Of a stretch of 64,000 bases of DNA, positions 1-64,000 are shown piece after piece. Source of the stretch: an uncultured bacterium (GTDB lineage: Bacteria; Chloroflexota; UBA5177; JANWHV01); NCBI GenBank assembly GCA_963827235.1, contig CAWHAE010000010.1, forward strand, positions 1,015,363 through 1,079,362, given 5' to 3'. Both the position numbers and the translations under genes were made by a program. The notes beneath the pieces were generated by a model. That model had not been told where the DNA came from, searched no databases, and saw only the letters and a list, made by a program, of their open reading frames with translations. The number at the start of each line of letters is the position of its first letter. The stretch's first letter is position 1.

Positions 1-1
1 A

Positions 2-290
2 GAGATCGCCGCCGCGGTACGCGTGGACGATACGCGCATAGTGACCGGAGAGATGAAGTGGTCTTCCAACCCGGTCGGCGGTGCCGTGCAGGCGGACCCG
101 ACTCGAGAGCTGCAGGAGCTCGCTGCCTCGGGTCATTCGCGGGCGAGAGACGCGCTGTCCCCGGTGCGGTCGGCCGCGTACTGCTTCGCGCCGGCGGCAG
201 GATTCACTCCAGAGGTGAAGAAGGTCAGCGCCGAATCGCCCGGAGTGCATGGGTGGTCGCGCGACGATCTCTCTTGGGGAGACGCCGCGT
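2..290 (+). pseudogene. C-terminal fragment of DUF234-type (archaeal-ATPase-associated) PD-(D/E)xK-like domain; runs off the window edge, end approximate
   Basis: Frame reads EIAAAVRVDDTRIVTGEMKWSSNPVG...GFT, resembling the EID-x(n)-GExKW motif, but the EID is degenerate. Confidence 0.35.
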
Positions 291-317
291 GGCACCGGCA
301 AGTCCGGAGCAGCCGGC

Positions 318-887
318 ATGAGCACAACACTGCCCGAGGAGGTGGCGGTCCTGGCGCGGCGACTGGCGAGAGAGCCGGCCACGGTGTTCGCCTGCGAGCT
401 TCCGCGGCCGCCCGGGATCAACGAGTGGTGGGAGCCCGTCACCGTCCGGCGCGGCGCCCGGTCCGTGGCCTCGATGAAGCTCTCTCGCCGCGCCGAGCGC
501 TATAAGTCGGCAGCCGAGGACCTGCTGCTGAGGCAGGGCGTCGACGTGGTGGCTCTCGAGGACGACTTCCGCGATCTCTGGCTGCGGCTCTACGTGACGT
601 CCTTCGTGGCCACGCCGATGGAACGCGACGTCGATGGACCGCTCAAGCCCATGCAGGACTTCATCTGCCGGCTGCTCGGCGCCAACGACGCGCGCGTTCG
701 CGTGGCCACTGCCTCGCTGATGCTGGATCCGGGACGACCACGCGTCGAGGTGCGCGTCGAAGGCTATCGCGTGTGGGCGGCCGGTGAGGCGGGTCCACCC
801 TATTACCTGCTCAAGACAGCGGATACGCCGTTGGGCCGGCGCAGCGTGGCTCTGCCGGTAACCGCTCGCAGACGACCATTGGAGTAG
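318..887 (+). CDS. RusA-family Holliday junction resolvase-like protein
   Basis: PPGINEWW N-terminal motif, RDVDGPLKPMQD...NDARV acidic catalytic pattern and C-terminal PRVEVRV strand typical of RusA; ATG at 318 after GGAG. Confidence 0.65.
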   Translation: MSTTLPEEVAVLARRLAREPATVFACELPRPPGINEWWEPVTVRRGARSVASMKLSRRAERYKSAAEDLLLRQGVDVVALEDDFRDLWLRLYVTSFVATPMERDVDGPLKPMQDFICRLLGANDARVRVATASLMLDPGRPRVEVRVEGYRVWAAGEAGPPYYLLKTADTPLGRRSVALPVTARRRPLE

Positions 888-1062
888 CCGGCCGGTAATG
901 ACGGCGGCGCCCCGAGCGGCGGGTCGTCCAGCGCCGAGGAACGGCCGCGGACCTACGACGTCGTACTCCGTAAGCAGGGCGAGACGCGCGACAGATTGGC
1001 GAGGACGTCGAATGAGCGTCTGCCGGACATGACGCCAAGGCATTTCCGGGTGTGAACGGCGG

Positions 1063-2301
1063 CTAGATCACCCGGCGACCACCGGCTATCACGGAGCGGA
1101 CAAGGTTGACGCCGAAGTGGTAGGGGATATCCAGGTAGCTGCGGGCGTCCAGGACAATCAAATCGGCGCGCTTGCCCTGCTCCAGGCTGCCCACCTCGTG
1201 CTCGAGGCGCAGAGCGCGTGCACCACCCAACGTGGCGGCCGTCACGGCTTCCTCCACGGACATGCGCAGGGTAATGCAGGCAAGGGCGATAATGAGCTGC
1301 ATGTTCTCGGTGAAACAGGTGCCGGGATTGCAGTCCGTGGCCAGGGCCACGGTAATCCCGCTATTGAGCAGGCCGCGGGCGGGCGCGTGAGAGCCGTGCG
1401 CCAAACAGAAGCTGGTGCCGGGAAGGAGCGTGGCCACGACGCCGGCTTCCGCCAGGCGCTCGATGCCGTCGAGCGTGACCTGAATGAGATGGTCGGCCGA
1501 GGCGGCGTGATACTCCGCGGCCAGCTGGGCGGCGCCGATAGACGCCAGCTCGTCGGCGTGGATGCGCAGGTCGAGGCCGAGCCGGCGGGCCGCGTCGAAG
1601 ATCCTGCGCGTCTGGGCAACGGAAAAGGCGCCCTGGTCGCAGAACGCATCGCAGAACGCGGCCAGGCCGGTCACTTCCGGCAGCATCTCGGAGACGATCA
1701 GGTCGACGTAGGCATCCGGATCGGCGCGGTAGTCGGCAGGCACGGCGTGAGCGCCCAGAAAGGTGGGCACTACGAGCCCGGGGAAATCCGCCTGTAGCCG
1801 CTGGACTGCCGCCAGGCTGCGCACCTCATCGCGCGTGGTCAGTCCATAGCCGCTCTTGGCCTCAAACGTGGTGGTGCCATAGCGCAAGAACGTATCGGCG
1901 CGCGCTCGCAGGCAACGCAGCAGCTCGTCGTCCGAGGCCGCTCGCGTGGCCGCGACGCTGCTCAAGATGCCGCCCTCGCCGCGCTCGAGCAGCGTGCCGT
2001 AGCTCTCGTGGCCGGCGGCCCTGGCCGCGAACTCCGCCGCCCGATTGCCGGCGAATACCGGATGCGTGTGGCTGTCGACGAAGCCCGGCAGCACGCACAG
2101 ACCCATGGCATCCACGACGACCGCGCACTCCACCAGCGCGGCGGGCAACGCCGCTTCCGGCCCGACCCACGTGATACGGCCCAGCTCGGCAACCAGCGCC
2201 GCCCCGGCGATCACGCCCAGAGGTCCGGCCGCGCCCTCCACGGGACGCCGGGCCACGGTCACCAGGCTGCCGATGTTGCGGACGACCAGACGGTCCGGCA
2301 C
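1063..2301 (-). CDS. hutI: Imidazolonepropionase
   Basis: PGFVDSHTH metal site, GTTTFEAKSGYGL, FLGAHAVP, HADEL, SADHL, ALATDCNPG. Confidence 0.96.
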   Translation of the reverse strand: MPDRLVVRNIGSLVTVARRPVEGAAGPLGVIAGAALVAELGRITWVGPEAALPAALVECAVVVDAMGLCVLPGFVDSHTHPVFAGNRAAEFAARAAGHESYGTLLERGEGGILSSVAATRAASDDELLRCLRARADTFLRYGTTTFEAKSGYGLTTRDEVRSLAAVQRLQADFPGLVVPTFLGAHAVPADYRADPDAYVDLIVSEMLPEVTGLAAFCDAFCDQGAFSVAQTRRIFDAARRLGLDLRIHADELASIGAAQLAAEYHAASADHLIQVTLDGIERLAEAGVVATLLPGTSFCLAHGSHAPARGLLNSGITVALATDCNPGTCFTENMQLIIALACITLRMSVEEAVTAATLGGARALRLEHEVGSLEQGKRADLIVLDARSYLDIPYHFGVNLVRSVIAGGRRVI

Positions 2302-2309
2302 CGCCGACC

Positions 2310-2798
2310 TCAGGCCAGCGGCATCGACTTGCCGCGCCGCTGATACCCCTTGGTGAGCGTCTCGTCGATCAGCGGCGGATCATAGAACATCTGGGAGCGT
2401 TCGATCTCGCCCTTCGGGTTCTTCACCGTGAAGGACACCAGGATGCCGCCGCTCAGCTCGACCAGACAGACGTTGGTGGCGCGCGCCTCATCGAGGTCGA
2501 AGCCCAGGGCGCGGAAGAAGTCCTCGTACCCGGTAGGGCACAATGGCGGCATCTTCACGTCGTTGACCGCCACGCCGCGCACCTGCTCCTGGCTGCTGAT
2601 CAGGGCCATCACGTCGCTCATCGGCAGGGCGATGCCCTCGGCCTTGAGGTTGGCGAGGTGTCCGGGGAAAGCGCGAGCCACGTAACCGTCCTCTACTTCG
2701 GAGATGAGGACGTGCCTGTAGACATTTCTGTCGAAATACCGCCCGATCGCCCGAAGCGCATCCTGATAGGTCGGCCGCTCGGTCCTTTGCACGCTCAT
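2310..2798 (-). CDS. Hypothetical protein with an internal two-fold repeat
   Basis: YQDALRAIGRYFD...VLISE and YEDFFRALGFDLD...VCLVE halves; GGAGG RBS before ATG 2798; 8 bp upstream of hutI. Confidence 0.75.
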   Translation of the reverse strand: MSVQRTERPTYQDALRAIGRYFDRNVYRHVLISEVEDGYVARAFPGHLANLKAEGIALPMSDVMALISSQEQVRGVAVNDVKMPPLCPTGYEDFFRALGFDLDEARATNVCLVELSGGILVSFTVKNPKGEIERSQMFYDPPLIDETLTKGYQRRGKSMPLA

Positions 2799-3079
2799 CC
2801 TCCCGACGTACAAGCAGGCACGTGTCCCGACATACGAGCCCGCCCCCGGGCGAGCCGCACCGGCTGTGCCTCGCTACCTGACACTATCCGCCCATCAGGA
2901 CCGCGCCGTCAAGGGCGGGAGAATAGGACGATTGGGGTGTCCCGGCATCAGAGCCGCGGTCCCCCTGCCGGGAAACCCCCGCTCCTTGTACCGGCGACTG
3001 CCCGGGTACACGCAGCGGCCACGTCGCCAGTGGCTGAGCCGGGCATAGGGCAGGCGGCATGACAAGGTTGCCGCCTGAA

Positions 3080-3742
3080 CTAGAATCCGGCGGCGCGCAG
3101 GCGCTTGTCCACGATACGACCGATCGCCGCTACCTGCGTGGGCGTGAACTTGCCGTTCAGGCCGGTGACCCGTACCAGGCAAAGCGCTCGCCCCCGGCGG
3201 AAGACAAGGTCGATGACCCGGTCATTCCTGCCGGTGGTACCGGCTGCCTGAGAACGGGCAAAGTAGGTGTCGCCGACCGGCGGAACACTGACGATGTCGC
3301 TCGCATGCCCTACACGTGCCGATTCAGCCAGGTCGTAATCGGTGTGGGCAGTCTGCTCGGACGCATACAGTAGAATGTCGCTCTCCACGGCGACAATCGG
3401 CCGCGTCTTGGGAGGCACCAGAAGCTCCAGGTCGGCGGCCATCAGGCCGGTCAGCCGCAAGCGGAACACGTGGGAGCCGCCATTCGCCACCAGCTGCTGA
3501 CCGGTGAGCAGCCGGCTACTATATACCTTCGTACCGGAAAACAGGTCGGCGGCGCCCAAGTTGAGCGAAGCAAGAGACGGCGCTGCCACGGCCAGCCCGG
3601 CCGGCGCCAGCCCAAGCATCAAACCGAATAGCCACATCCAGACACCGTATACTGCCGTACGACGCCGAAGGCCGGTCCGAATCACCGATGCGGTGGACTG
3701 CATGGGGAACGATTCGCCTCCAACTGTGTTGCCGGGGTACAT
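3080..3742 (-). CDS. Hypothetical exported or membrane-anchored protein (start uncertain)
   Basis: Basic N-region plus hydrophobic segment and AVA-A cleavage-like site. Confidence 0.6.
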   Translation of the reverse strand: MYPGNTVGGESFPMQSTASVIRTGLRRRTAVYGVWMWLFGLMLGLAPAGLAVAAPSLASLNLGAADLFSGTKVYSSRLLTGQQLVANGGSHVFRLRLTGLMAADLELLVPPKTRPIVAVESDILLYASEQTAHTDYDLAESARVGHASDIVSVPPVGDTYFARSQAAGTTGRNDRVIDLVFRRGRALCLVRVTGLNGKFTPTQVAAIGRIVDKRLRAAGF

Positions 3743-3862
3743 CTACAGGCGATCGACCGTAAACGGCCGGACGGAGCCTGATGCTTGTCGTGCCGAGTCC
3801 TGGCGCGTCCCTACCGCACCGACTGGAGCAGCATAGCACACGGGCCGAGACTCCGCATTGCC

Positions 3863-4117
3863 CTAATCGGCGCCGATCTCCAGGGGAGTCGGCCGTCCGT
3901 CGAACCGCGCCGGCAGGCCAGGGGCGGTTGCCGTCGGCAGCGGCACCACCGGCGTGGCAGTGACGACCGCCGCGATGCTGGTCCGGGGCACCACCGACCG
4001 GTGCCCGGAGCCATGCACGAGCACTACCAGCAGGCACAAGCACAGCACTGCCAGCGCGCCTACCACCATGTACTGCCAGGGCTGGGCCGGCTGCGCGAAT
4101 GCCTTGCGATCGAGCAT
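3863..4117 (-). CDS. Small single-TM hypothetical protein
   Basis: YMVVGALAVLCLCLLVVLV helix followed by a Pro/Thr tail; directly downstream of the TadG-like gene. Confidence 0.5.
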   Translation of the reverse strand: MLDRKAFAQPAQPWQYMVVGALAVLCLCLLVVLVHGSGHRSVVPRTSIAAVVTATPVVPLPTATAPGLPARFDGRPTPLEIGAD

Positions 4118-4134
4118 CGGTCTTCTGCGCCCTT

Positions 4135-7100
4135 CTACTTCACCAGGTGCACTGGCGAGCCTTTGACTGCCAGGGTCATGGTCAGGCGGTCGGACGCCAG
4201 GATGGTGCCGTTGAGGATTGGCCGTGGCACCGGCACATACTGCAGCTTCCAGTAACCGCCGTTGTAGCTCGTGGGGATCTTCACGTCGATGTAGAGCCAA
4301 GATCCGTCGAAGAAATAGTGTCCGTCCTCGGCGACCATCACACCCGGGATGCCGGTCAGGCTCGAATCGACGCCGTTCTCGTTCTCCTCCCAAGAGACCG
4401 GGTAGCTGCTGATCTCAGATGCGGGATTGTCGGTGGGGTCTGTGTCCAGCAACGGCTGTTGCACTTCCGGCCAGGTCACGCCGCTGCCGGTGTAGAGCGC
4501 CGCTCCCGAGGCCATGTGGCTCATCAAGTAGGTGGCATCGTTGTCGCTTATGGGGGTGCCCTGCGCATTGAGGCCGGAAGGATTAGCCGTGTCGCCGGTG
4601 CGGCCGGTACCCGTATCGGCCTTGGCCCACCACTGGAAGGGCTGGAACTGCCCAGTGGGGTCGACCACTGCCATCCAGGCGGAGCCGAGATGCTGGCAGT
4701 CCACGACGTCGCCGGGGCCGAACAGGCCGATCTCAAGCGTGCGGCCGGCGTACGTGCTGGGCACGTAGCCGATGGGGATGACGGCGCCAGGGTTGTTGGG
4801 CGGTGCCGGCGTAGGCGTAATGGTCGGCGTCTGTGTGATCGTAGGCGTCGACGTGCCCGTCGGCGTGAGCGAGCTGGTGGAGGTCGGCGTGTTGGTCGTC
4901 GTTCGGGTGATGGTCGGCGTCACCGTGCTGGTACACGGTCCGGGCGAGCAGGTCGAGGCGGTGCTAGTGCGCGTGGCCGTCGCGGTACTCGTCACGGTCG
5001 CGGTATTCGTCCCGGTCGTCGTGGACGTCGGCGTCGTGGTCGGCGTCGAAGTCGCCGTATGCGTGGGCAGCGGCGTGCCCGGCGTGGTCTGTTCGTTCAC
5101 ATTCGGCACGTAGATGCCTGCTGAGCCATCGCCGTACACGAGCGGCCAGTCCGAATTCTTGGGCTCCGCGGCATTCGGCAGGACTCCGCCCGGGCATTCA
5201 CCGGCCGGGTTGGGCGTGGAATCATCAGGGCAGGCAAAAGCGTCGCCAGTACTCAGCTCGCCCGCCGTGCAGTACTGGGTCCTGGCCGGCGAGCTGTTGG
5301 TGGCATAGTCCGCGTTGCACCACGCGGCGCCAGGATTGGCACCGGCCTTGACGGCTGGGTCGGGGGCTTCGCCGTCGATGCTGACAGAGTTATTCTTTCC
5401 CATGTGCAGGCCGTCGGTGCGCACCGGGGTGCCGCCCGTGCTGGGCAGCAGCGGCACGTTGGTGGTCCCGTCCGAGCTTGGCGTGTAAACCGGGTAGTCG
5501 ACTACCCAGCCGGCACCGCCGTTCGTCGGCACGAGCGTCGCGCTGCACAGCGGGCAGGTCTTGTCGGTCGGGAAGGCGCCGATAGCGAAATTGTTGACGT
5601 TCTGCTCGGTGTATGGCTTCAGCGAGTACCCGTAGTAATCGGGCACCGTGCCATCGGAGGTGGTGGGATCGGTATCGCCCGTGGAGCCGGTCGTGTAGAC
5701 CTGCACGTAGTAGTAGCTGGTGGGCGGTGCATCCGCGGCGGCCGCCGGGATCTCGCCCAGCCAGCGCCAGACAAAGGCATCGTTCTTGGGCTTCGCAGTA
5801 CCGGTGAGCGGTCCTGTCCCATCGTATATCTCGGTCGCCGCCTTGTAGCTACCGTCGGCCACCGGAATGCCGGGCTCGGAGGGCAGGTTGGCCTCGCCGC
5901 CGCTGGCCTGCTGGCCAACCCATACCGGCGTGGCGGCATCGGAGCCGTCGGTGGGCGGAGTCGCCGTCGCCGGCTCGTTCGGAGAGCAGGAGTTGTTGGT
6001 GACTACCGGGATGGGGGCATCGATGCCCAGCATATTGTCGCCGGTAACCACACCGCTGGTAAGCTGGGACCGCTGGCTGACTGCCTCCCGGTCGGCACCG
6101 GACTGGTAGAGGCGGAAGTGCGTGGTCCAGGGCTGCGGGTACACGTAGGCAGCGTAGTCCCCGCCGACGTAGGCCGCGGTGTTGTTGAAGAGCGAGGTCA
6201 CGCGAGCGTAGCCCGGGTCGTCGGGGTACTGGTCGACGTAGTTTCCGTTCACGTCCGTGGCGGGACTCTCGGGTCCCTGACCCTGGTGCATGTTGGACTG
6301 GTCGACCGTATCGTTGCGCGGAATGTACACCGTGACGGCGCCGTTCGTGATATCCCACCCACCGCCGGCGTTTGCGTTGTACGGCATGGGCTGGAACACC
6401 TTTGGGCAGACGTTGTTGAAGAGGTATGTGTTCTCGATCGTAGCGGCGTCACCCGGACTGTAGATCCAGACTTCCACGGGCGAGGTATTATGGTGCACCT
6501 CGACCGTGTACCAGTAGCCCAGGTTCGTGCAGTCCGGGTTGGCGTTCGCAGTGCCGGAGTCAACGCAGTTGTTGCCGTTCGCCGGGCCCACGGCCGCCTG
6601 GTTCATGAACGGCGGCACGGAGCCTCCGTTGAGCGGCGTGTTCGTCGGCTTGGGCGTCTTCGTGGGCGTCTGCGTAAAGGTATTGGTCGGCGTGAACGTA
6701 TTGGTAGGCGTAAACGTGTCGGTGGGCGTGAACGTGTTGGTCGGCGTGTTCGTGCGCGTGTTGGTCGGCGTCCGCGTGTAGGTCGGCGTGTTGGTGAAGG
6801 TCGGCGTATTGGTCGGCGTCTGCGTGATCGTCGGCGTGCTGGTCTGCGTCTTGGTGCTGGTCGGCGTCCTGGTGCTCGTCGCCGTCGGCGTCTGCGTGAT
6901 GGTCGGCGTGTAGGTGTTCGTAGGCGTGTTGGTGAACGTGGCCGTGTTGGTCGGCGTGCTGGTCTTGGTCGGTGTCTGCGTGATGGTCGGCGTGTTGGTG
7001 AATGTCGGCGTGTAGGTGTTCGTCGCCGTGTTGGTCGGCGTGTTGGTCTTGGTCGGCGTCTGCGTGATGGTCGGCGTATTGGTCTTGGTCGGCGTCTGCG

Positions 7101-8376
7101 TGATGGTCGGGGTCTGAGTCCTGGTCGGGGTCTGAGTTACGGTCGGCGTCTGCGTCCTGGTCGGCGTGTTGGTGTATGTCGCCGTAGTGGTCGGCGTCTG
7201 CGTGATGGTGGGCGTCTGCGTCCTGGTCGGCGTCTGCGTGATAGTCGGCGTCTGCGTGATGGTCCCCGTAGTGCTCGGCGTCTGCGTGATGCTCGGCGTC
7301 TGCGTAATGCTCGGCGTGTTTGTCACCGTGAATGTGGCGGTCGGACAGTGCCAATGACACACATGCGGCGTTGGCGTGGGGGTAACCGTGAACGTGCTCG
7401 TATCGACCGGCGTCTGCGTGAAGGTATCGGTCGGCGTGTTCGTCGAGGTGGTCGTGCCCGTGTTCGTCTGGGTCGGCGTGTCCGTGGTCGTCGGCGTCTG
7501 CGTGATGGTCGGCGTGTCCGTCAACGACGGAGTCTCCGTGACGGTCGGCGTGCCGGTAGCGGTGCTGGTGGCAGTCGGCAGCGGGCATCGGCTGGCAGGC
7601 AATGAGTTGGCGATGTAGGTGCTCTCGAAGGGATCGCCGTATTCCTTGGCCGTGGAGCCGGCGTTGATGGAAAGCCAGTAGTTCTGCGGCTGCCAGTGGT
7701 ACTGGTCCGGGGTGCCGAGGGCAGCGGTGTCGTAGCCAAGCACGTTGGTGGCGGCACCCATCTGCATGGTGGAGTCGTATTCGGAGGTGGCAGACTTGCT
7801 GATACCGATCTGGTTGTAGCCGATCACCTTCATGAAGGTGGTCGGCATCTTCCAGGACAGGGATACGCTGAGCTGGTGGTCGATCAGCTGGCCGTTCGAG
7901 GGATCGAAGACCTCGGCCACGCAGATCTCGTAGGTGGCGCCCGCCGGCCAGCTGGTGGGACAGTTGTTGCTCATGGCGTAGTCGTTGAAGGCCTGCAGGT
8001 CGGTAGCGCTGGGCTTCGGCTCGTCGGCGTTGGCGAAGCCGTTCTGCTGCAGGACGCGGAAGGCGCGGGTGATCGCGTTGTCGCACTGGTTCCGGCTGGC
8101 GTCGGCGCCGCATGCATAGGTGTTGTAGTCATTCGGCATGAAGACCACGCCGGCCAGGGCGGCACTGTCGGCAGCGCGCTGGGTGTCCCCGGCCTGGAAT
8201 TGGGCGCGAGCGACATCGGTAATCAGGGCGAGGAAGCAAAGGAGCACGACGATGAACAGAGCGAGGAGTATCACCACCTGGCCGTCCTCCGGCGCACGAA
8301 CGTGATCACCGCCCCGTAGCATTCCGCTGCGGGACGGGTGGCGGGTCAAGCCGTGTCGCGTGCTCTCGTCGTTCAT
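4135..8376 (-). CDS. Giant TadG-like (Tad N-terminal domain) pilus-associated protein with Thr-Pro linkers
   Basis: Prepilin-like [25 protein letters not shown]...[11 protein letters not shown] motif; about 300-aa and 65-aa TPT repeat tracts; GGAGG before ATG 8376 (alternative start 8400). Confidence 0.8.
6640..7570 (-). repeat. Coding tandem repeat with 18-bp-based units encoding T-x-T-P-T-x
   Basis: Dozens of gtcggcgt(c/g)... units; protein TQTPTI/TNTPTK/TFTPTN. Confidence 0.9.
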
Positions 8377-8410
8377 CGGTGGGCCTCCGCGAGTGATCAT
8401 GACAGAATGA

Positions 8411-9370
8411 TTAAGTGGGCGGACTCATCATGAAAGCGGCCTGGTCGGTCATGCGCAGCATGTGGCTGTTTCCCAGAAATACGTTTGCCAGGACCTGGAA
8501 GAGCGGCGTATGGAACTGATAGTCGTAGGTGACCTGCACGCCGAAGCTATCCGGCCAGGGCGTGTCGCTGGTTGGGCTGCCTCCGGAGAGCGTCACCAGC
8601 TTGTCCGAGATGTTGTTTCGCCAGCGCGGCGGCCAGTTTCCCTTGGCGAAGCTGGTAGGCACGCAGGCAGCGTTGAGCGTGCCGGTGCCGGAGTTGTCGG
8701 GGTAGGGCAGGCAGTTGGTCACGCTCTGGCCGTCCAGGAGCGATGAGCCGCAAGTCGGCGTGGTGGCGTACGTGGGCGGGGACGTGGTGGTGTAGCCGCT
8801 GGTCAGGGTCGGGCTGAAGACGCTGGCGGCGCCGCCGTGGAACAGATTGTAGATCGCGCCCTCGCCGTTGCCGTTCCCGGCACCTGAGCTTATGTCAGCG
8901 CCCGAGCCGGGATCATAGTCCGAGTAATAGTAGTCGCCGACATAGGCCTGCGTGTTCCAGTAGGCGTTGGGATCGCTGGTGGACGGCAGCCCCGTGCTGT
9001 CATCGCCGGTTGCGGCCGACCGCGGCGCGTCGGTGCCGCTGTTGGTATCCGCGGCGTACAGGAGCACGGAGCGAACGTGGTTGGTGTCGATGGTGGTGCC
9101 CTGCAGCCGATCGGCGATGTCCTCGAGCACCGCGTAGTCGGCCAGGCAACCGGGAGCTACCGAGCTGCCGGCGCCGTCGAGAGTGCCGCCCATGGAACCG
9201 TAGTGCGAGGCCTGGCGCACGGTGTCCTCAAGGATGACGTGGGCATTGATGATGAAGCCGAATTCGATGGCGCCGAAGAGCACGATGATCAGGATGGGGA
9301 TGGCAAGTGCGAATTCGACCATAGCCTGGCCGGGATGATGGCGGAAGTGGCGGAGCCACCGGCGGCGCAT
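8411..9370 (-). CDS. TadE/TadG-family pseudopilin
   Basis: [25 protein letters not shown] and C-terminal [12 protein letters not shown]; RBS before ATG 9370. Confidence 0.88.
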
Positions 9371-9383
9371 CGACTTCACCTCC

Positions 9384-10376
9384 CTAACTCGAGCTCGTGC
9401 TGACCACGGGCTCGACGCGTGCACGCGCGTGCGCCGTGATGGTAAAGCCGAAGCCGAGTGGACCGCTGCCCATCGGCTTCCAGGTGTAGTTGACGGCCAC
9501 GTCCAGCTCGTCGGGAAGTACCTGACCCGTGTCCGTGGCCGACGTGCTCACCGTGTCCGTCCGATCGGAGGGGTAGTAGTAGCAGAGGTGGGTGGTAACG
9601 CCGGCGGCCTCGCCGTTGTTCAGGCAGGGGTCGTTCGTCCCCGGCGGAGCGTCTCGCCCGCAGCCGCTGAGCAGGTCGGCATCGCTGGGCACGTGTGCCT
9701 GGGCCTCGGCGTCGGTGGTGAGGTTGACCTGGTCGCTGCTGTCCAGGAAGACGTCCCCGCTGCTCGGGTCCTCATGTGTGTTGTAGAAGTACTGGCACGG
9801 CGTCGGAACGGCGCCGTACTGTGAAGCCAGGGCGGACGAATTCTGGCTGATATAGTCATAGGGATTGACGTCAAAGCTGTGCGTGCTCATCTCGTAGGTG
9901 TAGAAGTTCTCGTACAGGCTGCCCGCTCCGGCATCGGTGAGCGCGCGGCTCTGTACGAGCTGGACGTCGTAGTAGTTCGCCCGGTCCGGGTTATCCGAAC
10001 GCAGCGAGGCACGCAGGATCTGCCCGATCGCGTCATCGTAGGAAGGATTATTGCCCGTCGCGTAGTTGATCAGGGTGGCCTGGCGCACGGAGGTGGAAAC
10101 CGCGGAGTTGTAGTCGATCACGGTATGGATCGCCAGGGAGAAGAACAAGATAGCCAGCAGGCAGAGCAGGAACGCGGGAAGAATGAGCATGAACTCCACC
10201 ATGGATTGCCCATCCATGGCCACCACGGCGCGCGCGGACACCCGCTGCGGCTTGCACGTGGAATGGCGGCGAATCACCACGCGAACCCCTCTTCGGCCGC
10301 TAAAATGCTGCGATAGCGCCTGAGTACGCTTCTTGCGTCGTACAGTATACGCTGGACATCCGGCGCGGAACATCAC
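9384..10376 (-). CDS. TadE-family pseudopilin (true start probably near 10286)
   Basis: GQSMVEFMLILPAFLLCLLAILFF and C-terminal VAVNYTWKP. Confidence 0.85.
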   Translation of the reverse strand: MMFRAGCPAYTVRRKKRTQALSQHFSGRRGVRVVIRRHSTCKPQRVSARAVVAMDGQSMVEFMLILPAFLLCLLAILFFSLAIHTVIDYNSAVSTSVRQATLINYATGNNPSYDDAIGQILRASLRSDNPDRANYYDVQLVQSRALTDAGAGSLYENFYTYEMSTHSFDVNPYDYISQNSSALASQYGAVPTPCQYFYNTHEDPSSGDVFLDSSDQVNLTTDAEAQAHVPSDADLLSGCGRDAPPGTNDPCLNNGEAAGVTTHLCYYYPSDRTDTVSTSATDTGQVLPDELDVAVNYTWKPMGSGPLGFGFTITAHARARVEPVVSTSSS

Positions 10377-10402
10377 ACAGGATGGCTATGCCACGGTGCC
10401 CT

Positions 10403-10462
10403 ATTTGTGCTATCGACCCGGATTCCATTCGTGCTATTGCCTGACACCACATTTGTGTCGAT
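10403..10462. promoter_or_regulatory. Three ATT(T/C)GTG direct repeats at 24-bp spacing in the divergent tad/Asp-box intergenic region
   Basis: atttgtgctat at 10403, attcgtgctat at 10427, atttgtgtcgat at 10451. Confidence 0.4.
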
Positions 10463-10549
10463 GCTGCAATAAGTGATGATCAGTCTCTTGAACGTGCCGG
10501 AGGTGGCCGTGGGACCTGGGGAGCCCGCCGAGCCCAGGCGTCCGCGGCA

Positions 10550-11890
10550 ATGGGCGCTTGTGATCGCCGCGGCCCGCGGATCATGTTCCGGACGCATAGC
10601 CGGCACGGCCGGCAAACGAGCATGCTGATGCGCGGGCACGCGTGTGGGGCGGTCGCCGTCCTCGTACCGATATTGCTGGGCGCATCCCCGGCCACCGGCG
10701 GCGTGCGAAACGTCCCAGTGAGCCCCGTGCAGGCGCGGTTGCCGCAGGCAGGCGTCGTGGTCGCCGAGGATCCCGCAGACTCCCGGCACCTGGTACTGGC
10801 GCTGAACGACTACAACGCCCGCCAGGGCATGAGCGTCGCGGTCAGCGAGAACGGCGGCGCTGCCTGGACCCAAGTGCAGCTGCCCAAGCTGCCGCAGGGG
10901 TATTTCGGGGATCCGCAGCTGGCGTTCGCACCGCATGGAAGAATCTACCTGGCCGGAACGGCCTACGACGGGGTGGGCAAGCCCCGGCAGGCCGTCCGTC
11001 TATCGATCAATCTGCTCAGCTCCGACGACGGAGGACGGAGCTGGCGCTGGCTTGGCCGCCCCTCGGGACCGATACCGGCGCCGCCAATACTGGACGACTA
11101 CCCGGCGCTGGCCGTGGACCCCCGGAGCGGCGTGGTTACCGTGGCATGGACGCGCATCGCCGGGAACGACGAGAGCATTGCCGTTGCCCACTCGAGCGAC
11201 GGCGGGCGCACATTCTCCGCGCCGCTGCTTCTGCCGGAACAGCGGGCTGAGAGCGCCTCCGTGGTGCTGACCAAGAGCGGCGACCCCGTCGTGGCGTTCA
11301 TGGATCGGCATCGCGCGCTCATGGGCGTAGCCCTGTTCCAGCGCGGCGGGCTAGCGGCCGTGGTGAACGTGGCGCCGCTGCAACCGTTGCCGCCTCGACT
11401 TGCCGGTCTGCGATTCCGCGTGGCCAGCCGTCCCTCGCTGGCTGCCGATCGGAAAACCGGGCATCTGTACCTCGTCTGGCCGGTGCAAATGGGTGCAGAC
11501 TCCGGGATGGCACTGTACGAATCCGCCGATGGCGGCAAGTACTGGCGGCGACTGGCTCAACCCGCGACCGCGGCCGGGTCCGACGTGTTCATGCCCGCGG
11601 TGGCGGTCTCGCCGGGCGGCGCGATCGCCGTCCTCTGGTACGAGCGGCTGGGCGCGCAATACCGGGTACGGGTGGCGATCGCCACCGACTGCGGAGATCG
11701 GTTTGGCCCGCCGCTGACCCTGGGCAGCAAGGCTTCAAGCCTGTATGACACGGGGCCAAGCTACCTGGGCGACTATGGCGGCCTGGCTCTGGATGCCCGG
11801 CAGGCCCATGCCGCGTGGACCGACAACCGCTCACTGCTGCCCACCATCTACACTGCCGCGGTGACCATCCCTTCCGCCGCCAGGTGCTGA
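10550..11890 (+). CDS. Secreted sialidase-like BNR/Asp-box beta-propeller protein (start probably 10622-10628)
   Basis: Asp boxes SENGGAAW, SDDGGRSW, SSDGGRTF, SADGGKYW, TDCGDRF; GDP and YLGDY motifs; signal peptide. Confidence 0.8.
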   Translation: MGACDRRGPRIMFRTHSRHGRQTSMLMRGHACGAVAVLVPILLGASPATGGVRNVPVSPVQARLPQAGVVVAEDPADSRHLVLALNDYNARQGMSVAVSENGGAAWTQVQLPKLPQGYFGDPQLAFAPHGRIYLAGTAYDGVGKPRQAVRLSINLLSSDDGGRSWRWLGRPSGPIPAPPILDDYPALAVDPRSGVVTVAWTRIAGNDESIAVAHSSDGGRTFSAPLLLPEQRAESASVVLTKSGDPVVAFMDRHRALMGVALFQRGGLAAVVNVAPLQPLPPRLAGLRFRVASRPSLAADRKTGHLYLVWPVQMGADSGMALYESADGGKYWRRLAQPATAAGSDVFMPAVAVSPGGAIAVLWYERLGAQYRVRVAIATDCGDRFGPPLTLGSKASSLYDTGPSYLGDYGGLALDARQAHAAWTDNRSLLPTIYTAAVTIPSAARC

Positions 11891-12062
11891 AACGGCGTGG
11901 AACGTCGCGGTACCGCACATGAAGCGAGTAATGACCGGCAATGGAGGACCCGCGGCGGATTGCGAAGACAGCTCTCCGTGAGCGCCGGACCGATCGGCTC
12001 AATCATCTGGCGAGTGGCTCGCCAACGGCGTACAATGCTTGCTCAGTGAGAGGGATGAGGAA

Positions 12063-12266
12063 ATGGGTTCGCGATTTCCCTTCGCGCTGCTGGTGCCCGG
12101 CGTGCTGTTTATCGCCGGCGGCTGGGTCGCTCTGCGGCGAGCCGCGGCAACCGAAAGCGATCAGGCCGCCCGCCGGCGCCGGGAAGGCATTGTCGCCATC
12201 TTCCTGGGCATCGTGCTGCTGGCTATCGCCATCCCACTGGGCATCGCCATCCAGGGGGTCATGTAG
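12063..12266 (+). CDS. Small two-TM membrane protein
   Basis: Two hydrophobic helices separated by an Arg-rich loop; GAGG RBS. Confidence 0.65.
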   Translation: MGSRFPFALLVPGVLFIAGGWVALRRAAATESDQAARRRREGIVAIFLGIVLLAIAIPLGIAIQGVM

Positions 12267-12399
12267 CCGGCCGGCAAGGCGCGGACCAGTCTGAGCAACC
12301 GGCGACCTCCCACTCACCGGCAGGCGGCGCGCAGCTCCGGCGCAGGCCGGCACGCCTTGGATGCGCAACTTGGCGGGCGGCGATCGGGCCCACCGGCAG

Positions 12400-14364
12400 C
12401 TATCCCAGGCGAGCCTGAGGGGTACGGGTGGCAACCGGGGGCGGCGTGGCCGTGACCGTGACCGTGGGGGTCGCGCTGGGCATGCCGCCAGGGCACACGC
12501 CTTCGAGGCATGCCAGGTCGAGGGTGAAGTTCCAGGCATAGGGAGATCCCCAGCCCGTGGCATAGTCCCAGCCCACGGTGGCCGGATTGAGCAGATTGTT
12601 GCCCTCCGTGACGTCGTGGTAGGCCGGCAGCATCTGCAGGGTGCGGCCGAGCCGGTAGACCGCAGGGTTGATCCACCCGGCGCTGGGCCGATTGTGCGCC
12701 TCCAGGTACTGGTCCGCCAGCAGGATAAGGGCAGCCCACACGGGAGCAGAGGCGCTGGTACCACCGCCCACGACCCACTGCCGCTTCACGTAGATGCTGT
12801 ACTCGTACTGGGCATCGCTGCCGCTGCCGGAAATGCTTACGTCGGGCAGTCGCCGATACTTACCCGGCTTGCCGTTGGGCAGAGGACCCTCCCAGGACAG
12901 GTCGTCGCCGTAGGCGTCGCCGGTGAAGAAGAGCGCGCTGGTGCCGCCGCCGGATCCGCTGCCCTTTGGGCTACTTACGCTGCATCCGGGCACGTAGCCC
13001 GCGCAAGACCAGGCTTTTTCGTAGCCGTAGGTGCTCCGCCCGGCCACCACCGGTCCCAGATAGAGCTCCGTGGCCGCCACGGCGAGCACGTACGGATCGG
13101 AGGCCGGCAGGTTGACGCTCGGCGAGCCGGCAGAGGACCTGCTTGCGCAGGCGTAGGCGCCGGTGTCGCCCGTGGCGCCGACGATCGTCGTGCCCTGCAG
13201 ACTGAGCTGGGCGAAGATCGCGTGCTCGCTCATCACCAGCCCCGGTATGCGGGCCGCCGTGGCCTCGCACACCGTCCACGAGGTAGCCACCACCTGCACG
13301 TCGGTGGCTGCTATCTGGCTGTACACGTCCAGAAGACTGACGCCCGTGACGTCGTTTCCCGGCGCGTCGTAGACGTCGATCGACGCTCGCGGGGCCATTG
13401 CCGAGAGCAACTCGATGTCCAGCGTGGCCTCCGAGTTGAGCGTGGCCGAGCCATTGCCGCCGTCGACCTGGACATCGCTGAGCGCCGGCTTGATGCCGGC
13501 CCACCTGGCGTAGGTGGCGATGTCCGCCGGATCATACGAGGTAAACTCGACCAGCGCGGCTCGCGTGCGCTCGCCGTGGTAGCCCGCGTTGTAGAGGGCG
13601 CGGAAGTTGTAGGCGTCGGCGATGCGCCCGGGGTCGTACCCGGCGGTGGGACCCTGCGCGGTAGGAGCGAGTGCATCCGCACGCAGGGACGGCACGGCCA
13701 CGGCCCGCGCCGTGCCGGAGAGCCCCACGATAGTCTGCACGAGAGCGGCAAACCGCGCGGGCACGGACGGCTCCCGATCCGGTGCAAAAAGAAGATCCTC
13801 TCCCGAGTACCCGTTCCCCGCGGCTGCCGCGACGTGCTCTGCTGTGCCCGATCCGGCCGGGTGCACTCGACCGCTTGCCGGCGCCACCAAACGGAGGTCG
13901 GTCGCGAACGCGGCGCCGAACCGCTCGGCAGTGCCGTCGACGTCCAGAATGCGGCCGCCGCTCCACGGCCGGGGCGCCAGGCCCTGCGATCGCAGCCAGG
14001 CAACGAAGCCGGATACCTCGACGGGGCTTGGGCCGAAGCGCGCCTGCACCGTCGAGGGCGAAAGGTATTGGTGATAGCGGTCGCCGGACGGGTCGACGAC
14101 GTCGTCGATGGCGCGCTGCAGTCCGGCCGGATCCCGGGAGGCGAGAAGCACCGCTACTGCCATGCGTGAGTTGTCCGGAACAGGGGATCCAAGCAGCGAG
14201 GCGTTCCGCGTCACGGCCAGTGGCACCACTCCGGCTACCGCGACCGCGGTGAGTGGGGCGGCCAGCCTCGACGCGCCGGCAGCAGGCCCGGCAAGCGAGG
14301 CACACGCGGTGCAGACGAGGAGAAGCCAGCGGGCGGCAAACCGCCCGGCACGCCGGGCGGTCAT
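12400..14364 (-). CDS. Secreted S53 (sedolisin/kumamolisin) serine-carboxyl peptidase with pro-domain
   Basis: EATLDIE (ExxxD), TGDTG, GGGTSASAP (catalytic Ser), DVTEGNN and GWDYATGWGSP Ca site; pro-domain YHQYLSP...FGP. Confidence 0.93.
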   Translation of the reverse strand: MTARRAGRFAARWLLLVCTACASLAGPAAGASRLAAPLTAVAVAGVVPLAVTRNASLLGSPVPDNSRMAVAVLLASRDPAGLQRAIDDVVDPSGDRYHQYLSPSTVQARFGPSPVEVSGFVAWLRSQGLAPRPWSGGRILDVDGTAERFGAAFATDLRLVAPASGRVHPAGSGTAEHVAAAAGNGYSGEDLLFAPDREPSVPARFAALVQTIVGLSGTARAVAVPSLRADALAPTAQGPTAGYDPGRIADAYNFRALYNAGYHGERTRAALVEFTSYDPADIATYARWAGIKPALSDVQVDGGNGSATLNSEATLDIELLSAMAPRASIDVYDAPGNDVTGVSLLDVYSQIAATDVQVVATSWTVCEATAARIPGLVMSEHAIFAQLSLQGTTIVGATGDTGAYACASRSSAGSPSVNLPASDPYVLAVAATELYLGPVVAGRSTYGYEKAWSCAGYVPGCSVSSPKGSGSGGGTSALFFTGDAYGDDLSWEGPLPNGKPGKYRRLPDVSISGSGSDAQYEYSIYVKRQWVVGGGTSASAPVWAALILLADQYLEAHNRPSAGWINPAVYRLGRTLQMLPAYHDVTEGNNLLNPATVGWDYATGWGSPYAWNFTLDLACLEGVCPGGMPSATPTVTVTATPPPVATRTPQARLG

Positions 14365-14401
14365 GATCGCGGTCCGCCAGGAGCCGGCGGCAACCGCACG
14401 C

Positions 14402-14665
14402 TCATCTTCGCCCGGGAAGCCACGCCGAGACGACCAGGGCGACGCCAATCACGAGCGCAAACATCGAGCCGCGCTCGTTGCGCGTCGTGCGCGGCGCGAG
14501 CAGCAGGAAGAGCGCAAGCGCGATGAGCAGCAGCCCTGCTGCCGTGATCGCGATACGCCCGGCGGCGGTCAGCACGCGGCCCGAATCCGGCGAACGGCGG
14601 CGGGCACGCGCAGCCGCGGCACGTCGGCGGTGGCGATTGGCCGGCATGTGCCATCTCGCAGTCAC
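14402..14665 (-). CDS. Small two-TM membrane protein
   Basis: Two hydrophobic segments; lies between ftcD and the S53 gene. Confidence 0.5.
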   Translation of the reverse strand: MTARWHMPANRHRRRAAAARARRRSPDSGRVLTAAGRIAITAAGLLLIALALFLLLAPRTTRNERGSMFALVIGVALVVSAWLPGRR

Positions 14666-14827
14666 CCTAGTAGCTTGTCAACAGACATTCGTCGCGCATG
14701 GAACCGCGCCTGCGACCGCGGTCGCATGGCAGCACCTGGGGCACCGCGGTGCGGAGAGAACACAAACGTCGATGGTTGACAAGCTACCAGAGGGTGGGAA
14801 CCTGGAACGGCGGCACGACGAACGATC

Positions 14828-15733
14828 TCACTCACTGATCAGCCTCCGCTCGAGGACCTGGTCCCGCGAAAACCCTCGCAGCTGGAGGAACGCTTCGGCG
14901 GCATCCAGCATCGCGTCCAGCGGTATCAATCCTACCACCTCCGACCGCACTACCGGGACTCCCCAACGTGCCGATTCGGATCGGATAAGGTCCATCACAC
15001 GTACGATGCTGGTTGCCTTGAAGTTGGTGAGGTTCATGCTCACCTGCGTGGTACCGGAGCCTGCCAGCTCCAGGCCCAGCGCTTTGACATAGCGGAGGCC
15101 GCCCGAGCTGTGCCGGACAGCCCTGGCGATGGACTTAGCCAGGGCGGGGTCGGCGGTGCCGAGGTAGACGTTAAAGGCAATCAGCGGCCGCCGCGCGCCG
15201 ACGGCCACCGCACCGGCCGTGGGGTGAACGGCTCGCGGACCGTAGTCCGGTGCACGATCGGGATCGACGGGGAGCACGGTTCGCAGCGATTCGAACCCGC
15301 CCCTGCGAACGTTTTCCAGATTCACGCGGTCCGGACGCCGAGCCGCCTCTTCATAGAGATACACGGGAATGCCGAAGTCCCGCGAGATGGCCTCGCCGAG
15401 CGAGATCGCCAACTCGACACACCGAGACATCGGCGTGTCCGACAGCGGCACAAAGGGAAACACGTCGAGAGCGCCCATACGCGGATGCGCTCCTTCGTGC
15501 GTACGCAGGTCGATGTGCTCCAGCGCCGCCCGCGCCGCTGCCAACCCCGATTCGACGGCCCGAGCCACCGGCACGACGTAGGTCAGCACGAAGCGATTGT
15601 GATCGGCATCGGCATGCACGTCGAGCACGCGCACGCCTTCCACCGACGCAACCATGTCTCTGATCGCCGCTATCACCTCGGGGCGTCGCCCCTCGGAGAA
15701 GTTGGGCACGCACTCGACTAGCTGGTCCGACAA
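14828..15733 (-). CDS. ftcD: Glutamate formimidoyltransferase
   Basis: LVECVPNFSEGR, DADHNR, HPRMGALDVFPFVP, HPTAGAVAVGAR, QVSMNL. Confidence 0.96.
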   Translation of the reverse strand: MSDQLVECVPNFSEGRRPEVIAAIRDMVASVEGVRVLDVHADADHNRFVLTYVVPVARAVESGLAAARAALEHIDLRTHEGAHPRMGALDVFPFVPLSDTPMSRCVELAISLGEAISRDFGIPVYLYEEAARRPDRVNLENVRRGGFESLRTVLPVDPDRAPDYGPRAVHPTAGAVAVGARRPLIAFNVYLGTADPALAKSIARAVRHSSGGLRYVKALGLELAGSGTTQVSMNLTNFKATSIVRVMDLIRSESARWGVPVVRSEVVGLIPLDAMLDAAEAFLQLRGFSRDQVLERRLISE

Positions 15734-15741
15734 CGCTCACC

Positions 15742-16908
15742 TCACTCAGTCCTGGACGGACAGTCCGCCGCGCAGGGGCGGGAGCCGCACCGCGGGCACA
15801 CCGCATAGGTGCCTCGAAAGAACTTAGCTCGATCGAAGGCATGAACGCCAGTACGAGTGCCGGATGAAGGCTCGGCGAAGTCGTCCACGATAGCCCGCAC
15901 GAGCGTCGCGGCACGGTCTCGACAGGAGCGGCGGCCAATCCAGGCCAGCTGCCGCTCGACGCGCTCCGCGGGCATCTCGGCGACCAGCTGGCGCGCTCGC
16001 CCGGCAGCAATTCCCTCTGCCACCAGTCTTCCGACGAGCGACGGATCGGGCGGCGCGGACGGCGGCGGCACGTGCCCGGCGGGCTGCTCGGTCACGCGCA
16101 TGGGCCGGATCGGCTGAGCTCCGGCATCGACGCGCTCTTCCGGCGCCCGGCCCTGAGCAGACACTGCACGCCGGCTCACACCGGTTCTTTCGGGTAGAGC
16201 GTGCCCGGCGGCTCGTTCTCGCGCTTTTGAGAGACCGGTGGAAAAGGCAACAACACGTCCGCTTGTCTTGCTTACAGTTTCTTGCTGTAACAGTCTTTCG
16301 ACGGTTTTCTGCTCTGTTCGAGGATCAGGCGTGGATGGGCCGGGGATCAGCCGCGGAGGCGCGGGGCTCACTAGGCGATCCTCGGGGGTCAAGGGCAGAG
16401 GGCCGGGGGTCAGCGCTTGACCCTGCGGGTGCAGTATGTGACCCTGCGGCCCACGCGCGGCGTGCGCCCCCTGGTCGGCCGGCAGCTGGCGCATGCGCGG
16501 CGCATAGAACTTCTTGATCCGACCCTTATCGCTGTCGTCGGTCTCCACGATCACGAAGCCGTGTGAGACGGCGTCCTGGATGCCTTTCTTGATGCTGTTC
16601 TCCGCCATTCCGCAGCCGGCGTCGATGCGGGAGCCGTCGCGGCGCTTCCGGCCGTGCATGAACTCGTCCATGGTGATGAGCTTGGCCAGGCCGTATTCGT
16701 GGTATCCCCACGTATGGCGCAAGATGTATTCGACCACCTTCTGCTCGGCCCACGACGTGAAGCGGGCGGCAAGGTCGAACCAATTGTTGGGCAGCCGCCA
16801 GAAATTGCTCTCCGGCAGATCAAAGCCAGAAAACGGCATGCTGCCGCCCGGCCCGCCCTCACCATGCGCGTTCTCGGCGATGGGGGCCCGTTCGTGAACG
16901 TCCTGCAC
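15742..16908 (-). CDS. Replication protein resembling phage O/replisome organiser: N-terminal wHTH, C-terminal helical domain and CxxC...C tail
   Basis: NFWRLPNNWFD...AEQKVVEYILRHTWG...ITMDEF...GMAENSIKKGIQDAVSHGFV; Pro-rich 7-aa repeat linker; LVAEGI...RAATLVRAI; CPRCGSRPCAADC; GGAG before GTG 16908. Confidence 0.65.
   Translation of the reverse strand: MQDVHERAPIAENAHGEGGPGGSMPFSGFDLPESNFWRLPNNWFDLAARFTSWAEQKVVEYILRHTWGYHEYGLAKLITMDEFMHGRKRRDGSRIDAGCGMAENSIKKGIQDAVSHGFVIVETDDSDKGRIKKFYAPRMRQLPADQGAHAARGPQGHILHPQGQALTPGPLPLTPEDRLVSPAPPRLIPGPSTPDPRTEQKTVERLLQQETVSKTSGRVVAFSTGLSKARERAAGHALPERTGVSRRAVSAQGRAPEERVDAGAQPIRPMRVTEQPAGHVPPPSAPPDPSLVGRLVAEGIAAGRARQLVAEMPAERVERQLAWIGRRSCRDRAATLVRAIVDDFAEPSSGTRTGVHAFDRAKFFRGTYAVCPRCGSRPCAADCPSRTE
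16341..16450. repeat. 21-bp-period iteron-like repeats inside the O-like gene
   Basis: G-run + TCA units with TCA ending at 16349, 16370, 16391, 16412 (GCA at 16433); tgaccctgcgg at 16418 and 16439; adjacent AT-richer stretch about 16240-16320. Confidence 0.55.
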
Positions 16909-16925
16909 GTTCTCCGCTCCCGGCG

Positions 16926-17990
16926 CTACCAGCGCAATTCCATGACCGACGTAGCGCCGCGCTGGATCTGGCGGAAGGACGTCAGCAACCCTTCCTGCAC
17001 GAGCTTGTCGAGCGCGCGGCGCAAGGTGACTCCCGCCTGCGAGACGTTCTTGTTTGTGATGCCGGCTTCTTGCAGGAGCAGATTGAGGGCGACGCCCATC
17101 AGCCGCGACTGTGTCGACACCTGGCATCTCTGCACGTACAGCCGCAAGTTGTCCACGCTGCGCCCGGTACGCTGCGCGCCACGGCCGGCGATGGCGCCGC
17201 GCCGCTTGCCCGAGCGGACGACCGTCATGCGCGGCAGAAGCTGGTAATGGCTGCCCGGGCGTCCTTCCGCATCGCGGACGCCCTTGTACCAGATAGAGTT
17301 AATGCTCACCTGGATCACGTCCGGGAGACCGCGGCGGAATACCTCACGCAGGGGCATCTTGCGCACGTCTTCGTCGGCGGAGGTGAAGCCCAGGGCCGAC
17401 AGCAAGGGAGCACTGAAGGCTTTGGTCGTCTTGCCCCGTCGCTGGTACAGCTCGACGTTCGTGAGGTGCAACGCCTGCAGCGTGCGTGTGAGGCGGCGGC
17501 GATTCACGCTGTAGTGGATGCCCCTGCTGTCTCGCGTATAGCCAAGCCGGTCCAGCAGCTCGTTAATGGAGACTGTGATGTCGGGGCGGCGATAGAACGG
17601 CGGATCGTTGGCTACTTCGAACAGAAGGTGCATCACGTGCGCGGGAAACTCGCCCACGAAATGCCGCAGCAACTCGACGACACCTTCCTCCGAGCGCTGA
17701 TCGCGTTCCGAGGGGATAAGCGGCAACTGCAAGGCGGTGGACGGTCGATGCAAGGACCAGCCTTCCTCGTCCGTCTGCGGAAATTCGTCGTCGCCCAGCG
17801 GCTGGTGTATGGCTGCTCTGTAGGCCGCGTAATCCGCGTCCAGGGCAATGAACTCGATCTCCTGCTGGATCTGCAGCCGGAACTCTACCTCAATCTCGGT
17901 GAGCGGCTGGCCGGTGAGCACATCGATGTCGCCGACGGTCGGCAGGGCAGAACGCTCGGCGGGCACGCGCTGGGGCAGATGTTCACTCAT
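16926..17990 (-). CDS. Putative double winged-helix Rep-type replication initiator
   Basis: ITVSINELLDRLGY...RRRLTRTLQAL and LLQEAGI...TLRRALDKLVQEGLL resemble the two wHTH units of plasmid Rep/TrfA-like initiators; GGAGGT RBS; next to a direct-repeat array. Confidence 0.55.
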   Translation of the reverse strand: MSEHLPQRVPAERSALPTVGDIDVLTGQPLTEIEVEFRLQIQQEIEFIALDADYAAYRAAIHQPLGDDEFPQTDEEGWSLHRPSTALQLPLIPSERDQRSEEGVVELLRHFVGEFPAHVMHLLFEVANDPPFYRRPDITVSINELLDRLGYTRDSRGIHYSVNRRRLTRTLQALHLTNVELYQRRGKTTKAFSAPLLSALGFTSADEDVRKMPLREVFRRGLPDVIQVSINSIWYKGVRDAEGRPGSHYQLLPRMTVVRSGKRRGAIAGRGAQRTGRSVDNLRLYVQRCQVSTQSRLMGVALNLLLQEAGITNKNVSQAGVTLRRALDKLVQEGLLTSFRQIQRGATSVMELRW

Positions 17991-18109
17991 GGCCGCTTAC
18001 CACCTCCTGCAGAGGACTTTAGGGCAACGCGAAAGCGAGTGCAAGAGGGCACGCAACGGCGGTCGACATGCCGGGACGGCGCGGAACTCTGCGACAATGG
18101 AGCACCTCC

Positions 18110-18261
18110 AGAGTAGAGTCTCCACAAGTATTCACACAGCGGCTCCACGAAGCCTCACACAGCGGCTCCACAGCGGCCACACATTTGGTCCGTCGCCAAT
18201 CCCACTTTCGCTCCACGTGGATTCACACATCGGCTCCATATGACCTCACACAGCGGCTCCA
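18110..18261. repeat. Iteron-like direct-repeat array, consensus TCACACAGCGGCTCCA, ~23-bp period
   Basis: Copies at 18132-18147, 18155-18170, 18223-18238 (2 mismatches) and 18246-18261, with degenerate copies in phase near 18110, 18178 and 18200. Confidence 0.85.
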
Positions 18262-18303
18262 AGCTCGCGAGCAGGGCCTGCCTCCATGCGATCATCTTGC
18301 AGG

Positions 18304-18723
18304 TTATTGAACATCGATGCGATGGTCGTGATCAACCGGCGTGTGAACGGCCCCCGGATCGAGCGGCGCGCCCGCACTGTCGTGGGCCGAGGCACAACAC
18401 ACTACAGATGGCGTGGCAGCCGCGGTCGAGGGATGCGCAGCGATACGTGATTGACACTCTGGTAGCTCCGGCGCACGGTCGTCAGGATCGGCATCGAAAT
18501 AGCCGAGGCCGGCGGCGTAGCGCAGCGTGGTGTCGAGCCCACCACCGGGCGTGGGCGGCGGCAGGCAGGCTATTTGCGCCTGCAGCGCGGCGACGGCGTC
18601 GTGGTCGCCGCGGTACATGGCGACGACGATGGCAGCGCCCAAACGCAGGTGCTCCTGGTCGGACGCGTCGCCGCCGGCGCACTGCCGGCTCTCCAGCCGG
18701 GCCAGTCGTGCCCTGGTACTCAT
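18304..18723 (-). CDS. Hypothetical protein, mobile-element type
   Basis: MSTRARLARLE start, translationally coupled (ATGA overlap) to the upstream gene. Confidence 0.55.
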   Translation of the reverse strand: MSTRARLARLESRQCAGGDASDQEHLRLGAAIVVAMYRGDHDAVAALQAQIACLPPPTPGGGLDTTLRYAAGLGYFDADPDDRAPELPECQSRIAAHPSTAAATPSVVCCASAHDSAGAPLDPGAVHTPVDHDHRIDVQ

Positions 18724-19100
18724 GGCAGAGCCTCGGCCCGGCGCTGTTGCGCGGCCGTGGCGTCCTCGAGTGCCTGCAGGCGCTGCGTGGTGTCGGCCTG
18801 GTCGTAGAGGCGGGCGATGGCGGAGGCGACCGCAGCCATGGCGGTGGCGGAGCGGGCGTCGCATTCGCCGGCGGCGAGCGCTGCCAGGGTGGTGTAGAGA
18901 TGGTTCAGCACGGGCTTGAGGGTGGCGGGCATCCGGCGGGCGGTGCGCCGCACGGTGGACTTGCCGTACCCCCCGGCCTGCCGGGCTGCGGCGCGTCGCA
19001 GCTGCAGGTCGGGGTCGTGGGCAAAGCAGTAGGGGCGGTTGGGACGGGCGCGCGCGGAGCAGGGCCGGCCGCTGATACGCGTGGCGGTACAGGTGGGCAT
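18720..19100 (-). CDS. Small C-C-C-H Zn-finger protein (DUF5763/HGGxSTG-like; possibly terminase-small-like)
   Basis: MPTCTATRISGRPCSARARPNRPYCFAHDP...RQAGG followed by a helical C-terminus; GGAGG RBS. Confidence 0.7.
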   Translation of the reverse strand: MPTCTATRISGRPCSARARPNRPYCFAHDPDLQLRRAAARQAGGYGKSTVRRTARRMPATLKPVLNHLYTTLAALAAGECDARSATAMAAVASAIARLYDQADTTQRLQALEDATAAQQRRAEALP

Positions 19101-19113
19101 GGTCTGTGCCCTC

Positions 19114-19150
19114 CAAGCATTGGCAAGCATTGGCAAGCATTGGCAACCAT
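19114..19150. repeat. 10-bp tandem repeat (CAAGCATTGG x3 plus a partial copy) in the 5' leader
   Basis: ctccaagcat tggcaagcat tggcaagcat tggcaaccat. Confidence 0.85.
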
Positions 19151-19207
19151 CCGCGTTGCGCGGCGCGGCGCGGGCCGGATCGAGGTCCGTGGTGGAGCGT
19201 GTGCTAT

Positions 19208-19262
19208 TAGAACGTCTGTTCTATCTACGAACCCAGTCTAGCACGGAATCGCAGTTTGTCAA
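19208..19262 (-). promoter_or_regulatory. sigma70 promoter (TTGACA / TGnTAGACT) with LexA SOS box TAGAAC-GTCT-GTTCTA
   Basis: Minus strand: TTGACA at 19262-19257, 16-bp spacer, extended -10 TGC-TAGACT (hexamer 19240-19235); palindrome 19208-19223 matches the Gram-positive/Chloroflexota GAAC-N4-GTTC box. Confidence 0.8.
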
Positions 19263-19449
19263 GGAAGACACAGGGAGCGTGCCGTGCGAGAGCTTGACGC
19301 CGGCATCCGCAACATTCGCCACAAATCCGCGGCACCGATCGGCCCGGCGGCAGGCGACACTGCTTCGTCCGCACCCGCGAAAGGATTGCTCGCGACCGAC
19401 GTTATCACTTATTAGAGGTCAGGACGAGGGAAGGGGACGTGCCTCCACC

Positions 19450-20079
19450 ATGTGGGCAATGCTCTGGTTACCGCTCGCGACTGCACCCGCTGCTCCGGAA
19501 CGGCACGCCCACTCGCGGAGCACGGACGAGGCGTTGGTTGCCGCGTTCAAGGGGGGCGACGTACGGGCGTTCGACGTACTCTTCGCCCGCTATCGCCAGC
19601 CCATCTTCGGCTACGTGTATCGCAGCATGGGTGACGCCGCGCTGGCCGAGGAGCTGACGCAGGATGTGTTCCTCAAAGCGTTCCTGCACCTGCGTCTGAC
19701 GGCGCCAGGGACGATCTTCAGGGCCTGGATTTACCGCATCGCCACCACCACCTGCATCGACGCCCGTCGTGCCGCGGCGCGGCGCCCGGTGCCGGTGCGC
19801 GACGCGGAGGAGCCGGCGCAGACCGCCGATCGGGATGCCGGCGATCCGGAACAGCGCGAGATTCAGCGCGAGCAGGGACGCGCGCTACGCCGGGCGCTCG
19901 ACGCGCTGCCAGGACACTACCGGCAGGCGCTGATCCTGCGGCAGCTGCAAGAGCTCACGTACGCGGAGATTGGCGAGGCAATGGGGACCAGCGTGGAGGC
20001 CGTCACGTCGCTGATCCATCGAGCCCGGCAGGCGTTCCGCACCGCCTACAGCCGGCAAGATCAGGAGGAAGATCGATGA
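19450..20079 (+). CDS. ECF sigma-70 factor
   Basis: DEALVAA...AFDVLFARY, AEELTQDVFLKA, FRAWIYRIA region 2; LTYAEIGEAMG...VTSLIHRAR region 4. Confidence 0.93.
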   Translation: MWAMLWLPLATAPAAPERHAHSRSTDEALVAAFKGGDVRAFDVLFARYRQPIFGYVYRSMGDAALAEELTQDVFLKAFLHLRLTAPGTIFRAWIYRIATTTCIDARRAAARRPVPVRDAEEPAQTADRDAGDPEQREIQREQGRALRRALDALPGHYRQALILRQLQELTYAEIGEAMGTSVEAVTSLIHRARQAFRTAYSRQDQEEDR

Positions 20080-20552
20080 ACGATGCACACGCAACCCTGG
20101 AACCGCTGCTTTCCGCCTATCTCGACGGCGAGCTGGACGCGTCGCGCCGCCACCTCGTGGCAGCACACGTGGCGACCTGCGCGATCTGCGCGCAGGAACT
20201 GGCGCAGCTACGGGCCGGCGACGAGGCGTTGGCCAGCCTGCAGCCCACGCCGGCGGCGCCGGACCTGCGCGCGCAACTGCGCCGGCGCCTGCGCCGGCAG
20301 GGCGCGCCAAAGGCAGTGGCCGGCGGGTTCATCGCCATCATCTTCCTGCTCCTGCGCGCCCTGCCGCACGAGCTGGCGATCGTGAAGCGCAAGGACCTGC
20401 CGCTCTGGGGCCGGATGGGCATTGCCTCGAGCCGCATGCTGATGCTGACCCCAGGGATCGCGCTCTGCGTCGAGCTCCTGCGCGACGTGCGGACACTCGC
20501 TGAGTACGCCTGGGTGAGCGGCGAGGCCAGCGATACTGGAGAACGAGAATGA
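20076..20552 (+). CDS. Zinc-binding (ZAS) anti-sigma factor
   Basis: LLSAYLDGEL...HVATCAIC (HxxxCxxC) followed by TM segments; ATGA overlap with the sigma gene. Confidence 0.88.
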   Translation: MNDAHATLEPLLSAYLDGELDASRRHLVAAHVATCAICAQELAQLRAGDEALASLQPTPAAPDLRAQLRRRLRRQGAPKAVAGGFIAIIFLLLRALPHELAIVKRKDLPLWGRMGIASSRMLMLTPGIALCVELLRDVRTLAEYAWVSGEASDTGERE

Positions 20553-21088
20553 CCGCTAGCAGTCGCTACTCGTATACGCGCACGCCCAGGGTGACCTGGG
20601 GCTGGGGCTCCCTGACGCTGGGTGCGCTGCTGCTGCCCCTGACCAACATCGCGCTACTGGCACGAGGCTACCGGCTGCCCGGCGAGAGCATGGGAAAGAA
20701 TGCCCGCGCCCTTGCGCTGGGGGCCGGCATGTTTCTCAGCCCATGGCTCACCGCTCACGAGCTGAGCGACGACACCCTGGTGATCCGCCAGGGTATGAAC
20801 TTCGGCGGCCGGATCGCCTATGGCAACGTCGCCGCCGTGCACGCCACGGAACGCACGGCCTCGGGGTTTCCCATCCGCATCTACCGGCACACGCTGTTCA
20901 TCGCTCTCTGGCCGGTCAATCTGGTGGCGATCCGGCTGCGGCGGCCCCAGCGATTCCGTCTGTTCCACGTGCTGCCCGTGTGGAAGATAGGCGAGGTCGT
21001 GTTGAACGTGGACCGGCGCGATGCGTTCATCGCCGACCTGCGAGCGCGGGTAGCGGCGGCCGACACGCATGCAGTCGAGGACCGGTAA
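20549..21088 (+). CDS. Membrane protein with bacterial PH-like domain
   Basis: Two TM helices then ELSDDTLVIRQG...RIAYGNV; coupled in the operon. Confidence 0.65.
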   Translation: MTASSRYSYTRTPRVTWGWGSLTLGALLLPLTNIALLARGYRLPGESMGKNARALALGAGMFLSPWLTAHELSDDTLVIRQGMNFGGRIAYGNVAAVHATERTASGFPIRIYRHTLFIALWPVNLVAIRLRRPQRFRLFHVLPVWKIGEVVLNVDRRDAFIADLRARVAAADTHAVEDR

Positions 21089-21094
21089 GGACGT

Positions 21095-21325
21095 ATGTAC
21101 CAGCAATTCGCTCTCTCAGCCGTGATGGCCGAGTCCACCGGCCGGCAGGTGCTGCTGCTGGCGCCGCTCGCGCTGATCTCGCTGACGCTCATGGTCGTGG
21201 CCCTGGTCGATCTGGCCCGGCGCGAATCAGTACGCGGCAGCAAGCTGTTCTGGGCCATCGCGATCGTCGTCGCCGGCACCCTGGGCCCGATCGCATACTT
21301 CGTCTTCGCACGGAAGGAGACGTGA
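21095..21325 (+). CDS. PLDc_N / YxlE-like small membrane protein
   Basis: ALVDLARR...SKLFWAIAIV...LGPIAYF. Confidence 0.85.
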   Translation: MYQQFALSAVMAESTGRQVLLLAPLALISLTLMVVALVDLARRESVRGSKLFWAIAIVVAGTLGPIAYFVFARKET

Positions 21326-22263
21326 GCGTGGCTGCAATCCTCTGTGAGGGCCTCTCCAAGCGCTACGGCCGCGTTGTCGCACTCGATCACCTCGACCTGA
21401 GTGTGCCCGAGGGAAGCATCTTCGGCTTTCTCGGACCCAACGGGGCGGGCAAGAGCACGGCAATTCGTATCCTGGCCACGCTGAGCCATGCCTCGGCCGG
21501 CGACGCCTCCATTGCCGGGCTGAGCGTCACAGCGCACGCGGACGGGGTGCGACGCATGCTCGGCTACCTGCCACAGGAGCCGGCCTTTCCGACCTGGATG
21601 TCCGCGCAGGAGTTCCTGGAATTCGCCGCCGCGCTGAGCGAGGTGCCTGCCCGGGACCGGCGCGGGCGGGCCGCCGAGGTGCTCGACCTGGTGGGACTGG
21701 GCAGCTCCGCCAGACGACGCATCGGCGGTTTCTCCGGCGGCATGAAGGGCCGCCTGGGTATCGCCCAGGCGCTGATGCACCGTCCGGCCGTGCTGATTCT
21801 CGACGAGCCGGTGTCCACGCTCGACCCGCTTGGCCGGCGCGACGTGCTGCAGATCGTCGCCGGCCTGCGCGGCACCACCACGGTCTTTCTCTCTTCGCAC
21901 ATCCTGGACGATATCGATCGCATATGCGACCAGGTCGCCATTCTGGCCAAGGGCCGGTTGATCGTGCAGGAGACCATCCCGCGGCTCAAGGAACGCTCTG
22001 CGCAGCCGACCTTTGTGATCGAGCTTGCCGAGGATGCAGCGCCGCTGGCGGCAACCCTGGCCACATGCCCCTGGATCGCGTCGGCCACTGCCAGCGGGCG
22101 CACGGTGCGCGTGCTGGCACGCGATCCGGCCCGTGCCGAACGCGAGCTGCCGCGCCTGGTGCTGGCCGACGGCTACACCCTGCTGCGTTACGAGCAGGTG
22201 CTCCCCAGCCTGGAGGACATCTTCGTGCGCCTGGTGCAGCCGGGCAAGGAGGCGGCAGCGTGA
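21322..22263 (+). CDS. ABC-2 type transporter ATP-binding subunit
   Basis: GPNGAGKST, FSGGMKGRLG, LILDEP, SSH; GTG start after AAGGAG. Confidence 0.95.
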   Translation: MSVAAILCEGLSKRYGRVVALDHLDLSVPEGSIFGFLGPNGAGKSTAIRILATLSHASAGDASIAGLSVTAHADGVRRMLGYLPQEPAFPTWMSAQEFLEFAAALSEVPARDRRGRAAEVLDLVGLGSSARRRIGGFSGGMKGRLGIAQALMHRPAVLILDEPVSTLDPLGRRDVLQIVAGLRGTTTVFLSSHILDDIDRICDQVAILAKGRLIVQETIPRLKERSAQPTFVIELAEDAAPLAATLATCPWIASATASGRTVRVLARDPARAERELPRLVLADGYTLLRYEQVLPSLEDIFVRLVQPGKEAAA

Positions 22264-23030
22264 ACGGGTATCTGACACTGACGCGGAAAGAGCTGCGCGA
22301 GAGCCTGGCCTCGTACAGGATGCTGATATCGGCCGCCGTGTTCCTGATCGCCGGCATCAGCGGCCCGGTGCTGACCCACATGCTGCCGGACCTGCAGCGC
22401 AACTCGACGAGAAGCAGCAGCATCACGATCATCGTGGGCAAGCAGACCGTGGTCGATGCCGTGGATGCCTATCTGAGCAACATGGCGCAGCTCCCCATGG
22501 TGGCCGCGATCCTGCTGGCGATGGGATCGGTCGCCGAGGAGCGAGCACACGGCGTGGGCGCCATGCTCCTGAGCCGGCCGATCGCACGCAGCGCGTACGT
22601 GCTTGCAAAGCTGACAGGCCATGGGCTGGTGCTGTTGGGCGGCCTGGCGCTGGGCGCCATCGCCGCATTCTACTACATCGTCCTGCTGTTCGACGGTGCG
22701 CGACCCGGCCCGTACCTGGAGATCAACCTGGGCCTTGCCGTCACGCTGATCGACGTGCTGGCGATCACCCTGCTGTGCAGCACCCTGCTGCGGAGCGGCG
22801 TGGCGGCCGGGGGACTGGCCTTCGTGCTGTTCGTGGCACTCTCGACGCTGCCGGCGCTCTGGTCGCCGCTGGGCGACAGCCTGCCCATGAGCATCACGGG
22901 CCACGCTCACGCGCTGCTGAGCGGCGCCTGGGGCGTGTCCGCTCTGCCGCGTCCGCTGCTTGGCGGCCTGCTGCTGGCGACCGCCTGCACCGCCGGCGCC
23001 TGCCTGGCACTGCGGCGGCAAGAAGCATAG
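22260..23030 (+). CDS. ABC-2 type transporter permease (YxlG-like)
   Basis: KELRE N-terminus, SVAEERAHG...LLSRPIAR..YVLAK, six TM helices. Confidence 0.9.
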   Translation: MNGYLTLTRKELRESLASYRMLISAAVFLIAGISGPVLTHMLPDLQRNSTRSSSITIIVGKQTVVDAVDAYLSNMAQLPMVAAILLAMGSVAEERAHGVGAMLLSRPIARSAYVLAKLTGHGLVLLGGLALGAIAAFYYIVLLFDGARPGPYLEINLGLAVTLIDVLAITLLCSTLLRSGVAAGGLAFVLFVALSTLPALWSPLGDSLPMSITGHAHALLSGAWGVSALPRPLLGGLLLATACTAGACLALRRQEA

Positions 23031-23155
23031 CGGCCGACGATTGCACCGCGCGGTGGCGCGGCCGTCGTGAGCGCGCCGTGGGGCGCCACACTACCTTGAC
23101 TGCGCACACCGCCCTGCACGCCGATGGTGCCAGCGGTGAGGGTGCTGCCGCCGTT
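22839..23155 (+). repeat. ~316-bp direct repeat, copy 1 (permease 3' end plus downstream DNA)
   Basis: Near-identical to 28116-28431. Confidence 0.9.
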
Positions 23156-23446
23156 AGCGCAGAGCGCCGAGGCACTCGTGCCGTGAGGCTGCCCCCGCGG
23201 TTCATGAGCAAGTGACAGGAGCTGCTGGAGCCGTCGAGCGCCACCAGCGCGCCCGCCGCCGTCGGTCCAGCGGCGGCGGGCGCGGGACTGATGATCAGCA
23301 CAGACCCCTGGGGCAATGGGGCGGTGAACGTAGAGGCGATGGCCGGCGAGCTTTGCCCGAGCAACGCGTCATTGGACGTGCGGCCAGCGGCGGCTGTGTC
23401 ACACGTCGAACGCCCGCAGTGCTCGCGCCGCCGCTCATTCGCGATG

Positions 23447-23673
23447 AGCCGAGCGGCTCCCGCACCCACGCCCGAAGTGGGGGGAGCCGCTCAGGCCGAA
23501 CCTCTAGGAAGGTTCGCGCCTATGGTAGCACTGTTCCGCTGCTTCGGCATGGCGGCGCGACAGCCGCTCAACCGAGATCGAACGCCGGCAGCCCCCGCGA
23601 TTTCCAGCGCCGGTTCGCCCGCCACCGGGCCCGGCACGTGAGCCGCTTGTGGTGGTGCGGGGTCGCCTGCCAG
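23447..23673. repeat. ~230-bp dispersed repeat with GC-rich hairpin, copy 1
   Basis: Matches 49234-49462; stem GAGCGGCTCCC...GGGAGCCGCTC at 23451-23492. Confidence 0.85.
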
Positions 23674-23801
23674 AGCGCCCGCGCATCCGCAACGCGCAAG
23701 ATGTCGCTGAGGCAGCGCTGGCAGATGGCACTTTCTCGGCCCTGCACCAGCAAGCCGGTACGCACTTCAGACTCGCCGCAGAACAGACAGTGGTCGATCA
23801 T
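23568..23801 (-). CDS. Stand-alone ClpX-type C4 zinc-finger protein
   Basis: CLFCGESE...LLVQG..SAICQRC followed by a basic tail. Confidence 0.7.
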   Translation of the reverse strand: MIDHCLFCGESEVRTGLLVQGRESAICQRCLSDILRVADARALWQATPHHHKRLTCRARWRANRRWKSRGLPAFDLG

Positions 23802-24286
23802 CGTCCCCGCATGGAGGCCGCGAGCCGCGGGCCGCAGAGGAGACATATCGCGGCCGGGGCGATCGGCTCGGCAGCACGCCAAGCGCAGATGCGTCATCGC
23901 ACGAATCTGAGCACTCACAGGGGTAGCGTCTGCGTAACACCCAGGAACGCCATTCCATCACACATCCCGTGTGAGTGCGCAAGCAACGGGCATCGATTGC
24001 CCATTCACGAGCGTTTCACACCGATGGCCAAACCCGCGCCCGCCAACATAGACGAAATCCCCCGGGCCTCTCCTGAAACCGGCGTGATTTCGATCGACGC
24101 TGCTACCCGGTTCGGACTGGAGGAGTAAGATAGATACCCCAGCCCGCCACCTCGCGCGCGGAAGCCTGATTCCAGACGGTGTGAAGTGGTCGAGCCGACG
24201 ATCTAGAAACCCGGAAGATCGTTATCCGCGGGTAGAAGCGACGGACCAGCCCGGAGATCTCCAGGCAGCGCTCAGTTTGAGGGCGG

Positions 24287-24919
24287 TCACCACGGCGACG
24301 GCCTGTGCAGAGCCCTATTGGCCTTCTCGATCCCAGCCCCAAGTCCGGGCGGCGCCACAGGTGCATCGGGCGGCATCCACGGGCCCGGGTTTTTCGGAGG
24401 GAGGTAGCTCGCGGTGAGAGCGTCAAGTGGCTCGAGGGTCTTGTGGAAGTTCCTTCGGATATAGCTGACCAGGAGCACCGTCACATAGTCTACGTGAAGC
24501 AAGACCCGCCCGTTGATATCGGTGAGGTGCGCCGCCCACAGGCCCTCAGGCATTGGCTCAGTTTGCTGCGACCTGGTCAGGTACCGCTGAACACGTATGT
24601 CCCGATACTGCAGTGCCTTGTACAGCTCACGGACCGCGCCACATATGTCCTCATCAGTCTGGTCTAGGTAGGGTTGTGCACGCTCAAGAGCAGTCCACGG
24701 TGTTAGGTTTGTGGATGGAGCGCCATCAGTCGTCTCCAGCGAGCATCGCAACAGAGTGCATTGAAACCACAACAATCCAAGTGCAAGACCCTTTTCAACC
24801 CGTTGCTGCTGCACTCTTTCGCGCCGGACGACCCAGTAACCAATAGCGCCAGCGGTAGCGGCCGCAATTGTACCGACTGCGGTCATCGCAGACCAGAAAG
24901 CCGTCCACCATTCATACAC
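24287..24919 (-). CDS. Hypothetical N-terminally membrane-anchored protein, lower GC
   Basis: WSAMTAVGTIAAATAGAIGYW anchor; atypical codon usage; GGGGTGAG upstream. Confidence 0.6.
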   Translation of the reverse strand: MYEWWTAFWSAMTAVGTIAAATAGAIGYWVVRRERVQQQRVEKGLALGLLWFQCTLLRCSLETTDGAPSTNLTPWTALERAQPYLDQTDEDICGAVRELYKALQYRDIRVQRYLTRSQQTEPMPEGLWAAHLTDINGRVLLHVDYVTVLLVSYIRRNFHKTLEPLDALTASYLPPKNPGPWMPPDAPVAPPGLGAGIEKANRALHRPSPW

Positions 24920-25204
24920 GGCTCACCCCTCAGCGAGGCACACAACGGCGCAGTTCGCGCAACGGACCGCAGCCACCGCACGCCGACTCGAGTGCGGCGA
25001 GCCGTGGAACTGAGAATCACGACTCACTGCCGGCGGCCGGGACCAGAGCCCGGCCCACATCCATCATCGCGCCAGAATGACCACAGTCAATGCGGACATC
25101 GGGAAAAGATTCACTTTAACGCACCCTATGCCAAGATGCGCCGCTTGAAAGCGCCCACGCAGGCGCGTACAATCCAAGCACAGGGCCGCCACAGGGCTTA
25201 CCTG

Positions 25205-25277
25205 TGCCCCGGACTGGGTTCGGACCAGCGACCTCCCGTTTAGTGGACAGGCGCTCTTCCAACTGAGCTACCGGGGC
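25205..25277 (-). tRNA. Non-canonical or pseudo tRNA: Thr-like type I body with ACT anticodon
   Basis: GCCCCGG TA GCTC AGTTGGAA GAGC G CCTGT CCACTAA ACGGG AGGTC GCTGG TCCGAAC CCAGT CCGGGGC A; all four stems pair; C33 and C55 deviate; no encoded CCA. Confidence 0.75.
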
Positions 25278-25286
25278 CTAACCTCA

Positions 25287-25616
25287 AGGATGGGTGACCG
25301 GGTTCGCCAAAACTGACGGTCACCCATCCTCTCTCAGTGGTGGATCGCGCCCACGTCCCTGACGTGGTAAACGGTGGCTGCTGTCTCTCATAGTCCCTGA
25401 CCGCCGGCTCATCCGGCATTGCTCCCGATGTGGGGGAAGATCCGAATACGTACCAGTCTCCTTCGCGATGCACCCTAGGCTGCCTCACGAGAGCTGCGCT
25501 TACCTCACGCACGGGGGCAGACGACCGAAACCCATTGCCCAACCTGTGCGGCAAGTCCTGGGTGCAATCCCACCTGGCAGGCATGGTCTGACCAACGCAG
25601 ACTTGGCTGGACCATC
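25287..25616. ncRNA. Candidate structured non-coding RNA next to the tRNA-like gene
   Basis: Perfect 14-bp stem 25287-25300/25317-25330; CCACGTC/GACGTGG hairpin 25351-25367; nested TGCACCC...GGGTGCA stem; ATGGTC/GACCAT hairpin. Confidence 0.4.
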
Positions 25617-25692
25617 GATACCCGTATAATACACCCCGGATGTGCACACGAAAAGACGCACCGTTCGTCCGACCGATTCTTAGTACAAACGT

Positions 25693-25817
25693 ATGGCGTC
25701 AGAGGCATGGCAGTAGAAATGTGACACTTTATAGATGGCGTCAGAGGCATGGCAGTAGAAATGTGGCACTTTAAGGATGGCACTTTAAGGATGTCACTTT
25801 AAGGATGGCATTAAAGG
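25693..25817. repeat. AT-rich tandem array with 14-bp period (two 42-bp units, then three ATGGCACTTTAAGG-like units)
   Basis: Units 25693-25734, 25735-25776, 25777-25790, 25791-25804, 25805-25817. Confidence 0.85.
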
Positions 25818-25905
25818 GTAGGAATAAAGGGCGTATCAATCGAAGGGCTATGAATTGAAGGGGCATGATTCTAGATGGTAGTGCGAGCTCAACGATCTGA
25901 ACGCC

Positions 25906-26337
25906 TCAGATTCTGGAGCGGTCGGCGGCGCAAGCAGCCCGATGCCAACTCACCGCCTCAGCCCTAACCTGCACCACCATGGCAAGCGGGTACCCCAACA
26001 GCGCATACTGGCACGCGTGAGCCGCCAGCATCGCCGCCATGTACGCGGGCGAATCGCCGCTGCCCTGAAACCGGCACTGGGTTTCGAACAGGATGTTGCG
26101 ACGCTCCCCGTGCGTCAGCGGGTCGGCGCTATCGCTCTCCAGAGCACGGCGCATGGCTAGGTTGCCATCGGTCCAGCGCTCCCATATGGGCAGCAAGTGC
26201 TCGTAGGCGTAAGCACACTGCTCGCTAGAATGCTCTGGTGGACCGCTCACCGAAGCAGATCCTCCGCAACAGCACTCGACGCGACCGACCATCGTCCGCA
26301 CATCCGCGGTACGGCGTTCCGGAGCCACCCCAACCAT
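25906..26337 (-). CDS. Hypothetical protein, weak Imm5-like resemblance, possibly a fragment
   Basis: CAYAYEHLLPIWE...MRRALE. Confidence 0.35.
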   Translation of the reverse strand: MVGVAPERRTADVRTMVGRVECCCGGSASVSGPPEHSSEQCAYAYEHLLPIWERWTDGNLAMRRALESDSADPLTHGERRNILFETQCRFQGSGDSPAYMAAMLAAHACQYALLGYPLAMVVQVRAEAVSWHRAACAADRSRI

Positions 26338-26488
26338 CGGTTAACTCAAGCGCATGAGCCTGCTTGAGCGAGCCTCACAAGGTCCATAATGGTCTTGGGC
26401 GTGGCAGTTGCCGGCATGCAGTGTCACCGCACCACACCCAGCGCGTAGGTCGAGCGCGCTACGCACCCCAACACGATCGGAGTCCGCC

Positions 26489-26599
26489 ATGGACACGATC
26501 CGCCTCCTGGCTTGCATCGCAATGATGCTGGCCTTACTAGTCTCCGAGACCTACGTCGCCCACGAGGTGATAGGGCTCGCTACAAGATTGCTTGCCTAA
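26489..26599 (+). CDS. 36-aa hydrophobic peptide (type I toxin-like)
   Basis: MDTIRLLACIAMMLALLVSETYVAHEVIGLATRLLA; GGAG RBS; CATAAT at 26385; own terminator. Confidence 0.55.
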   Translation: MDTIRLLACIAMMLALLVSETYVAHEVIGLATRLLA

Positions 26600-26625
26600 G
26601 CGCATAGCACGCGAAGGGACTAGCC

Positions 26626-26666
26626 ATGGACCCCTGCCCATTGGCCTGGGCAGGGGTCCATTCTTT
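26626..26666 (+). terminator. Intrinsic terminator-like hairpin
   Basis: Perfect 15-bp stem ATGGACCCCTGCCCA / TGGGCAGGGGTCCAT followed by TCTTT. Confidence 0.75.
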
Positions 26667-26786
26667 GGTCAGCCCAGGCCGCTCTTGCAGTGTCACGGCC
26701 CGGGCACGGCGCCGAGAGTCGATCTCGCCGCACCCCACGCCATCGTAGCACGCCTGGAGAAACTCGCAAGGGCGAGTCAAGCTTGA

Positions 26787-27190
26787 CTACCATACTGCCC
26801 GCCGCGGCGCCACAAGTGCGCTCGCCGCCGGCGGCATGGCTTCCTGCGCGGCCTGGCAGCGAAGCGCCAGGCTCATCAGATAGTCGTCGTGCCCCTCATT
26901 CTCCGGCACGTAGAATCGCATCTGCTCGTTGGCGGCCAATTGGTACCGCGCCTCGTCAATCTCGAGCCACACTTGCCTCGACTCGGCCGCGTCGTCACGA
27001 CCGTAGACCCGGCAGCGACCCGTGCCGGCCATGCCCAGTAAGTCGAAGCCAAGCTTCGACTTCGCCGGAGCCGTCAACACGAAGCGTTCCACAGCGCTCT
27101 CCCCGAGCGCACTCGCCAGCCACGAGGCCACGCCGGCGCCCAGGCCAGTCGCGTCGGCGCAGATCCGCACACATTCCACACCTCGGTCAG
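26787..27190 (-). pseudogene. Phage terminase large subunit, C-terminal nuclease fragment
   Basis: ICADATGLGAGV and GHDDYLMSLAL RNase H-fold motifs; ATPase domain missing. Confidence 0.75.
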
Positions 27191-27247
27191 CAGTTGGCCC
27201 GTAGCGTGGTGTTGCGTCGGGTGGTCGGCGCCGGTCCAACTAAAGGG

Positions 27248-27880
27248 CTACGCAATCTCGACAGAGAGCTCCAGCGCCGCAGTCCGGGACAGCCGCGCCG
27301 GGGTCATCACGGTGCTGTCTCGCTCTGCGAGCAGTGCGCGCGAGGCCGTCTCGTACTGGATGCGCACGCCGCGCCGGTCGTTCAGCGCCATCTGCAGCGT
27401 GGAGAGCGTGGAGGCCCGCTGCCGGCGCGGCGCGGCGCCGCTCGCCTGGCGGACCGAGCGCAGCAGGGGCGCGAAGCCGGCGGGCAGCGCTTCCTCCGTG
27501 CGCGCCAAGGCGGCGCCCAGGCTGGCCGCGTCCAGGGCGCCGCTGTCTCGCGCGAACTGCAGTGCCGTCACCAGGGCCAGCGCTTCGGCGGCCGTGTAGC
27601 CGATCGCGGGGAGCTGGGGCAGTCGCGTGAAGTAGTAGCCGCTCCGCGCGCGCCGGATCTCGCAGCGCAGTCCGTGCCGCAGGACCTCCAGGTCTTTGTC
27701 GATCTGGCGCTCGCTGATCTCCAGGCGCTCGCTCAGCGCCGACCGCGTCCACTGCCGGGGCGCGTTGCCGATCAGCGTGACCAGGCGCAGGATGCGCGCG
27801 ACGCGCTTGGTCTCTTCCAGTCGAGCGGCGTGCGATCCGGGCGCATCAGCTCGCCACGTGTCTTCCATGATCCCAATCAT
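27248..27880 (-). pseudogene. HTH-WYL (YafY/PafB-like) regulator, truncated within the WYL domain
   Basis: LSERLEISERQIDKDLEVLR HTH, YTAAEALAL, ALNDRRGVRIQY then breaks off. Confidence 0.8.
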
Positions 27881-28115
27881 ATACCCGTACCGCGCCCCAA
27901 GCAGTGCGCGTTATCACAAGGTTTCACGCAGATTCCGCTCTGGTTGGAAACGTTCCATGGCACGGGGCCTGCGGTTGCGATCGCATGGCAGCAGAGGGGG
28001 GACTGCGGTCCCGGGTGGAGGGGGACGGTAGCCTCCAGCCGCGGCAGCCTGCGGTTGCGATGCGATTTCTCTGTGCCCAAAGGCTCGACCAAGGCCCAAG
28101 TGCTGGAAGCGAAGC

Positions 28116-28431
28116 TCTCGACGCTGCCCGCGCTCTGGTCGCCGCTGGGCGATAGCCTGCCCATGAGCATCACGGGCCACGCTCACGCGCTGCTGAGCGG
28201 GGCCTGGGGCGTGTCCGCTCTGCCGCGTCCGCTGCTTGGCGGCCTGCTGCTGGCGACCGTCTGCACCGCCAGCGCCTGCCTGGCACTGCGGCGTCAAGAA
28301 GCATAGCGGCCGAAGATTGCGCTGCGCGGTGGCGAGGCCGTCGTGAGCGCGCCGTGGGGCGCCGCACCGCCTTGACCGCGCACACCGTCCTGCACGCCGA
28401 TGGTGCCAGCGGTGAGGGCGCTGCCGCCGTT
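28116..28431 (+). repeat. ~316-bp direct repeat, copy 2
   Basis: Duplicates the permease C-terminus (LSTLPALW...LRRQEA stop) and downstream DNA of 22839-23155. Confidence 0.9.
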
Positions 28432-28883
<452 letters not shown>

Positions 28884-29557
28884 GCTGCGCACGGGCACGC
28901 AAATCTGGGAGGCTTCTTGCTCGTCCGAGCCTCGCCGGCCGAGGCCATGCGTGGGCTTTGTGACACTAGTTCCAACGTCTTGCCACGTAGTGTGTGATGG
29001 TCGCTCTCACCGACAGTGCCTGTGCCGGCCGAGCGGGATTGCAGAGAGCATATGTATCCCCCTGCCCGAGTTTGCCGCCCACGCGCTGCGGTTCTCGTGT
29101 TATGGGCGTCATAGTCCCCGGGCGCATGGGTTGCGGCGGGCAGCTCGTGAATTGGCAGGACGACTGCGGTCCGGATAGCCGCCTCGCGCGCGAACACTGG
29201 AAGGCCTCGCCTACCGCGGCATGATGAGCGTGAGCAGCACCCGGCAGGCCCGAGCGGCGGTGTGCCCAGTAGGGCTGGGCACACTGTCGCTCGAGCGGAT
29301 CGCGGACCCAGCGTTTCGCGGTTGTCATCGCGCAACTTCCTGCAGTTCATCGTGTCAGCGCCGCACCGAGACACACCACTTGGCGCCGTCAAGCGGTCAT
29401 GCGTGCGGCCTTGGTACGGGTTCGATACCCTCGTCGCCCAGCCACGCCAGGATACAGCATGACTGCGATCAACCCTACCAGCGTCCTCGTGTCGTACATG
29501 TCATTCTCCTTGCGGTTCAGCCCGAATGCCGACTCACCCATCGGTTGCTGCCTCGTT

Positions 29558-29762
29558 CCGGGGCCCGGCACCGGCAGGCGGCGCAGCCGGGCCCCGGGGC
29601 AGTCCGCGAGCGGCGCAGGGACCACGCTGCTCAGCGGCCAATCGTCAGATGGTATGTGACTGTTCCATCCCACTTCTGGGATGGATCCTTGCCACCAAGC
29701 TCGATCGTGTGCTGTCCCGCTACCAACGGAGCCAGCATCACGTAGATGCCATCACCCACCGC
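29558..29762 (-). pseudogene. Duplicated 3' end of the secreted-protein gene at 33972-34658
   Basis: Near-identical to 33899-34103. Confidence 0.85.
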
Positions 29763-30483
29763 GGGCTGGGTGCGGATGGCTCTCAGCCCGGACGCCTCCA
29801 TCGCGGCAGTAGGCTACTACGACCGCACCCAGGTGGAGTTGTGGGATCTGCGGCTCGGCAAGCTGCTGCGGCCGGTGATCGAGAACCGGCAAGGTGAGCT
29901 GCGGGATCTTGCGTTCAGTCCGGACGGCAAGACGCTGGCCTCGGTCTGGTCGGACGGGACGGTCAGGCTGTGGGATGTCGTGCACCGACGCCCGTACGGC
30001 AGGCCGCTGACCGGACACATCGGCGCCGTGAATAGCGTCGCCTTCAGCCCGGACGGGAGGCTGCTGGCCACGGGGGGCGACGACTACACGGTGCGGCTGT
30101 GGAAGGTGTCCTGCGCCTGCGCGGACGGAGCCCCGCTGCAGCTGACGAGTTTTGTCAGCGCGGTGGCCTTCAGCCCCGACGGCACGCTTCTGGCGACAGG
30201 AGGCGGTGGGACTACCGTGCAGCTGTGGGATGTCGCGACGCGCCAGCCCTTAGGCCCTCCCTTGCCCGGGCTGTCGCAGCCGGTGATTGCCGCGACTTTC
30301 AGCCCGAACGGCAAGCTGCTCGCGGCCGGCGACGGCAGCGGGAACATACACGAGTGGGACGTGGACCTCGCCTCCTGGCCGGCACGCGCGTGCGAGGTCG
30401 CCGACCGCAATCTCACGGCCCAGGAATGGGCAGAGTACCTCGGCGACCGGCCCTACCACAAGACCTGCCCCGGCGCTCCCTGA
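29763..30483 (+). pseudogene. C-terminal WD40 fragment of an nSTAND1-WD40 paralog
   Basis: About 5 AFSPDG repeats and ACEVADRNLTAQEWAEYLGDRPYHKTCP, matching the end of 35136-39557. Confidence 0.85.
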
Positions 30484-30940
30484 CTCCCGTGTGTCCGATC
30501 AGGAACCACCGGGCCTGGGAGTGTGCGCGGAGTTGAGTCATCGACGCCTGCGGTGCGCCTCGCCCGCGTTCGTCGCTCGTCGCTCGTCGCTCGTCGCCCG
30601 CCAGGCTGAGCCGGCCCGTCCAGGGGCAGATCGCCTGCGCCTACGCTCGCGATCACTGGCTGGTGAGGTTCGGTCATACACGCACTCCTCGAGCGGTCAC
30701 AGCCTCAATCGCCGAGTGTGGCGCAAGGGGTATTACCAACCGCACTGGACGCATGATGGCCCGCCCAGTGTGCATGAGTGGAGTAGGCGGCCGCCCTTCC
30801 CCATGTACACGGCACTCCCGCGGCCCAGTCGCTGGTAGATCACCCGAAGGTTAGTCCGGTTCGTACCTGAAGGTTCGGCCAGTGCCAAGCGTAGCAACGC
30901 TGCGCACCGCTGCTCTGTCGAAGAGTTAGCACGATCCAGA

Positions 30941-30962
30941 TGGTATACTACGGATGTAGTAT
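30941..30962 (+). promoter_or_regulatory. Extended -10 overlapped by an inverted repeat (TA autoregulatory operator)
   Basis: TGG-TATACT at 30941-30949; ATACTAC-GGAT-GTAGTAT at 30945-30962. Confidence 0.65.
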
Positions 30963-30986
30963 GGCGAGATGGAATGAGGTGCCGAG

Positions 30987-31271
30987 ATGGACGAAGGTTA
31001 CGCGGTAACAAGCATTCGATTGCCCAGCGACCTGCGCAATCGGTTCGATGCGTTAGCACGCGCCGCCAAGCGCACGCGCTCGGACCTGATCGTGGAGGCC
31101 ATGACACGGTACGCGGATGCGGAAACGGCATACCTTGCAGCTATCCAGGAAGGGATCGATGACGTCGAAGCCGGCCGACACCGGAGCCTCGAAGACGTCA
31201 CGCAGGAGTGGATCGGCCGTGGCGTGCTGTCGCCCACCTGGAAGGAGGAAGCTGGCGAGGATGTGACATGA
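30987..31271 (+). CDS. CopG/RHH antitoxin
   Basis: TSIRLPSDLRNRFDALA...RSDLIVEAM...AIQEGIDDVEAGR; GAGGT RBS. Confidence 0.88.
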   Translation: MDEGYAVTSIRLPSDLRNRFDALARAAKRTRSDLIVEAMTRYADAETAYLAAIQEGIDDVEAGRHRSLEDVTQEWIGRGVLSPTWKEEAGEDVT

Positions 31272-31552
31272 AGGTTCGGCTCACTGCGCTCGCCGAGAAG
31301 GACATTGAAGCACACGTCCAGCGAGTGCAAGACTACGATGAAGCTGCGGCCAGGCGTGTACGCAGCGCCATTGCCCGCGCTGCTGCCGGCCTCGCTGTAT
31401 TTCCCCTCTTGGGGCGCGCGGGCCGTGTGCCGAACACACGCGAACGGCCGCTCAGCCGGTATCCTTACATGCTCGTGTACCGCATCTACGGGGAACAGAT
31501 CTTTGTGCTGCGTGTGATCCATCAGCATCAGCAGTGGCCGCCAGAGGATTGA
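31268..31552 (+). CDS. RelE/ParE-family toxin
   Basis: MKVRLTALAEKDI...FPLLGRAGRVPNTRE...YPYMLVYRI...VLRVIH; ATGA overlap with the antitoxin. Confidence 0.92.
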   Translation: MKVRLTALAEKDIEAHVQRVQDYDEAAARRVRSAIARAAAGLAVFPLLGRAGRVPNTRERPLSRYPYMLVYRIYGEQIFVLRVIHQHQQWPPED

Positions 31553-31980
31553 GCGAACCGCGCGTCGTGTGACAGAGAGGAGCGGTAGTAGTCGCCGCTG
31601 CGGCTCACCGTCCCTGGTGTCGATGGTCGATGACTCGAAGGTTAGCCCGGTTTGCGCTCGAGGGTCCGGCCAGCACCGCGATTGGCGGCGCTGCGCGCTA
31701 CTGCTTCTCCTCACAGCCAGTGCAATCGAGCGCCGGCAGAGGTGCGATGGAAACTCGTACCAACCTTCAGGTCGATCGCAGCGCGCTGAAGGTTTGGCCA
31801 CGTCAGGCCGCGTCAGAGTGGGCACTGGCCTACCCGTCAGGTTATCTACCATCGCACTCCAGCGGTGAGCAGACACGCAGCCAACAGCCGCGTCGAGCAA
31901 GGGGTGTTCGCCCGACGCGGGGAAGCCAGGGACCGGCGCTGGGCGAGCGCACGTCTGTGTGGCGCGGCGCTGCCCCCGGG

Positions 31981-32466
31981 TTACTGGGCAACCGGCATGG
32001 GGCGCGACTTCGGATTCAGCTCTTCCTGGCTGGGGAGCACGCCCAGTTGCTGGAACGCGCCCAGTCGATCCCATAACCCTCGTACTTCCACGACTTTGCC
32101 GCCGGCGAAGCGGAGAATAGAGAATGCGGTCCAGTGCACGCTCTTGCCTGTTGGGGCGATATCCAGGAACGCACCCCCGGTATGTGTGCCGCGGAACGTT
32201 TCGCACAGCACCACGATGTCGCCTTCCGCCGTCAGCTCTTCGATCGTCCATTTGCCGTCGGGAAAGGTAGTGCGACCCTCCGGGATCCCTTCTTTCATAG
32301 CCTGGGTGCCAGTGGCGGTGCGTACAGTGCTCGGGATCCGGGGGTCAGGCCACAGGGCGATCTCCTTAAAATCAGGGGCGAAGACCTCATCGACGACATC
32401 CACGTTGCCTCGATTGATCTCCTCCACGAAACGGCGGACCAAAGCCTTGTTGTCTTCAGCTGACAT
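31981..32466 (-). CDS. SnoaL-like ester cyclase (NTF2 fold)
   Basis: NKALVRRFVEE, FPD...AEGD, GTHTG...PTGK, WDRLGAFQQLG. Confidence 0.9.
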   Translation of the reverse strand: MSAEDNKALVRRFVEEINRGNVDVVDEVFAPDFKEIALWPDPRIPSTVRTATGTQAMKEGIPEGRTTFPDGKWTIEELTAEGDIVVLCETFRGTHTGGAFLDIAPTGKSVHWTAFSILRFAGGKVVEVRGLWDRLGAFQQLGVLPSQEELNPKSRPMPVAQ

Positions 32467-32634
32467 CTGCTGCTCTCCCTTCCTCTACACGCTTCCGGCC
32501 ATGGGCACGGTTGATAGATCTGGTGCCTCGGCGTGATCAATGCACGACCACCAACACCGCGGCCAGCTTCCTCGAGCTGTGCATGTCCTTCTCCTTCCTG
32601 CACAGCGCCGGACTCAGCGCCGGGAACGCCCTGC

Positions 32635-33327
32635 TCAGCGGCGAATCGTCAGGTGGTACGTGACGTGCCCAGCCATCGGATTAGGAGGGCCGTACGAAGA
32701 ATAGCGTAGGTCGACCGCGTGCCGTCCCGCTGCCAGCGGAGCGAGGATGACCAGGGTGCAATCAGCTACCGCCTTGGTGGTCCCCGGCCCAGGTACGCCC
32801 ATGTAGTTGTCGGCGGGATACGCTAGCGTGAAGAGGGGCGTCTGGAACCGGTAGCGCGTGAGCAAGTTCGTGAGGTGCACCCCATCCACCGTCACGTCAG
32901 CTTCTGTCACTCCATCCATTCCGCTCTTGGCCTGGCTGCGCAGTGCCGCGAAGGTGTCGCCGCCCCCTACCACGGTCGCAGAGAAAACCCCAGCCACGCC
33001 GATCAGGAGCGCCTTGCCGGCAGGCACCGTGCAGGTGCGGGTATCGGTGCCGGTCACCGTCGCGCCGAGGTACCAGACCGGGCCGGACTGGCCCACGGCG
33101 CAGTGCACACCGGTGTGGTCCAACCAGGGGTTCTCGGGCACAGGTATAGCTACACCCCACCGAATGTCCCGGATGAGCCATTCGCCGTACGAGTGGCCGT
33201 ACGGGTGCGCCTGAGGTGGGTAGACGTAGGGCTGCGCGCTCCCCGCTCGCGCGGCAGGCGCCGGCCCCAGGGCCAGCTCGGCGAGCACGACCACCAGCAA
33301 TGCTACCAGCTTCCTCAGGCTTTGCAT
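32635..33327 (-). CDS. Secreted Cys-containing hypothetical protein (paralog A)
   Basis: Signal peptide; NPWLDHTGVHCAVGQSGPVWYL...RTCTVPAGKALL...VTYHLTI. Confidence 0.85.
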   Translation of the reverse strand: MQSLRKLVALLVVVLAELALGPAPAARAGSAQPYVYPPQAHPYGHSYGEWLIRDIRWGVAIPVPENPWLDHTGVHCAVGQSGPVWYLGATVTGTDTRTCTVPAGKALLIGVAGVFSATVVGGGDTFAALRSQAKSGMDGVTEADVTVDGVHLTNLLTRYRFQTPLFTLAYPADNYMGVPGPGTTKAVADCTLVILAPLAAGRHAVDLRYSSYGPPNPMAGHVTYHLTIRR

Positions 33328-33971
33328 GTTCTTCTCCCTCCTCCTCGGCGCCGGGCACTGGAAACCCGGCGCACGGCCATGCTCTCGCGGCCGGCTTCAC
33401 CAGTTGCTCGCTGCAGTCCAGGGGTGGTCAGACAAGAGTAGGCGTCGGCAAGAGCGGAGCGGCCTCGTCGCTCGCGGTGCTTCAGGCGTCGAACCCTTTC
33501 TCGGGCTGCAGGTCAGCGCATCCACTTCGGCCCGATTATAGGCCCGCAGGTGCGCCCTGCCTATGAACAGTAGAGCGCACAGTAGCGTGCACAGTTGCCG
33601 GAGCGGCCACGATAGGCTCTGGGCAGCGCCGTTCCTGCGCGCCGCCACTACCCCCCATCACGCTCTACGCTATGCATCTCCTCACGGCCGCTCACTAGCA
33701 TTGTCGAGCTGGCGACCGCCACGCCAACGATAGCCTCCCTCGCATGGTTATGCATCAGCTCGCTACTGCGGGCACAGGCTGTCGGCCCAGGTCGGCTGTT
33801 CGCCAAAGCGCACGGCAGCACACACGGCCGGGGTGCATGTCCGAACGTGTCGGCAGTGGGAGGAGGATCACAGCGGCCCGCGATCGCGCTGGCGCGCCCC
33901 GGAGCCCGGTACCGGCAGGCAGTGCAGCGGGGCCCCGGGGCAGTCCGCGAGCGGCGCAGGGACCACGCTGC

Positions 33972-34658
33972 TCAGCGGCCAATCGTCAGATGGTATGTGA
34001 CTGTTCCATCCCACTTCTGGGATGGATCCTTGCCACCAAGCTCGATCGTGTGCTGTCCCGCTGCCAACGGAGCCAGCATCACGTAGATGCCATCACCCAC
34101 CGCCTTGGTGGTTCCAGATCCAGGGACGTCGTTGACGTTGCCGGCGGGATAGTGGAAAGTGAAGAGCGGGGTCTCGAATCGATAGCGGGTGAGCAGGTTC
34201 GCGAATTGCACCCCGTCCACCGTCACATCAGCTCTTGTCACCCCGTCCATGTTGCTCTTGGCGCAACTGCGCAGCTCGGCTTCGGAGTTGCCGTTTCCAT
34301 CCGCGGTGTCACACTCCCAGATGGCCGGCGCGATGAGGAGCGCCTTGCCGGGGGGCACCGTGCAGGTCCGGACATCGGAGCCGCCCATGTCGTTGAGGAG
34401 ATACCAGACCGGGCCGGACTGGCCTTCGGCGCAGTGGGCTCCGGAGGTATCCAAGACGGGGTTCTCCGCTTTCGGGATGGCCATCAGCCACTGCCAGAAC
34501 CGCACTTCCCATTCGGTGTACGTGTGGCCAAACGGGCGCGCCTGGGGCGGGAAGACGTGAATCTGCGCGCTTCCCGCCCGAACCGCAGGCGCCGGTCCCA
34601 GTGCGAGGACGGCGAGCATGACCACCAGCAACGCTGCCAACACCCTCATGAGTTTCAT
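33972..34658 (-). CDS. Secreted Cys-containing hypothetical protein (paralog B)
   Basis: Clear paralog of 32635-33327 with a signal peptide. Confidence 0.85.
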   Translation of the reverse strand: MKLMRVLAALLVVMLAVLALGPAPAVRAGSAQIHVFPPQARPFGHTYTEWEVRFWQWLMAIPKAENPVLDTSGAHCAEGQSGPVWYLLNDMGGSDVRTCTVPPGKALLIAPAIWECDTADGNGNSEAELRSCAKSNMDGVTRADVTVDGVQFANLLTRYRFETPLFTFHYPAGNVNDVPGSGTTKAVGDGIYVMLAPLAAGQHTIELGGKDPSQKWDGTVTYHLTIGR

Positions 34659-35135
34659 GTCTTGCCTCTCATGGTTCTAGGCGAATACTGACCGGCCTGG
34701 CCGGCTTCTGCTTGGCTTGCCAGGGCATGTCGTTCCTGATTCCCTCCTATTCTATCCATCACGATGAGCCCCCGCGCCGGGAGCGAGAAGGTCTGTCACC
34801 ATGGCAGCGGCTGGCCGGTTCCACGCTCACTTTGCTCCAAGGTCGGCCGCGCACGCCACACAGGCCGGCACATGAGAGCGCATCTGGATCCACATGATCC
34901 TGTGAGTGACCCCGCGTGAGTCCGGCACCGTCGGGCAGGGCACGTCACAGCCATCGGCCCCGTGAGAATGCAACGGATGATCGCCTCTTGCGCCGGCTTT
35001 CTCAGAGCGGTATGCTCGGAGCGAACGCGGATCCGGTGCTGCTGCCGTGTTGGCGATAGGCGTCTGACCAACAAGGTTCAAAGCGAGAGGGAGCACCGCC
35101 ACCAGGCAGAACGGGCACGGCCGCGTGGAGGCGCT

Positions 35136-38100
35136 ATGCAGCACGGGGACCCGGGTCCCCCCTTCGGGGTGCTGCTGCGACGCTACCGGGAGGCTGCCGG
35201 CCTGACCCAGGAGGCGCTGGCCGAGCTGGCAGGGGTGAGCGCGCGCGGCGTCAGCGACCTGGAGCGCGGGATCAACCGCGCGCCCCGCGTGGATACGCTC
35301 GGGCTGCTGGCCAGGGCCCTCCAGCTGACGGCGGACGACCGCGCCCGGTTGGAGGCCGCAGCCAGCGGCGTGAATGTGCCCGGCGCTGTCGCCCTGGCGG
35401 GCGCCGAAGCGCCAAGCACACCCTCCGCGCCAGACCTGGGGCGAGCGACGCTCACAGCGCGCACGCCGGTCGCCTTCCTCTCGTATGCGGCGGAGGACGG
35501 AACGTTCGTGGCGCGGCTGCGGAGCGACCTCGCCGCGCACGGTATCGCCGCCTGGGCCGATCGCGCCGAGGCGCGGCCGGGAGCCGTCCGGCAGGAGGGG
35601 CTGCGGGTCGCCATGCGCGCCTGCCCGGCGGTGCTGCTGGTGGTCTCGCCCGCTGCCCGCTCCTCGCGCTGGGTCGGCAGGGACCTAAGCCTGGCCGAGA
35701 TGTACAGCCGTCCCATCGTGCCCGTCTGGTCGGCCGGGGAGCAGTGGGCTGACTGCGCGCCGGCAGCGCTGGCCGGCGTGCCCTACGTGGACGCCCGCGG
35801 TGCCCGCTACCCCGAAGCGACCGTCGCGCTCGTGGCCGCGCTGGGCTCGTTCGCCGCGGGCTTTCCCCTGGAGGAGGCACCGCTCGCGATGCCGCCGCCC
35901 GTAGTGCCGCGCAACCCGTACAAGGGCCTGCGCGCCTTCGGCGAGGAGGACACGGGCGACTTCTTCGGGCGGACCATGTTCGTGCAATCGCTGGTGGAGG
36001 CGGTGGCGGCCACCCTGGCCCCGGCGCATGCCGCGCCGCCCCGCCTGCTGGCCGTGGTGGGGCCTAGCGGCTCGGGCAAGTCCAGTTTGGTGCGCGCCGG
36101 GCTCATTCCACGCCTCAAGACTGGCGCTTTGTCCGGTAGCGATGGCTGGGTCTACCTCGATCCGGTTCTCCCCGGCGCCCGGCCCCTGGAGGCGCTGGCC
36201 GTGGCGCTGGCGGGTAGCGGCGAGCGCAGCATCCATGCCCTGCGCGAGGACCTGGGCGCCGAGGACGCCCGCGGCCTGCACCTGTGGGCGCGGCAGCTGG
36301 CTCCTCGCCCCGAGCAGCGGGTGGTGCTGGTGATCGACCAGCTCGAGGAGCTGTTCACGCTCACCACAGACGAGGAGGAACGCCGGCAGTTCATCGACCT
36401 GCTGCTCGCGGCGATTGGCGAGCCGCGTGGCCCGCTGCTTGCCATCCTCACCCTGCGTGCCGACTTCTATGACCGGCCGCTGGCCTATCCCGGCCTGGCG
36501 ACCCTGCTGGAGACGCGCAGCAAGGTCGTGGTGCCCATGAGCGTGGCCGAGATGCGCGAGGCCGTCGAGCGGCCTGCGGCGCTGCCTGACGTGCAATTGC
36601 GCTTCGAGCCCGGCCTGGTAGGCGACCTGCTCTACGAGGTGGCGGGGCAGGCGGGGGCGCTGCCGCTGCTGGAATTCACTCTCGAGCAACTTGTCGCCTG
36701 CCGGCAAGGCGCGTCCCTGACGGCGGCCGCCTACCAGGCGCTGGGCGGGGTGCGCGGCGCCCTGAGCCGGCGGGCCGAAGCCACGTACGCCGCGTTGCCT
36801 TCCGACGAGCATCGCCGCCTGGCTCGCGCTCTCTTCCTGCGGCTGATCGACCCGGGTGCCACCGAGCAGGACACCACCCGCCGGCGGGCGGCGATGAGCG
36901 AATTGACTCTGCCCGAGGAGCGCGAGACCGCCTTGATGCGCGAGGTCGCCGGCGCCTTCGTGGCTGCAAGGCTGCTGACGGCGAGCGAACAGGGCGGGGT
37001 AGGCCAGCTGGAGGTCAGCCACGAGGCGCTGATTCGCGAGTGGGGGCGCCTGGCCGAGTGGGTGCATGAGGCCCGTGAGGATGTCCGCCTGCAGCAGACC
37101 ATCGGCGCGGATGCCGCCGCTTGGGCGCGGCGAGACAGGCCGGGGGACCACCTGTACCGCGGCAGCGCCCTGGCGGAGGCGCGGGCCTGGGCAGCGCGCA
37201 ACACGCCGAGCGCCGAGGAGCAGGCCTTCCTGGACGTGGCCGAGCAGGAAGAGCGCGAGCAGGCGGGAGAGGAACGGGAGCGGCAAACGCGCGAGCTGGC
37301 GCTGGCGCGCGAGGCGGTGCATGCCAAAGGGCGAGCGGCCACGCGCCTGCGCCTGCTGGCCGCGGTGATGGCCCTCTTCCTGGTGGTCGCAGCGGGTCTG
37401 GGCGTGGTCGCCCGCAACAACGCCTCGGTCGCCTCGGATGAACGGACGCGCGCCGTGGCCGCCCGCGATGCGGCGGTCACCGAGCTGGCTCGCGAGCTGG
37501 GTCTGCGGGCCGGCACGATGCTGGATAGCGATCTGCAGGTCGCATTGCTGCTGAGCGTGGAAGCCGATCGGCTGAGCAGTTCGGCGCAGACCCATGCCGA
37601 CCTGCTCCGCGTCATCAACTACAACCCTCGGCTGCTGGCATTTCTCACCGCGCAGGCCAGCCCCGCGCGCAGCGTGGCCTTCAGCCCCAGGGGAGGGATT
37701 GTCGCATCCGGCAGTGACGACGGCACGATACGGCTGTGGGGCACGCGCAGCAGGCAGCCCCTCGGCCCGCCGCTCGTCGGCCATACTGATGCTGCTGTGA
37801 GCAGCCTGGCCTTCAGCCCGGACGGCAGTATTCTCGCCTGGGCGAGCAACGATGGCACGGTACGGCTGTGGAATGTGGCCAGCCGCCGGCTGCTCGCGCC
37901 ACCGCTGGCGGGACAGGGCAGTTCCGTGACCAGCGTGGCCTTCAGCCCCAACGGCAAGATCCTCGCCGCCGGCGACGGTTCCGGCTCGATCCAGCTCTGG
38001 GACGTTGCGGGCCGCCGACCGCTCGGTCCCTCCCTGCAATCGGGGATCTGGTATGTGTATGCCGTGGCCTTCAGCCCGGATAGCACAGTCCTGGCGGCGT

Positions 38101-39557
38101 GCGGCGAAGGCGGGACGATCGCGCTGTGGGACGTGGGGCGCCGCCGGCTCCTCCCGCCCTTGCGCGGCGGGCCCAGCTTCGTGGTGCAGAGCCTGGCCTT
38201 CAGCCCCGACGGCCGCACGCTCGCCGCCGGCAGCGAGGGCGGCGCGATCCTGCGCTGGGACATGGCGAGCCAGCGGTTCTCCGGCCAGGTGTTCGCCGCA
38301 GGCTCCAGCCCGGTGTATGCCATGGCCTTCAGTCCCGACGGCACGATCCTCGCCTCGAGCGGCGAGAACGGGCTTATCCGGCTGTGGGACGCGGCGACCT
38401 GGCAACCGCGCGATCCGCCCCTCACCGGTCATACGGGTCCGGTGGACGGCCTCGCCTTCAGCCCCGACGGCCGGACGCTGGCATCAGCCGGCGACGACGG
38501 CACGATTCGCCTCTGGGACCCTACGGGTGCGGGCGCGTTCAGCCGGGTGCTGGCCGGGCACAGCGGTCAGGTCAATAGCCTGGCCTTCAGCCCGGACGGC
38601 ACGACCCTGGCGTCGGGCAGCGCCGACGCGACCATCCGCCTGTGGAGCGTGACCAGCGGCCGGCCGCTCGGCCCGCCGCTCGCCGGGCACGCCGGTACCG
38701 TGCTGAGCGTGGCCTTCGGTCTGGTCGGCAAGAGCCTGGCCTCCACCAGCGCCGGTCCCGCCACCGGTAGCGCTACATTCCGCCTGTGGAACGTGCATAC
38801 CGGCCGGCCGCTTGGTCCAGCCTTCACTTTGCCGGCAATCAGCAGCGCAGCGTACAGTCCCGACGGCACAATACTGGCCACCGGCAGCAGTGACGGCAGT
38901 GTGCGTCTGTGGGATGTGGCACGCCGGCATCCCCTCGGCCCACCGCTGGCGGGGCACGTGGGTTCCGTGCTGAGCGTGGCCTTCAGTCCGGACGGTCAGA
39001 CGCTGGCCTCGGGCGGCGAGGACGGGACCATTCGCCTGTGGCACGTGGCAACCCGGCAGCCGCTCGGTCCGCCGCTCACGGGGTACACCGGCCCGGTGAA
39101 CAGCCTGGCGTTCAGCCCGAATGGCCGGATCCTGGCCTCCGCCGACTGCGCTATCTGGCTCTGGAATGTGGATCGCCGGCAAGCCCTCGGCGCGCCCCTC
39201 ACCGCGAGCACCAACCCGCTATACAGCGTGGCCTTCAGTCCCGACGGCCGGACCTTGGCCTCCGGCGGCGGCGACGGCGCGATCCAGCTGTGGGACGTGG
39301 CGACCGGGCAGGCCCTCGGTCCGGCCCTCGCCGGGCACGGGGACAAGATCACGAGCCTTGCCTTCAGTCGTGACGGCCGGCTATTGGCCTCCGGCACTGC
39401 CGGGGTGTTCGACGCGCCCCTTCGGCTGTGGTCCATCGGGCCCACGTCCCCGGCGCAGCGTGCCTGCGCGATCGCCAATCGCAACCTGACGGCTCAGGAA
39501 TGGAAGCAGTACCTCGGTGATCTGCCGTACCACAGGACGTGCCCGAACGTACCTTGA
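35136..39557 (+). CDS. XRE-HTH / TIR / nSTAND1 NTPase / TM / 14x WD40 NLR-like protein
   Basis: LTQEALAELAGVSARGVSDLERG; FLSYAAED TIR; RNPYKGLRAF, GPSGSGKSS, IDQLEE, HEAL; TM helix; 14 AFSPDG-type repeats; GGAGG before ATG 35136. Confidence 0.92.
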   Translation: MQHGDPGPPFGVLLRRYREAAGLTQEALAELAGVSARGVSDLERGINRAPRVDTLGLLARALQLTADDRARLEAAASGVNVPGAVALAGAEAPSTPSAPDLGRATLTARTPVAFLSYAAEDGTFVARLRSDLAAHGIAAWADRAEARPGAVRQEGLRVAMRACPAVLLVVSPAARSSRWVGRDLSLAEMYSRPIVPVWSAGEQWADCAPAALAGVPYVDARGARYPEATVALVAALGSFAAGFPLEEAPLAMPPPVVPRNPYKGLRAFGEEDTGDFFGRTMFVQSLVEAVAATLAPAHAAPPRLLAVVGPSGSGKSSLVRAGLIPRLKTGALSGSDGWVYLDPVLPGARPLEALAVALAGSGERSIHALREDLGAEDARGLHLWARQLAPRPEQRVVLVIDQLEELFTLTTDEEERRQFIDLLLAAIGEPRGPLLAILTLRADFYDRPLAYPGLATLLETRSKVVVPMSVAEMREAVERPAALPDVQLRFEPGLVGDLLYEVAGQAGALPLLEFTLEQLVACRQGASLTAAAYQALGGVRGALSRRAEATYAALPSDEHRRLARALFLRLIDPGATEQDTTRRRAAMSELTLPEERETALMREVAGAFVAARLLTASEQGGVGQLEVSHEALIREWGRLAEWVHEAREDVRLQQTIGADAAAWARRDRPGDHLYRGSALAEARAWAARNTPSAEEQAFLDVAEQEEREQAGEERERQTRELALAREAVHAKGRAATRLRLLAAVMALFLVVAAGLGVVARNNASVASDERTRAVAARDAAVTELARELGLRAGTMLDSDLQVALLLSVEADRLSSSAQTHADLLRVINYNPRLLAFLTAQASPARSVAFSPRGGIVASGSDDGTIRLWGTRSRQPLGPPLVGHTDAAVSSLAFSPDGSILAWASNDGTVRLWNVASRRLLAPPLAGQGSSVTSVAFSPNGKILAAGDGSGSIQLWDVAGRRPLGPSLQSGIWYVYAVAFSPDSTVLAACGEGGTIALWDVGRRRLLPPLRGGPSFVVQSLAFSPDGRTLAAGSEGGAILRWDMASQRFSGQVFAAGSSPVYAMAFSPDGTILASSGENGLIRLWDAATWQPRDPPLTGHTGPVDGLAFSPDGRTLASAGDDGTIRLWDPTGAGAFSRVLAGHSGQVNSLAFSPDGTTLASGSADATIRLWSVTSGRPLGPPLAGHAGTVLSVAFGLVGKSLASTSAGPATGSATFRLWNVHTGRPLGPAFTLPAISSAAYSPDGTILATGSSDGSVRLWDVARRHPLGPPLAGHVGSVLSVAFSPDGQTLASGGEDGTIRLWHVATRQPLGPPLTGYTGPVNSLAFSPNGRILASADCAIWLWNVDRRQALGAPLTASTNPLYSVAFSPDGRTLASGGGDGAIQLWDVATGQALGPALAGHGDKITSLAFSRDGRLLASGTAGVFDAPLRLWSIGPTSPAQRACAIANRNLTAQEWKQYLGDLPYHRTCPNVP

Positions 39558-40162
39558 GGGGCGTTGAAGGCTCGGCTCCGCCAAGAGAATGCCAGGCGCT
39601 GAGATATCGGTAGGATGGCCGCGGAAGCCAAGCGAACTCATGTGTGACATCGGCGCCGGTAGTACGTGCGATGTCGCGCTCAACCCATTTCAGACAGCTT
39701 CCAGTGTCTCACGGTGCGCGGCGTGTCGACGCGTATCCATGCATGGAACCGCATGACCTTGCAGCTGCGGCACTGTACATTCGCGCCCGGAGCTGCTGGT
39801 AGTTTGCGGCATGTTGGTTACGGGATTGCAAGAAGTTGCATGTATTCGATTAGCTGCGGACTGCGTTCATCCACAGGTGCAACAACTCCTCGACGCGCTC
39901 AGCAAGGCCGCCGATTTCTCATCGGCCCGCACAGGCTGGATACTGAGCAGGCCTCCATGACGCCGGCCCTGCAGACAGGCCAGGAGCGCGGTCTTGGCGG
40001 TAAGCAACCGGCCGCGCCGCCGGCACCCAATCGCGCCAATATCAACGTCGATCATGCCACGGTCTCCTTTCATGCCCCTTGCTCCGTACGGACCCACGGC
40101 ACGCAACCACCGGCCACGCACAAGGCGCCGGCCCTGGCCTCGAAGCGACTCGTGCCGCCTCC

Positions 40163-40875
40163 TCAGCTGCCCTGACCGAACACATAGCCGAACAGATAGG
40201 TCGCGCCCGTGTGGCCGGCCGCCACCAGCACCGTGCTGCCAGCGTGGCTCAGCGCCGCCAGCTGGCCGAATTGCGTCGTCGTCTCGTAGGGCACCGTCAA
40301 GTCATGCTCCGTCAAGCCCTTCACCGCTGAGCAGTACACGCAGGCTTCCCCGTGCGGTGCACCGTTGGGGGCACCCACCAGCGCGATGCTACCGTCATCC
40401 TTTGCCCCGATATCCTGGTTCAGGGCCACCGAGACGCCGAAACCGTCATATCTGAAGCCGCTGGGAGCCAGCGGGCACGCCGGCGCCCAGGACATGCCAC
40501 TCGTCGTCTTCACGACCTTGTAGACGTAGACGGCGCCGCCATGGGTGCCCGTCGGCGCCCGCACCAGGACCGTGAACCCGCTTGCGCTCAGGGCCACCGA
40601 GGAGCCAAATCCCGCGGCGTCAGAGTCGCTTGGGTGCAGGACCTGGTAGGGCTTGATCGTCTGGCTTGTCCCGCCGATGCGGAAGAGGTAGGCCAGCCCG
40701 TGGCCAGCATTCGCGTTGGGCGCGCCCACCAGCGCGATGGAGCCGTCATAGCTCAGGGCGATCGATGCGCCAAGGTTGTCACGACCCTGGGCGCCGCTCC
40801 CGCCGCCGGCACCAGCACCAGGGACAGCGCCACCAGTACGGTTGAGAGTACCCGCGATTGGCTCGCTCGCCACAT
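40163..40875 (-). pseudogene. FG-GAP-like repeat secreted protein, frameshifted or internally deleted
   Basis: Signal peptide MWRASQ...AAP (RBS, ATG 40875) is out of frame with the FGSSVALS/LVGAP repeats; junction near 40780. Confidence 0.7.
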
Positions 40876-40900
40876 ATCTTGACCTCCTCGTGGCTTAGCT

Positions 40901-42841
40901 CTAGCCGTCCGAGTCCAGGATGGCGCCGCCATCCCCGGCGGCGAAGCAGCGCGTGGCACTCACGCAGGCGATGGCGTTCAAGGCCCCGGCATCGCCCGTC
41001 TGTGCGGACCTCCACTCAGCGCCGCCGTTGCTCGTAACGTAGATCGGGCTGCCGCTGCTGCCGGTCACGAAGCAGCTGTCCTCGCTCGTACAGCCAACCG
41101 CCAGCAGGTCGTGCTTGCCCTTGCCCAGGGTGTGCACCTTCCAGGTGGCGCCCCCGTCACTCGTGCGCAGCAGGGTGCCGCGATCGCCCACCACCAGGCA
41201 GTTGGTCGTGCTCGGGCAGGCCACGCCGTGCAGCTTGGTGCCTGATCGCAGGTGGCGGACCGTCCACTTCGCCTGCTGCGGGTTCTTGACCGCAATGGTG
41301 CCACCGTAGCCCACGGCCACGCAGGCGTCCAGCGCGGCGCAGGACACACTGGTCAGCTGGTGAGACAGCTTGACATGCACTTCGGTCCAGGCTGCGCCGG
41401 CGTCTCCGCTCGTGTAGATGGCTCCCCGATTGCTCACTTCAAGACCACCCACTGCGACGCAGGCCGTGGCCGTGGGGCAACTCGCGCCGCCGACCGGGCC
41501 CAGGCTGGATTCCCCAATCGGCACCCACGTCTTGCCGCCGTCGATCGTGCGCAACGGGTCACTGCCAAGGTCGAGGCAAGTACTGGCGTCCGTGCAGACG
41601 ACGCCCGCGGCAGTCTGGACCGACAACGTCTGAGCTGCCCACGTCACGCCGTCCGTAGTGGAGAGCGCAACCCCGTCACCCACGGCGTAGCACGTCGTGT
41701 TGCTCGGGCAGGCGATGCCCTTGAGGTCGTCGAGTCGGCCCAATCCCTGCCGGGTCCACGTCGCGCCGCCGTCGGGGCTGGCTGCCAAGAGCCCGTCGAA
41801 ACCGACCGCCACGCATGCGGCGGAGTGGTCGTTGCCCGGGCAGCTCAGGGACACGGGCGGCTTCGGCCATTCCGGATAGTTGGAGTAGATGTGGAGCCAG
41901 GTCTTGCCCCCATCGCCGGTACGCTCAATAAGATGGTCCGCGCCGGCATAGTAGGAAGTGGGGACCCAGTCGTTCCCCGGCACTTTCCCCGAAAAGAACC
42001 TGACGCCGAGGGCCACACAGGAGCCCGATCCCGCGCAGCTCAACGCCGTCAGGAGCTGACTTGACTGCTGGTTGGCGTCGGCCCTCTGCCAGGTAGCGCC
42101 ACTATCCGTCGTCCACTCGGTCGCGTCCCGCGAGCCGGCGGCGAGACAGGCGATGGCGGCAGCTTTCCAGCAGGAGACGGCTTCGAGCGAGCCGTCCGGG
42201 GCCGCCTTGCGCCGCGTCCAGCTTGCACCGCCTGTGTCGCCGGTCAGAATGAGCGGCACGGTGTATGCGGTGCCGGCTTTGGAGACATTGCCCACGGCCA
42301 CGCAGGCCGAGGCGGAGGGGCAGCTCACGCCCGACAGGCTCATCGTCTCCTTGACGTTGTGAGGGCTCCAGCTTGCGCCGTCGCTGGTGGTGAGCACGAC
42401 ACCGTGCAGGCCCACCGCCACGCAGGCCGCGGCCGGGGCGCAGCTCACGCTCTCCAGGTCCTCCGTCGTGCCCGACTGCTGATGCTTCCAGATGTGGCCA
42501 CCGTCCGTCGTGGTACGGATGGCACCCTTGCTGCCTACCGCCACGCAGACGCCCGGCGTGGGGCAGGCCAGGGCCCGCGGTGAGGCCATGCCCGTGCCGG
42601 CCAGGACGGTCCAGGCGCTCTTGTCCGGGGAGTAGGCAAGCGCCGCGCCCCCTGCGCCGATGGCCAGGCAGGACCCGGCGGCGTCGCAGCTCACCGCGCT
42701 GAGCGTGCTGCCCTGCGGCAACGGATTCCGCCAGGTCCAGGTCGGGCCGCCGGACGCGGCACCTCGGACCTGCCGGACCGTCGCTACCGTTGGCAAAAGG
42801 GCCGTGAAGAGAAACGCCAGAAGGGCCAGCCGCCGTGTCAT
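40901..42841 (-). CDS. Secreted YCF48/BNR-like beta-propeller with Cys-paired repeats
   Basis: Signal peptide; repeated L..VSC....C.AVG..G...T.DGG.TW; WTWRNPLPQG; GGAGG RBS. Confidence 0.85.
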   Translation of the reverse strand: MTRRLALLAFLFTALLPTVATVRQVRGAASGGPTWTWRNPLPQGSTLSAVSCDAAGSCLAIGAGGAALAYSPDKSAWTVLAGTGMASPRALACPTPGVCVAVGSKGAIRTTTDGGHIWKHQQSGTTEDLESVSCAPAAACVAVGLHGVVLTTSDGASWSPHNVKETMSLSGVSCPSASACVAVGNVSKAGTAYTVPLILTGDTGGASWTRRKAAPDGSLEAVSCWKAAAIACLAAGSRDATEWTTDSGATWQRADANQQSSQLLTALSCAGSGSCVALGVRFFSGKVPGNDWVPTSYYAGADHLIERTGDGGKTWLHIYSNYPEWPKPPVSLSCPGNDHSAACVAVGFDGLLAASPDGGATWTRQGLGRLDDLKGIACPSNTTCYAVGDGVALSTTDGVTWAAQTLSVQTAAGVVCTDASTCLDLGSDPLRTIDGGKTWVPIGESSLGPVGGASCPTATACVAVGGLEVSNRGAIYTSGDAGAAWTEVHVKLSHQLTSVSCAALDACVAVGYGGTIAVKNPQQAKWTVRHLRSGTKLHGVACPSTTNCLVVGDRGTLLRTSDGGATWKVHTLGKGKHDLLAVGCTSEDSCFVTGSSGSPIYVTSNGGAEWRSAQTGDAGALNAIACVSATRCFAAGDGGAILDSDG

Positions 42842-42957
42842 GCTCAGCCTCCTCCCGCCGGTGCGATGCCGGCCACTTTCCAAAGACATAAAGATCGGCG
42901 CTGGCGATGCCGTGCCGGGTGGAGCCCGTGTAGTGGGCACTGTGGGGCTGCATCTGG

Positions 42958-44367
42958 TTACTCGCGGTTGTACAGATTGGTACTGGTATTGGACACGCAG
43001 TCGTTACCGGCGCTCGACCCAGAGGCGTTGCTGTACGTGTACGTCACCTCCAGCTGGCTGCCTTTCATGCTCAGCTTCAGCGACACCGTAGCGGTCCCCC
43101 AGCACGTACCGGTCGCCATGCTGGGATATGTAGCGGTAGCCGATGTGCCATCCGACGACAGCACGAGCGGCTGCACGCCCTCCTCGGCGTGTAGCTGGCC
43201 GGATGCATGTATGGAGTAGCTGCCGGTGCCGTTGGCGGTGATGGAGAGATAGGCGAAGTCTAGGGTGGCCGTCGTGGCGATCCAGTTACCGGCGAGCTGA
43301 GCGCTCAGAGAGGCAGCCGCGGGTGCGAAACCCGGACCATACGCCTTCCACAGGAACGTCCTGCCGCTGCCAACCACGAGGCACCCGGCAACGGCGGCGC
43401 CGGACGTCGCGGTGGACGGCGTGCAGGCAACTGCGTACAGGGTGTGACTGAGACTGCCGTGAGAGATGGGGGTTACCGTCCATGCTGCCGGAGCCGCGCC
43501 ACCGCTGGACGGAGCCTGCGGCCGGAGCACCAGGTCGGTGCCGGCGGCACCCACCACCTCGCAAAACGTGGTGGCAGGGCACGCCACGCCGTACAGGTCT
43601 TGTTGCTGCAGCGCGACAGGCGATGTGACGATCGGCGTCAACTGCCCGCTGATGCCGGTGGAGGTCCGGATGACTCCGCCCTGGCCCACCGCCATGCAGA
43701 ACGCCCCTCCGGGTGCACAAGAGACGCCGTACAGGTCGGTTCCGGTCCCGCCGTACGCCTGCCAGCTTTGGTAGCCCGTGGAGACCACGACGATGCCCTT
43801 TTCGCCCACGGCCATGCACTGGGTACTGCTGCTGCAGGAGATGCTGTACAGGGACATATTGGTTACCCCTGAGACACCCAGCCACTGCGTGCCGCTGCTG
43901 CCGCTTCGGGCGATAGCGCCCTTCGCGCCCACGGCATAGCAGTCCTGTTGGTCGGGACAGGAGACGCCGTAGAGGCTCGGCTTCCCCGGGATCGAAGAGG
44001 GATTCCACGTCGCGCTGCTCCACGGGTTCCCGCCGTTGCTTGGACCGCTTCCAGCAACCTGGATGCCCTCCTTGGTTCCCACGGCCACGCAGGTGGTGCC
44101 GGCTCCGGGGTCGCAGGCAGCTGCGTAGAGCGCATGGCTGGAGCCCGACTTCACACTTGTCGCCTTCGCCTTGCGGCTACTGACCACTCTCATCCAGATG
44201 GACTTGCTGTTGCCCACCGCCAGGCAGTAGCTGGCGGTGCAGGCAGCGCCGCGCAGCGTCAGCGTGCTTGCCGACAATGCCGGCGCAGGCGCGTAGCTGA
44301 GCGCCGGCAGCGCCGCGGCCAGCAAAAGAGGTAGTACGACCGCGCGGACGATGCGTGTGTGCTTCAT
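42958..44367 (-). CDS. Secreted Cys-paired repeat beta-propeller protein
   Basis: Signal peptide; LYGVSC...C.AVG..G repeats; distinct C-terminal beta domain. Confidence 0.85.
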   Translation of the reverse strand: MKHTRIVRAVVLPLLLAAALPALSYAPAPALSASTLTLRGAACTASYCLAVGNSKSIWMRVVSSRKAKATSVKSGSSHALYAAACDPGAGTTCVAVGTKEGIQVAGSGPSNGGNPWSSATWNPSSIPGKPSLYGVSCPDQQDCYAVGAKGAIARSGSSGTQWLGVSGVTNMSLYSISCSSSTQCMAVGEKGIVVVSTGYQSWQAYGGTGTDLYGVSCAPGGAFCMAVGQGGVIRTSTGISGQLTPIVTSPVALQQQDLYGVACPATTFCEVVGAAGTDLVLRPQAPSSGGAAPAAWTVTPISHGSLSHTLYAVACTPSTATSGAAVAGCLVVGSGRTFLWKAYGPGFAPAAASLSAQLAGNWIATTATLDFAYLSITANGTGSYSIHASGQLHAEEGVQPLVLSSDGTSATATYPSMATGTCWGTATVSLKLSMKGSQLEVTYTYSNASGSSAGNDCVSNTSTNLYNRE

Positions 44368-44426
44368 GTCTCGTTCCCTTTCCGCTCGTGAAAGCAGTGC
44401 GCCATGTCAGCGGCGCCAGCAGATCT

Positions 44427-44642
44427 CTATCCTGGGGGCGAAGCGTTCGCGCACGGTGTTGGCCGGGCAGGCGCCGGGGGAGCCGGCTCCAGCAGATCTC
44501 GCAGCTGACCGAGCAACGCCTGCGGGCGGTCGAACGTCCACACGACTCCTTCCGGCAACTTCTCCAGTCGCCCTACCCAGGGGCGATTGCAATCCCCTGG
44601 ACGCTTCCAGACGCGGAGCATGAAGGCGTCGTAGCTGGCCAC
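44427..44642 (-). CDS. Small hypothetical protein (FxLRxW...WxG...G...F type)
   Basis: SYDAFMLRVW...WVGRLE...G...FDRPQALL; GAGG before GTG 44642. Confidence 0.6.
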   Translation of the reverse strand: MASYDAFMLRVWKRPGDCNRPWVGRLEKLPEGVVWTFDRPQALLGQLRDLLEPAPPAPARPTPCANASPPG

Positions 44643-44932
44643 GCAGATGCCTCTCCTCCGACCATCCGGTCGCGCTTCTCTCGCTCGCGCACGCTCCATG
44701 CCACGTATCAGCCCGGCGCGAAACGTGTGTCTGAGCACGTGCTCCCACTCTACAACCCATGCGTTCCATCAGGATCACGCGGCGGAGGCGTATTGCTCAG
44801 GAGAAAACGGCGTATCGCGTTTGTGCAACATTGGAGCCAGTTTGTGCACGGGGAGCATCCGGCCCGGTCAGCCCATGATGGGCACCCGAGCCGGTGGTCA
44901 TGCCGCACCTGTGGCTGGGACGGGAAGGCGCC

Positions 44933-45334
44933 TTAGCGGCTCCCGGCCGCGATCGTGTCGTGCGCCGGCGGAGCCTTTTCCTGCAGCGCCAGTGCGATGG
45001 CGTCGTCCGGCGAGAGCGCCGGCCCCTCCGCCCACGCCGCGACACGCGCTTCCTCACACAACGCGGCGCGCAGGGCATACTCCAGCGCCTCGTGGTCTTC
45101 TTGGCGGTGCGGCTGCTGCAGGGGGACGGCCAGGGCCAGGCTGTCCTCCTCCAGACGCGTCGCCCGTTCGCAGTCGCCCTGCCACAACGCCGCGACTCCC
45201 ATTGTGGCGAGTGTGCGGGCGATGTTCGGTCTGTCGCCCAGCTCGCGCTTACGCGACAGGCTCTCCTCGTACAGGTTCGCCGCCCGCTCGTAGTCGCCGA
45301 TCTCGAGCGCGTCGTTACCCAGGTTGTGGAACAC
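44933..45334 (-). pseudogene. TPR C-terminal fragment of an AfsR-like regulator
   Basis: NLGN.A...GDYERA...YEESL and AWAEGPALSPDDAIALAL, paralleling the end of 45454-48894. Confidence 0.7.
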
Positions 45335-45453
45335 TTCGGCTAAGCATTGGTCTCAGAGGTGTGCATCAGCAGGGGCGGCGCACGCACAGTGAGGCATCGC
45401 GTTGACCTTCAGTCCAAGGCCGCCATGTGGCCGGCGGTCGCCCGGCGACAGCC

Positions 45454-48400
45454 TCACATTGCGGGTTGCGGCGCCAGGGCCAGGGCGATCGTCTCGTCGA
45501 GAGTGAGGTGCCGGCCCTTCGCCTCGGCCGCGGCTGCGCCGGCGGCGCCGAGCGCGGCCTGCGCGATGTCCCGGGCAACTGCTACCCCTCGCCACTCGTC
45601 GCTCGTAGTACCTATCCCCACCGCTCCAGCATACGCCAGGACAGCGGCGCCCAGCATCGCCGCACATCTGGCCTGCCCAAGATGGGCCATTATCTCGGCT
45701 ATGTGGCTCAAGACAACAAGCGTGGTGCGCTGGTCGCCGCTCTCCTGAACAGTGCGGAGAGCCTCTCTTGCAAGCTCAGCTGCTTGCACATACCGCTTAC
45801 GGAGGCACGCGACGCTGGCAAGGTTCACGAGTGCATTGCATGCTGCATTGACCGCACCCGACTGTCGTGCATAATGAAGGCCCTCTTCCACCACCTCCTC
45901 GGCCCGGTCGAGATCGCCTAGCTGGATGAGCGCTGAACCCAAGTTCGATAGATTTAGCGCAAGCAAAACAACGTCGTCCAGTGCGCGAAACGTGTCCGTA
46001 GCATCCTCATACCGCGCGATTGCCTCGCTGAAGTCGGCTTGAAAGTAGGCAACATTGGCCAGGTTGCAGAGGCTGGCTGCGACCGCACCCTGCCTGCCGG
46101 CCGAGCGGTACGCATCCAGCGCCTCGGTGTACCACTGCGCAGCGGAGACGTAGTCGCCTCTGTCACTCGCCGTCATGCCCAGCACATTCAGGGCGTCCCC
46201 GAGGCCGACATCGTCCGCAAGCTCCCGGCAGAGCGCCCTGCCCTGCTCGGCACGCGCGACAGCCTCCTCGTAGCGGGCCATCGCGTAGGCCAGCACCGCA
46301 CTTGCGACGAGCGCCCTGGCGCGTATTGGCCGCACCACCGCGGGCACGGCGTCCGCAGCCCGCAGGAGCGTGTCCAGCCAGGCGTAGCCCTCGGCGCGGT
46401 GGCCACGCACATCCCAGAAGGCGCGCAGGGCGCAGGCCAGGCGCAGTCCCCGATCCGTCCGCCTGCTGACATGGCTCCAGCGCAGTGCCGCCCTGCAGTT
46501 ATCGTGCTCGACCTCCAGCCGCGCCAGCCAGACCGCATGCTCTGGTCCCTGGAGCGCCGGCTCCGCCTGCTCGGCCAGCGCCAGGCACCAATCCAGGTGG
46601 CGGTCGCAAAGTGTCTCCTGCTCGCCCGCCGCGCGCAGGTGCTCCGCGGCATACTGGCGCACCGGCTCCAGGAACCTGTAGCGCGGCTCGTCCCGGCTCG
46701 CCTCGATCTGCACCAGGGACTTGCCCACGAGCCCACCCAGCAGGGCCAGCACCGCCTCCGCGCTCACAAGATCCTGCCGCCCTGGGTTGGGCGCGGCCGG
46801 CAGAGCGCAAACGGTCTCCGCCGCTTCAAGGGCCCAGCCGTCGGCAAACACCGCCAGGCGTCGCAGGAGTTGGCGCTCGCGCTCGTCGAGCAGCGCATAG
46901 CTCCAGTCGAGAGTGGCATGCAGCGTGCGTTGCCGCGGCAAGGCCGTGCGCGGACCAGTGCCCAGTACGCGGAAGGACTCCTCAAGCCGATCAGCAAGTG
47001 TCTGGACGGGTAGCACGTGCGCACGTGCCGCCGCCAACTCGATGGCCAGGGGGATGCCTGCCAAGCGCGCGCAGATCCGCGCGATGGCAGCGGCGCTCGC
47101 TCGTGGCAACGGCTGATGGACCTGCGCCCTCTCCATGAAGAGCATCGCGCTTTCAAACCGAGCCAGATCTTCCGGTGGGAAGCCAGGCGGCGGGACGGAG
47201 AGCGCGGGCACGGAAAGGAACCGCTCACCTGGCACTCCCAGCCGCTCGCGGCTGGTAGCCAGGACCTTCAGGTGAGGGCAGGCGGCCAGCAGGCCTGCGA
47301 CAAGGGCGGCGCATGGCGCAAGCACGTGTTCGCAGTTGTCCAGTACCAGCAGCAAGTGGCGCGGCGCAAGGAACGCTCCCAGCGTTTGCATGAGCGGTTC
47401 ACCGGGCTGTTCGCGTACCGCCAGAGCGGTGGCCAGAGCCCCGCGCACAAGTGCTCCTTCGTTGGCGTCGGCCGGCAATGCTGCCAGTTCCACCAGCCAG
47501 ACACCGTCGGAGTACGACCCTACGAGGTCATCGGCCGTCTGCAGCGCCAGGCGGGTCTTGCCGCAGCCGCCCGCCCCGGTGAGCGTCAGCAGGCGGGTCT
47601 CGGCCAGGAGCCGGCGGATGTGGTCCTGCTCGCGCAGTCTGCCGACGAAACTGGTCAGTGCCTGAGGCACGTTTGTGCGGCGGGCCACGGCGACGTTGCG
47701 CGGTGGCTGCGCGGCAGCCGCCGGCACCGCCTCCTGCGCCAGCAAGCGGGCACGCAGGGCTGCCAGATCCGCCGAGGGACGGGCGCCCAGCTCGCGCGCA
47801 AGCGCGACCGCCAGCTCTGCGTAGACCCGTAGGGCCTCAGTGCGCCGGCCCGACGCGGCCAGGAGGCTCAGCAGGCGGGCCGCCGCCTCCTCGTGACAGG
47901 GATCCAGGCGCAGCACGGTACGCAGGATTTGTTCCGCCTCGCCACTCTCACCCTGCGCGCCGGCCAGGTCGGCTACGTGCAAGAGGAGCTCCAAGTAACG
48001 CAAGCGCAACGTTTCGCGCCGGTCCACCGCCCAATCGTCGTAAGGATCGCCGGGCAGATACTCGCCGGTATAGAGGGCAGCGGCCTCGCGACAGGCAGCC
48101 AGGTCCTCCAACGGCGCTTCGCGGCTCGCGGCCTGCTCGAACGCCTCTGCGTCCAGCCAGCCGGCCGGCGCCGATGCGCGGCCCGCCGGCCGCAGGCAGA
48201 GCAGGTCGCCCTCAGTATACAGGTAGATCTCTGCCGAGACCGGGTCCTGCAGCACACGCCGCAGGCGATGCACGACAACGCTGAGATGCTTGGCTCCGGC
48301 CTCGCGATGGGCCTCAGGCCAGAGCAGGTCGATGGCGCGATCGCGCGGCAGCTGGTACCCGGGCGCAGCGAGCAAGCACTTGAATAGCGCAGCTACTTTG

Positions 48401-48894
48401 TGCTGGTGCCAGGCACGGGTAAGCACCATATCCTCGCCGCGCCAGACCTCGAACGTACCCAGCGTGCACACACGCAGCGCAGGCGCAGCGGGAACACCGG
48501 CACTCTGGCTGCCCGAGGGCGGTCTGACGGGACGCCTGGAGCGGTCGGGCACGATTGGTGCGCTCTCCTGCATCCTGGGGGCGCGGGCATCGTGCGCGCT
48601 CAGATCGTCGTCGAGCCTTGACACCGCGCGCACCGCCCCGCATGGGACGATCGGAACGGCCGCGGTCCCAGGTGTGGGCGAGGCGGCCGCGCTGGCAGGC
48701 GGCACCACTCCCGGCGGTAACCGCTTGCCCAGGTAGCGGCTGCGCACCCGGTCACCCTCCCGCCAGTGCGCGTACCAGTAGGGGCCGTGGCCGGGTTGGC
48801 CGTTGCTGCAAGAGGGACAGCCAGGCCGGCAGCAGCGGCGGTACTGCCGGTTGTAGGACACATGCGGGGCTGGCTCATCGTCTCCGCTGGCCAT
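45454..48894 (-). CDS. AfsR/SARP-type regulator: Zn-ribbon (DUF6788-like) + wHTH + BTAD + NB-ARC + TPR
   Basis: CCRPGCPSC...HGPYWY; TLGTF...LWP; LYTGEYL..D...W; DPCHEE; SFVGR, GAGGCGKT, LVLDNCEH, TSRE, GIPLAIELAA; TPRs; GGAGG RBS. Confidence 0.92.
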   Translation of the reverse strand: MASGDDEPAPHVSYNRQYRRCCRPGCPSCSNGQPGHGPYWYAHWREGDRVRSRYLGKRLPPGVVPPASAAASPTPGTAAVPIVPCGAVRAVSRLDDDLSAHDARAPRMQESAPIVPDRSRRPVRPPSGSQSAGVPAAPALRVCTLGTFEVWRGEDMVLTRAWHQHKVAALFKCLLAAPGYQLPRDRAIDLLWPEAHREAGAKHLSVVVHRLRRVLQDPVSAEIYLYTEGDLLCLRPAGRASAPAGWLDAEAFEQAASREAPLEDLAACREAAALYTGEYLPGDPYDDWAVDRRETLRLRYLELLLHVADLAGAQGESGEAEQILRTVLRLDPCHEEAAARLLSLLAASGRRTEALRVYAELAVALARELGARPSADLAALRARLLAQEAVPAAAAQPPRNVAVARRTNVPQALTSFVGRLREQDHIRRLLAETRLLTLTGAGGCGKTRLALQTADDLVGSYSDGVWLVELAALPADANEGALVRGALATALAVREQPGEPLMQTLGAFLAPRHLLLVLDNCEHVLAPCAALVAGLLAACPHLKVLATSRERLGVPGERFLSVPALSVPPPGFPPEDLARFESAMLFMERAQVHQPLPRASAAAIARICARLAGIPLAIELAAARAHVLPVQTLADRLEESFRVLGTGPRTALPRQRTLHATLDWSYALLDERERQLLRRLAVFADGWALEAAETVCALPAAPNPGRQDLVSAEAVLALLGGLVGKSLVQIEASRDEPRYRFLEPVRQYAAEHLRAAGEQETLCDRHLDWCLALAEQAEPALQGPEHAVWLARLEVEHDNCRAALRWSHVSRRTDRGLRLACALRAFWDVRGHRAEGYAWLDTLLRAADAVPAVVRPIRARALVASAVLAYAMARYEEAVARAEQGRALCRELADDVGLGDALNVLGMTASDRGDYVSAAQWYTEALDAYRSAGRQGAVAASLCNLANVAYFQADFSEAIARYEDATDTFRALDDVVLLALNLSNLGSALIQLGDLDRAEEVVEEGLHYARQSGAVNAACNALVNLASVACLRKRYVQAAELAREALRTVQESGDQRTTLVVLSHIAEIMAHLGQARCAAMLGAAVLAYAGAVGIGTTSDEWRGVAVARDIAQAALGAAGAAAAEAKGRHLTLDETIALALAPQPAM

Positions 48895-49233
48895 AGCTCG
48901 CCTCCGGGCTCGGCGCGGCATCACTCTATGGGAGAGTATGGCGCAGCGGCAAGGCGCACGCAAGAGCTTGCCTGTGGCCTGTGCCGGCATCGCTAGTGCT
49001 GTGGCATGATCGGCTGGCTGTATGGGCAACCCGGTTCGGCGAGCCCCTCCTGGCGAAGCTGCGTGAGTATCTTGGCCTGCCGTTCGAGGAGAGCCTTGCC
49101 CTTTGTCGGCTGCTCGAGGATAGCGATGGCATACGGTCGGGGATTAGCGACGGGGCCGTTTCGAATGTGCTGCAAACTACCAGCTGCTCCTCCCTGGCCA
49201 TACAGAAGCCTGCCTTGTCCTCCATGGCAAGGA

Positions 49234-49462
49234 AGCCGAACGGCTCCCGCACCCACGCCCGAAGTGGGGGGAGCCGCTCAGGCCGAACCCGCAAGGGGCT
49301 CGGAGCGCATCATAGCACTGTTCGGCTGGCTTGTCGCGCACCGCGGGCGAGACTCATGAGTTGACGTCAAACGCCGGCAGCCCGCGCGACTTCCAGCGCC
49401 GGTTCGCCTGCCACCGGGCCCGGCACGTGAGCCGCTTGTGGTAGAGCGGGGTCGCCTGCCAG
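49234..49462. repeat. ~230-bp dispersed repeat with hairpin, copy 2
   Basis: Matches 23447-23673; keeps WQATP.YHKRLTCRARW.ANRRWKSRGLPAFD on the minus strand but lacks the Zn finger. Confidence 0.85.
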
Positions 49463-49508
49463 CGGTTTGACGGATCTCGCCTCCGAGTCGCTAACCAGAC
49501 CCACTGCT

Positions 49509-50015
49509 CTACTTACTGCCGAGCTTGTTGACCACCAACGTTACCGCGCCTGCAACCCAGACGAAGTCAAGCACGAGTTGGCAGCTCACGAGGGCTTCAG
49601 CCAGCTCAGTCTTGGCCTCGAGTCCGCCAGTACCCGCAGTTGTGAAAGTTCCAAGCGCGAAGTAGACAGCGTCCCACTTGGAAAGATCCCTACTGAAGTT
49701 GCCCTTCGTACCGTATCCCCAATAGAGCCAGGCAAAGCTTACGATGAGCAGCGAGATGAAAAAGACGGTGACTACCACGAGGTCCCACCTGCTCATTGCG
49801 TTCCGTGTATACCAGACGAGAACCACAGCGCCTATGGCAGCTAGCGCTATCAGTTCGAAAGTTCGTCCTGCTAGAGGCTGTTGACGCGGACCCGACAAGG
49901 CGAATATGGTCCACACAATGATCTGGGGAATCAGTATTTCGCGTACGGTGTTTCGGAGTGGCGTACAGTTGTAAGCCGCCTTCAGCATATCTCCTAGAAG
50001 CAGCTCGTTCTGCAT
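49509..50015 (-). CDS. Ion_trans_2 (K-channel-like) membrane protein with a non-canonical filter
   Basis: SFAWLY...DAVYFALGTFTTAGTGGL...LVSCQ; GGGGAGG RBS; lower GC. Confidence 0.75.
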   Translation of the reverse strand: MQNELLLGDMLKAAYNCTPLRNTVREILIPQIIVWTIFALSGPRQQPLAGRTFELIALAAIGAVVLVWYTRNAMSRWDLVVVTVFFISLLIVSFAWLYWGYGTKGNFSRDLSKWDAVYFALGTFTTAGTGGLEAKTELAEALVSCQLVLDFVWVAGAVTLVVNKLGSK

Positions 50016-50028
50016 GTTGAACCTCCCC

Positions 50029-50424
50029 CTATGCTACGGTCTCCCGCCGTGGACCGTGTGTGGACTGGGACGACGGCCGGAGTGCAGATCGCAGATGGTG
50101 GCGATCTCGTTGGGCCGGAAAGCCGGGTTGTCGGCCTGAAGATCTACGATGAACTGACGCATATTCGGTGGCAAGGATGGCCTGGTCGGGCGTGCCACGT
50201 CCGCATCGGCAAAAGAGGCTCACCATGCCCATCTCGTGGAATCGCTTCACCCGTCGATAGAGCGTGCTCCGTGCCACGCCGGTCTCCAGCGCACGTTCCG
50301 CGGGGGACCGGCCGAAGAGCACCACCGAACGCAGTACCTCATAGCGGACTTGCACTTCCCAGGGCATCCGCGTGCGCAGTCCCGCGAACTCGCGCTGTCG
50401 TTGCAGGCGCTCTTGCACGTCCAC
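50029..50424 (-). pseudogene. Transposase N-terminal HTH fragment, same family as 59551-61419
   Basis: QVRYEVLRSVVLFG...ETGVARSTLYRRVKRFHEMGMVSL aligns with QFDYEVIREVVL...TGIDRATV...RRFVQEGMLGL. Confidence 0.7.
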
Positions 50425-51100
50425 GGTTGGCCGATCGTCCTCGAGTACACCATCTGGCCAGTAGGGAGTGATTGCTCCACGATACGCACCTCACGCGAAA
50501 GCGTGCAACTCTGGGGACGCGAGCTGCGTCTCTCGACGAGTCGGCGACGGGCGGGCCGTCTCTCTGCACAGGCCGGCAACCCACTGTGCAGGTCGCATCC
50601 GGGCGGCGTTCGCTCCGCGACAAGTGCCCGAGTAATCCAGTAGAGCGCGCTGGGCGATGGCACTCCGCTCCTTGGGTGGTACTGCCGAGATGACATCGTC
50701 TTTGGCGATAGTGCTCGTGCGGCATAACTGCCACTCCAGAACATCGCTGGCCACGATATTCAGGTACTGCTTGTTTTTGCCCGTGGCCAGACTCTTCTTT
50801 GCCAGGTGGAGTAGCTGCCATCAGCGTATGACTCTACAGGTCGACACGCTGATGCGGGAATGACTCGGAGGTCGAATACTGGCGTGGCCTTGGCATCGAG
50901 AGAGCGAGTGATACGGGCGCAAGTAGATCGCCGCACATATATCTCCGGGTTCGTCTGGGCCGTGCGTTGTGCCCGACTGCGATACTTGGTCCAGTTGTCG
51001 ACGCCGATCACCCGGAGCGCCGCGGGCATCCGCACAGACAGCAGAGGCGCCCGCTTCGGGTTCCATGGACCAGCGCCGACGAGCGCGGCGCGCGACCGAG

Positions 51101-52579
51101 TCAGGGCGTACTCGCGAGCACCTGCTCCGCATCTAGCGGGCCGTTTGGCGCCTGCCCACCCAAGAGCGCCATCGCGCGGCTAACCGGAAGCCCGCGAGCG
51201 GCGGCGGAGCCGAGCAGCAGAGAGAGGCCGCGCGCGGTACCGGCGCCGTTGATCGTCCAGCTCAACTTCGCCCCTCGCAACACCGAGGCAACGTGCGCGC
51301 CGGCAGCCCGTAGCGCGCCCAGCTGCATAGTCTCCTGTGTATCGAGCCGGACGGCCAGTTGCTGTTGCGCGGTAAGGGCCGAAGCATCGTGCGCCGCTGC
51401 CGCTGCGCTCTCGCGCGCCACGGTGGTCGCCAGTATCCCGGCTATTGCCTCCGCCCGCGCCTGTGCCGTCATGTACATGCCGAGGGCGATAGTCAGCCTA
51501 TCGCACGTGGTCTGGGCGCTGCCTGTCCACTTCGCGCAGGCAGGCAGCGCCAGAGGCGCGAGAGCGAGTGGCCGGACGACCGCCAGCTGCGTGTAAGCAG
51601 GATCCGGCGGGTCGTTGATGATCTGATACTCGAGATAGAGAAACTCGGCCACGGTCACGCACAACTGGCCCGCGCTTGCCAGAAGGACGCTGCCCGCTGC
51701 CGTGCCAATCGGCCCAGTAGGAAGCAGCACGATGCCGGCCTCCGTGCCCAGGCAGGGGATGACGCCGGCCTTGGCGAGCGCGATAAAGCTCTGCCCCGCG
51801 TGCTCGCGCACCGATTGCGGCGTGCTGGGCGGTACCTTGGTGCCCGGGACCGGCGTGAGCTTGGTGGGCGTGAGTCCCGTGAGGCCGGCCGATATCGTGA
51901 GCGTGGCGTTGAGGGAGTCGGTGGCGTTCACGTCGGGGGACTTCCATGTGTTCTTGAAGTGGAAGCTGTAGGGTCCGCCGCGCGTGACAGCGACGAAGGG
52001 CTTATAGTCGGCGTCGAACTCCTTCGCGCCCTTTTCACCCGGTCCTGGCTCAACCCAGTAGGCGAACGCCGCGCAGGGGTCGGTCTGTTTGAGCCCGGTG
52101 GTGAGCGCCCTGTTGTCGAAGGGCGTGGCGGTGGTCAGGCTATACTGCTTCGAGAAGCTGGTGTAGGAGATGTTGAGCTGGTCGGGCACCGTCTGCTCGT
52201 AGCCGGCGACCTCGCTCAGCTTTTGGTTACAGGTGCGGCCAGAACTGCCGGGCGTCGGCAGCAGCACATAGTCGAAGGTGCCCTGCAGCTTCTTGTAGTG
52301 CCAGAACTCGTGCTCGCCGTTGTAGAGCTGGGCATCGGTGATCTGCCCCACTGCATCCCAGGTGACTGTGGCATACGCAACATCTCCAGGAACGCCTCTC
52401 GGGCTATTCGTCGCCGTCGACGTGGGGTAGGTCACGCCGAAGGTTCCGGCGTACTCGATCGTCGTCAGCGGGCTCGGCGACGCGGCCACGACCGGGCGGC
52501 CGGTGACGGAGACCGGCACCACGATCGTGCCCATAGCCAATGACAGCAGCAGGAGCAGGCGGCCGGTAACTCGCGACAT
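51101..52579 (-). CDS. Secreted hypothetical protein
   Basis: Signal peptide; beta-rich N-domain, TP linker, hydrophobic hairpin, DPPDPAY motif, helical C-terminus; GGAGGT RBS. Confidence 0.8.
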   Translation of the reverse strand: MSRVTGRLLLLLSLAMGTIVVPVSVTGRPVVAASPSPLTTIEYAGTFGVTYPTSTATNSPRGVPGDVAYATVTWDAVGQITDAQLYNGEHEFWHYKKLQGTFDYVLLPTPGSSGRTCNQKLSEVAGYEQTVPDQLNISYTSFSKQYSLTTATPFDNRALTTGLKQTDPCAAFAYWVEPGPGEKGAKEFDADYKPFVAVTRGGPYSFHFKNTWKSPDVNATDSLNATLTISAGLTGLTPTKLTPVPGTKVPPSTPQSVREHAGQSFIALAKAGVIPCLGTEAGIVLLPTGPIGTAAGSVLLASAGQLCVTVAEFLYLEYQIINDPPDPAYTQLAVVRPLALAPLALPACAKWTGSAQTTCDRLTIALGMYMTAQARAEAIAGILATTVARESAAAAAHDASALTAQQQLAVRLDTQETMQLGALRAAGAHVASVLRGAKLSWTINGAGTARGLSLLLGSAAARGLPVSRAMALLGGQAPNGPLDAEQVLASTP

Positions 52580-53184
52580 CGAAACACCTCCGGTGCGATG
52601 GGAAGTACGGTGGGCTGGCATCCAAGGGGCAGATGGCAGGCAGGTGCACAGCCTGCCGGTACAGGGCCTGGTGCACTGGACGTAGCGCGACGGGCCGCCG
52701 CGCTCAGCGACTGGCGCTGACTCAATGTAGATGGGTCAACGCCGAGCGTCAACATCAGCAGGCCTGGCCGATGTGACATGCTCACGCTGTCACTTTCCCC
52801 CGTATTCGGCCGTCAATCTCGGGGTATTTGGCCGTAGAGTTCGCCATGCCGAAGCGTACGTTGGAGCACACACGTCCTCGGTGAACAGATCGAGGTGCTG
52901 TTGCGCCTCGCCATGTGCCAGCGATTGCGGTAACGGCATGGGCTTCATGCTTCGTCACGCGGTGATAAGAACGCTGACCCGGCCCACTGGCGCAAGCTTC
53001 TGCATCAGTTCGCCACGGCAGCCCGCGCTCAACAGCCTACTTCGGCCGTTCGGTTTGAGCACAACAGCGCACACGGCCCGGGCGCATGTGTCTCACGCTA
53101 TGAAGCCGTTGCGCAGCAGGGTCCGCGCTGCGGGGCCGGACGATGTTAGAGTGGTCCGACGGCGCGCTGATTCGGGAGTAGCGC

Positions 53185-53490
53185 CTACTCGCGTGTGAGC
53201 GAGAGCGCCAGGCTGGGCACGACGAAGGACGCGAGAAAGATCGGCAGAATCCTCTTTCCGTTGCATCGGAAGGCGACGATTTCGCCCTCGGCGGCGTCGA
53301 AGCTCTGAGTTCGGCTGGAGTTTCGGCCATTGCGGACTTGCAGGGTGTGAGGTCCAGGTTCGACTGGTATCTCAATCGTGTCGTTCAATTCGAGCGACCC
53401 GACACGCTTACCGTCGACCACGATGTCGTACGTGCCACGACGGACCTCCACGCCGATTGCCTTGTGCCTCAGCTTCAGCGTTGCCGCCAT
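53185..53490 (-). CDS. Small hypothetical beta protein
   Basis: Intact ORF with GAGGAG RBS; YDIVVDGK...VEPGPHTLQVR. Confidence 0.75.
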   Translation of the reverse strand: MAATLKLRHKAIGVEVRRGTYDIVVDGKRVGSLELNDTIEIPVEPGPHTLQVRNGRNSSRTQSFDAAEGEIVAFRCNGKRILPIFLASFVVPSLALSLTRE

Positions 53491-53562
53491 CGTTGATCTC
53501 CTCTTCTCTTGACAGGTGTTTATTCTGGGTGCGCGCCGACGGACGCCAGGTGCCGGCGACGG

Positions 53563-53690
53563 TCATCCACGTCTGCCGGTCAGGAGCTGTGCGCGGTCGA
53601 ACATCGCGGCGACGACGCGCCAGGCGAGCGGGTCGACGGCCAGTGGGGCAGCGGCGAGACCGAGCGCGAGAGTGGTCGACACGGTGACAT
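53563..53690 (-). pseudogene. C-terminal remnant of an ABC-2 permease
   Basis: LALGLAAAPLAVDPLAWRVVAAMFDRAQLLTG stop. Confidence 0.45.
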
Positions 53691-53805
53691 CGTGGCGTCG
53701 TCGCCCATCGGCATTCACCTCTCATCGCGGATCTACGCCGCCAGTTCTGTGGCACACATAGCGCAATGGTAGCAGGCAGCTGGTCAATCTGCTAATATTT
53801 TGGTC

Positions 53806-54426
53806 ATGCAACAAGGAGAGGCAGGGGCCGAGCGCACGTTCATCGAGACCGCCCGCCGGGCGCAGATCGTGGTGGCGGCGATTGACACCATCGCCGAGGC
53901 TGGCTATGCGGGAGCGTCCTTCGCCCGCATCGCTGAGCGATTGGGGATCAGCCGGGGCCTCATCAGCTATCACTTCGCCGGCAAGGACGACCTCATCAAG
54001 CAGGTCGTCCACCAAGCGGCTGAACAGGCCAAAGCGTACATACGTCCGCGGATCCTCGCCGAGTCAACCGGCCCGGGAATGCTGCGGGCCTACATCGCAT
54101 CGAACCTCGCGTTCATGCGAGATCACCGCAACAACGTGATCGCCATGGTCGAGATCGCACGTAGTGCGGAGGGGCGACGCATCTTCTACGGCGACACGGA
54201 CGTGGTCGACGCGGTCCGCGCCCTCGAGCACCTGTTGTCTGGTTGCCAAACAGCTGGCCATTTCCGCCCTGACTTCGACGCCCGCGTCATGGCAATCGCG
54301 ATCCGCGCCGCCATCGAGGCCGTATCGCCCCGGTTGGCCTTGGATCCGGAGTTCGACATCGACCACTACGCCAGTGAGATCGCCACCGTCTTCGACCTCG
54401 CAACCCGTGTCGAGGGCGGGCCGTGA
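53806..54426 (+). CDS. TetR-family transcriptional regulator
   Basis: RRAQIVVAAIDTIAEAGY...SFARIAERLGISRGLISYHFAGKDDL. Confidence 0.93.
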   Translation: MQQGEAGAERTFIETARRAQIVVAAIDTIAEAGYAGASFARIAERLGISRGLISYHFAGKDDLIKQVVHQAAEQAKAYIRPRILAESTGPGMLRAYIASNLAFMRDHRNNVIAMVEIARSAEGRRIFYGDTDVVDAVRALEHLLSGCQTAGHFRPDFDARVMAIAIRAAIEAVSPRLALDPEFDIDHYASEIATVFDLATRVEGGP

Positions 54427-54670
54427 CGTGAAAGGAGCGCCAATCTGATACTGCGGATCCTGCAGCAGGCCGCCACGCCGGCGGGTGCGCCAGCGCCGCA
54501 GTCAGTGGTCCAACAGGATATCCGCGCGCGGCCGGACGATCTGCTCTCAGTCTAGCTCAGCAACACCCGCGACGCGCACAAGGTCTGCGACGCTTACCAG
54601 CAGGCACCCGAGCCTGGCCGACACGCTCTGGTGTGCTCTCTCAGTGCCATACAACAGCAAGAGGTTCCAC

Positions 54671-55999
54671 ATGCGTACCATGCAGCTCGGCGTGCCGCTC
54701 GCCCGCGCCCTTGCCGTCAGCAGCGTTCTGCTTGCCCTCCCGTCACCCTTTGCCGCGCCGTCCGTGGTCGCTGCGCAGAGTCCGGCCGCGTCGCCGTCGT
54801 CCGTACAGGGCTGCGCCTGGCCGGTGGCCGAGAGCATCGCCACGTCCAACGTGCTCGCTCCAGACAGCAACGCAGCCTACTGGCTCGAGCCCTTCGTCGT
54901 CCAGAGCAACCTCCGCATCAGCATCGCTGGTCGCTTTCCCGATGCCCGCTACGCCTCGTTCAACGTGTACGACAGCGCCACGCACGCCTTCACGCGCAAT
55001 GGCGTCGGCTCGGCGCTGGCCGACTACCAGATCGCACCGGACCCGGGCAGTGCCAACCCCTGGCAGGAGCAGGCGACACCGGGCGGCCACTTCACCGTGA
55101 CGCTGCGCACGGACGTTGCGCCGCACCAGGCCAACACGCTGCCGCTGGCCCCGGCAGGCACTGCCAACGGGCGGCCAGGCTACATAGAGTATCGCATCTA
55201 CCTCCCTGCCGGCGGCAACGCCGCGACCGTGCCGTTGCCCAGCTTGACATTCCAACAAGGCAGCACCTCCCGCACCCTGCAGGTCTGCGCGCACCCCTTT
55301 GCACTCGGCGCCGGCGCCACCCCGACGGCGACCCCCAGGCGTACTGGCCATGCCGCACCGACCCTCTCGCCGGAGCCCGCTCGCGCCGCCCTGCCCAAGC
55401 AGTTGCAGTTCTCCCGGCCGTCGCCGCAGGCCGCAGGCAACCTCTTCCCGGATAGCGACGACGCGCCACTGGCCGCCGTCATGGTGCCTCCGGCGCCGGC
55501 AGACGTGGTGGTGGTGACGGCGAAGGCCCCCACGGCGCCATCGGGTGACCATCCCGTGCTCTGGCCGGCGGCGGGCGAGGACCTGCGCTACTGGTCCCTG
55601 TGCACCATTGTGAGCACGGTGGAGTTGCCTACGGTTGCCAACCGGTTGCCGAACGGCACCACGGACTACGGGTGCCGCGACAATGACGCGACCACGGTCG
55701 ATGCGGCCGGCTACTACTTCTACGTCATTGGTCGCGAGTCGCAACGCGCCACCATCGCGAGCATATCCCACGTCACGTTTCTGCCGCTCTCGTCCAGCGC
55801 GCCGGCGGTACTCCATGTCCTGTATCTGCGCAACAAGCTGGAGAATCCCGGCTTTGCCCACGGGGCACAGCAGGTGACGCAGTATGGGAGTGCCACGGCG
55901 GCGGCAGCGGCCATGGGACCCTACTACCCGCGAGCGGCGGTCTGTCTCCTCAGCACCCTCACCGCCAAAGGTCCGCAGGCTTGCCTGCCGCATCCCTGA
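54671..55999 (+). CDS. Secreted hypothetical protein with two beta-sandwich-like halves
   Basis: Signal peptide; GRFPDARYASFNVY, IAPDPGSANPW, LRYWSLC, MGPYYP; GAGG RBS. Confidence 0.8.
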   Translation: MRTMQLGVPLARALAVSSVLLALPSPFAAPSVVAAQSPAASPSSVQGCAWPVAESIATSNVLAPDSNAAYWLEPFVVQSNLRISIAGRFPDARYASFNVYDSATHAFTRNGVGSALADYQIAPDPGSANPWQEQATPGGHFTVTLRTDVAPHQANTLPLAPAGTANGRPGYIEYRIYLPAGGNAATVPLPSLTFQQGSTSRTLQVCAHPFALGAGATPTATPRRTGHAAPTLSPEPARAALPKQLQFSRPSPQAAGNLFPDSDDAPLAAVMVPPAPADVVVVTAKAPTAPSGDHPVLWPAAGEDLRYWSLCTIVSTVELPTVANRLPNGTTDYGCRDNDATTVDAAGYYFYVIGRESQRATIASISHVTFLPLSSSAPAVLHVLYLRNKLENPGFAHGAQQVTQYGSATAAAAAMGPYYPRAAVCLLSTLTAKGPQACLPHP

Positions 56000-56168
56000 C
56001 GTGGCTGAGATTCGCCCAGAGAGAGATGGAGCCATATACGCAGAGCCCAGTACGCCGAAGCTAGAGTACACGGGAGGCGGGGAGACGCCGGCGTCCCTGA
56101 TTCTGCCGCCTTCTGTGGCGGCGATGAGAAGACCGGACGACTCTCCTGTCATTCCGCCCGGAGCAGCG

Positions 56169-56575
56169 ATGACCCAGCCACAAACGACAGAGAAGCCCGT
56201 TGACGCACGCACGTGGGACCGAGGTACTGTGGACAATCGGCCAGCGCAGTCCGGGCCGGCCAAGCCGGTGATCGACGTTCGGCACCTCACAAAGCGCTTT
56301 GGTGCAGTAACCGCCGTCGAAGACGTGTCGTTTCAGGTGCACGGGGTCCCTACCGTTGGGCACGCCACCCCTCCTACACGGGTCTTATCGTCTTCTTCGT
56401 CGGCCTGGGACTGGCACTCAGCAACTGGGCATCACTGATACTGCTGGCGGTCGTGCCGACGTCCGGGCTGGTCGCACGTATCCACTCGGAGGAAAAGGCA
56501 CTCGTCGCTGCGTTCGGCGACAGGTATCTCCGTTTCGCCGCGACGCGAGCACGGCTGTTCCCAGGCGTGTGGTGA
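56169..56575 (+). pseudogene. Chimeric remnant: ABC ATPase N-terminus joined to isoprenylcysteine-methyltransferase-family C-terminus
   Basis: VIDVRHLTKRFGAVTAVEDVSFQV then, in another frame, GPYRWARHPSYTG...EEKAL...FGDRY...RLFPGVW. Confidence 0.75.
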
Positions 56576-57351
56576 CTGGGCAGTCTGGCGCGCAGATCGT
56601 CCTGGCGAGCACCCCCGAGGAGCCTGCCAGTCATAGCGCCCCGCTGGTGGGGTTACTACGGCCAACCTATCAATCAGAGCGTCGACACCCAGGCGTGGCA
56701 GGGCTTGCGGGCATTGCTGCGCCAAAGTCCGCGTGCATTTGGCCACGATACCAGCGCTTGGACGCTGGAGTTGGTGGCCGAGTGGCCTATCGACACGGGC
56801 TGACCAGCTGGGGGTGAGCGGCGAGACAGTCCGTGCCACGCTGGTGCGGGTGGGCATGGGCGGGCCTCGAGTCACGTTCTGAACCACCAGCCCCTACCCG
56901 AATGACGCACCGAAAAAGGGTGGTGCGGGGATGAGCAGGCAGGGCCAAGATCACGAGAGGCATAGCAGGGCGCACCGTTCGCAAGCGTGGGCACGCCCGC
57001 CAGGTGGTCCGACACTGTCCGCCACGCCGAAAACGCCTCGGTACGGTTAGCCGGCGTGGCTGCTAGTTGACTGGGATCGCGCTGCGAAGTCGCGCCGTCG
57101 CTCCTGAAGCGCCGCGAGCTGCTCAGCGATCGTACGCTACGCCAACGGCAAGACGCCCAGCTCCTTCCGCAGCCAGGCCGGCGTCGCCCACATCGTGCCA
57201 TTGCGCGGCGTGCTATTGTGGGATTGGCACGAGCAGTCGCGCTCAACCGGTGGCGTTGTGACCGTCGTCTGCAGCTATCAGCACGCGGTTAAAAGGGCCA
57301 CAGCTGCCTTCACGATCACGAGCTGAGCGAAGCTTATGAGGAGCGAAAGAG

Positions 57352-57885
57352 GTGCTAGCTACAGTCATTACGCTCTTGGCCGCGCTCGTCGCCGCAGGCA
57401 CCGGCATGTGGAACACCTTCCGCCAGGAACGATTCAGCCGCGACGAGGAGATGGTCAAGTGGATTCGTACTGAGGGCCGGCCACTGTTCGCACGCTTCCT
57501 GCATGCGAGCAAGCAACACGCACTGGACGTTGGCGTGTTGGCCGGTCTAACCGATAACAGCAAAGAAGCGCGCACGAAGGCAAGCGCAGCGTACTTCGAG
57601 CTCGACACTCTCTACGACGAGATAGAGCTCACCGCCGCACCGGATATCGTCCGCGCAGCACAGCGACTCATGCGCTACCACACCGTCATCGATCACGAAG
57701 CCTGGGAGGCGCTGTTTCCAATCCAAGGCGCGGCGGAGGGCAACCTTAACTACTCCCTGTATAAGATCCGCGAGGTACAACAAGAATACAGCAGAGCAGT
57801 CCGCTCTACGTTAGGGACAAGTCCGGCACCCTTACGAGACGATACCGACGCCAAAGCGGAGACAGCAGGCGCCAAGCAAAGTTGA
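57352..57885 (+). CDS. Hypothetical N-terminally anchored helical protein
   Basis: Hydrophobic N-terminus; GAGGAG upstream; lower GC. Confidence 0.6.
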   Translation: MLATVITLLAALVAAGTGMWNTFRQERFSRDEEMVKWIRTEGRPLFARFLHASKQHALDVGVLAGLTDNSKEARTKASAAYFELDTLYDEIELTAAPDIVRAAQRLMRYHTVIDHEAWEALFPIQGAAEGNLNYSLYKIREVQQEYSRAVRSTLGTSPAPLRDDTDAKAETAGAKQS

Positions 57886-58067
57886 ACGCGGTGCGACCGG
57901 GTTTGACCCTGTTTGCGCCAATTGCTACTGCCCGAGGTAGATGTTGTCACCGCCCAGCACGATTGTCATCGCGCGCACCGCCGCGTCCCTGGCAGTGACG
58001 GCGCTTTCACCGCCGCGACATCCAGCCCGGCACGAAGTACCTGCGGGGCGGCGGTCGCTCACACTGT

Positions 58068-58469
58068 CTATCGCACCGGCCAGAATGCACCAGGGCGGCA
58101 GCTGATGAATCCGAGCAGAGGTGCGCTTCGGCGTGTTGCCTCGACGACGATTGTTTGGCAGTTCGGGCAATACTGTGCGTCCTTGATAGCGCTCTTCCCG
58201 ACGATGACCTTCGGGCTACCCTGAGATTGCTTTCCAGCCGGCTGTTGACGCTTTTGGCGTGGCTGTCGAGGTTGCTGCCGAGGCGGATTATTCGTCGTCG
58301 TTTGGATACTGACACCGGTTCCGGGAATAGCGACCGTCGTCGTTCGTCTTCCCTTGCTATTGACGGTGTACTGCATGCCCTTGCGACCGAGCGTCACACC
58401 AACGCTCTACTTGTTGAGATTGAGCCGGATCCCGGGTGCTATGCGGAAACTCTGGCGGAAGCGAAACAT
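58068..58469 (-). pseudogene. DUF4236-domain protein with an in-frame amber stop
   Basis: MFRFRQSFRIAPGIRLNLNK*SVGVTLG...IPGTGVS; TAG at 58409-58407. Confidence 0.75.
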
Positions 58470-58959
58470 GACGAGCTGGGCAGTCGGCACAAGTGCGACC
58501 AGCCTTAGCGGTCCCACAGGAGTGGCGATAGACGGCAACGGTGGCCTCTACGTGGCGGACTACTACAACAACCGGGTGCTCTACTATGCCCGGGCCAGCA
58601 CCAAGGCCAGCAGGGTCTTGGGTCAGCTCAGTATGACCAGCAGCGCGGCGTTCACGGGCGCTACCGGCCTGAACGGTCCGATGGGCGTTGCGGTAGATGG
58701 TAGCGGTGGCCTGTATGTGGCAGATTCGGGCAACAACCGGGTGCTCTACTACCCCACAGGCAGCACGACAGCGAGCGTGGTCTACGGCCAGCCCAACATG
58801 ACCAGCCACGGCCGGGGCACGGGCGCTAGCGGCTTGGACGACCCCAGCGACGTTGCGGTGGATGGCAGGGGCGGCCTGTACGTCGCGGATTCACTCAACA
58901 ACAGAGTGCTTTACCTCTCACCCCCTCGAGGCGGGCAGCGGAGTTGCGCTCATCGCTAG
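58468..58959 (+). pseudogene. NHL-repeat protein fragment, N-terminus missing
   Basis: Three L..P.GVAVDG.GGLYVAD..NNRVLY repeats. Confidence 0.8.
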
Positions 58960-59376
58960 ACCATCACCGGAACCCACCGGCCGCCGTACCTTCGCCGTAC
59001 GCACAAGAAAGCGGAGCCGTGGTGGAGGGAGCGGAGTTGACACGTCGGGCGGGCCCCGACCGGAACAGGCGGAGCGGGCATGCCGTCACAGATCGGAGCG
59101 AGCATTGATGGCTTGACCGGAAAAGCACGCGCGACCTGGCTCGGTAGTTACGATGGGATAAGTGCTGCGACGTCTTCGCGATACTCGATTTCGCAGTGCA
59201 GCGTGCGCTCAGGATTGCTGCTGCTCAGGTGTCTTGGCTGTGCATCCGGCCCAGCACGCTCAGGGCGTAGCGGTCGTCGCGGATGATCCTGCTGGTGGGA
59301 TGGCTGGCGAACGCCTGGCACCCTCGCGTTGATCGACGGACTGCACGTGCCTGCAGGTCCAACAAGCAGCATGCTT

Positions 59377-59483
59377 GCTCGTGGGTGGACCTCGCCACAT
59401 CACCGTTGGCGAATTTGGGAAGATGAGTTCCCGCACCTGACTCTGCTGTGGGACGCTGCTCCGACAGGCCCTGGTAGCGTCGC
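59377..59483 (+). repeat. 107-bp inverted repeat, left copy
   Basis: Reverse complement of 63430-63536 with a few substitutions. Confidence 0.9.
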
Positions 59484-59550
59484 CAACACGCGGTTGCGCG
59501 CCGGTGATGCGGTATCGCGTTGCGCTGCTGTGGATAATGCCCTTGACTAA

Positions 59551-61419
59551 ATGCGATACTCGACCCCTATCGCACCGTATGCTACGCTTCCGAACTATCA
59601 GCATGCCTGTGCTTGCCAGATAGCGCCGGTTTCGAGGCCTATGGAAGCGTCGGAAGACTTCCAGCAGTCAGCACTCCGCTTCACGGACCCCATCCAGTTT
59701 GACTATGAGGTGATCCGGGAGGTCGTGCTGGCCGATGAGACCATCCAGCAGCGCAGCCGCGTGACCGGGATTGACCGTGCTACCGTGGCCGAAAAGGCCC
59801 GTCGCTTCGTGCAGGAGGGCATGCTCGGCCTGATTGACAGACGGCGCGGACCCCAGCAAGGCCGCCAACCATACCCGGACGTTGTCGCCGGCTATATTCT
59901 ATACATCAAACAGCTTTGTCCCGCGTTGCATGACCGCGAGATTGCGCGTATTGTCCAGCGCGAGTATGGCTGCAAAACGAACCACCACACCGTCCGGTTG
60001 TTTCTTCGCCGCCATCCTATCCCCGTGCAGCTGCCCCTGCCAATCAACCGCTTCCACACGTTTGACGATGCCTATCAGGCGCGCTGGACAGTGGTCCGCC
60101 TCTTCTATGAGGGCTGGCACCAGCAGAGCATCGCCACCTTCCTCGGGCTCTCGCGCCAACATGTGTGGACGATCGTGGAACACTTCAAGCGGGATGAATT
60201 CGCCGGGCTGGAAGGGCACCGCACCGGCCCGGCAAACCGTCCGGCGAATCAACTGACGCTCCCGTTCATCAAAGAGGTGCTGGATCTCCAGCAGGAGTAC
60301 CCACGCGCAGGCGAGTTTCGTGTGCACGGGCTCCTGGTGCAACAGCATAGCGATGGGCAGCCCAGTACGCGCACCGTCGGGCGGGCCATGGCTATCAATC
60401 GCGCACACCATGACGCACCAGGTCCGTGGGTGACAGACGCCGTGGCTCCCATGGATGACGGCATGACCAAGTACCTCCCGTTTGAGCCGACCTACCCCCA
60501 CCGCTTCTGGTTTCTGGACTTTCGCTACCTGGTCCGTCTGGGCGATGACGATCACTGGGTCTACTCGCTGTGTATCTTCGAGGGCTACTCGCGCAAAATC
60601 CTGGCAGGCATGGCCACCGAGTACCAGGACACCGTGGCCGTGCTGCAACTGCTGACGGCGGCGTTGGCCGAATACAGCCGGCCCCGTGGCATGGTCTCCG
60701 ACAATGGCGCCGTGTTCACCTCCGATGCCTACGAAGGCCTGCTGCGCGAACTAGAGATCAAGGTTTGCCACATCGAGAAGGGGAAACCCTGGGAGGACCT
60801 AGCTGAAGCTCAGTTCAAGGTGCAGTTGCGTCTTGCGGACAGGAAATTCGAACTGGCCCAGGACTTTCTGGAGGTGCAGCAGCGGCATGCGGAGTTCGTA
60901 GAAACATTCAACACCACAGACCACTGGGCGCATCGGGAGCGGGCGGATGGGCGGCGCACTCCAGAGGCCGTGTTGGATGCGAGACGTGCACGACTGATGG
61001 AGGCTGGGCAGTTGCAGCAAGCGCTCCGTCACCTGCAGATGGGCCGTATAGTCAACTCCTACGGCTATGTGAGCATTCAGCGCTTCTATATATATGCCGA
61101 GCGTGGGCTTGCACGGCAGCGTGTGTCAATCTGGCTCTACGATGGGCACTTGAACATCGACCATCAGGAAGCGCTGCTTGCACGCTACCGCTATCGCGCC
61201 GACCGCGCCGACCGGCGTCTACGCGCAGTGGAGCGGCCGGAACTCTTCGAGACGGCCCACGCCTCGCCGCAGCTCGAACTCTTCGAACTAGACGACGCCC
61301 TGTGGCGCAAAGTCCTGGAGTTGGCGCCGCGACATAGGCATCCGCGGGGACCGCAGCGCACAGCAGAGCAGCTCGTATTTCCGTTCACCGCGCTGCTGAC
61401 GCTTGTGGTGGGGGCATAG
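59551..61419 (+). mobile_element. rve/DDE transposase (IS481-like) with multiple HTH domains; true start uncertain
   Basis: WFLDFRY (D), SDNGAVF (D), LAEAQF (E); two HTH blocks; RTP motif. Confidence 0.85.
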
Positions 61420-61502
61420 ACAGCCCATGCTTGCGGCCACCTCCGCGCCACTGTGACGTCAGGCATGCGCGAGCATACCAACCGAACATTCTAACCGGTC
61501 GG

Positions 61503-61757
61503 TCAGTTGCGCTGCTGGCCGGTCGCCCTTCGCTGCTCGCGCAGCCGGCGCATACGTTCAGCGGCGGCATCTCGGTCGTCCTGCCGCCGCCACTGCTCCA
61601 CCTGCCGCCTGCAGAATGGGCAGTAGCGTGGCCTCGGGCCAGGGTAGCGGAGTTCCGTCACGGTCACCTCGCAGTACGGGAACTGGCAGGTGTACGTGAC
61701 TTCGCGCTGCTTGAGTGTGCGCACGTGTGTACTTACCTGAATGATCTTCTCCGCCAT
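61503..61757 (-). CDS. Small Zn-binding protein convergent with the transposase
   Basis: CQFPYC...PGPRPRYCPFC followed by an Arg-rich helix (AAERMRRLR). Confidence 0.7.
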   Translation of the reverse strand: MAEKIIQVSTHVRTLKQREVTYTCQFPYCEVTVTELRYPGPRPRYCPFCRRQVEQWRRQDDRDAAAERMRRLREQRRATGQQRN

Positions 61758-62051
61758 GGTCCGTCAGCCACACCCCACTTGGGATTCGCGCAATGCAGCC
61801 CAGAATCGGTGCATATGTTCGCGCATACTTGCAAGTATATGCGGACGTTCGGTGTCTTGTCTCACGAGCTGCGCCGGGACTGAAAGACCATCCGGCCTTG
61901 CTTGCCTGTCGGAGCACCGCGCCGGCGCTGCAGTGGCGGGGGGCAGGTGGACGGCCAGCGCCCAGTCACGCTCCAGGCCTGGCAGGTAGCACTGCCATGA
62001 GGGGTAGCGATTGGCGAAGCTAGCAATGGGCCATAGAGCGGTAGGACGCTC

Positions 62052-63251
62052 TTAAGAAGCTGAGTGGTGCCCCAGCGTCGGTACCAGCAGAAGGGCAAGC
62101 AGTGCGCTTGCAGCGCCGAAGAGCAGCATCTCGCGTACGTTCAGGAGGGCAAGAAAGAGACCACTAAGGGCGTACCCCACCCCGCTTGCGGCATAGAGTA
62201 TGCCGAAGGCCTCGGCCTGGCGCACCGCTGGCGCGTCGGCTTGAGCCGCTTGGCTCTGTACCGTGCCCAGGGGTGAGCAGCACAGGCCAAGCGTGACCAT
62301 GGCTCCCGCTGCCGTGGCCCAATGTGCCGAGAGCCCAAGCGCGACTGAACCTACGACTAAGCCCGCGAGCAAGATGATCGCCCGGCCGACGGCACCCAGC
62401 GCGAACCGATGTCCGACACTCGCGTAGACGAGACCACTGAGCGCACTGCTGATGCCCAGCACGGCAATGAGCTCCGCTGCCTCACGGGGGCCACCGCCAA
62501 GACGAATGGCCCGCGGTAAGGCGCCAATTTCAGCTGTGCCGATGGAATACCCAAGCGTCACGCCGACGACTATCCAAAAGGCAAAGCGACGGTTCCGCCA
62601 CAAGGCCTGCGGACCGAGTGCCACCGATGCGTCTACACTGGTCGTCGTCGCCGGCACCGGTCGCCGTTGTCCGCGGACAAGCGCTGAGGCAATCGCCGTC
62701 GCTGCCGCCATCGCGAAGATCGCCCCCGGTGGCGATGGGGCAGCGGTGAGCGCCACCAACAACGGGGCAGTCACCACGACCACTTCGACGGCGATTGCGT
62801 CGAGAGCGATCGCTGGTGCAACCAACGGCGGCGGGACGGTTTGGCTGAGCAGCGCACGCATTGCGCCCGGTGCGCCTGCCCCGAGTGCCGCAGCGAGGGC
62901 GACCAAGAGGAAGAGGACCGGCGCCGGTGCCCGGAGTGCGCAGGCAAGCGCGAGCCCACACCACACGACGACGGCAAGGGCCAGTACGCGTGGGAGCCCG
63001 ACCGCCGGTCCGACCCGGTCCAGCAGGTGGCCTCCCAGGGGGGCGCAGCAGACTTCAGAGAGAATATAGACCGTGACCATGAGGCTGCCCACGGCCTGTG
63101 ACCCAGATGCGTAGGTACCCACAAGGACGAACGCCAGAGGAACCATGAGGGGCGGCAGGCGCGTCACGAACGCGGACGCGGACCAGTGCCAATAGCCTCG
63201 ATGCGTCAGCAGAATCCGTACCGGTGTGGGAGGGGGCACGACTGAGGCCAT
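62052..63251 (-). CDS. MFS transporter
   Basis: About 12 TM helices; GHLLDRVG motif A; AAGGAG RBS. Confidence 0.88.
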   Translation of the reverse strand: MASVVPPPTPVRILLTHRGYWHWSASAFVTRLPPLMVPLAFVLVGTYASGSQAVGSLMVTVYILSEVCCAPLGGHLLDRVGPAVGLPRVLALAVVVWCGLALACALRAPAPVLFLLVALAAALGAGAPGAMRALLSQTVPPPLVAPAIALDAIAVEVVVVTAPLLVALTAAPSPPGAIFAMAAATAIASALVRGQRRPVPATTTSVDASVALGPQALWRNRRFAFWIVVGVTLGYSIGTAEIGALPRAIRLGGGPREAAELIAVLGISSALSGLVYASVGHRFALGAVGRAIILLAGLVVGSVALGLSAHWATAAGAMVTLGLCCSPLGTVQSQAAQADAPAVRQAEAFGILYAASGVGYALSGLFLALLNVREMLLFGAASALLALLLVPTLGHHSAS

Positions 63252-63429
63252 GCCCTTTCTCCTTATCCAACTGGCTGATCCAACTGGCTGACGCGTGGTC
63301 TGCGGCTCGGTGCCGTCAGTGCCATCCTACCAGAGCTTCTCGCACTGCTCCGTCGTTCAGCCCTAGCATGCGCCCCTTAGCGTAGGGTCCATTGGACGTG
63401 GGGACGGAAGGTAGACTGCCAGCGGCCAA

Positions 63430-63536
63430 GCGATGCTACCAGGGCCTGTCGGAGCAGCGTCCCACAGCAGAGTCAGGCGCGGGAACTCATCTTCCCAAAT
63501 TCGTCAACGGTGATGTGGCGAGGTCCACTCGTGGGC
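63430..63536 (-). repeat. 107-bp inverted repeat, right copy
   Basis: Reverse complement of 59377-59483. Confidence 0.9.
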
Positions 63537-63551
63537 GATCTTGCTGATGCT

Positions 63552-63938
63552 TCACTGCCCGAGCCTGCTCGCATCCTGAGCGAAGGCCACCCGCGGTGCC
63601 GCCGTCAGCGTGCATTGCGCGTTGGTGTAGCGTCCGGGGACATACAGCGACAAGCGGTCCCCAGCACGTACCATGGACGCCTTCAGGGAGTTTCCCTGCC
63701 GATCCTCCAGGGTCGAAGATGCGGTCAAGACGGCCGCCCGATCGTGCCCCAGGCGGGCGTCGTACACGGTCAGCCCGAATCCGGCAGGCGTCGGAGCAAT
63801 TTGCCTTACCGTGGCATCAATGGTGGCACAAAGAGTGTAGGCCAATCCACCGTCGGTGTGCATGGCGGAAGCGTGCGCGGGCACGAGCATGATGGCGGAG
63901 ATGAGGCTGACAGCGGCTACCGCGGTTTTTCGATACAT
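63552..63938 (-). CDS. Small secreted hypothetical protein
   Basis: Signal peptide ending AHA/ASA; AGGAG RBS. Confidence 0.7.
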   Translation of the reverse strand: MYRKTAVAAVSLISAIMLVPAHASAMHTDGGLAYTLCATIDATVRQIAPTPAGFGLTVYDARLGHDRAAVLTASSTLEDRQGNSLKASMVRAGDRLSLYVPGRYTNAQCTLTAAPRVAFAQDASRLGQ

Positions 63939-64000
63939 TGCTCGCTCCTAATCTGTTCTGGCTCTGTCAAGAAGGCTGGGCTCATCGGGTGGTGGCGCTC

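Follow-up and report, generated by a model that had tools for sequence, protein, structure and literature searches.

A tRNA gene with an arginine-type body and the anticodon ACU in a Chloroflexota genome

Results

The window, meaning the whole 64-kb stretch of DNA that was analysed, contains a single tRNA gene. ARAGORN placed it on the minus strand at 25204-25277 and named it 'Ser(act)', and Rfam matched RF00005 to 25205-25277 of the same strand over the full model, with 55.7 bits against a gathering score of 29 (E 2.7e-09) and no non-standard pair in the alignment. Its 73-nt sequence reads GCCCCGGTAGCTCAGTTGGAAGAGCGCCTGTCCACTAAACGGGAGGTCGCTGGTCCGAACCCAGTCCGGGGCA. Each of the 21 stem pairs is formed, two of them as G-U: seven of seven in the acceptor stem, including G1-C72 and C2-G71 (G1 is at 25277), four of four in the D stem, and five of five in both the anticodon and the T stem, each of which has one G-U pair. 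The discriminator is A73 (25205). The anticodon loop, C32 C33 A34 C35 U36 A37 A38 at 25246-25240, reads CC-ACU-AA, with C33 at 25245, the anticodon at 25244-25242 and A37 at 25241. A20 lies at 25258, the variable loop is 5 nt long, C55 occupies 25223 in the T loop UCCGAAC, and no CCA is encoded. The tertiary positions U8-A14, G15-C48, G18, G19, U54-A58 and C56 are intact. The complete cloverleaf described in an earlier note on this DNA, with its paired stems, G1-C72/C2-G71, A73 and short variable loop, was thus recovered in every part by ARAGORN and Rfam, on the minus strand. With 21 of 21 pairs and the conserved tertiary positions kept, the gene shows neither the broken stems nor the lost tertiary positions of a pseudogene. 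A plus-strand reading was rejected, both programs calling the minus strand only, as were the other anticodon registers (CAC at 33-35 and CUA at 35-37), since by eye the arrangement with a 5-bp stem and a 7-nt loop is the only one that pairs fully.

The free-energy fold of the tRNA was stabler than all of 200 shuffled sequences (z -3.05), and the tRNA with its flanks also gave a stable fold (z -3.7). The minimum-energy structure differs from the cloverleaf, as is common among tRNAs. In a soil-metagenome run, which is possibly the source sample itself, a Logan unitig is identical to the window over the whole tRNA gene, so that an assembly error is unlikely. In one DNA run two 151-nt unitigs match the window exactly, one of them covering the tRNA; the other two sequencing runs gave short unrelated pieces only, and among the sequencing runs listed there was no RNA run containing the sequence. 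The feature at 25205-25277 is a genuine tRNA gene.

The gene lies in a 5.3-kb patch bracketed by the two copies of a 323-bp direct repeat on the plus strand, at 22839-23161 and 28115-28437, which are 94.4% identical. The left copy consists of the final ~190 nt of an ABC-2 permease gene and the ~135 nt after it. The repeats resemble the attL and attR of an element that brings a replacement gene end, an integrase being absent. Upstream of the patch there is an ordinary gene cluster with an ECF sigma factor, an anti-sigma factor and ABC transporter genes. Synteny with genomes of the same genus ends at the stop codon of the permease and resumes on another contig of the host genome. Parts of the patch are found again at other places in the host genome, without the tRNA, and no tRNA was found in the related patches, of which one is on contig C16 of the host and 12 are loci of the same genus.

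Downstream of the tRNA by 285 nt, and on the same strand, is ORF210 (24287-24919, minus), a rare membrane-anchored protein with an N-terminal hydrophobic segment. It has two relatives, 98% and 61% identical, in a collection of 5.8 billion proteins, and no family match in Pfam, PHROG or PADLOC. The loci of the two relatives have no tRNA and nothing else in common with the window. A conserved synteny of ORF210 with an ABC transporter was considered and rejected, the ABC protein at locus L027 being a 680-aa double ATPase of 28% identity and generic similarity. On the other side of the tRNA, sequence and folding indicate a strong hairpin with a stem of 13-15 bp (25287-25330, minus) that stops 10 nt short of the tRNA 5' end on its upstream side, so that a promoter adjoining the gene would have no space. 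No sigma-70-like promoter adjoining the tRNA was found on its own strand, the nearest weak site being ~500 nt upstream. Two sigma-70-like sites with 10 of 12 matches each were seen on the plus strand, at 25145-25173 and 25603-25630, and the first of these would drive antisense transcription through the tRNA into the hairpin. The DNA upstream of the tRNA is non-coding and of lower GC for ~650 nt (GC is 0.593 in 24001-26000) and includes a 42-nt tandem repeat in 2.3 copies (25693-25790). Three 14-nt CCTTAAAGTGCCAT-like repeats precede the tandem repeat (25693-25810), between the tRNA and ORF143; both kinds of repeat may be iterons or operator sites.

ORF143 itself (25906-26337, minus) is a multi-copy gene, with diverged copies elsewhere in the host genome and in genomes of the same genus; an atlas search returned unnamed clusters only. 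It is followed by a truncated phage terminase large subunit (26787-27239, minus), a 150-aa ORF that retains, of a protein of ~488 aa, only the C-terminal ~125 residues. This fragment has 109 longer relatives, of which 14 carry PF17289 and one is named as a terminase-like family protein, and the names attached to these relatives point to Chloroflexota. Next is an HTH/WYL-type transcription regulator (27248-27880, minus), assigned from a Pfam HTH match below the cut-off and a PADLOC WYL match of 8.4e-16. A dispersed short repeat at 27956-28061, which is REP- or MITE-like, has 24 further matches on host contigs C9, C10, C12 and C18. A small ORF in the patch gave a hint of a ClpX-like zinc finger. 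No integrase, synthetase or nuclease was found among the ORFs examined in the patch and its neighbourhood with Pfam, PHROGs and PADLOC; PADLOC returned no defence component from 10 neighbouring ORFs other than the WYL regulator, and scanning the 5-kb patch permissively with Rfam gave no RNA family besides the tRNA. With its terminase fragment, its repeats and its multi-copy ORF, the patch therefore looks like a strain-specific wreck of a prophage or a similar mobile element.

The anticodon ACU pairs with the serine codon AGU, and is neither NCG nor YCU as in tRNAs that decode arginine codons. However, this is not a serine tRNA, as the earlier note had recognised: it has a 5-nt variable loop and A73, whereas the tRNA-Ser genes of the host are 83-87 nt long with G73. 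The bacterial arginine identity set comprises A20, which is the strongest element, C35, U or G36 and A or G73, and position 34 is not listed (PMC9976931, Table 1). The set is complete in the window tRNA as A20, C35, U36 and A73. A20, the base after G18G19, is found in all five tRNA-Arg genes of the host and in none of its 38 other tRNAs. When 401 genomes from the phylum were searched, namely its own and 400 others, 112 gave matches at E <= 1e-4, and no other genome exceeded 79% identity. Two genomes flagged as unpublished (G226 and G175) are included in these tallies and contributed weak partial matches only. The top four matches outside its own genome were all tRNA-Arg genes (UCU, UCU, CCG and UCU) at 76-79% identity; below these were partial matches of the core to tRNA genes for Gly, Trp, Val, Phe and Lys. 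Alignment with the tRNA-Arg genes runs from end to end, the differences being C33, A34, C55 and C60 together with a D loop that is shorter by one base. Judged by its sequence, the tRNA body is of the arginine type.

Bacterial and phage tRNA-Arg(UCU/CCU), which decode AGR codons and provide the best matches, share with it A20, C35, U36, A37 and A73, the 7/5 architecture of acceptor and T stems and the 5-nt variable loop. They have U33 with U or C at position 34, whereas the window tRNA has C33 and A34 and is thereby directed to a serine codon and not to arginine; the shorter D loop, C55 and C60 also set it apart from them. The earlier note had allowed for decay of a tRNA-Thr, and this can be dismissed as highly improbable: G1-C72, C2-G71 and U36 agree with the rules for ThrRS and the D arm equals that of the host tRNA-Thr(CGU) except at position 20, but position 20 is A where host tRNA-Thr genes have U or C, the discriminator is A73 where they have U73, position 35 is C where threonine needs G35, and the best database matches are tRNA-Arg and not tRNA-Thr.

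The host genome (8.0 Mb in 21 contigs, with 9% estimated contamination; the four genomes of the same genus are 4.4-5.4 Mb) has 51 tRNAs according to ARAGORN. Seven of these have no Rfam support, for example a 90-nt 'tRNA-His(atg)', and the 44 supported ones were used for all counts. Position 33 is T in 43 of the 44, the exception being the gene at 25205-25277, and this gene is also the only one with A34. Each of the two adjacent bases is thus unique in the host, and the CC-ACT-AA loop is as aberrant as had been claimed; the U33 expected of a canonical elongator is replaced by C33. The earlier note had treated both U33 and U55 as nearly invariant. The first part stands, with the single exception among 44, but C55 is no anomaly in this host because three of the 44 carry it, two of them being the ordinary tRNA-Arg(GCG) and tRNA-Thr(GGU). 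The departure from U55 is therefore weak evidence. These two genes are at C14:290736-290808 and C16:556726-556797, and U55 is otherwise near-universal. An encoded CCA is present in just 16 of the 44, so its absence here is normal. By Rfam score the tRNA ranks 38th of 44 and is the lowest of the host tRNAs with a short variable arm, the next above it being tRNA-Arg(CCU) with 56.1 bits.

The five ordinary tRNA-Arg genes of the host have the anticodons GCG, CCG, UCG, UCU and CCU, and the extra gene is therefore redundant. It is not a recent duplicate of a host tRNA, the closest paralogue sharing just 55 of 74 positions. CGN codons are decoded via tRNA-Arg(GCG) and not via the usual ACG. No TadA equivalogue was found in the host genome (best 36 bits against a cut-off of 150), which fits the use of GCG. 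A second ArgRS was not found in the host genome either; there is a single ArgRS match, near 666.7 kb of C9, a contig other than that of the tRNA.

None of the four genomes of the same genus had a match to the tRNA. Exact words from its anticodon arm gave no match in the GTDB species genomes, viral contigs or JGI metagenome contigs, and no close homologue was found in phages or plasmids, where phage records reached at most ~80% with mixed isotypes and plasmids were no better over the full length. In the collections searched, the tRNA is an orphan and its loop changes are private. The earlier note had named beforehand three conditions, one of them a lack of expression, that would together speak against its own proposal of a selected shape, and two of the three were observed: canonical tRNAs are the nearest relatives, and these do not share the loop changes.

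A degenerate pattern was then used in which the tRNA frame was kept, the anticodon stem was free and the CCACTAA loop was required. It gave no match in viral contigs and one record in 185,579 species genomes, a metagenome-assembled genome (MAG) of the Xanthobacteraceae. The tRNA found there (L058:938-1010) scores 59.5 bits with one G-A at 27-43 and has A20 in a typical arginine D loop as well as A73; its CCA is encoded, and it has a strong terminator. All five of the best matches examined in its relatives are tRNA-Arg genes, three CCU and two UCU. Its stems differ from those of the window tRNA and the two are therefore independent. An IS1595-family transposase adjoins it, and it too is a singleton, found in its own genome alone among 401 sampled from the order (0 of the 400 others). 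Since no homologue shares the loop in either lineage, neither covariation nor conservation is demonstrable for it.

Discussion

We give a probability of about one half to the reading that the gene at 25205-25277 is a redundant phage-derived copy of a tRNA-Arg gene which is drifting in its anticodon loop. The ancestor would have been a tRNA-Arg of the UCU type, in which the adjacent changes U33 to C and U34 to A produced the anticodon ACU. These would be private, unselected mutations in a spare gene borne by a mobile element, too few to have broken a stem. If the tRNA is transcribed, ArgRS would still be expected to charge it, as the tRNA keeps A20, C35, U36 and A73 and position 34 does not count among the arginine determinants. 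A34 would remain unmodified, no TadA having been found, and A37 following U36 is a candidate t6A site. The anticodon would pair with AGU, a rare codon (~3.2 per 1000 over 1,846 long ORFs taken as a heuristic set), and C33 would weaken the U-turn of the anticodon loop, giving poor decoding and a net effect near neutral.

The presence of five normal tRNA-Arg genes, the wreckage around the gene, the lack of a dedicated synthetase and of an adjacent promoter, and the finding of both CC-ACU-AA examples as singletons in mobile DNA are all consistent with drift. In these respects the gene resembles the pseudogenes and orphan tRNA copies of prophage remnants, which are likewise redundant, lie in a decayed mobile neighbourhood, and have no close orthologue; its covariance score, too, is the lowest among comparable host tRNAs. 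However, the stems of the window tRNA are undisrupted, in contrast to such pseudogenes, and its deviations are two adjacent loop bases that recur in a second lineage. The intact stems and tertiary positions, together with two unique changes side by side in the anticodon loop, are not what is first expected of decay, though the stems argue only weakly either way because two or three mutations may well miss every stem. Also against drift is the identical 7-nt loop of the unrelated arginine-type tRNA in the Xanthobacteraceae, with its CCA and terminator. By a rough estimate, which is not a computed test, drift alone would be expected to produce such a recurrence well under once. In addition, the combination of a base other than U at position 33, A34 and a mismatch of identity and anticodon is the signature of tRNAProX, a family with proven mistranslation (PMC11415595; PMC10404621).

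Comparison with these known systems is instructive. In tRNAProX (tRNAProA/N/T) of Streptomyces and Kitasatospora, every member described carries A33 and A34 (PMC10404621; PMC11415595), and natural mistranslating tRNAs often replace U33 according to PMC11415595. As in the window tRNA, the identity elements of one amino acid are combined with the anticodon of another, A34 is accompanied by a base other than U at position 33, and annotation by anticodon gives the wrong isotype. However, tRNAProX has a proline body (C1:G72) with A33, A15:A48 and G21, whereas the window tRNA has an arginine body with G1-C72, C33 and G15-C48. Furthermore, tRNAProX occurs in dozens of genomes beside the dedicated synthetase ProRSx, whereas the window tRNA is a singleton with no extra synthetase. 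With another body and no shared descent, the window tRNA is not a member of tRNAProX and is at most an arginine analogue of it. The CUG-decoding tRNA-Ser(CAG) of yeast, in which G33 appears to curtail decoding (PMC11415595), similarly shows a base other than U33 alongside a mismatch of identity and anticodon, but it is eukaryotic, conserved in its clade and proven by experiment, while the window tRNA has C33. The allo-tRNAs (PMC5389517) also come from soil bacteria and also have anticodons that mismatch their identity. Unlike the canonical 7/5 cloverleaf of the window tRNA, they have 8/4 or 9/3 acceptor and T stems, and their identity is serine. Their paper is the reference given for 'diverse mismatched identities' by PMC11415595, and there is no mention of ACU or of tRNA-Arg in its main text (PMC5389517). 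A bacterial arginine-type tRNA with the anticodon ACU was not found in the literature searched, though the supplements of the allo-tRNA and tRNAProX papers may list such a tRNA; the sole 'tRNA-Ser(ACU)' found is listed in a table for an algal virus.

These parallels raise the alternative of a functional tRNA of dual identity, carried by mobile DNA, which would be charged by ArgRS and insert arginine at AGU with C33 acting as a throttle. On our analysis this is unlikely. In its favour, the complete arginine identity set stands together with a serine anticodon on a perfect cloverleaf; A34 with a base other than U33 corresponds to the hallmarks of tRNAProX, and the suggested curtailment of decoding by G33 in yeast offers a precedent for the throttle (PMC11415595). 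The damage would be limited because AGU is rare, and an identical loop is present in a second, independent arginine-type tRNA, which has a CCA and a terminator. Against it, both tRNAs are singletons, the window tRNA being found in none of the four genomes of the same genus and none of the 400 others of the phylum, and the second in none of the 400 other genomes of its order. There is one ArgRS, which is not nearby, whereas tRNAProX is conserved in dozens of species beside its dedicated synthetase; no promoter adjoins the gene and its neighbours are gene wreckage. In its wider form the proposal would be that mobile DNA in at least two unrelated phyla carries tRNAs chargeable by ArgRS which have converged on the loop CC-ACU-AA and recode Ser(AGU) to Arg, A34 setting the codon and C33 throttling its use. 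We regard this generalisation as doubtful. Were A34 to arise first and be toxic, and C33 then to neutralise it, this would also explain the recurrence without any selected function.

A third possibility, and an improbable one, is that the RNA is tRNA-shaped but does not decode, serving as a decoy for an anticodon nuclease, as a tag for processing or stability of the ORF210 transcript, or as an arginine donor off the ribosome. Selection on shape as a mimic, decoy or tag was the suggestion of the earlier note, and an intact shape with a loop impaired for decoding, the position of the tRNA upstream of ORF210 on the same strand and the stable fold with its flanks are in keeping with it. However, the suggestion was not supported by relatives or neighbours: no homologue within the lineage shares the loop, and none of the 10 neighbouring ORFs is a nuclease or defence component. 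The two loci with relatives of ORF210 have no tRNA, and the pairing of tRNA and ORF210 is therefore not conserved. Less probable still is that the gene is the relic of an attachment site, a hybrid produced by site-specific recombination within the anticodon loop. The context is mobile and tRNA-Arg genes are common integration targets, but a second copy of either half of the tRNA is absent throughout the genome, no integrase is present among the ORFs examined, and the bracketing repeats are pieces of a permease gene and not of a tRNA.

Whichever of these readings is preferred, annotation pipelines name tRNAs by their anticodon, and would for this reason list the gene as a serine tRNA of a kind absent from bacteria. 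If it is a drifting copy, it is a cautionary example for annotation, and it also illustrates that C55 can be normal in certain lineages. An active tRNA would be the first of dual identity that is charged with arginine; deliberate mistranslation would then be attainable through two point changes, with no dedicated synthetase, and mobile elements could spread it. An arginine counterpart of tRNAProX could, if real, dispense with such a synthetase, position 34 being ignored by ArgRS. Because the identical loop also occurs in a second phylum, reporter assays offer a cheap test of the mistranslation idea.

Two further observations concern the Xanthobacteraceae. A promoter-like element with a GC hairpin (L058:750-930 and L071:1465-1640) is present at 72-86% identity in many relatives of the MAG. 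In two genomes different tRNA-like genes follow the element at L058 and L071, and homology stops where the genes begin; the gene at L071, considered as a witness to the ancestral loop, was rejected for being degenerate (37.6 bits) and non-homologous. The MAG also has 17 Rfam tRNA matches, many of them low-scoring, within 5 kb of another contig (C225, ~22474-27304), and this array of tRNA genes is possibly phage-derived.
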